Shown one piece after another: positions 1-24,000 of a stretch of 24,000 nucleotides of DNA. The stretch is from an uncultured Candidatus Saccharibacteria bacterium (lineage in GTDB: Bacteria; Patescibacteriota; Minisyncoccia; Phycocordibacterales; CAYGLL01): positions 4,159-28,158 of the forward strand of contig CAYGLL010000012.1 of NCBI GenBank assembly GCA_964350935.1, in the 5' to 3' direction. The translations under genes and the position numbers were made by a program. The notes beneath the pieces are model-generated. The model ran no database searches and was not told the DNA's origin. It saw only the letters and a list, made by a program, of their open reading frames with translations. Each line of letters begins with the position of its first letter. The stretch's first letter is position 1.

Positions 1-2
1 TT

Positions 3-239
3 TCCGGCATCGGGAAAAAAACTGCGGAAAAGATTGTTCGTGAGCTTAAAGAAAAAGTTGGGGCTGTTGATGGCAAAGAAACCGGAACGGCCCAAGGTGA
101 GCTCGATGCTGTCGAGGCGCTCCAAGCACTCGGCTACTCTCGCGACGAAGCGCGCGAAGCCGTCAAAAAGATCGACTCCTCAATCACCGACGCTGGTGCC
201 CGCGTCAAAGCCGCACTCAAAAATTTAGGGAAGAAATAA
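3..239 (+). CDS. ruvA: Holliday junction DNA helicase subunit RuvA, C-terminal part (5' end lies outside the window)
   Basis: Frame 3 is open from the window edge to TAA 237-239 and reads SGIGKKTAEKIVRELKEKV...ALQALGYSRDEAREAVKKI.... A GIGKKTAE helix-hairpin-helix followed by LGYxxxEAxxAV is the RuvA domain II/III signature. Track ORF 34..228 is a different, K/R/S-rich frame. Confidence 0.8.
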   Translation, partial: SGIGKKTAEKIVRELKEKVGAVDGKETGTAQGELDAVEALQALGYSRDEAREAVKKIDSSITDAGARVKAALKNLGKK

Positions 240-247
240 GACCCATT

Positions 248-280
248 AAAAAAGCCGACCCGTTAGGATCGGCGTTTGTC
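248..280. terminator. Bidirectional intrinsic terminator after ruvA
   Basis: Hairpin GCCGAcc-cgtta-ggaTCGGC (254-273). It is flanked by an A-run on the left (a T-run on the minus strand) and by gTTTg on the right. Confidence 0.6.
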
Positions 281-505
281 ATCGGGACATTGCACGTACC
301 TGTCGCAAAAGCGTGCGGGTTCGCGACCCATCAGGGTCGAGCCTTCTCATGCGAGCGGCGGCTCGTTCCCAACAGGAAGAGTGGTCGGTAACATCGTGAT
401 GCGGATCAGAGCTTGATCCCCCCGCGCGCTCCCGCTTGCGGGAACGATCGAGATGATAGAGATGACTCGAGTAGAGAGCTTCCGGAGCAAGTGTTTTCAT
501 ATCTG
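281..505 (-). ncRNA. Candidate structured non-coding RNA, class unknown
   Basis: A visibly GC-rich block of about 225 nt with many local hairpins read on the minus strand: UCCCG-CAAG-CGGGA, GGAUC-aagcucu-GAUCC, CGACCC-ugau-GGGUCG, GAGC-cgcc-GCUC. On the minus strand it ends at the strong hairpin+UUUUUU at 248-275. The only ORF (279..500, minus) has no RBS and an R/S/D-rich junk-like product. I could not match it to RNase P, tmRNA, SRP or 6S consensus by eye. Confidence 0.25.
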
Positions 506-521
506 AAAATAAGTATACATG

Positions 522-557
522 AAAAAGAAAAAGCCGCTCCCCCTGTGGAGAGCGGCT
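522..557 (-). terminator. Intrinsic terminator of the 568..1098 gene
   Basis: Minus strand reads GCCGCUCUCC-acag-GGGGAGCGGC followed by UUUUUCUUUUUC. Confidence 0.75.
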
Positions 558-567
558 GACTGATCAA

Positions 568-1098
568 TTACTTGTACGGAAACGGGTTGTAACGCTTCCA
601 ATCTTCATCCAGACGAAGAACATCAAGTGCCCGACGCCAGACACGACCTTCGAGGGGGGACAATTCCAACTCACCATGAGACAACACGTGCTCAAACGTG
701 CCGTTTTTCCGAGCACTCTCTGCAAGCTGCTGAATCAGGTCGCGAAGCACTTTTTCGGGAGTGTCTGCGTTAGGATCAACAACCTTGAACCAGCCAGTGC
801 GGTCGCGGAGTGTGTAGAACGCTTCAAAGTTGCCTTTGATGTGCTTACACAACTCATACGCTTCCTCACGGTTGTCTGCGGCTTGAGGTACTGCTGAAAC
901 AATGTACCCCCGGAAAAGAAAGTTTAGACCTGAACCGTCCTCACGTTCATTTCTATTTATCACGACCGTGACTACGACGGAGCTTACCAAGTCCGACACC
1001 ACAAACCGGACCTCGTTACGGTTTTTCGAATCACCGTGGTGTTCGCTTACAATCAAACCGAAGTGATCGGGGCCGTTTTTGACTGTTAGGTGTAGCAT
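568..1098 (-). CDS. Hypothetical protein (176 aa)
   Basis: Long ORF with RBS aaaGGAAtagcgtATG, its own promoter and terminator. No motif recognised. Confidence 0.6.
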   Translation of the reverse strand: MLHLTVKNGPDHFGLIVSEHHGDSKNRNEVRFVVSDLVSSVVVTVVINRNEREDGSGLNFLFRGYIVSAVPQAADNREEAYELCKHIKGNFEAFYTLRDRTGWFKVVDPNADTPEKVLRDLIQQLAESARKNGTFEHVLSHGELELSPLEGRVWRRALDVLRLDEDWKRYNPFPYK

Positions 1099-1206
1099 AC
1101 GCTATTCCTTTCTATGTACTTGCGAGTGAGTTGATGCACCCGCACACATCCTTATACCGCGATTGCGTGCTATGACCTGTCCATACGAACAGGAATTACT
1201 ATATTA

Positions 1207-1235
1207 ATAATATCACAAAAAATATCACTAGTCAA
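1207..1235 (-). promoter_or_regulatory. Sigma70-type promoter for the 568..1098 gene
   Basis: Minus strand TTGACT (1235-1230), 17 nt spacer, TATTAT (1212-1207). The leader is about 100 nt. Confidence 0.55.
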
Positions 1236-1258
1236 TCTCTATAAAACGGCTCAGTACA

Positions 1259-1292
1259 TAGAAAAAGCCGCTCCCCGGGGTGGAGAGCGGCT
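1259..1292 (-). terminator. Intrinsic terminator of the 1306..1719 gene
   Basis: Minus strand GCCGCUCUCC-acccc-GGGGAGCGGC + UUUUUC. The stem is identical to the terminator at 522-557. Confidence 0.75.
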
Positions 1293-1305
1293 GTGAAAGA
1301 ACACG

Positions 1306-1719
1306 TCACTTTTTCGGCTTGGGATGCTCAAATTCCGGATAATCCCAACTTACCGTAAGGAAACCTATCCCAACCCCGGCGACGACAGCATGCCCGCGGT
1401 TCAACCTCATGCGCGGACCGCCAAAGTGCGCAACTGTCTCAGGTGAACGAACAATCATTCGTGGAGTGACCCACTCAGGGCTGACCTGGTTTTTCGGGGT
1501 GTAGAGAGTGAATGCGGCTGAAACATCATGCCGATACGACCCTTTTTCATTATCGTAAGGAACGCAGGATATTGCCCCGCTGAAGACTTCAACCTCCCAA
1601 CGAATGCCGGTCGTCGGATCAACGTGCGTCACCTTAAACGGTATGCCGGAATCGTCGGTTCGCCTTTCCTTGGGATTCGCTGCAACTGTCCAGGTTACTT
1701 TCATAAAACCTTCTTTCAT
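1306..1719 (-). CDS. Hypothetical protein (137 aa)
   Basis: ORF with RBS gaaAGGAAaacATG, its own promoter and terminator. No motif recognised. Confidence 0.6.
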   Translation of the reverse strand: MKEGFMKVTWTVAANPKERRTDDSGIPFKVTHVDPTTGIRWEVEVFSGAISCVPYDNEKGSYRHDVSAAFTLYTPKNQVSPEWVTPRMIVRSPETVAHFGGPRMRLNRGHAVVAGVGIGFLTVSWDYPEFEHPKPKK

Positions 1720-1808
1720 GTTTTCCTTTCAATTCAAGGTTCTCCGTTCACCAGAAATCAAATTTCTGAGTAAATGGCCCTACCACATGGCAGGAATTAC
1801 TGGTGGCT

Positions 1809-1837
1809 ATAATATCACATAATATAAATTATGTCAA
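1809..1837 (-). promoter_or_regulatory. Sigma70-type promoter for the 1306..1719 gene
   Basis: Minus strand TTGACA (1837-1832), 17 nt spacer, TATTAT (1814-1809). It shares gtgaTATTAT and the transcribed AGTAATTCCTG box with the promoter at 1207-1235. Confidence 0.55.
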
Positions 1838-1873
1838 ACACAGCAAAACCACAAAATACGCTATGATTGAGCC

Positions 1874-3154
1874 GTGCTTCGATTAATTAAAAGATTAATA
1901 CCCCGGAAACTCTTTCAATTCGCTCAGCCCGTTTATCACTGGAAATTGGCACTTTTGGGCGCGCTCCTCTACCGCTTCCCTTCTCGACACATCAAGGTGA
2001 TCGCGATAACTGGAACGAAAGGTAAAAGCACGACGGTGGAACTCGTGAACGCGATACTCGAAGCAGCCGGGAAAAAGACTGCGGTTGCCGGAACGATTCG
2101 CTTTAAAATTGGAAACGAAACCCGACCAAACCTTTTCAAGATGACGATGCCTGGCCGATTTTTTATTCAAAAATTCTTGCGTGAAGCGGTTGAGGCGAAA
2201 TGCGATTATGCTGTGATCGAGATGACCTCTGAAGGCGCAAAGCAGTTCCGCCACAAATTCATTGATCTTAATGCTTTAATCTTCCTTAACCTCACTCCTG
2301 AACACATCGAATCCCACGGCTCCTATGAAAAGTATCGCGATGCCAAACTCTCTCTTGCACACGCACTGGCAGAGTCGCCTAAGAAAAATAAAGTGATGGT
2401 GGTAAATGGCGATGATCCCGAGGCTCCGAAATTTATCGAGGCCGCAAAAGGCTCGATACATAAAATATTCTCGATCAAAGACGCGGGTGACCTGAAACTG
2501 CGACCCGAAGGACTTACGCTTCAACTGCAGGGAAAAACTATTACCTCACACCTGCGCGGCCGCTTTAATGCGTACAATATTCTTTCAGCGGCTACGTTTG
2601 CACTCGCGTATGGAATTTCCATCGATGCCATCCGCGACGGTATTCAAACACTTAAAGAAGTACGCGGCCGCGTTGAAGGGATAAAAGTTCTCCCTAATCA
2701 ACCGTTTGAGGTAATCGTCGACTACGCGCACACACCCGATTCATTGACCAAACTCTATGAAGCATTTCCCAACAATAAGAAAATCTGTGTTCTCGGAAAC
2801 ACGGGTGGCGGGCGTGACGCGTGGAAACGCCCCGTGATGGCCTCGATCGCCGAAAAATTTTGTGACACCGTAATTCTCACGAACGAAGATCCTTACGACG
2901 AAGATCCTCGAAAGATTGTCGACGACATGGAAGCAGGAATGAAAAATAAAAAACCGCTAATTATTATGGATCGCGGGGAGGCAATTCATACAGCTATCAA
3001 AAAAGCATCTGCAGGTGACGTGATACTCATTTCCGGTAAAGGCACTGACCCGTGCATCATGGGCCCCAACGGAACAAAAATTCCCTGGGACGATGCAACT
3101 GTCGTACGAGAAGAACTCAAAAAAATGTTTGACAAAAAACCAAACGAAGACTAA
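1874..3154 (+). CDS. murE: Mur ligase, most likely UDP-N-acetylmuramoyl-L-alanyl-D-glutamate--2,6-diaminopimelate (or L-lysine) ligase
   Basis: ITGTKGKSTT P-loop, central NGDD, and the DYAHTPDSL motif typical of MurE. GTG start; 426 aa. Confidence 0.75.
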   Translation: MLRLIKRLIPRKLFQFAQPVYHWKLALLGALLYRFPSRHIKVIAITGTKGKSTTVELVNAILEAAGKKTAVAGTIRFKIGNETRPNLFKMTMPGRFFIQKFLREAVEAKCDYAVIEMTSEGAKQFRHKFIDLNALIFLNLTPEHIESHGSYEKYRDAKLSLAHALAESPKKNKVMVVNGDDPEAPKFIEAAKGSIHKIFSIKDAGDLKLRPEGLTLQLQGKTITSHLRGRFNAYNILSAATFALAYGISIDAIRDGIQTLKEVRGRVEGIKVLPNQPFEVIVDYAHTPDSLTKLYEAFPNNKKICVLGNTGGGRDAWKRPVMASIAEKFCDTVILTNEDPYDEDPRKIVDDMEAGMKNKKPLIIMDRGEAIHTAIKKASAGDVILISGKGTDPCIMGPNGTKIPWDDATVVREELKKMFDKKPNED

Positions 3155-3184
3155 TCTCGAAACAGAACAACAAAGGAAAAACTT

Positions 3185-3688
3185 ATGAGCGATGGTATGT
3201 CTGATGGTTACCGAGCCGCTGAAGATGCAGCAGCGCGGCGCGCTGGGATTGAACAATTTCTTATCTTTCTCGATGGAAATCCAACACAGGCTCCTCAAGG
3301 AACTGAGTTGCACCGGCTCCGGGGAATATTTCCTGACGCGGTTTTCGCGAATGTCCCTGCTATGACTGACGGAAAAGAGGAAGAGAGGCTGTGTGAAGAG
3401 CGGCGGGTGGCTTTTCTCGAAAAAATTATCCGGGCCGATGTTGGTTCGTGGAAATTACTCCTCGATGACCTCGGCTGCGATTCCGATTCATGGCGGCTCT
3501 TGGGTGAAGTTCTTGCCCGATCACCGTTCAAAAATCACCTCTTAGCACGCGTAAACACTGGCGGAGCAACCGACCGCCTCGAAATTCTCGATGTAGGACA
3601 GACACTCAATGATACCGGCACACCGAAAGAAGCCCACTTCGTTCTTATTCCAAAACCCGAATCGTTGATTGTGGTCAGCCGCACATAA
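3185..3688 (+). CDS. Hypothetical protein (167 aa)
   Basis: ORF with RBS aAAGGAAaaacttATG and a terminator overlapping its stop codon. No motif recognised. Confidence 0.5.
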   Translation: MSDGMSDGYRAAEDAAARRAGIEQFLIFLDGNPTQAPQGTELHRLRGIFPDAVFANVPAMTDGKEEERLCEERRVAFLEKIIRADVGSWKLLLDDLGCDSDSWRLLGEVLARSPFKNHLLARVNTGGATDRLEILDVGQTLNDTGTPKEAHFVLIPKPESLIVVSRT

Positions 3689-3701
3689 TGTGCGGCTTTT
3701 T
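3678..3701 (+). terminator. Intrinsic terminator
   Basis: GCCGCACA-taa-TGTGCGGC followed by TTTTT. Confidence 0.7.
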
Positions 3702-3713
3702 AAATACCGATGA

Positions 3714-4937
3714 TTAGTAACCGAATAGTTCGTTTAATTTTTTTCTGGTTTCAGGCCCTACAGTGCCACGCTCGGAAATACCTTCCTTTTCCTGAAATTT
3801 TTTAAGCGACACCTCGGTACAGGGACCGAAATAACCGTTTACCGGGCAGTCATTCTTAGTAAGTCCAGCGGGTGGATACAGTTTTGAAAAAACTAAGGCA
3901 CTTTGAAGCGCTAGTACCGCTTCCCGGTTAGTCGCATTTTTAGTCAGCGTATCGTTCCACTCATACGGCAAGAAGAGTGTGCTAAACGCCGCACCTGATC
4001 GATGACCAAAAAAAGAACTGAAACCTAAGTATGTTTTATACGCGAGCTCCTGAATCATGTGTGCGCGAATTTCTTTATCCTGAAACTGCGGCTCATAGAC
4101 ATAACCGTATTCAATCAACACACTCGCTGCATCAGCGGTGTTATATGATCCGAGCGCAATCAACTCCTGATCTTCAACCAAGCCTTTGCTCTCTTTCGGC
4201 AGGTTGCTCACAGCGCCATACTCGCGAAGTTTTTCAAACACGGATTTTCCCAGAGCCAGACTTGCCTTCGCGTTTGAATACTGGCTTTCAGGAATATAAA
4301 CGGCGAGGCCGGAGTACTTACCCGCTTTTCCGGCACGACGTCCGCCATAATCATTGAAGTGAATATGCACCACGACATCAATACCACGTTCATTGACCCA
4401 TTGATTAATCGCATAGAGTCGGAGTGCTTTGTCGTAGCTCACCGCATTATGATCAACACCTGCAAACGGCTGAACTAAACCTTTGTCGATCAAACTGATC
4501 ATGGTCTGCTTCTTTGAGGTGACAAAGCGTTCGAGTGAGGATCGGTTTTGATTAAAGTAATTGAGGAAATCTTGGTTGTAACCATTCTCATTACGAAGAA
4601 GGATTACCTCAAACTCATCGTCGTCATTAAAATAGTCGGCGAGCTTAAGACCAACTTCCCTGGTGAGGTCTGCTTCGCGCACACCCTTAAACACCGCGCC
4701 GGGCGAAGCATCATCGTGACCGGGAACAATTAACACACCTACTTTTCCCTTCCCTTCTTTAGCCGCCTTGAAATTGTGCTGGAGACCATCAACCGTAACG
4801 CTGTCAATGAAAAAAACCGATGCAAGAAATTGGCGCGGGGAAAATCCAAAACCTGAAAACGAAATCGCAGCCACAGTCACCAACACCAGAAACAAGAGAA
4901 GGGCAAACAGCTCGGCTTTGTTTTTCATGAACGGCAT
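3714..4937 (-). CDS. N-acetylmuramoyl-L-alanine amidase (Amidase_3-like) with C-terminal peptidoglycan-binding domain
   Basis: N-terminal signal/TM segment (ELFALLLFLVLVTVAAI). VLIVPGHDDASPGA and VVVHIHFND zinc-amidase-like motifs. The C-terminus (AVLALQSAL...GYFGPCTEVSLKKFQEKEGI...GTVGPETRKKLNELF) resembles PG_binding_1. Confidence 0.65.
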   Translation of the reverse strand: MPFMKNKAELFALLLFLVLVTVAAISFSGFGFSPRQFLASVFFIDSVTVDGLQHNFKAAKEGKGKVGVLIVPGHDDASPGAVFKGVREADLTREVGLKLADYFNDDDEFEVILLRNENGYNQDFLNYFNQNRSSLERFVTSKKQTMISLIDKGLVQPFAGVDHNAVSYDKALRLYAINQWVNERGIDVVVHIHFNDYGGRRAGKAGKYSGLAVYIPESQYSNAKASLALGKSVFEKLREYGAVSNLPKESKGLVEDQELIALGSYNTADAASVLIEYGYVYEPQFQDKEIRAHMIQELAYKTYLGFSSFFGHRSGAAFSTLFLPYEWNDTLTKNATNREAVLALQSALVFSKLYPPAGLTKNDCPVNGYFGPCTEVSLKKFQEKEGISERGTVGPETRKKLNELFGY

Positions 4938-5060
4938 AGCGTGTCTCTAGTATATGACGAAGACCGCACAAGTCGAAATGGAACGGCGAAATTAAAACCT
5001 GCGTTGCTCGTGTAACTATTTTTACACTATCGAGATGGACGAGCATGCTATAGTTATTTT

Positions 5061-6140
5061 ATGGACTTCAAGAAATACTGGCCCTACCTCATCCTTGTAC
5101 TTGGTGCTATTTTTTCTATCGTCATTGCCTTCATCTCCATACAAAACCTGCGCGATCCGGACGAAACGGCAACTTCAACCGAAGCAGTAGCAACTTCAAG
5201 TGTCGTGGTGGCACCGGCTGCACCGCAACAAGAATCGAAATTTATGCAGACCTTGCGCAACCTCTTTACGTTTAGAAATCTTGCACCGCCATTACCCGCA
5301 ACACGAACGGCTCCTCCAAACTCATCAGGCACCTATTACACATCGCCTACCAATACAACAGGAAACCAAAACACCCCTGCAGTTCCTCCTGAGCCCTCCA
5401 CCCGACCGTCACAATACAACTACACATTTGCGCCAGCGGAGGTACCTCCGACACCGCGCGCGCAGTATCCGCAACCTGCCGACGTCGTGCGCCTTAACCA
5501 TTTTGTTTCAACCGGAAACGGAAACCCTAACTATGAGTACGTAATCCTTACCGCACCGCAGACAAACCAGAAGCCTTTGGTCATCACCGGCATGAAATTA
5601 CGAAGCGCAGTCACGGGAAATAGCGCGGTTATTGGAAATGGAGTAACTCCGTTTCTCGAAGGCCAGCAAAACAGCGAAGGAGCGATAGCACTTAAACCGG
5701 GGAGCGTTGCCTACATCTTCACCGGGCGATCACCCTTGAGCTATTCATTCCAGCTCAACAAATGTATGGGCTTCCTTAATCAGTTTTATGCATTCACACC
5801 AGGTATTTCGACATACTGCCCCCTCATTCAAAGCCATCAGTTGCCTAAATTTCCAAACAATTTTGACGACAACTGTCTGGACTACCTGAGCCGGCTGGGC
5901 CAGTGCTACGATCATGCGGTACAACCATTTCCCAGCTACATCAAACCCGAATGCCAAAGTTTTATTCTTGAGAGAAATAATTACCGCTACTGCGTTTCTC
6001 ACCACCGCTCAGACAGCGACTTTGAAATACGAGACTGGCGCATCTATTTAAACCGCAGCCAGGTGTTGTGGAAAACGTATCGTGAACACATCGAGCTTTA
6101 CGATCAAAACGGTAAGCTCGTTGACGGGTTCACCTACTAA
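5061..6140 (+). CDS. Hypothetical membrane-anchored/secreted protein with a Pro/Thr-rich linker and a Cys-containing C-terminal domain
   Basis: N-terminal TM helix (YLILVLGAIFSIVIAFISI), about 100 aa of P/T/A/S-rich low complexity, then a domain with several cysteines. No family recognised. Confidence 0.55.
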   Translation: MDFKKYWPYLILVLGAIFSIVIAFISIQNLRDPDETATSTEAVATSSVVVAPAAPQQESKFMQTLRNLFTFRNLAPPLPATRTAPPNSSGTYYTSPTNTTGNQNTPAVPPEPSTRPSQYNYTFAPAEVPPTPRAQYPQPADVVRLNHFVSTGNGNPNYEYVILTAPQTNQKPLVITGMKLRSAVTGNSAVIGNGVTPFLEGQQNSEGAIALKPGSVAYIFTGRSPLSYSFQLNKCMGFLNQFYAFTPGISTYCPLIQSHQLPKFPNNFDDNCLDYLSRLGQCYDHAVQPFPSYIKPECQSFILERNNYRYCVSHHRSDSDFEIRDWRIYLNRSQVLWKTYREHIELYDQNGKLVDGFTY

Positions 6141-6628
6141 TTCGCTCCTCGATTTTTAAGTGCGAACGCGACAACGCCAAACGCCACACTCACGTTCAGT
6201 GATTCTTTGTTGCCGTGCATTGGAATTTCCACAACATCATCACATTTTTGGAGTACCGCTTTTTCCAAACCGGTGACCTCGTTGCCAAGAACAAGTGCAA
6301 CGTGGTGCGGAGGCTTATATGAAAAATATGGAATAGATTTTTTGGACTGTTCAATAGCGGCGATCACATAGCCTTCTGTCTTAAGTTTTTGGGCGACCGC
6401 TTTAAATGTGCGCTCATGCTCCCACGGAATGCTCTGCTCGGCACCAAGCGCGGTCTTCGCAATCTCTTTGACCGGCCGGTTAAAGCGATCGAGGGGTGCT
6501 GGGGTGTAACCCGTAAGATAAATCTTTGAAACGCCAACAGCATCAGCTGTCCGGAAAATCGAACCGACATTGTGTGCGCTGCGAACATCGTGAACGATGA
6601 CGACATACTCGCTGATTTTTTTCTTCAT
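6137..6628 (-). CDS. SpoU/TrmH-family RNA 2'-O-methyltransferase
   Basis: VIVHDVRSAHNVGSIFRTADAVGV, LVLGNEVTGL and IPMHGNKESLNVSVAFGV are the three SpoU (SPOUT) motifs. Confidence 0.75.
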   Translation of the reverse strand: MKKKISEYVVIVHDVRSAHNVGSIFRTADAVGVSKIYLTGYTPAPLDRFNRPVKEIAKTALGAEQSIPWEHERTFKAVAQKLKTEGYVIAAIEQSKKSIPYFSYKPPHHVALVLGNEVTGLEKAVLQKCDDVVEIPMHGNKESLNVSVAFGVVAFALKNRGAN

Positions 6629-6667
6629 AGAGACGTTGTACCATTCTTTGCCGCTTGGTGAAAGTGT

Positions 6668-7090
6668 GTGTACAATTGGGCCATGCCCCTCAACCCCTTC
6701 CCTAATTTTCTCTCCTACGCTTTTTTTGCGCCGTTTCTTCTTCGTGTACTTCTTGCGCTCATCTTTATTGAGTTTGGCTACAGCAAACTAACCACTGATA
6801 AAAAGACTAAAATCGCCTTTTTTGAAAAAATTGGTCTGCGTCCAGGAACATTCTTTACCTATCTCTTTGCTTTCATCGAACTTGTGGTCGGTGTAATGCT
6901 TCTTGCCGGATTTTATACTCAGATTGCTGCACTCGTTGCACTGTCAATCCTTGCCGGCACACTCTCAATCAAACAAAAATATCCTACGCTCCTTAAAAGT
7001 GAAGCGCGCTACTATTTTTTACTCTTTGTCATTGCACTTACCCTCCTGTTTACCGGCGCCGGAGCGTATTCCCTGGATATCCCGCTCTAA
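6668..7090 (+). CDS. DoxX-family integral membrane protein
   Basis: Four predicted TM helices and an N-terminal LLRVLLALIFIEFGYSKL motif typical of DoxX. The start is uncertain (GTG 6668 or ATG 6683). Confidence 0.5.
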   Translation: MYNWAMPLNPFPNFLSYAFFAPFLLRVLLALIFIEFGYSKLTTDKKTKIAFFEKIGLRPGTFFTYLFAFIELVVGVMLLAGFYTQIAALVALSILAGTLSIKQKYPTLLKSEARYYFLLFVIALTLLFTGAGAYSLDIPL

Positions 7091-7149
7091 TTGCGGTTCA
7101 AAAATTTTGTGTTATTATCGTTTGAGCCGGGAAACCGGCTGAATTTTTT

Positions 7150-7222
7150 CCGCCCATAGCTCAGGTGGTAGAGCACCTGCCTTTTAAGCAGAGGGTCGTA
7201 GGTTCGAGTCCTACTGGGCGGA
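7150..7222 (+). tRNA. tRNA-Lys (anticodon UUU)
   Basis: Cloverleaf by hand. Acceptor CCGCCCA/TGGGCGG, D arm GCTC-AGGTGGTA-GAGC, anticodon arm CCTGC-CTTTTAA-GCAGA (27:43 C.A mismatch), variable GGGTC, T arm GTAGG-TTCGAGT-CCTAC, discriminator A. No encoded CCA. Confidence 0.85.
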
Positions 7223-7433
7223 CTAGCGAGAAAAATCTAAACAGTTTTAGATTTTTCGAGACTTGTCCGAAACGGAGGTATGTTTTGCGAGCACGCAAAA
7301 CAGCCGAGTTGTGGTCAGAGAAGTTTGTGAGCGACGGCGAACAAACTATCTGTGACGACAAGTTTTTTGGTACTGGTCGTGTAACGACCGAGGCTCCCAC
7401 TGGTTTGCGACAAAAGACTTAGTAACTTGTGAC

Positions 7434-7446
7434 CGAGTCCTACTGG
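7434..7446 (+). repeat. Direct repeat of the tRNA-Lys 3' end (CGAGTCCTACTGG)
   Basis: Exact 13-nt copy of tRNA positions 7206-7218 (T-loop/T-stem/acceptor), starting 212 bp downstream of the gene end (7222). Confidence 0.6.
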
Positions 7447-7560
7447 CTTTTGCGACGGCACGACGAGAGGCGAAGGAGAAACTCCTAACTTGTCGGATGC
7501 GAAATTAATCGTAAAAATTCTGGAGGTCTACTAAATGCAAAACCTCTGATTAATTTAGAT

Positions 7561-7983
7561 CTAAATCGCGCAGCGATTACACGTTCCGAAAAACTCGAGT
7601 GCGTGCGTTTTAATTGAGTTAAATCGTTTAGATTTCTTGAGAGCGTCAGCCTCGATTCTTTGGGTATCACAATTTTCAATGTCTTCAATCGTGCCGCACT
7701 TTTCACAAACGACGTGATGGTGGTGATGAGAATCATTAACAATTTCATAGTGCGTATATGAATACTGAAGATCGATCTTCTTGACCAAGCCAATAGTCAC
7801 AAGGGCATGAAGAGCCCGATAGACATTAACTTTATCCAATACACCCTTCAGCTTTTTCACAATGTCTTCCACGCCCATTGGTTTTCCACTTTTCCCTAAC
7901 ACTTCCAGGAGAGCAACTCGCCCAGGTGTTACTCTGAGGCCATGCACGCGGAGAGAAGTTTGGAATGCACCGTGTGTTTTCAT
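7561..7983 (-). CDS. Fur-family metal-responsive transcriptional regulator (Fur/Zur/PerR type)
   Basis: Winged-helix N-terminus (LRVTPGRVALLEVL...), HHHHHVVCEKCG and C-terminal CNRC metal-site motifs. I prefer the ATG at 7983 (MKTHGAF...) over the track's TTG start at 8007, which lies in the promoter/operator. Confidence 0.8.
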   Translation of the reverse strand: MKTHGAFQTSLRVHGLRVTPGRVALLEVLGKSGKPMGVEDIVKKLKGVLDKVNVYRALHALVTIGLVKKIDLQYSYTHYEIVNDSHHHHHVVCEKCGTIEDIENCDTQRIEADALKKSKRFNSIKTHALEFFGTCNRCAI

Positions 7984-7997
7984 ACTTAGAGCATAGT

Positions 7998-8016
7998 ATA
8001 AACGCAATTTACTTGC
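7998..8016. promoter_or_regulatory. Candidate operator 1 (ATAAAC-GCAA-N5-TTGC)
   Basis: Inverted repeat GCAA(8004-8007)-tttac-TTGC(8013-8016), preceded by ATAAAC, in the divergent regulator/ATPase intergenic region. Confidence 0.45.
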
Positions 8017-8042
8017 AATTATATCTAACCAAGGGTACTATC

Positions 8043-8061
8043 ATAAACGCAACTAGATTGC
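8043..8061. promoter_or_regulatory. Candidate operator 2 (ATAAAC-GCAA-N5-TTGC)
   Basis: Second copy: ATAAAC-GCAA(8049-8052)-ctaga-TTGC(8058-8061), 45 bp from operator 1 and just upstream of ATG 8068. Confidence 0.45.
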
Positions 8062-8067
8062 ATTTAA

Positions 8068-9012
8068 ATGAAAGTAGCTTTTGTAGGAAAAGGTGGAAGT
8101 GGAAAAACAACACTAACCTCGCTCATTAGTCGCTTTTTGGCATATAAACATTTGCCCGTCGTTGCCATAGACGCGGATATTAATCAGCACCTGTCTGAAA
8201 CATTGGGCATGTCTCCAGATAGTGCTCGAGATATCCCATCACTGGGGCTCGAAATGGGTCGAATAAAGACATATCTGAAAGGAAATAACCTTCGCATTGA
8301 AAACGCAGATTCAATGATAAAAACGACTCCGCCGGGAAAGGGCTCGAGGTTACTACGAGTTCAGGAAAACAACCCCCTCTTTGAGTATTTCGCCCGAGAT
8401 ATCAACGGGATCAAATTGATGGCGGTGGGACCTTTTGATGCAGATGAACTCGGTGTGAAATGTTATCACTCAAAAACTGGCTCGGTTGAATTACTACTCA
8501 ACCATCTTGTCGACAAAGAACGAGAATATATTCTTGTTGATATGACCGCGGGAGCAGATTCGTTCGCTTCAGGCCTCTTTACTCGATTCGATATTACTTT
8601 TCTAGTGGTAGAGCCCACCCTTAAGTCGGTCGGCGTATACACGCAGTACAAACAGTACGCAGAAAAATATGACGTTGTCATAAAAGTAATTGGGAATAAA
8701 GTTCAAGACAAAGTCGATGTTGATTTCATTAAAAAACATGTCGGCAAAGACCTATCTGCGCTCATATATCAATCAGTCTTTATAAAAAAAGCTGACAGAG
8801 GAGAGGTCCTGCCCGTTTCTGAACTCGAAACGGAAAATAAAAAATCCATTGAAGCGGTTGTTAGGGCGATTGATGCGCAGAAAAAAGATTGGATAAAATT
8901 TTATCGCCAAGCGATTAAGTTTCATATTAAAAATGCTAAAAGTTGGGCAAATGAATCTTTTGGTAAAGATTTAACCTCGCAGATTGATCCCCTGTTTGTA
9001 TTCACACCTTGA
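8068..9012 (+). CDS. CooC/MinD/ParA-superfamily P-loop ATPase (possible metallochaperone)
   Basis: Deviant Walker A MKVAFVGKGGSGKTT, an AIDADINQHL motif (CooC-like DADPN) and Walker B ILVDMTAG. Confidence 0.6.
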   Translation: MKVAFVGKGGSGKTTLTSLISRFLAYKHLPVVAIDADINQHLSETLGMSPDSARDIPSLGLEMGRIKTYLKGNNLRIENADSMIKTTPPGKGSRLLRVQENNPLFEYFARDINGIKLMAVGPFDADELGVKCYHSKTGSVELLLNHLVDKEREYILVDMTAGADSFASGLFTRFDITFLVVEPTLKSVGVYTQYKQYAEKYDVVIKVIGNKVQDKVDVDFIKKHVGKDLSALIYQSVFIKKADRGEVLPVSELETENKKSIEAVVRAIDAQKKDWIKFYRQAIKFHIKNAKSWANESFGKDLTSQIDPLFVFTP

Positions 9013-9018
9013 AATAGG

Positions 9019-9094
9019 TGCCGTGCGCCCAACATAGAGCTTATGTATGTACACCGGCTCTATGTTGGATACACATCCGGCATGCAGTTCTTCG
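9019..9094 (+). other. Structured RNA element: 12-bp hairpin closed by a 5-bp outer helix, followed by a GUUCUUCG box
   Basis: Outer helix UGCCG (9019-9023)/CGGCA (9078-9082). Inner helix CCAACAUAGAGC (9029-9040)/GCUCUAUGUUGG (9057-9068) with 16-nt loop uuAUGUAUGUacaccg. GUUCUUCG at 9087-9094. See findings. Confidence 0.4.
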
Positions 9095-9123
9095 TCACAA
9101 ACAAATACACCGAAAGGAAACAT

Positions 9124-9513
9124 ATGTCACTACCGTCAATCGCAGCAATCGCTACGGAAAGAAAGTTCGACCTCAACGCAATCGGCCACGAGGAGCAAGA
9201 AGCGCTCCTCGTGGAAGCTATGAGGCGCGATTTGCCTGAGGCAATCGAACTTCTCCATCGCAAATCGCATGAGGCCGAAAACAACGGCGGTTCGGCCGAC
9301 TGGCTCGAAGACCCAAACTCGAAAATCGGCAAACAGCTTATCCGGCTTCACGCTTCGGACGCACTTCGTCCCTTGGCCTCAAAACATTTCTGCCACGGCC
9401 AGGAACTCACGTTCATTAACTGTTGCAAGGGAGTTGTTGGGAAACGTCCGGACAATCTCCTCTTACTTCAAGTGCAGTGCCAGGTGGGACCGATTGCGTA
9501 TGCCGATTGTTGA
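9124..9513 (+). CDS. Hypothetical protein (129 aa), Cys-rich C-terminus
   Basis: ATG 9124 has RBS gAAAGGAAacatATG. The track start 9043 would lie inside the hairpin element. No family recognised. Confidence 0.5.
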   Translation: MSLPSIAAIATERKFDLNAIGHEEQEALLVEAMRRDLPEAIELLHRKSHEAENNGGSADWLEDPNSKIGKQLIRLHASDALRPLASKHFCHGQELTFINCCKGVVGKRPDNLLLLQVQCQVGPIAYADC

Positions 9514-9542
9514 GTACATCAAAAAACCCTCTTAATTGAGGT

Positions 9543-9574
9543 AACCTCGCTTGAGATAGAGCGAGGTTTTTATT
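9543..9574 (+). terminator. Intrinsic terminator
   Basis: AACCTCGCT-tgagatag-AGCGAGGTT followed by TTTTAT. Confidence 0.7.
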
Positions 9575-9662
9575 TACTAAATCCTGTAACTAACCTGAAA
9601 GACAGCTCTCACCTCTTCCATCAAGACGTCGTTAGACCTCATTATCTGTAATGTGAATACGT

Positions 9663-9692
9663 TTGACAAAACATTACCTATAATGCTATATT
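9663..9692 (+). promoter_or_regulatory. Sigma70-type promoter with extended -10
   Basis: TTGACA (9663-9668), 18 nt spacer, TGcTATATT (9684-9692). Confidence 0.55.
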
Positions 9693-9773
9693 ATTACTTT
9701 AGGCAAGTCTGAGCCCACAAATACTGGGACCTCTGGCTTGTAAAATCTCTAGCACCTTGAAAGGTGACTCATT

Positions 9774-9798
9774 CCGGCACAAAAGCCGGTTTCTTTTT
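9774..9798 (+). terminator. Leader terminator/attenuator hairpin upstream of the NTPase-CYTH gene
   Basis: CCGGC-acaaaa-GCCGG followed by TTTCTTTTT, 29 nt before ATG 9827 and about 75-100 nt after the predicted transcription start. Confidence 0.4.
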
Positions 9799-9826
9799 AC
9801 CTGAAACACAAACAACAGAAATACCT

Positions 9827-10966
9827 ATGAAAAAACTCCGTACTGTAGTTGATCTGGGAAAAAACATCTGGCGCATCGTGCTCACGGGCGGACCTTGCGG
9901 CGCAAAAACGAGCGGCTTAGCATATGTGCGATCGAAGCTTGCGGATCGCGGATACAAAGTCATCATTTCCCCCGAGTCTGCGACAAAGCTCATCTTAAGT
10001 GGTGTCCTGCCCGGACCAAATGAACTTGATGGCGGCGAATTCCAAGAGGAAATTCTCTTCGACACACTTGAACAAGAAGAACGGATGACCTCATCTGCAC
10101 TTCGCTATCGTGACAAAGGACGCAAAGTGGTGATCCTTCATGACCGCGGTGCAATGGACGGACAAGCCTACGCTGGAGAAGCCGCTTTCAGAGGACTCCT
10201 CCAAGCCAACGGTCTCTCACCTCATGCAATATGCAACGCGCGCTACCATGCAGTCATGCATCTACAGACTGCAGCAATTGGCGCGGAACGCTTCTACACA
10301 CTCGCCAATAATGCAGCCCGAACTGAAACTCCTGAACACGCACGCGAACTTGATGGACGAATCCTCGAGGCCTGGCAACGACATCCGCATCCACGGATGA
10401 TCGACAACAGCACCGATCTTGAAGGGAAACTTCGACGCTTGTTCGCCGAAATCTGCGCGGTCTTGGGCGATCCAATTCCACTCGAAAGAGAAGACAAGTT
10501 TCTGGTTGATCCAAGTACGTCAGTTGACCTTCCGATCCCCTTCCACGAAAGCCGCATCACTCAGGACTACCTCACACCACCTGATATGCGAGAGGAGTAT
10601 CGTGTTCGAGCGCGCGAGGATGCCGATGGTACGAGTTTTTACTTCTGTCACAAGCGCTATGTTGCTCCCGGAGATCGGGTTGAAAACGAACGCATGATTG
10701 CCTACGACGAGTACGAATCGTTTCTCCGCCTGAAAGAGTTTCAGACTGAAACGGTTAAGAAACGCCGGCTCTGTTTCTTCTTCAAAGGACAGTTCTTCGA
10801 ATTCGACATCTTCGAAGCGCCGGAAAAACACAAAGGTCTCATGCTTCTTGAAGCCGAGCGCACCGACCGGACGCCCAAACTCGAGTTGCCGCCTTTCATC
10901 AAAGTCATCCGCAATGTTACCGGTGAGAAAGAGTTCTCTAATTGGGAAATCGCCCGCCGGAAATAG
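9827..10966 (+). CDS. P-loop NTPase (AAA_28-like) fused to a CYTH (triphosphate tunnel metalloenzyme) domain
   Basis: N-terminus: IVLTGGPCGAKTSGL Walker A-like and VVILHDRG Walker B-like motifs. C-terminus: the ExExK signature (LEREDKFLV), then ITQDYL, YRVRAR, KRR..FFEFDIFE, LMLLEAE, matching the CYTH beta-tunnel pattern. I prefer ATG 9827 (RBS-like agaaatacctATG), because the track start 9764 would span the leader terminator. Confidence 0.6.
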   Translation: MKKLRTVVDLGKNIWRIVLTGGPCGAKTSGLAYVRSKLADRGYKVIISPESATKLILSGVLPGPNELDGGEFQEEILFDTLEQEERMTSSALRYRDKGRKVVILHDRGAMDGQAYAGEAAFRGLLQANGLSPHAICNARYHAVMHLQTAAIGAERFYTLANNAARTETPEHARELDGRILEAWQRHPHPRMIDNSTDLEGKLRRLFAEICAVLGDPIPLEREDKFLVDPSTSVDLPIPFHESRITQDYLTPPDMREEYRVRAREDADGTSFYFCHKRYVAPGDRVENERMIAYDEYESFLRLKEFQTETVKKRRLCFFFKGQFFEFDIFEAPEKHKGLMLLEAERTDRTPKLELPPFIKVIRNVTGEKEFSNWEIARRK

Positions 10967-10973
10967 TCCTTTA

Positions 10974-11000
10974 GCCCCGCACGTTGTGCGGGGTTTTTTT
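10974..11000 (+). terminator. Intrinsic terminator
   Basis: CCCCGCAC-gtt-GTGCGGGG followed by TTTTTTT. Confidence 0.8.
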
Positions 11001-11043
11001 ATATACTGAATTAAAGCCCTAAAATAAGCATTATTTAAAATAC

Positions 11044-11071
11044 TTGACAAAATAAATGGATATGCTATCAT
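11044..11071 (+). promoter_or_regulatory. Sigma70-type promoter with extended -10 (drives the leader and hammerhead operon)
   Basis: TTGACA (11044-11049), 16 nt spacer, TGcTATCAT (11063-11071). The architecture resembles the promoter at 9663. Confidence 0.55.
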
Positions 11072-11207
11072 TCTCATCCGAACTATATGAGGCAACTTCA
11101 AACACAACTGAAGTCTCAAACCCCACACACTCTAAACGAGCTGTGCCGGATAACTAGTTTTAAAAGAATCCCGATTCAAGAAACTAAAAAGAGAATCGAA
11201 GTGATCC

Positions 11208-11236
11208 AAAAAAACCGCCTTCTGGCGGTTTTTTTG
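11208..11236 (+). terminator. Intrinsic terminator ending a leader/sRNA of about 150 nt
   Basis: AAAAAAACCGCC-ttct-GGCGGTTTTTTT, about 45 nt upstream of hammerhead 1. Confidence 0.7.
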
Positions 11237-11280
11237 ACGCTAAAAACAACCCTCGGGGCAGGACCACCCTAAAAACCCAG

Positions 11281-11333
11281 CCCTGTCCCCTGATGTGTAT
11301 CGGGGCTGATGAGCCGAAAACGGCGAAACAGGG
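11281..11333 (+). ncRNA. Hammerhead ribozyme, type III (HHR1)
   Basis: CCCUGUC^ CCCUG-AUGUGUAU-CGGGG CUGAUGA GCCG-AAAA-CGGC GAA ACAGGG. All core nucleotides are present (C3-A9, G12-A14, A15.1:U16.1, H17=C). Stems I and II are closed and stem III is open. Predicted cleavage after C11287. Confidence 0.85.
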
Positions 11334-11371
11334 GTTCTTCGACAAACACCACCAACTAAAGGAATACCACT

Positions 11372-11848
11372 ATGAAAGCAACCGTCACCGTTCAAAAGAT
11401 CAACTACATCTCGTACGGCCGTGAAAGCAGCCGCTGGGACGACACCGATCTCGTGGCAACGCGCCACACGGGATACGAAGTGATCCTAGAAGTTGAGGGG
11501 ATCTGGAGGTGGCGCACCAAACTCAACTCTTTCTCTGACCTTAGTCGCCGATCGAAGGATCAGTGGCTGTCGGGCACGTCGAAAGTACTCCTCCGGGAAA
11601 ATCTCGATGCTGCATGGCCGAGTGCCAGCAAAGAGTGGAGCGAGCACCGTGCTCTCAGTACCGCTGCCGAGTTCGAGCGATCGGGGTTTCTCACCGAGAT
11701 CAAGGTGTGCGATGAGGAGACCTCATCAATGGGTAGCAAAATACTCATCACCTGGCTCGAGAATGCGCCACCCCAGCATGCGCGAAGAGGAGTTGAGAAT
11801 CGGATACGACCTCAAGCAACCTCTCGAAACTGGGCACGTTGTGAGTAA
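11372..11848 (+). CDS. Hypothetical protein (158 aa), first ORF of the hammerhead operon
   Basis: ATG 11372 has RBS taAAGGAAtaccactATG, 38 nt after HHR1. No family recognised. Overlapping alternative-frame ORFs are probably GC-driven artefacts. Confidence 0.5.
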   Translation: MKATVTVQKINYISYGRESSRWDDTDLVATRHTGYEVILEVEGIWRWRTKLNSFSDLSRRSKDQWLSGTSKVLLRENLDAAWPSASKEWSEHRALSTAAEFERSGFLTEIKVCDEETSSMGSKILITWLENAPPQHARRGVENRIRPQATSRNWARCE

Positions 11849-11893
11849 TCAAAAAAACTCTCATGGGTTTCGGAGTCCCATAGACAAAACTCC

Positions 11894-11944
11894 ACACTAG
11901 CAGGATGTGTGTCCTGCCTGACGAGTCCAAAAGGACGAAAGTGT
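11894..11944 (+). ncRNA. Hammerhead ribozyme, type III (HHR2)
   Basis: ACACUA^ GCAGG-AUGUGUGU-CCUGC CUGACGA GUCC-AAAA-GGAC GAA AGUGU. Position 7 is C (a variable position). The cleavage triplet CUA obeys the NUH rule. Predicted cleavage after A11899. Confidence 0.8.
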
Positions 11945-12075
11945 CAGGGGTTCTTCGAAAAAGTCTCGGATTCGTGGCGGACTCAGGGAAACACAATCTC
12001 TGGGCCCGCTACGAATCGCGAGCTGATAAGGCACCGATCGGTGCACACAGTGAGCAGTTCGGAAGGGACCCGATT

Positions 12076-12228
12076 ATGAACAACCACCATCGTTCCCCCT
12101 TCGGCGCAGTGAAGACGGGCTATGAAGTAAAGAAAACCGGCTATCGGGTAGAGCGCGTCCGGTGCCCAGGGTGTCCGGGCAGGCAAAGCTTCTGGCAACG
12201 CCTGCTCGACTGGTTGTTCAACAGGTAA
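12076..12228 (+). CDS. Small hypothetical protein (50 aa) with a CPGC motif
   Basis: ATG 12076 is preceded by GGAAGGGAcccgatt. Product: MNNHHRSPFGAVKTGYEVKKTGYRVERVRCPGCPGRQSFWQRLLDWLFNR. It is the only RBS-associated ORF between HHR2 and HHR3. The track start 11905 lies inside HHR2. Confidence 0.35.
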   Translation: MNNHHRSPFGAVKTGYEVKKTGYRVERVRCPGCPGRQSFWQRLLDWLFNR

Positions 12229-12267
12229 CAACCGCCCACCAGTTCGAGGATCTGGAAAAAATCCTCG

Positions 12268-12316
12268 CTGTCCCGCGATGTGTGTCGCGGCTGATGAGTC
12301 CAAAAGGACGAAACAG
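12268..12316 (+). ncRNA. Hammerhead ribozyme, type III (HHR3)
   Basis: CUGUC^ CCGCG-AUGUGUGU-CGCGG CUGAUGA GUCC-AAAA-GGAC GAA ACAG. Complete core. Predicted cleavage after C12272. Confidence 0.85.
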
Positions 12317-12463
12317 GGGTTCTTTGAAAAAGTTTGGTTATGGAAGTCAGACCGAACACACCTTAGTTTGACTTCCGTAACCAAACGCAAACGATAAGCA
12401 AATAGCGACTCCGCTTCGCGGACCTCGAGATTTGTACGACTTGCCAAGGTGAGGAAACCAACC

Positions 12464-12760
12464 ATGAAAAAACAAACACCCGCTGTAATCAAGGCACGAA
12501 TTCAGGATTGGCAAAACCCCCGCGGGGTCATTGTTGGCGAAACAAGTATTACGCTGCAGGTCACGAGCGGCTCATGCAATTGTGGGACGTGCATGAATCG
12601 AATCCGAACACTGCGCCAAAACCTCGTCGATAAACCCACGGTCGAACACGCGTGGGTGCGTATGGGTGGCGACCACTGTCTTGTTCTGCCACGCCAACAA
12701 TCTGAAGACCCGCTCGAGCTTCTCCGTAAGACGTTAGGGGTTAGCGTCACAAAAAACTAG
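12464..12760 (+). CDS. Hypothetical protein (98 aa) with a CNCGTC motif
   Basis: ATG 12464 has RBS GGTGAGGAAaccaaccATG. No family recognised. Confidence 0.5.
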   Translation: MKKQTPAVIKARIQDWQNPRGVIVGETSITLQVTSGSCNCGTCMNRIRTLRQNLVDKPTVEHAWVRMGGDHCLVLPRQQSEDPLELLRKTLGVSVTKN

Positions 12761-12797
12761 CCCTCAGAGTTTCGAGAGTTCTCTACAAAAACTCTCA

Positions 12798-12846
12798 CTG
12801 TCGCGCGGTGTGTGCCGCACCTGATGAACCGGAAACGGCGAAACAG
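12798..12846 (+). ncRNA. Hammerhead ribozyme, type III, variant core-adjacent pair (HHR4)
   Basis: CUGUC^ GCGCGG-UGUGUG-CCGCAC CUGAUGA ACCG-GAAA-CGGC GAA ACAG. The core is intact, but 10.1:11.1 is A.C instead of G-C and stem I has one C.A mismatch. Predicted cleavage after C12802. Confidence 0.65.
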
Positions 12847-12882
12847 AAGTTCCTCGACAACAACATAACAAAAGAAATACCT

Positions 12883-13440
12883 ATGCGAGACACGTTGCAA
12901 AAATATGAGTTCTACTTCAGAAGTGCTGAACGATATGCCGACTTTGACCTCTGTTTATGGCCTGGAGAAATCTGGCTAACAACAGAGCCTCAAAAGATGA
13001 CTTGGCTCGAAGCAATTGAAATCGCAGGACAGCACTCAAATATACGTTTGCCGCATTATGCGGACATCATACAATCGGTCAAAAGCTTGGACGAGAAACC
13101 GGAATTGGTCAAAAAATTCGCCCCCCTCGAGAAGGGCGAGTTCTGGACGATTGGCTCGGAAGGATTTAATGCGCAGACTCCCTACGCATGCTGTGTCCTT
13201 GCATCCCACAAGGAATACGACTCTCATCAGAGTAAATTCGAGAAAAAGTGGGTAAGATTCATCAAACAAGGGGCAGCCGAAACTGCGGAGCAAATCCAAA
13301 AGAAAAACGAGGAAAGGGAAAAAAACATATATGAAGAGGAACTTCACCAGCGCACAGTAAGAATCCTGGGGCTCAACACGCCTGAAGGAAAGGCGAACTT
13401 GGAAACCCACATCAAACTTATGAAAATGAATGGGTTCTAA
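12883..13440 (+). CDS. Hypothetical protein (185 aa); weak resemblance to DUF1566-type domains
   Basis: ATG 12883 has the leader aaagaaatacctATG. The segment MTWLEAIEIAGQHSNIRLPHYADIIQSV recalls the tW.eA...c....wRLPt..EL pattern of DUF1566, from memory only. The track start 12808 lies inside HHR4. Confidence 0.5.
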   Translation: MRDTLQKYEFYFRSAERYADFDLCLWPGEIWLTTEPQKMTWLEAIEIAGQHSNIRLPHYADIIQSVKSLDEKPELVKKFAPLEKGEFWTIGSEGFNAQTPYACCVLASHKEYDSHQSKFEKKWVRFIKQGAAETAEQIQKKNEEREKNIYEEELHQRTVRILGLNTPEGKANLETHIKLMKMNGF

Positions 13441-13456
13441 CCTTGTAAAAGCACAT

Positions 13457-13488
13457 CTGGCAAACGAAAGTTTGCCAGTCTTTTATTT
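13457..13488 (+). terminator. Intrinsic terminator of the hammerhead operon
   Basis: CTGGCAAAC-gaaa-GTTTGCCAG followed by TCTTTTATTT. Confidence 0.75.
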
Positions 13489-13516
13489 AAAAGCTAAACA
13501 TTGATACAATTTACAC

Positions 13517-14209
13517 ATGAGCATACAACGCGTACTACTAAAATTATCCGGTGAGCAGTTTGCGGGAAAGAGTCAACTTGGGATTGATTCAATTTTTTTA
13601 TCTGAACTCGCAACCGAGCTCAAAGAGGTGGTTTCAAAAAACGGCGCGCAGGTCGTGATTGTAGTTGGCGGCGGCAACTTTTTACGTGGAGCGACACTCG
13701 CTAAAAAAGAACTCTCCATCGAACGATCGACGGCTGACTACATGGGAATGCTTGCGACGATCATAAACGGAATGGCGTTGGTTGATATTCTTGAGAAGAC
13801 GGGGCAACCCGCACGCTTGCAAACGCGTTTGCGCTGCGACAACGTAGCGGAACAATATATCAGACGAAGAGCTATCAGGCATTTGGAAAAGGGCCGCGTC
13901 GTCATAATCGCCGGCGGAACAGGAAATCCTTTCGTGACGACTGATACCGCGGCGGTGTCTGCGGCGCTTGAACTTGATTGCGAATTGGTCCTCAAGGCAA
14001 CAAAAGTTGACGGCGTCTATACGAAAGACCCTAAGAAGTATCCTGACGCGGAGAAAATCCACAAAATATCTTTCCTTGATGTAATGGACAATGCCGCCAT
14101 TTCTCTCGCCATGGATAATAAATTGCCTGTTAGAGTATTCGACTTATTGAGCAAAGGAAATATTGGAAAAATTATTAACGGAGAAGAAATAGGAACTCTC
14201 ATTTCTTAA
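13517..14209 (+). CDS. pyrH: UMP kinase
   Basis: VLLKLSGE, VVIVVGGGNFLRG, DYMGMLATIINGMAL and AGGTGNPFVTTDTAA are PyrH (amino acid kinase fold) motifs. Confidence 0.9.
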   Translation: MSIQRVLLKLSGEQFAGKSQLGIDSIFLSELATELKEVVSKNGAQVVIVVGGGNFLRGATLAKKELSIERSTADYMGMLATIINGMALVDILEKTGQPARLQTRLRCDNVAEQYIRRRAIRHLEKGRVVIIAGGTGNPFVTTDTAAVSAALELDCELVLKATKVDGVYTKDPKKYPDAEKIHKISFLDVMDNAAISLAMDNKLPVRVFDLLSKGNIGKIINGEEIGTLIS

Positions 14210-14222
14210 CTATAGTGCGCAT

Positions 14223-14735
14223 ATGATTTTAACTCACGACGTAATTTTAAAAGAGATTGCAGCAGGAAATATTAAGATCGAGCCGTTTGATGAAAAACTT
14301 TTGGGTGCGGCTTCGTATGATCTCGCACTCGGCACGAGCCTGCGCGTATTCCACGGCCGGCCCGAATCCTATGATGTCCGTGATGACGCTGACTTCGCCC
14401 ACCTGACCGACCTTATCGAGATGACAGAAAAAGGCTACACGATGAAACCGGGCGAGGCGGTCTTGGGTGTAACCGCAGAAAAAATTACACTCGCGCCGCA
14501 CATCGCTGGTTGGCTCGAGGGCCGCAGCCGCTTTGCACGCATCGGATTAATGGTTCACATCTCATCCCCTTTCATGCAGCCGGGTATTGATAGCCACCAA
14601 GTGCTTGAAATCGCCAATCTCTCCCCCACTCCTCTCACTATTTTCCCCGGCACAAAAATCTGCCAATTCATTTTCCAATACTGTGAAGGTGAGGCCTCAT
14701 ATAAAGGCAGGTTCAGCGGACAAACAAAACCTTGA
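14223..14735 (+). CDS. dcd: dCTP deaminase (dUTPase superfamily)
   Basis: MILTHDVILKEI..G.IKIEPFDEKLLGAASYDLALG N-terminus and the GWLEGRSRFARIGL motif are typical of Dcd. Confidence 0.8.
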   Translation: MILTHDVILKEIAAGNIKIEPFDEKLLGAASYDLALGTSLRVFHGRPESYDVRDDADFAHLTDLIEMTEKGYTMKPGEAVLGVTAEKITLAPHIAGWLEGRSRFARIGLMVHISSPFMQPGIDSHQVLEIANLSPTPLTIFPGTKICQFIFQYCEGEASYKGRFSGQTKP

Positions 14736-14759
14736 CATACTTGTAGATCCGTGTAGTTT
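14732..14759 (+). promoter_or_regulatory. Sigma70-type promoter for the small Cys/His-rich ORF
   Basis: TTGACA (14732-14737, overlapping the dcd stop), 16 nt spacer, TAGTTT (14754-14759). Confidence 0.45.
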
Positions 14760-14839
14760 GGATTCAGACAAAAAACTCATTCGAATGCGTGCGCCAAAGT
14801 ATTGATGTAACGCGTTCGGCGAAGACGAAAGGAAAACAT

Positions 14840-15058
14840 ATGCCTGGATACCTCATATCCGACGAATGCCACGCCCATCGACACAGCGCCTGCAACAGCA
14901 AGACTCACACGCGTCCTTGCAGCTGTAACTGCCATAATTCAAATCCCAACAGTCCTGGTGACGGCGACGTCCAAAATGATGATGAACTGGTCGTTCGTCG
15001 TGAACGCGAGGATGAACACGTCGGCGGAGACGAAAGTGGCGGTGATGGTGGCGACTAA
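14840..15058 (+). CDS. Small Cys/His-rich protein with an acidic tail (72 aa)
   Basis: ATG 14840 has RBS cgAAAGGAAaacatATG, its own promoter and terminator. Product: MPGYLISDECHAHRHSACNSKTHTRPCSCNCHNSNPNSPGDGD...GGDESGGDGGD. Confidence 0.5.
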   Translation: MPGYLISDECHAHRHSACNSKTHTRPCSCNCHNSNPNSPGDGDVQNDDELVVRREREDEHVGGDESGGDGGD

Positions 15059-15079
15059 GATCGATTCTTCAGAGACAAA

Positions 15080-15106
15080 GGCAAGCCAACGTGGCTTGCC
15101 TTTTTT
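15080..15106 (+). terminator. Intrinsic terminator
   Basis: GGCAAGCC-aacgt-GGCTTGCC followed by TTTTTT. Confidence 0.8.
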
Positions 15107-15165
15107 AGTGCAGACGATAGACTCCGGCACAGAAACAAAGAACAACTTACAGAAAGAACATTGAT

Positions 15166-16482
15166 ATGAAGACCTTGGTAATCGACGGCGGTGCACGTGG
15201 GCACGCGATTGTGTCAGGATTGGCGCGCTCTCCTCTGGTCACAAAAATCTGGTGCGCGCCGGGTAACGCTGGAACAGAAACGGAAAAAATCGGTGGCGGG
15301 TGGTTTTACGCAAACAATGAACAGATCCCCGCACACGATGTCGAGGAGTTGGTAAAGTTTGCACTCGAACACAAGCCCGACCTGACAGTCGTTGGATCCG
15401 AAGTGCCGCTCTCACTTGGGTTGGTCGACCGGTTACAGAAACTCGGCTTAAAGGTATTCGGACCAAGCCAGCGTGCGGCGCTCTTTGAATCGTCAAAGAT
15501 TTTTGCTCACAACTTTATGAAGCGCTGGCGTATTCCCTCTCCTGAAGGACGCGGCTTCGATTGCCCGCGTGAGGCATTGGCGTACGCACACGGACTGTTT
15601 GATGACTACGCAGAGTGCGTTGTCAAAGCTGACGGACTGGCCGCAGGTAAAGGAGCGCGGATATGCTTAAGCCGTGTAGAAGCCCGCGAAGCAATTCGTG
15701 AAAGTATGATCGAAAACAAGTTCGGTGCAGCCGGACATCGCGTACTGATTCAACAAAAAGTGCGTGGCGTAGAATGCTCTGAACATATCCTTTTCGACGG
15801 AACAACCTTGTGTCGGTTTCCAAAATCACACGATTACAAACGTCTACTCGACGATGATGAGGGGCCAATGACCGGGGGTATGGGAGCATATTCACTGGGA
15901 ACACCTGAACCGCTGATCTCAATGACTGGACGACACATTTTGGAGCCATGGCGGGAAGGCTGCGAGGCAGAAGAAATTACCTATCGTGGGCTTCTCTATC
16001 CCGGACTTATGGTTAGCGACCAGAATAGCGAAACTGGATATAATGTCCTCGAGTTCAACTCTCGTTTTGGAGACCCTGAAACTGAGGTCTACATACCTCG
16101 CCTTGAAAGCGATCTCGCCGAACTCTTACTTGCCGTTGTTGAGGGAAATCTCAACAAAATCAACATCTGCTGGTCGAGTGATGCATGCGTCGGCGTTGTC
16201 ATGGCAACCCGCGAGTACCCCAATCCAAGCGTGAGAGGCCATCCGATTACTGGCATCTCAGACGCAAACAAGATCAAAGGTGTGAAAGTCTTCCATGCAA
16301 GTACCTTCTTTTCAGACACCCACGATAAACATAAAGGGTATCATGCCGGCGAAGGACGAGTTCTCGTCGTTACCGGCAAAGGACCGACGCTCGAATCGGC
16401 GCGGCAAACCGCTTACGCTGGAGTTGAATGTATCAAGTTCGAAGGCATGCAGTACCGCAAAAAAATTGCTCTTCTCCAATAG
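15166..16482 (+). CDS. purD: Phosphoribosylamine--glycine ligase
   Basis: MKTLVIDGGARGHAIVSGLARSPLV.KIWCAPGNAG N-terminus, ATP-grasp core (VVKADGLAAGKG) and the LEFNSRFGDPE motif. Confidence 0.85.
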   Translation: MKTLVIDGGARGHAIVSGLARSPLVTKIWCAPGNAGTETEKIGGGWFYANNEQIPAHDVEELVKFALEHKPDLTVVGSEVPLSLGLVDRLQKLGLKVFGPSQRAALFESSKIFAHNFMKRWRIPSPEGRGFDCPREALAYAHGLFDDYAECVVKADGLAAGKGARICLSRVEAREAIRESMIENKFGAAGHRVLIQQKVRGVECSEHILFDGTTLCRFPKSHDYKRLLDDDEGPMTGGMGAYSLGTPEPLISMTGRHILEPWREGCEAEEITYRGLLYPGLMVSDQNSETGYNVLEFNSRFGDPETEVYIPRLESDLAELLLAVVEGNLNKINICWSSDACVGVVMATREYPNPSVRGHPITGISDANKIKGVKVFHASTFFSDTHDKHKGYHAGEGRVLVVTGKGPTLESARQTAYAGVECIKFEGMQYRKKIALLQ

Positions 16483-16489
16483 TTGATTT

Positions 16490-16524
16490 GCCCGGCGCGA
16501 AAATCGCGCCGGGCTTTTTCTTTT
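16490..16524 (+). terminator. Intrinsic terminator
   Basis: GCCCGGCGCG-aaaa-TCGCGCCGGGC followed by TTTTTCTTTT. Confidence 0.85.
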
Positions 16525-16578
16525 CCACGCCTTCTGTTAGTATCGCGGGAGAAAAGAACTTCAACAAAAGGAATACAT

Positions 16579-17631
16579 ATGATCTTACGTGGAACTGACT
16601 TCGGCCATGTGTGGCAAGCTTCGGGCAGCACAAACTTCGACGAAAAAGGCTGGTGGTACCACGGACGTGGACTACTTCGCCCTCTCAAACCCCTGATTAA
16701 AATGGCAGGCCTCGACTTTAGAGGCTCGACCTTTGTCAGCAAGACAACCACCCTCAAACCGCGCGAGGGCAACATGCCGCTTAAAGACGACGGAATGACA
16801 CCTGAAGAGTGGATGCCTCGGTGCATTCATGTGAACCGAAAAACACATGCGGCAGTAAATGCCGTTGGTCTTTCGGGACCGGGTCTCGACTTTCTACTCG
16901 AATCGGGTGTGTGGCAAAAGCGGACCGCACCATTTTTCATCTCTTTGATGTCACTCGCGCCAACAGCTCGGGAACGTCTGGCTGAATTGAGTAGTTGCAC
17001 ACTCCGGCTCACAAATGAAAAGGGAAAATTCAAAACACCTTTCGGCATTCAAGTGAACTTCTCGTGCCCCAACGGTGGAATCAACCCAGCGGATTTGATC
17101 AAGGAGGTTAAACCCTGTCTTGATGTTCTCGCTATGCTCGAGGTGCCGATTGCCGCAAAGTTTGGCCCTGACCTTTCGATTGAGGCCGCACTCGAAATTG
17201 AAAAACATCCAGCGCTTGACGCATTCTGTGTCTTCAACACTATTCCCTGGGACAAGCTCCCTGACAATGAGAAAGTACAATACTTCGGCTCAACAACATC
17301 ACCTTTGGTCAAACACCTCGGTGAAAAATTTAAGGGCGGCGTCTCGGGTGAACCTCTGCTGAGACGTGTGATTGACTGGATTGCTGCGGCACGCAAAGCC
17401 GGCCTCAAAAAGCCGGTCAACGGTGGAGGAGGAATTCTTTCTCCCTACGATGCTAAGTGCGTCATGATGGCGGGAGCAAACTCTGTTTCTCTTGGATCAA
17501 TTGCCTTCCTTGCTCCAACACAAGTTGGGCATACCATACGGGAAACAATAATATGGGTACGTGAACAAGAAAGACAACGAGCGCGCATGCGCACAATGAA
17601 ATACGAGGAGCCCACTGAAGCAGAACTCTGA
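16579..17631 (+). CDS. pyrD: Dihydroorotate dehydrogenase-like flavoprotein (class 1 DHOD family TIM barrel)
   Basis: AVNAVGLSGPG, NFSCPNGG and GGGGILSPYDAKCVMMAGANSVSLGS match the DHOD/DPD family motifs, and the gene neighbours pyrC. I prefer ATG 16579 (RBS aAAAGGAAtacatATG), because the track start 16483 overlaps the purD terminator. Confidence 0.6.
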   Translation: MILRGTDFGHVWQASGSTNFDEKGWWYHGRGLLRPLKPLIKMAGLDFRGSTFVSKTTTLKPREGNMPLKDDGMTPEEWMPRCIHVNRKTHAAVNAVGLSGPGLDFLLESGVWQKRTAPFFISLMSLAPTARERLAELSSCTLRLTNEKGKFKTPFGIQVNFSCPNGGINPADLIKEVKPCLDVLAMLEVPIAAKFGPDLSIEAALEIEKHPALDAFCVFNTIPWDKLPDNEKVQYFGSTTSPLVKHLGEKFKGGVSGEPLLRRVIDWIAAARKAGLKKPVNGGGGILSPYDAKCVMMAGANSVSLGSIAFLAPTQVGHTIRETIIWVREQERQRARMRTMKYEEPTEAEL

Positions 17632-17639
17632 TCACTACG

Positions 17640-17668
17640 ACGGCTCCGCCATGCGGAGCCGTTTTTTA
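17640..17668 (+). terminator. Intrinsic terminator
   Basis: CGGCTCCGC-cat-GCGGAGCCG followed by TTTTTTATT. Confidence 0.8.
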
Positions 17669-17697
17669 TTGCCATTTCTCCAAGCTCCCTGTAGTAT
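17669..17697 (+). promoter_or_regulatory. Sigma70-type promoter for pyrC
   Basis: TTGCCA (17669-17674), 17 nt spacer, TAGTAT (17692-17697). A similar cTGTtAGTATCG string precedes pyrD at 16534-16545. Confidence 0.45.
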
Positions 17698-17732
17698 CGG
17701 ACCAGACCTGAACACAAACAAAGGAATATTCT

Positions 17733-18815
17733 ATGAACTCCAAACGCAAGAAGTCTAAGTCACTCATTTTCACAGTCATCGTCGAAGCCCTGGCAAACAT
17801 TCACTGGCACGGGCGTGAGCTTGGCCAAGTAATGAAAGCTCTCATTCGAGAGGCAAAAAATGGCGGAGCCGATGTGCTCCTGCCAATGCCAAATACTCTG
17901 AAGCCACTCTCGACTGCCGAACAGGTGATCCACTACGTCGGAGAAGCGGAAGATCACCACACTTCTCCGAGAGACTCAGTGCGCTTCATACCAACCGTTA
18001 TGCTGACGGAAAACACCAATCGAGAAGAGCTTGAATTGTGTAAAAAGCACCACATCTCCGACGGGAAAATCTATCCCTTCATGCGCACAACACAGTCCGA
18101 ACACGGCGTTAGGCGATATGGAAAAATCCTTCAGGTAGTGAAATGGTGTGGCGAACTCGGGATCAGAGTGCATGTGCACTTCGAACATCCTGATCCAGTT
18201 TACATTGACCGTGATGCCGAGTACCTTTGTCTGCCGATCGCGCAGATGTTTCTCGAGGAAACTGACGCAACAATCATCTGGGAACACGGCTCTGACAGTC
18301 GCTGTATTGCGGCATGGAAAAAGTTTGCAAAAACCGGGCGCTTCTACGTTACCCTCACTGCGCACCATCTCGCCTCGAATGAGGACAAAGCATCCGGAGA
18401 CATCCGCAAACGCTGTCGTCCGCTTATCAAAACGGAGCTCGATCGTACGGCACTCGTTCAGTTCGTCTCTGAAGATCACTCCTGGGTTATGGCTGGAGGC
18501 GACGACGCGGCACACGATGCGGGGAAAAAGCATGTCCACCACGGGCAATGCGCCTGTGGGGCATTCACGTCGCCATTTCTGCATCAGCTCTACGCACACG
18601 CGCTCTCCCGCCTTTTAGAAAGTAAGCGTGGTGTCCAAACATACGTGAACTTCACGAGTCGTAACGCACGGAGATTGCATGGGTTACCTCCCGCGTCGCG
18701 AATGGTGAAGTTGGTGAAGAAATCTTTCACTATTCCCGACTCCTACAAGATTGGTCCCTGGACGGTTGAACCTTTCGGGGCCAAAGAAACCATCGATTGG
18801 AGCCTCGTGGAATAG
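17733..18815 (+). CDS. pyrC: Dihydroorotase (E. coli PyrC-like homodimeric type)
   Basis: From memory it is colinear with E. coli PyrC: NIHWHGRE...LLPMPNTLKP (DWHLHLRD...IVMPNLAPP), VHVHFEH, WEHGSD, TAHHL, AGGDDAAHDAGKKH..CACGAF ([23 protein letters not shown]). Confidence 0.75.
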   Translation: MNSKRKKSKSLIFTVIVEALANIHWHGRELGQVMKALIREAKNGGADVLLPMPNTLKPLSTAEQVIHYVGEAEDHHTSPRDSVRFIPTVMLTENTNREELELCKKHHISDGKIYPFMRTTQSEHGVRRYGKILQVVKWCGELGIRVHVHFEHPDPVYIDRDAEYLCLPIAQMFLEETDATIIWEHGSDSRCIAAWKKFAKTGRFYVTLTAHHLASNEDKASGDIRKRCRPLIKTELDRTALVQFVSEDHSWVMAGGDDAAHDAGKKHVHHGQCACGAFTSPFLHQLYAHALSRLLESKRGVQTYVNFTSRNARRLHGLPPASRMVKLVKKSFTIPDSYKIGPWTVEPFGAKETIDWSLVE

Positions 18816-18844
18816 TTCACACACAGCACCCCCGCTTTGCGGGG

Positions 18845-18875
18845 GTGCTTTTTCTTACCGCAGTAAACCCCGGTC
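18845..18875 (+). terminator. Intrinsic terminator
   Basis: AGCACCCCCGC-tttg-CGGGGGTGCT followed by TTTTCTT. Confidence 0.8.
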
Positions 18876-18909
18876 GCAGCGTAGCGGAGGCCGGGGAGGA
18901 GGTCATTGT

Positions 18910-19623
18910 TTAGACGCTGAGCACAAACTTTTCGAGAGCGATATCCATATCAGAGAGTCCGCGACGTACGTTGTGATAAAAAGAAACAAGCTCATGCGCA
19001 AACTTTTCGAGTTCGCCTGATTTAAAATTCGATAAAAAACGTTTGGCATTTCGAAATGGAAAATCCCCCACACCCGCTTCTTTTGGAGTTGCTGCGGAGG
19101 AAACCAAAAGAAGCGTTTTCACCTGCCACCAGATGGTGCCGTGGATCTGTTCGTCAGCAATGCCAGCGCGGCGCGCTTCCTGAAGCAATACCCACAGACC
19201 TTTCTTATCGCGTCGGCCAAACGCATCGGCTAAAGAAAACACGTTGAACGGTCGGCCCTTTGCAACAACTTTGTCTGACTCTACAATTTCCTCGGCCGAT
19301 TTTGTAAATAATTTTAAAATATCTTTCGGGAGTTCGCGTTCAAGAAAGATAAAAACATTACTCGATTCTTGAGCAAGATCAAGTTTCTCGATAAGTTCCT
19401 CGGCAAACACTTTATTGTCACAAACGAAAGAAATAGAAATAATGAAATCTTTTTGAAACAACCCTTGTGCTCCAGCGTACTCATCGATGATGTTCGCGTT
19501 CCAATTCTCATCATTCAATGACACAACCTCAGCCGAGGGTTTCAATTTCAAAACCGCCTCGAGTTTCTTATCTCGCTTCAACGCGCTGGCGGCCACATCT
19601 CGTCCGGTAAAAAGGTAGAGCAT
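18910..19623 (-). CDS. holA: DNA polymerase III delta subunit-like protein
   Basis: Short HolA-like layout: MLYLFTGRD start, mid-region IFLERELPKD, C-terminal FSLADAFGRRDKKGLWVLLQEARRAG..EQIHGTIWWQVKTLL. It lies immediately downstream of polA. The call rests on pattern resemblance only. Confidence 0.45.
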   Translation of the reverse strand: MLYLFTGRDVAASALKRDKKLEAVLKLKPSAEVVSLNDENWNANIIDEYAGAQGLFQKDFIISISFVCDNKVFAEELIEKLDLAQESSNVFIFLERELPKDILKLFTKSAEEIVESDKVVAKGRPFNVFSLADAFGRRDKKGLWVLLQEARRAGIADEQIHGTIWWQVKTLLLVSSAATPKEAGVGDFPFRNAKRFLSNFKSGELEKFAHELVSFYHNVRRGLSDMDIALEKFVLSV

Positions 19624-19635
19624 TTTTATATCTTA

Positions 19636-20184
19636 TCACTTTTCTACAATTCCAAACTGATACTCAAAATTCTCATCATTCAAATCTTTAATGGAAAGTA
19701 GGGTCACCACAAAAGTTCGCCCCGACGTTTTTACATCCTGAACTCTTTTATCAAGGATGTTAAAAATAATAAGATCTTTCTCTTCAAATATTTGAGTGTG
19801 GCGCGCTACTCTTCCCCCATTCCGACCGTTTTCATTAGGCATATACTCTTTCCCTAAAATCGAAGGTGTCGCGTTTAGCACCAGTGAAATGTTTTCATTT
19901 GGTTTGAACCCTTTAAAAATATACACATATGGCCTTAAAGTTCCTGAATTATCAAGGTTAATAAAATTAATTTCATGAGGACCATACAAGCGCATGGTCT
20001 GATTACTGGAAAACTTAGGTTGGGATGAAGTGGAAAATATTCTGTCCACAATAACCTCTGGAATCGAAAGCAAAACACCTACGATTATGAGAATTATTAT
20101 CAACGCAACAGCGGCGAGAGTATGAGTCTTTAAATATTGGTACCACCCTACAATTATAGTCCACATTTTTTGTGGTGTTTCCAT
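19636..20184 (-). CDS. Hypothetical membrane-anchored protein (182 aa)
   Basis: Single N-terminal TM helix (LAAVALIIILIIVGVLLSI), AT-rich coding, packed between polA and the holA-like gene. Confidence 0.55.
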   Translation of the reverse strand: METPQKMWTIIVGWYQYLKTHTLAAVALIIILIIVGVLLSIPEVIVDRIFSTSSQPKFSSNQTMRLYGPHEINFINLDNSGTLRPYVYIFKGFKPNENISLVLNATPSILGKEYMPNENGRNGGRVARHTQIFEEKDLIIFNILDKRVQDVKTSGRTFVVTLLSIKDLNDENFEYQFGIVEK

Positions 20185-20193
20185 ACTTAGATT

Positions 20194-22608
20194 CTATTTT
20201 ACCTTCTCCATCTCCCCCCAGTTTTTGCCGTGATAGGCCTCCGCGAGAATAGGGACGCCTTTAATTTCCTTAGGTGCAATTACCGACTGCATAATGTTTT
20301 TGATAAGTGGCGCAACTTCTTTGACGCGAGTTTTTTTAATTTCATAGACGAGTTCGTCGTGGACCTGCAAAACAAGATGGACGTCGTCTTGAAGTTTTTC
20401 CTTTTTGATCATCTCATCAATTCGCACCATCGCAATTTTAACGATGTCGGCCTCGGTGCCTTGAATCGGTGCGTTCACTGCCATGCGTTCAGCTGACGCA
20501 CGGATAAAAGGAATCTTTGATTTGATTCCTTCGAAATAACGGCGGCGACCAAAAAATGTCTCAGTGTAACCTTGTCGCATAGCCGTCGCTTTCACTTCAT
20601 CCAGATATGTTGCAAGCGTGCTGAATGTTTTGAAATAGTCATCATAAAACTTTTGTGCTTCGGCACGACTAACTGCCACCGTCTCGGTGGTCAGGTTTGC
20701 TTTGAGTGCATTTACACCCATGCCGTAGATAATACCAAAGTTGATAACCTTCGCCCGGCGGCGCATTTCGTAATCAACCTTGTCGGGGGAAACTCCAAAC
20801 ACCTCCGCCGCAACTGACGTATGAATATCCTCGCCGTTCTTAAATATTTGAATGAGTTTTGCATCGCCTGAAAGAAATGCCGCAACGCGAAGCTGGATCT
20901 GCGAATAATCAAAAGAAACAACCTCACAATCTTTCTCGGCAATGAAAGCATTTCGAATTCTCTCCCCCCGCTTACTCCGGATGGGGATGTTTTGCAGTCC
21001 TGGATTGTGTGACGACATTCTTCCCGTCGCTGAACCTTCCTGTTGAAAGGTCGCGTGCAGGCGATTGTTCGGGTCGAGAAGTTCGGGGATCGCATCAATG
21101 TACGTTCCTAGAAGTTTGGCGATCTCGCGATACTCGAGGATATGCGCAATGATCGGGTGGCGATCTCGCAGTTTCTCAAGCTCAGACTCTTTAGTAGACA
21201 TTGCGCCGCCTGCGGTCTTTTTTTGATTCTTCGCCTTGAGCCCAAGCTTCTCGAAAAGAATGATGCCGAGCTGTTTTGGCGAAGCCACGTTGAACTCCTC
21301 GCCAGCGAGTTTGATGATCTTCTTTTCGATCGCTTTGAGTTCCCTTGTGTATTCCTTCGAAAGTTCACCGAGATAGTCTTTGTCAATTTTGACCCCGTAG
21401 TGATTCATTTCGTCAACGACAGGAATCAGGGGTTTCTCTATCTCATCAAAAACTTTTTGACCGCCACGTTTTTTAAGTTCACCCATAACAACTTCTTGTG
21501 CCTCGGCAAAAGTATCCTTTTGCGCAAATGTTTTTATATCCGAAAGTTCCGGCGTTGTAATGTTCGAATCAGCAACCCAGAGTGCTAAGGCCGTCTCGCG
21601 CAACTCCTTCGGGTCAACCTTCTCTTCCTCGGCTGGAATCTCCTTCACTTTTTCTTTTGGTGACTCCGCTTCCGGGGCAACTTTGCCGGAAAGAAGTTCC
21701 TTTACCCTGTTACCGAGCGTCCGGAACTCAAGCTCGGCAAACAGTTTCTCAATATCTTTTATATCAATATTTTCCCGCCACACTTTTTCAGGCAGCGAAA
21801 ACTCAATCGGCGCATCACGGCGGATTGTTCCGAGCATCTTACTAAAAAGCGCCTCCTCTTCACCTGCTGTGATAAGTTCAACAGCCTTAGGTTTGATACC
21901 GGCTTCTTTCAAGGCATTTGAGTCTTTCTTGATGACCTTATACATTTCCTCGATCGTGCCGAACTTTTGAATGAGCGTTGTCGCGGTCTTGTCGCCAATT
22001 CCTTTAATACCGGGAATGTTATCGGATGAATCCCCCGCAAGACCTTTGTAGTCAGTGAGCTGAAGCGGAGCAAAGCCGTACTTTGCATTTACCGCCGCCT
22101 CATCATAGAGAATTGTGTCGTTGATACCTTTTTTCAGCGTAAAGACCTGAACTTTTCCGTCATCAATAAGCTGAAGCGTGTCGCTGTCGCCTGAAGCAAT
22201 AATAATTTTTACGTGCGGATCTTTTTTCAGACGCTCAGCAATTGTTCCTAAAAGATCGTCCGCTTCAAAACCCTCGAGATCGTAAATGGGAATGTGAAAT
22301 GCTGTGAAAACATCGCGAGCACGCTTGAGTTGAGCGACAAGTTCATCGTCAGTTTTTCTACGTCCGGCTTTATATCCCTCAAACGCTTCATGACGGTAAG
22401 TTGGTTTCGGGAGATCAAAACACGCGGCCAAATAGTCGGGTTTAAGGTCGCCGATGATCTTGATGAGCATCGAGGAGAGTCCGTAGAGGGCACCGGTTGG
22501 CTCCCCTTTCGACGAAGCAAAATCCGGTAGCGCGTGGTATGCACGATGAATAATCGCGTGCGCATCAAGTAAAACAAGAAGTTTCTTTTCGGCCGTCTCT
22601 TTCGACAT
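20194..22608 (-). CDS. polA: DNA polymerase I
   Basis: N-terminal 5'-3' exonuclease (LLVLLDAHAIIHRAYHALP, GIPGIKGIGDKTA). C-terminal family A polymerase motifs (DYSQIQLRV, RRRAKVINFGIIYGM, QVHDELVYE). 804 aa. Confidence 0.9.
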   Translation of the reverse strand: MSKETAEKKLLVLLDAHAIIHRAYHALPDFASSKGEPTGALYGLSSMLIKIIGDLKPDYLAACFDLPKPTYRHEAFEGYKAGRRKTDDELVAQLKRARDVFTAFHIPIYDLEGFEADDLLGTIAERLKKDPHVKIIIASGDSDTLQLIDDGKVQVFTLKKGINDTILYDEAAVNAKYGFAPLQLTDYKGLAGDSSDNIPGIKGIGDKTATTLIQKFGTIEEMYKVIKKDSNALKEAGIKPKAVELITAGEEEALFSKMLGTIRRDAPIEFSLPEKVWRENIDIKDIEKLFAELEFRTLGNRVKELLSGKVAPEAESPKEKVKEIPAEEEKVDPKELRETALALWVADSNITTPELSDIKTFAQKDTFAEAQEVVMGELKKRGGQKVFDEIEKPLIPVVDEMNHYGVKIDKDYLGELSKEYTRELKAIEKKIIKLAGEEFNVASPKQLGIILFEKLGLKAKNQKKTAGGAMSTKESELEKLRDRHPIIAHILEYREIAKLLGTYIDAIPELLDPNNRLHATFQQEGSATGRMSSHNPGLQNIPIRSKRGERIRNAFIAEKDCEVVSFDYSQIQLRVAAFLSGDAKLIQIFKNGEDIHTSVAAEVFGVSPDKVDYEMRRRAKVINFGIIYGMGVNALKANLTTETVAVSRAEAQKFYDDYFKTFSTLATYLDEVKATAMRQGYTETFFGRRRYFEGIKSKIPFIRASAERMAVNAPIQGTEADIVKIAMVRIDEMIKKEKLQDDVHLVLQVHDELVYEIKKTRVKEVAPLIKNIMQSVIAPKEIKGVPILAEAYHGKNWGEMEKVK

Positions 22609-22629
22609 GACGACATTTTACCACTTTTA

Positions 22630-22669
22630 GAAAAAGAAAAAGCCCCGCCGAATCGAAATTCGGCGGGGC
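22630..22669 (-). terminator. Intrinsic terminator of the 22683..23375 gene
   Basis: Minus strand GCCCCGCCGAAU-uucga-UUCGGCGGGGC followed by UUUUUCUUUUUC. Confidence 0.8.
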
Positions 22670-22682
22670 ATGCAAACAAAAA

Positions 22683-23375
22683 CTAGGCTTTCAACAAAGG
22701 GGTGGTCGCCAACTTTGCTCTTTCCCGTGGAGTGAGCCTCTTCCAGAACTTCCATGAAAACTCATCCAAAATCGTAACACCGGGATCCTTTTCCCCGTCT
22801 GACAAAAACTCATACGTATCTTTGACCACATGACTAAGGAAGCGCTGAGTAAACGCGGGGTTTTTGTCGACGATAAGAGCAACGGTGTTCGAGAGTGTTC
22901 CGCTATGAGCGTCTGACCACGGCTGATCGACCCTGGGGTCATTAAAGAGTAGGGTGTTGAGCGTTTTAACAACCGCAAGCTCGAAGACCTCATGGTCTGG
23001 GCCAGTTACCTCGCCGACCCACAGTGACACACCTTGCAAGAGCCCGAGAACAGAGCCTCTCAAAAACTCGATACTTTCTGTGTGACCCCGCTGTTCAGAT
23101 ATCGTTTCGATCTCCTCTGCCGTGTAGCGTCCGACATCACTTCCTGCGACCACCAATGCAGCCACAATTAAGGCTACATCTTCCGTGTTCCGATGTGTGC
23201 GCAGAATAGGACGCATTGGGCCGTCTTCCAAGTCAGCCTCATCTTCTCCCCCAAGAATGCGCCTCACCTTCTGTCCAGACTCAAGGCTACCAAACAGGTG
23301 AACCATGACTTCTGCGAGGAGTAATTTATCCTCAACGCCTCCAAGGAGGCAGTCCAGTGTCTTTTTTATGTTCAT
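22683..23375 (-). CDS. Hypothetical protein (230 aa)
   Basis: I prefer ATG 23375 (MNIKKTLD..., RBS ctGAAAGGGttcttagtATG). The track's 49-aa N-terminal extension covers a structured leader. No family recognised. Confidence 0.5.
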   Translation of the reverse strand: MNIKKTLDCLLGGVEDKLLLAEVMVHLFGSLESGQKVRRILGGEDEADLEDGPMRPILRTHRNTEDVALIVAALVVAGSDVGRYTAEEIETISEQRGHTESIEFLRGSVLGLLQGVSLWVGEVTGPDHEVFELAVVKTLNTLLFNDPRVDQPWSDAHSGTLSNTVALIVDKNPAFTQRFLSHVVKDTYEFLSDGEKDPGVTILDEFSWKFWKRLTPRERAKLATTPLLKA

Positions 23376-23554
23376 ACTAAGAACCCTTTCAGGTTTTTGT
23401 TCCCTTTCAGGAACGATTTTTGAAGAACACGGCGCTTTCACGCCGGGTAGTCTGGGAGTTCGAGACACCTCTATGTCCCGCCAGTCTGGTGTTGAGATTA
23501 CTCCACAACAAAAACAAGTCAACTGGATTCCCGCCTCCGCGGGAATGACACATT

Positions 23555-23986
23555 TCAGACAAACTCAATTTCACGCGTGGTTTCGTCAATAAAGGTAAAA
23601 AATATTTTTTTAGTCGGCACAATTGAAGCCTTTTCAACAATTTCAGGCCACTCAATTAAAATGAGGTTGTGAGGATCAGTTACATAATCAGTAAGACCGA
23701 TTGTCCCGATCTCAGTATTTTTTTGAAGACGATATGCGTCAACGTGAACGAGACGCTTAAAAATTGCATTCGCAGTGTCATACACCTTGAGCAGTACGAA
23801 CGTGGGACTGGTGACCTGATCCTTGATACCAAGGGCGTCAGCAACTCCCTGCGTGAACGTAGTCTTTCCTGAACCCAGATCTCCTGAAAGAGCAACGATT
23901 GTTGCCCCACCACCTGGTTTTAAACACGAAAGAAAATCGGCGGCAGTTTTTTTTGTTTCGTTACTATTCCGTGTAGTTACTTTCAT
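23555..23986 (-). CDS. tsaE: tRNA threonylcarbamoyladenosine (t6A) biosynthesis ATPase TsaE
   Basis: LSGDLGSGKTTFTQG Walker A, VTSPTFVLLKVY and HVDAYRL motifs, characteristic of TsaE/YjeE. Confidence 0.8.
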   Translation of the reverse strand: MKVTTRNSNETKKTAADFLSCLKPGGGATIVALSGDLGSGKTTFTQGVADALGIKDQVTSPTFVLLKVYDTANAIFKRLVHVDAYRLQKNTEIGTIGLTDYVTDPHNLILIEWPEIVEKASIVPTKKIFFTFIDETTREIEFV

Positions 23987-24000
23987 AGTTCGATTGTATA

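Follow-up and report, generated by a model that had tools for sequence, protein, structure and literature searches.

The window, the whole 24,000-nucleotide stretch of DNA analysed here, carries four short genes on the + strand of a contig from an uncultured bacterium, each with a predicted type III hammerhead ribozyme in front of it, so that four copies lie within 1.6 kb, one per gene. The chromosomal neighbours of this array are genes for a Mur ligase, pyrH, dcd, purD, pyrD and polA, and integrase, transposase and phage genes were all absent from the window. The context is a housekeeping chromosomal region, probably of an uncultured Saccharibacteria-like bacterium, and not a prophage. The features of the array are listed below in order of position.

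11044-11071, + strand: predicted sigma-70-type promoter (TTGACA-16-TATCAT, TG-extended; top match of the region, with 11 of 12 positions)
11076-11237, + strand: structured leader or sRNA of ~160 nt (fold z = -6.5), ending in an intrinsic terminator
11207-11237, + strand: strong intrinsic terminator, AAAAAAACCGCC-UUCU-GGCGGUUUUUUU, between the promoter and HHR1, with the array downstream
11281-11333, + strand: HHR1, type III hammerhead, cleavage site 11287/11288, no pseudoknot upstream
11334-11342, + strand: box 1, GTTCTTCGA
11372-11848, + strand: ORF1, 158 aa, near-orphan with a weak syntenic match in locus L084
11863-11893, + strand: PK2, predicted H-type pseudoknot (S1 AUGGG, UUUC, S2 GGAGU, S1′ CCCAU, AGACAAA, S2′ ACUCC)
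11894-11944, + strand: HHR2, type III hammerhead, cleavage site 11899/11900, CUA triplet, N7 = C
11950-11958, + strand: box 2, GTTCTTCGA, with predicted pairing to the Shine-Dalgarno (SD) region of ORF2
11966-12020, + strand: IG2 long leader hairpin, ~20 bp (z = -5.9), with a leader homologue in L054
12076-12228, + strand: putative ORF2, 50 aa, orphan
12239-12266, + strand: PK3, predicted pseudoknot (CCAG, UUC, GAGGAU, CUGG, AAAAA, AUCCUC)
12268-12316, + strand: HHR3, type III hammerhead, cleavage site 12272/12273, the best-scoring copy
12319-12327, + strand: box 3, GTTCTTTGA
12332-12386, + strand: IG3 long leader hairpin, 21 bp (z = -6.5)
12464-12760, + strand: ORF3, 98 aa, from a small conserved family marked by a three-Cys motif
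12766-12796, + strand: PK4, predicted pseudoknot (AGAG, UUUC, GAGAGUU, CUCU, ACAAA, AACUCUC)
12798-12846, + strand: HHR4, type III hammerhead, cleavage site 12802/12803, possibly attenuated
12849-12857, + strand: box 4, GTTCCTCGA, a variant
12883-13440, + strand: ORF4, 185 aa, conserved lineage gene with 9 homologues at 56-70%
13457-13488, + strand: intrinsic terminator closing the array

The original prediction had proposed the four hammerheads from the letters of the sequence. The sequences it quoted are present where it had placed them, its ORF starts (11372, 12076, 12464 and 12883) are correct, and the 5′ ends it expected (11288, 11900, 12273 and 12803) fall at the right nucleotides. All four copies contain C3-U4-G5-A6-N7-G8-A9 and G12-A13-A14, correctly ordered and spaced. 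The core CTGANGA-N12-GAAA occurs four times, always on the + strand (11306, 11918, 12291 and 12821), compared with 0.09 occurrences expected from shuffles. Cleavage triplets GUC, CUA, GUC and GUC (HHR1 to HHR4) satisfy the N-U-H requirement, H17 not being G, as had been proposed, and the U16.1-A15.1 pair is found in 68/68 sequences of the subfamily. Folded alone, HHR1 and HHR3 each take the three-way junction as their minimum-energy fold; that of HHR4 is not a hammerhead fold.

The claim of a full catalytic motif in all four copies holds for the cores, but it overlooked two helix mismatches in HHR4, a C.A at 1.2/2.2 in stem I and an A.C at 10.1/11.1. Core and helices are perfect in the other three, canonical copies. 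The G10.1-C11.1 pair is kept in HHR1 to HHR3 and in 67/68 relatives, with HHR4 as the sole exception of the 68; the ORF4-linked hammerhead of locus L083 has an A.A at 10.1/11.1. Judged by its sequence, HHR4 may be attenuated because of its two mismatches.

A covariance search with the Rfam type III model (Hammerhead_3), suggested as a check in the original prediction, gave a divided result over the 2.6 kb searched. HHR3, HHR2 and HHR4 obtained significant E-values (4e-7, 7e-5 and 2e-3, at 42.0, 34.0 and 28.6 bits), but HHR1 was not among the matches of this search and none of the four reached the gathering score of 48.5 bits (RF00008). Since those E-values are significant and only 4 of ~35 copies of the subfamily pass, the Rfam threshold is too strict for this subfamily, and misses ~90% of its ribozymes. 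A model of the subfamily built from 68 members, a training set that included all four window copies, scored them at 69-81 bits (HHR3 80.6) and detected no further hammerheads in the window.

In the alignment of these 68 sequences, pairing reaches 99.7% over the three helices, compared with 69% in shuffles and 34-44% in slid controls, and 12 of 14 helix pairs have changed on both sides. Compensatory changes also distinguish the four window copies from one another. Stems I and II are loop-closed and stem III is open, a topology backed by the covariation. The motifs are real type III hammerheads, one before each ORF, as had been proposed. Fast hammerhead cleavage at physiological Mg2+ needs a tertiary contact between loops 1 and 2, and the conservation of UG in loop 1 (at least 90% of the 68 relatives) would fit such a contact, as would the invariant AAA of loop 2.

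Relatives of the locus retain the ribozymes in front of particular genes. At orthologous loci hammerheads precede homologues of ORF3, ORF4 and an AAA_28 gene (the orthologue of ORF4 in 3/4 loci), and they are kept at orthologous positions where the flanking proteins are 57-65% identical. Helix covariation, conserved loops and these placements together show, at the level of comparative sequence analysis, that the motifs are under selection as ribozymes. To regard them as decaying relics without present function, one could point to the sub-threshold Rfam scores and the two mismatches of HHR4. Low scores are general in the subfamily, however, three copies are perfect with compensatory differences between them, and retention at orthologous positions is hard to reconcile with decay, making this reading scarcely credible.

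The search of related genomes for synteny gave a positive result at those orthologous loci and a negative one for the nearest genome, the Saccharibacteria MAG L025, in which hammerheads are absent and with which conserved synteny was rejected. The proposed tie to a CYTH-domain gene proved weak. Such a gene lies inside the punctuated cluster at locus L084, but that of L025 has no hammerhead nearby.

The genes themselves are mostly unfamiliar. ORF1 to ORF4 have no matches in Pfam, PHROGs, NCBIfam or PADLOC, and neither they nor the AAA_28/CYTH protein match a PADLOC defence family. No homologue of ORF1 was found in 5.8 billion clusters, and the 89-aa ORF at the corresponding position in L083 was rejected as a homologue of ORF2 (E = 0.11). 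ORF3 is the most recurrent hammerhead-flanked gene. An HMA-type metal-binding domain was considered for it and rejected, with profile matches at only E = 0.1, and its confident structure model (pLDDT 94) has no significant neighbour in the PDB (best E = 0.07, TM 0.3-0.4). The model of ORF4 is too poor to use (pLDDT 48), and its profile gave 0 PDB matches. Gene callers stretch ORF4 to 210 aa by reading through HHR4, and running through hammerheads in this way creates false N-terminal extensions such as MC..DE...KQ.

A hammerhead followed by the box occurs on 56 metagenome contigs, where ~0.1 would be expected. A model-based census of 403 kb counted 107 hammerheads, confined to a single strand on each contig, all co-oriented with the genes, and in arrays of up to 10. 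Cargo genes are small, with a median of 124 aa over 91 ORFs, and very diverse, with 57 singletons among 69 clusters. Phage copies of the same subtype have the order hairpin, hammerhead, 25-35 nt leader and ATG. The identical subtype also appears in two matches of 366 and 377 nt from a viral collection, lengths which match those of the VTMoV and SNMoV virusoids.

The modules might instead be boundaries of mobile or shuffled cassettes, either as phage-derived or selfish elements or as substrates for recombination, with RNA processing secondary. Their 60-80 nt of near-identical DNA would serve recombination, the cargo is diverse, ORF1 is a near-orphan and ORF2 a full one, and the order of ORF3, AAA_28 and ORF4 varies among orthologous loci. 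The island also has a higher GC content than its flanks (0.53-0.55 vs ~0.47), assembly breaks fall at HHR1, and the clusters described earlier lie in prophages (PMC3088659). Yet the window offers housekeeping genes in place of any integrase, transposase or phage gene, and a comparison with 50,697 phage genomes gave no match for ORF3, ORF4 or the array, nor do the genes match PADLOC. The covariation of the helices moreover shows that RNA structure, rather than DNA identity, is selected, and every copy is co-oriented with its genes. We consider a cassette function improbable.

A single promoter and leader, and a single terminator, had been proposed to bound the array. The promoter at 11044-11071 and the terminator at 13457-13488 are both present, but an additional terminator at 11207-11237 precedes HHR1, so the array is not a simple promoter-to-terminator operon. 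A family search with the leader returned only partial matches to sRNA terminators and no family.

Each hammerhead is the centre of a larger module. A hairpin, in IG2 to IG4 an H-type pseudoknot, ends at the cleavage site; the hammerhead follows; and the box GUUCUUYGA starts the 5′ UTR. Spacing from stop codon to pseudoknot to hammerhead is tight (6-15 nt), and PK2 abuts stem III of HHR2. HHR1 is the only copy without coding RNA upstream, and is also without a pseudoknot. Among relatives, a pseudoknot of at least 9 bp was found in 44 of 75 units, compared with 7.8 +/- 2.6 in shuffles; with S2 held fixed, an S1 of at least 4 bp was found in 25 of 57 units against about 10 +/- 2.6. A true pseudoknot is present in only ~40-45% of units, the others having a plain hairpin or nothing detectable. 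Pseudoknots, boxes and long leader hairpins did not figure in the original prediction. No earlier description of the three-part module (pseudoknot or hairpin, hammerhead, box) was found in the searchable literature, nor one of the long leader hairpins in the literature searched.

Several roles were considered for the box. A -35 function in promoters of the individual genes was rejected: no -10 was enriched at the appropriate distance (0, 0 and 2 of 61 units), and some RBSs lie 12-20 nt downstream. A cleavage-dependent translation switch was likewise rejected, predicted SD accessibility being 0.42 in the precursor and 0.40 in the 3′ product (p = 0.21). No consistent long-range pairing partner was found, and box-only sites contained no other Rfam ribozyme class. 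Pairing between box and SD was predicted at 0.28 against 0.19 for scrambled boxes (p = 0.02), which lends weak support to plain box-to-SD pairing and is kept as a lead.

We think it likely that the ribozymes process a polycistronic transcript into single-gene RNAs with protected ends, uncoupling stability and expression gene by gene. Selection on the ribozymes and their conservation before orthologous genes make processing of one transcript the best-supported reading. Transcription would start at the 11044 promoter and would have to pass the terminator at 11207-11237. Each hammerhead would fold during transcription and cut itself after C or A17, with new 5′ ends at 11288, 11900, 12273 and 12803, and the polycistronic RNA would be divided into single-gene RNAs. 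Through the type III topology, nearly the entire ribozyme would remain on the downstream fragment. The new 5′-OH nucleotide forms the opening base pair of stem I, which would leave the downstream mRNA with a base-paired, unphosphorylated 5′ end. The upstream fragment would carry a stable hairpin 5-7 nt before its 2′,3′-cyclic phosphate, in IG2 to IG4 a pseudoknot with an A-rich loop, which should stop 3′ exonucleases. The box would give every processed mRNA an identical 5′-UTR start. The outcome would be that the expression and stability of each gene are uncoupled from those of its neighbours, as in the engineered insulator RiboJ. HHR4 is probably a slower cutter, to judge by its mismatches, and would leave part of the ORF3-ORF4 RNA dicistronic. 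Cleavage in vivo, the protective roles of both ends and the role of the box are what we infer from these arrangements; against the processing model we count the sub-threshold Rfam scores, the defects of HHR4, the terminator before the array, the partial coverage by pseudoknots and the precedent of glmS, where a 5′-OH left by a ribozyme can make an mRNA less stable.

Many non-proteobacterial lineages depend on RNase J or Y, and cleavage might instead be a down-regulating or decay step, with the 5′-OH end admitting a 5′ exonuclease such as RNase J. A base-paired 5′ end without overhang is, on the other hand, the arrangement that blocks 5′-end-dependent decay, and here the new 5′ nucleotide is paired in a stem I of 6-7 bp with no single-stranded overhang. 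The glmS ribozyme provides the precedent: it too cleaves itself within a bacterial 5′ UTR, its 5′-OH product decides the fate of the mRNA, and in B. subtilis this end can destabilise the message through degradation by RNase J1 (PMC3997798). References in the same paper report that 5′-terminal stem-loops stabilise mRNA (PMC3997798). Whereas glmS is single, ligand-dependent and a trigger of RNase J1 decay, the window units have no recognisable ligand pocket and a base-paired 5′ end. Expression rises with RiboJ, which is designed alike (PMC6206723). It would also be hard to see why every gene, conserved ones included, should be preceded by a constitutive decay signal, and we hold a decay role to be unlikely.

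Among hammerheads, type III is the class that circular RNAs employ, viroids and retrozymes included, and pairs of such ribozymes might excise gene units that RtcB or the ribozyme then ligates into exonuclease-resistant circular mRNAs. Ends with a 5′-OH and a 2′,3′-cyclic phosphate suit RtcB, and the stem III sequence CUGUC/ACAG is common to most units. Stem III of HHR2 differs (ACACUA/AGUGU), however, so units 1 and 2 could form no chimeric stem, and circularisation through chimeric stem III was rejected, two of three units being incompatible with it. Linear RNAs are better served by a dedicated 3′ pseudoknot and a structured 5′ end, and no ligase gene was seen in the window. Perreault et al. 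raised circles as a possibility for their clusters, and reported that circles or spliced products were sought and not found (PMC3088659). Circular products are, in our judgement, very unlikely.

Transcript processing, the reading we prefer, and the clustered arrangement itself were already published in 2011. According to Perreault et al., hammerheads are clustered in prophages of Clostridium scindens, Azorhizobium caulinodans and Agrobacterium tumefaciens, and three of the arrays proved able to cleave, both in vitro and in E. coli (PMC3088659). There too, several same-strand hammerheads bracket single genes or short blocks of varying identity, and processing of long transcripts to gene-length mRNAs is the proposed role. 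A dense array, singled out in the original prediction as the standout feature, is indeed present with four copies in 1.6 kb, but such clusters have been known since that study. The prophage clusters have up to three copies of mixed types, whereas all copies here are type III, with up to 10 in relatives, and the window array lies in a housekeeping chromosomal neighbourhood. Window copies further have a conserved upstream pseudoknot or hairpin and a downstream box, neither of which was found described for the prophage clusters in the available text (PMC3088659).

RiboJ shares the design of a type III hammerhead followed by a hairpin and the RBS. It consists of the sTRSV hammerhead and a 23-nt hairpin before the RBS, and raises mRNA about 2-fold and protein 2-10-fold (PMC6206723). 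By removing upstream RNA, it gives all transcripts an identical structured 5′ end. IG2 and IG3 are built likewise, the box separating the ribozyme from a 20-bp hairpin. The engineered RiboJ has neither a 3′ element for the upstream fragment nor a conserved box, whereas the natural module has both and repeats between genes. This module would represent a natural RiboJ-like insulator with an added 3′-end element, and could supply parts for operon design. Other type III hammerheads (RF00008), such as those of sobemovirus virusoids and of sTRSV satellite RNA, have the same core and topology, with UGUGU in loop 1 and GAAA/AAAA in loop 2; they act in rolling-circle replication, while those of the window are DNA-encoded, intergenic and below the Rfam gathering threshold. 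In mitochondrial tRNA punctuation, structured RNAs between genes set the sites at which polycistronic transcripts are divided into mature RNAs, with RNase P and RNase Z as the cutting enzymes. Punctuation in the window, unlike that of mitochondria, would cut itself.

We speculate, tentatively and with rather more doubt than confidence, that such ribozyme punctuation with its three-part module is a general form of operon organisation in an uncultured, probably Patescibacteria-like group, where it replaces processing by protein RNases. If so, many genes of the chromosome would be set apart by modules, up to ten in an array, which would govern how stable each message is and how it is translated. 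The function of genome-encoded bacterial hammerheads was described in 2019 as largely elusive (PMC6765202). This locus and its relatives provide an unusually clear comparative handle on it, since the other two parts of the module sit at the future 3′ and 5′ ends of the RNAs, which points to what becomes of the cleavage products as the function under selection. The arrangement moreover precedes conserved chromosomal genes, not phage genes alone. At least one unclassified structured RNA from the same niche, found in L077 (1562-1448 and 338-219), could be a further ribozyme class.

The hammerhead core pattern CTGANGA-N12-GAAA matches the 24-kb window four times, always on the + strand, against 0.09 expected matches. 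The four elements are present as the original prediction described them, each in the intergenic gap (IG1-IG4) before one ORF:

11281-11333, + strand: hammerhead HHR1, before ORF1; U16.1-H17 ends at 11287
11894-11944, + strand: hammerhead HHR2, before ORF2; U16.1-H17 ends at 11899
12268-12316, + strand: hammerhead HHR3, before ORF3; U16.1-H17 ends at 12272
12798-12846, + strand: hammerhead HHR4, before ORF4; U16.1-H17 ends at 12802

In standard hammerhead numbering, the U16.1-H17 ends bear out the 5' ends predicted for the cleaved RNAs. All four copies have type III topology: loops cap stems I and II, and stem III is open. When each copy is folded alone, the three-way junction is the minimum-energy structure of HHR1 and HHR3 but not of HHR2 and HHR4. 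The covariance-model search suggested with the prediction supported it in part: HHR3, HHR2 and HHR4 scored 42.0, 34.0 and 28.6 bits against Rfam Hammerhead_3, with significant local E-values (4e-7 to 2e-3), but all fell under the gathering score of 48.5 bits, and HHR1 was not returned as Hammerhead_3. Since only four of about 35 hammerhead copies in 14 related loci reach that score, sub-threshold scores are a property of the subfamily. HHR4 is the one doubtful copy, being the sole sequence among 68 aligned hammerheads to break G10.1-C11.1 (A.C) and the holder of the alignment's only broken stem I pair (C.A). The hammerhead before the ORF4 homologue at the related locus L083 likewise lacks G10.1-C11.1 (A.A), and a weakened ribozyme may therefore be tolerated, or even preferred, in front of this gene.

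Pairing, covariation and conserved loops argue that the hammerheads are selected as ribozymes. In the alignment of 68 non-redundant copies, whose selection filter demanded stems I and III and left stem II free, 99.7% of cells in the three helices are paired, compared with 69% after shuffling and 34-44% when partners are slid. Both sides have changed in 12 of the 14 helix pairs, and stem II covaries as well as the filtered stems. The U16.1-A15.1 pair is invariant, and loop nucleotides are conserved. That the hammerheads are relics is a less likely reading. A degenerate pattern for the subtype (UGUGU in loop 1, a 4-bp stem II and an RAAA loop) matches 19 viral contigs; combined with a conserved downstream box, GUUCUUYGA, it matches 56 metagenome contigs, where about 0.1 would be expected by chance.

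Directly upstream of stem III lies a stable hairpin that ends at the cleavage site. In IG2, IG3 and IG4 this hairpin is an H-type pseudoknot, consisting of S1, a U-rich loop, a purine-rich S2, S1', an A-rich loop and S2'. Pseudoknots of at least 9 bp occur in 44 of 75 non-redundant units, against 7.8 +/- 2.6 in dinucleotide shuffles. With the S2 hairpin fixed, S1 reaches at least 4 bp in 25 of 57 units, against 9.7 +/- 2.7 with shuffled flanks and 10.1 +/- 2.5 with swapped flanks. This enrichment of S1 argues that the pseudoknot is real, but in under half of units; those without it have a plain hairpin or nothing detectable. No pseudoknot was detected at HHR1, the sole copy without coding RNA upstream.

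The box lies 0-6 nt after stem III, mostly behind an A-rich linker. Across 403 kb of related loci (L026-L084), GTTCTTYGA is present in 82 copies where about 6 would be expected. A hammerhead precedes 57 of these; another 21 share the strand but are hammerhead-free, leaving only 4 in the opposite orientation. With 78 of 82 copies on the gene strand, and some hammerhead-free boxes just downstream of promoter-like -10 elements, roughly where transcription would begin (L064, L050), the box is best described as a standard 5' UTR start, apparently general in these genomes. Its reading as a -35 element was rejected. Pairing between box and Shine-Dalgarno sequence shows a weak tendency (p = 0.02), strongest in IG2, and folding of precursor and product predicts no change in Shine-Dalgarno accessibility upon cleavage. 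The leaders of IG1 and IG4 are short and unstructured (about 25-30 nt from box to ATG). Those of IG2 and IG3 are long, opening with a near-perfect 20-bp hairpin (z = -5.9 and -6.5); this long class is also found in many metagenome units, and a homologue of the IG2 leader is present in L054.

The best-supported reading is that the hammerheads would cut themselves during transcription, converting a read-through transcript into single-gene RNAs. Under type III topology, nearly the whole ribozyme would remain on the downstream fragment with its new 5'-OH nucleotide paired in stem I, and the upstream fragment would keep only 5-7 nt past the pseudoknot, plus a cyclic phosphate. Both RNA ends would thus be structured in ways known to hinder end-dependent decay, an effect of 5'-terminal stem-loops covered by references within PMC3997798. 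RiboJ is an engineered device built on the same plan; with it, mRNA increases about 2-fold and protein 2-10-fold (PMC6206723). Decay of the cleaved RNA by RNase J would be the opposite outcome, has a precedent in glmS (PMC3997798) and would depend on the host's RNases; we consider it improbable, given the paired 5' end. Circular RNAs are likewise a less likely product than single-gene RNAs.

The original prediction assigned the array to a single promoter-terminator unit. That promoter and terminator are in place, but an extra terminator precedes HHR1:

10973-10995: terminator
11044-11071, + strand: strong promoter
11207-11237, + strand: textbook intrinsic terminator, 45 nt before HHR1
13457-13488, + strand: terminator

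Because a terminator separates the promoter from HHR1, polymerase must reach the array by reading through or by antitermination, unless the leader is an sRNA of its own. This structured leader of ~160 nt (11076-11237, z = -6.5), with the near-consensus promoter at one end and the terminator at the other, has no family in Rfam and would function as an sRNA or as an attenuator of the array. In the predicted leader fold, GGGGCAGG (11255-11262) pairs with CCUGUCCC (11282-11289). Such pairing would compete with stems III and I of HHR1 by sequestering their 5' strands together with the cleavage site, and is a possible on/off alternative fold regulating HHR1.

The original finding is real and, in its broad lines, correctly interpreted. 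As a dense array before uncharacterised ORFs, the reason first given, it is less novel than was proposed; the ribozyme class and general arrangement are already known. A 2011 paper (PMC3088659) describes hammerhead clusters flanking single genes, along with data on their cleavage in vitro and in vivo, and the idea that hammerheads turn long transcripts into gene-length mRNAs. A 2019 review still considered the biological roles of hammerheads elusive (PMC6765202). Our literature search, with many subscription papers outside its reach, found none tying hammerheads to CPR, Patescibacteria or Saccharibacteria, and no description of the pseudoknot-hammerhead-box module. The finding is more interesting through features absent from the prediction, and the conserved flanking elements, lineage-wide chromosomal use and array sizes appear to be new.

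A search of related genomes for synteny of hammerheads with these ORFs had been suggested with the prediction, and the same punctuation is seen at three orthologous loci:

L084: ORF1-like, hammerhead, ORF3-like, hammerhead, AAA_28/CYTH, hammerhead, ORF4-like, dcd
L083: hammerhead, 89-aa ORF, hammerhead, ORF3-like, hammerhead, ORF4-like
L082: ten same-strand hammerheads in 10 kb, including hammerhead, ORF3-like, hammerhead and hammerhead, ORF4-like

A model-based census counts 107 hammerheads from 49 sources, in arrays of 3-10 and on a single strand of every contig. The genes behind them are small (median 124 aa) and diverse, with 57 of 69 clusters being singletons; the ORF3 family recurs most, and among the larger products are helicases, a MoxR ATPase and a methyltransferase. 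Several related contigs come from 0.1-um groundwater filtrates.

Six L082 hammerheads (6233-6321, 7096-7186, 7884-7973, 13530-13618, 14770-14859 and 16211-16300) have a much enlarged stem II, with an extra hairpin, e.g. CACACGAGUGUG, in place of the tetraloop, and alternate with compact copies in the same array. On L077 (- strand, 1562-1448 and 338-219), two non-hammerhead structured elements occupy the hammerhead position, directly preceding a GTTCTTTGA box. They share GGCGGG-N4-GCAGACGCGAAACUCCCGCC, then CCCUUAUCCGAAWU, a hairpin and AWUUCAGAAGAGGG; the second hairpin varies by compensatory changes, and no Rfam match was found at E <= 0.5. This could be an undescribed RNA in the hammerhead niche, possibly another ribozyme class.

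The window is ordinary chromosome, carrying a Mur ligase, a cell-wall amidase, a tRNA, AAA_28/CYTH, pyrH, dcd, purD, pyrD, polA and a Pol III delta-like gene. A comparison with 50,697 phage genomes found nothing similar to the array, ORF3 or ORF4. That the hammerhead modules signal cassette mobility is less likely. In L084 (1603-2853) the AAA_28/CYTH gene has hammerheads on both sides, and a P-loop kinase-like and triphosphate-tunnel fusion beside ribozymes that make 5'-OH ends is suggestive. The gene also occurs without them: its only genome relative (51% identity) is in an uncultured Candidatus Saccharibacteria MAG (L025) from which hammerheads are absent, so that the window's host can be assigned only tentatively.

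For ORF1, 5.8 billion clusters contain no homologue; only L084 offers a match, weak but collinear, at the syntenic position. ORF2 is an orphan. About 35 representatives make up the ORF3 family, which shares an invariant W..R...C-x(1-2)-C-x2-C..R core; the structure predicted for ORF3 has high confidence (AlphaFold pLDDT 94) and no neighbour in the PDB. The ORF3 domain (~85 aa, three conserved Cys; window 12464-12760) is also found tandemly repeated, 2-7 times, in proteins as long as 1609 aa (P0017, P0030, P0039, P0048). For ORF4 there are nine homologues, with identities of 56-70%.

An ORF at 9043-9513 matches Pfam PF20704 'NucS shadow ORF' (E = 2e-7), with no evident NucS gene accompanying it; the family is also annotated on the sister contig L002. 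Several independent assemblies of this organism (L001, L003, L004, L005) end within or just before HHR1, near 11209-11270, as expected if repeated modules confuse assemblers, and hammerhead arrays may be under-represented in MAGs. Gene callers also begin ORFs inside hammerheads (window 12808-13440, 11293 and 11905; P0047), creating false N-termini of the form MC..[APT]DE....KQ, as in the 210-aa call for ORF4. This peptide could flag hammerhead-preceded genes in protein databases.
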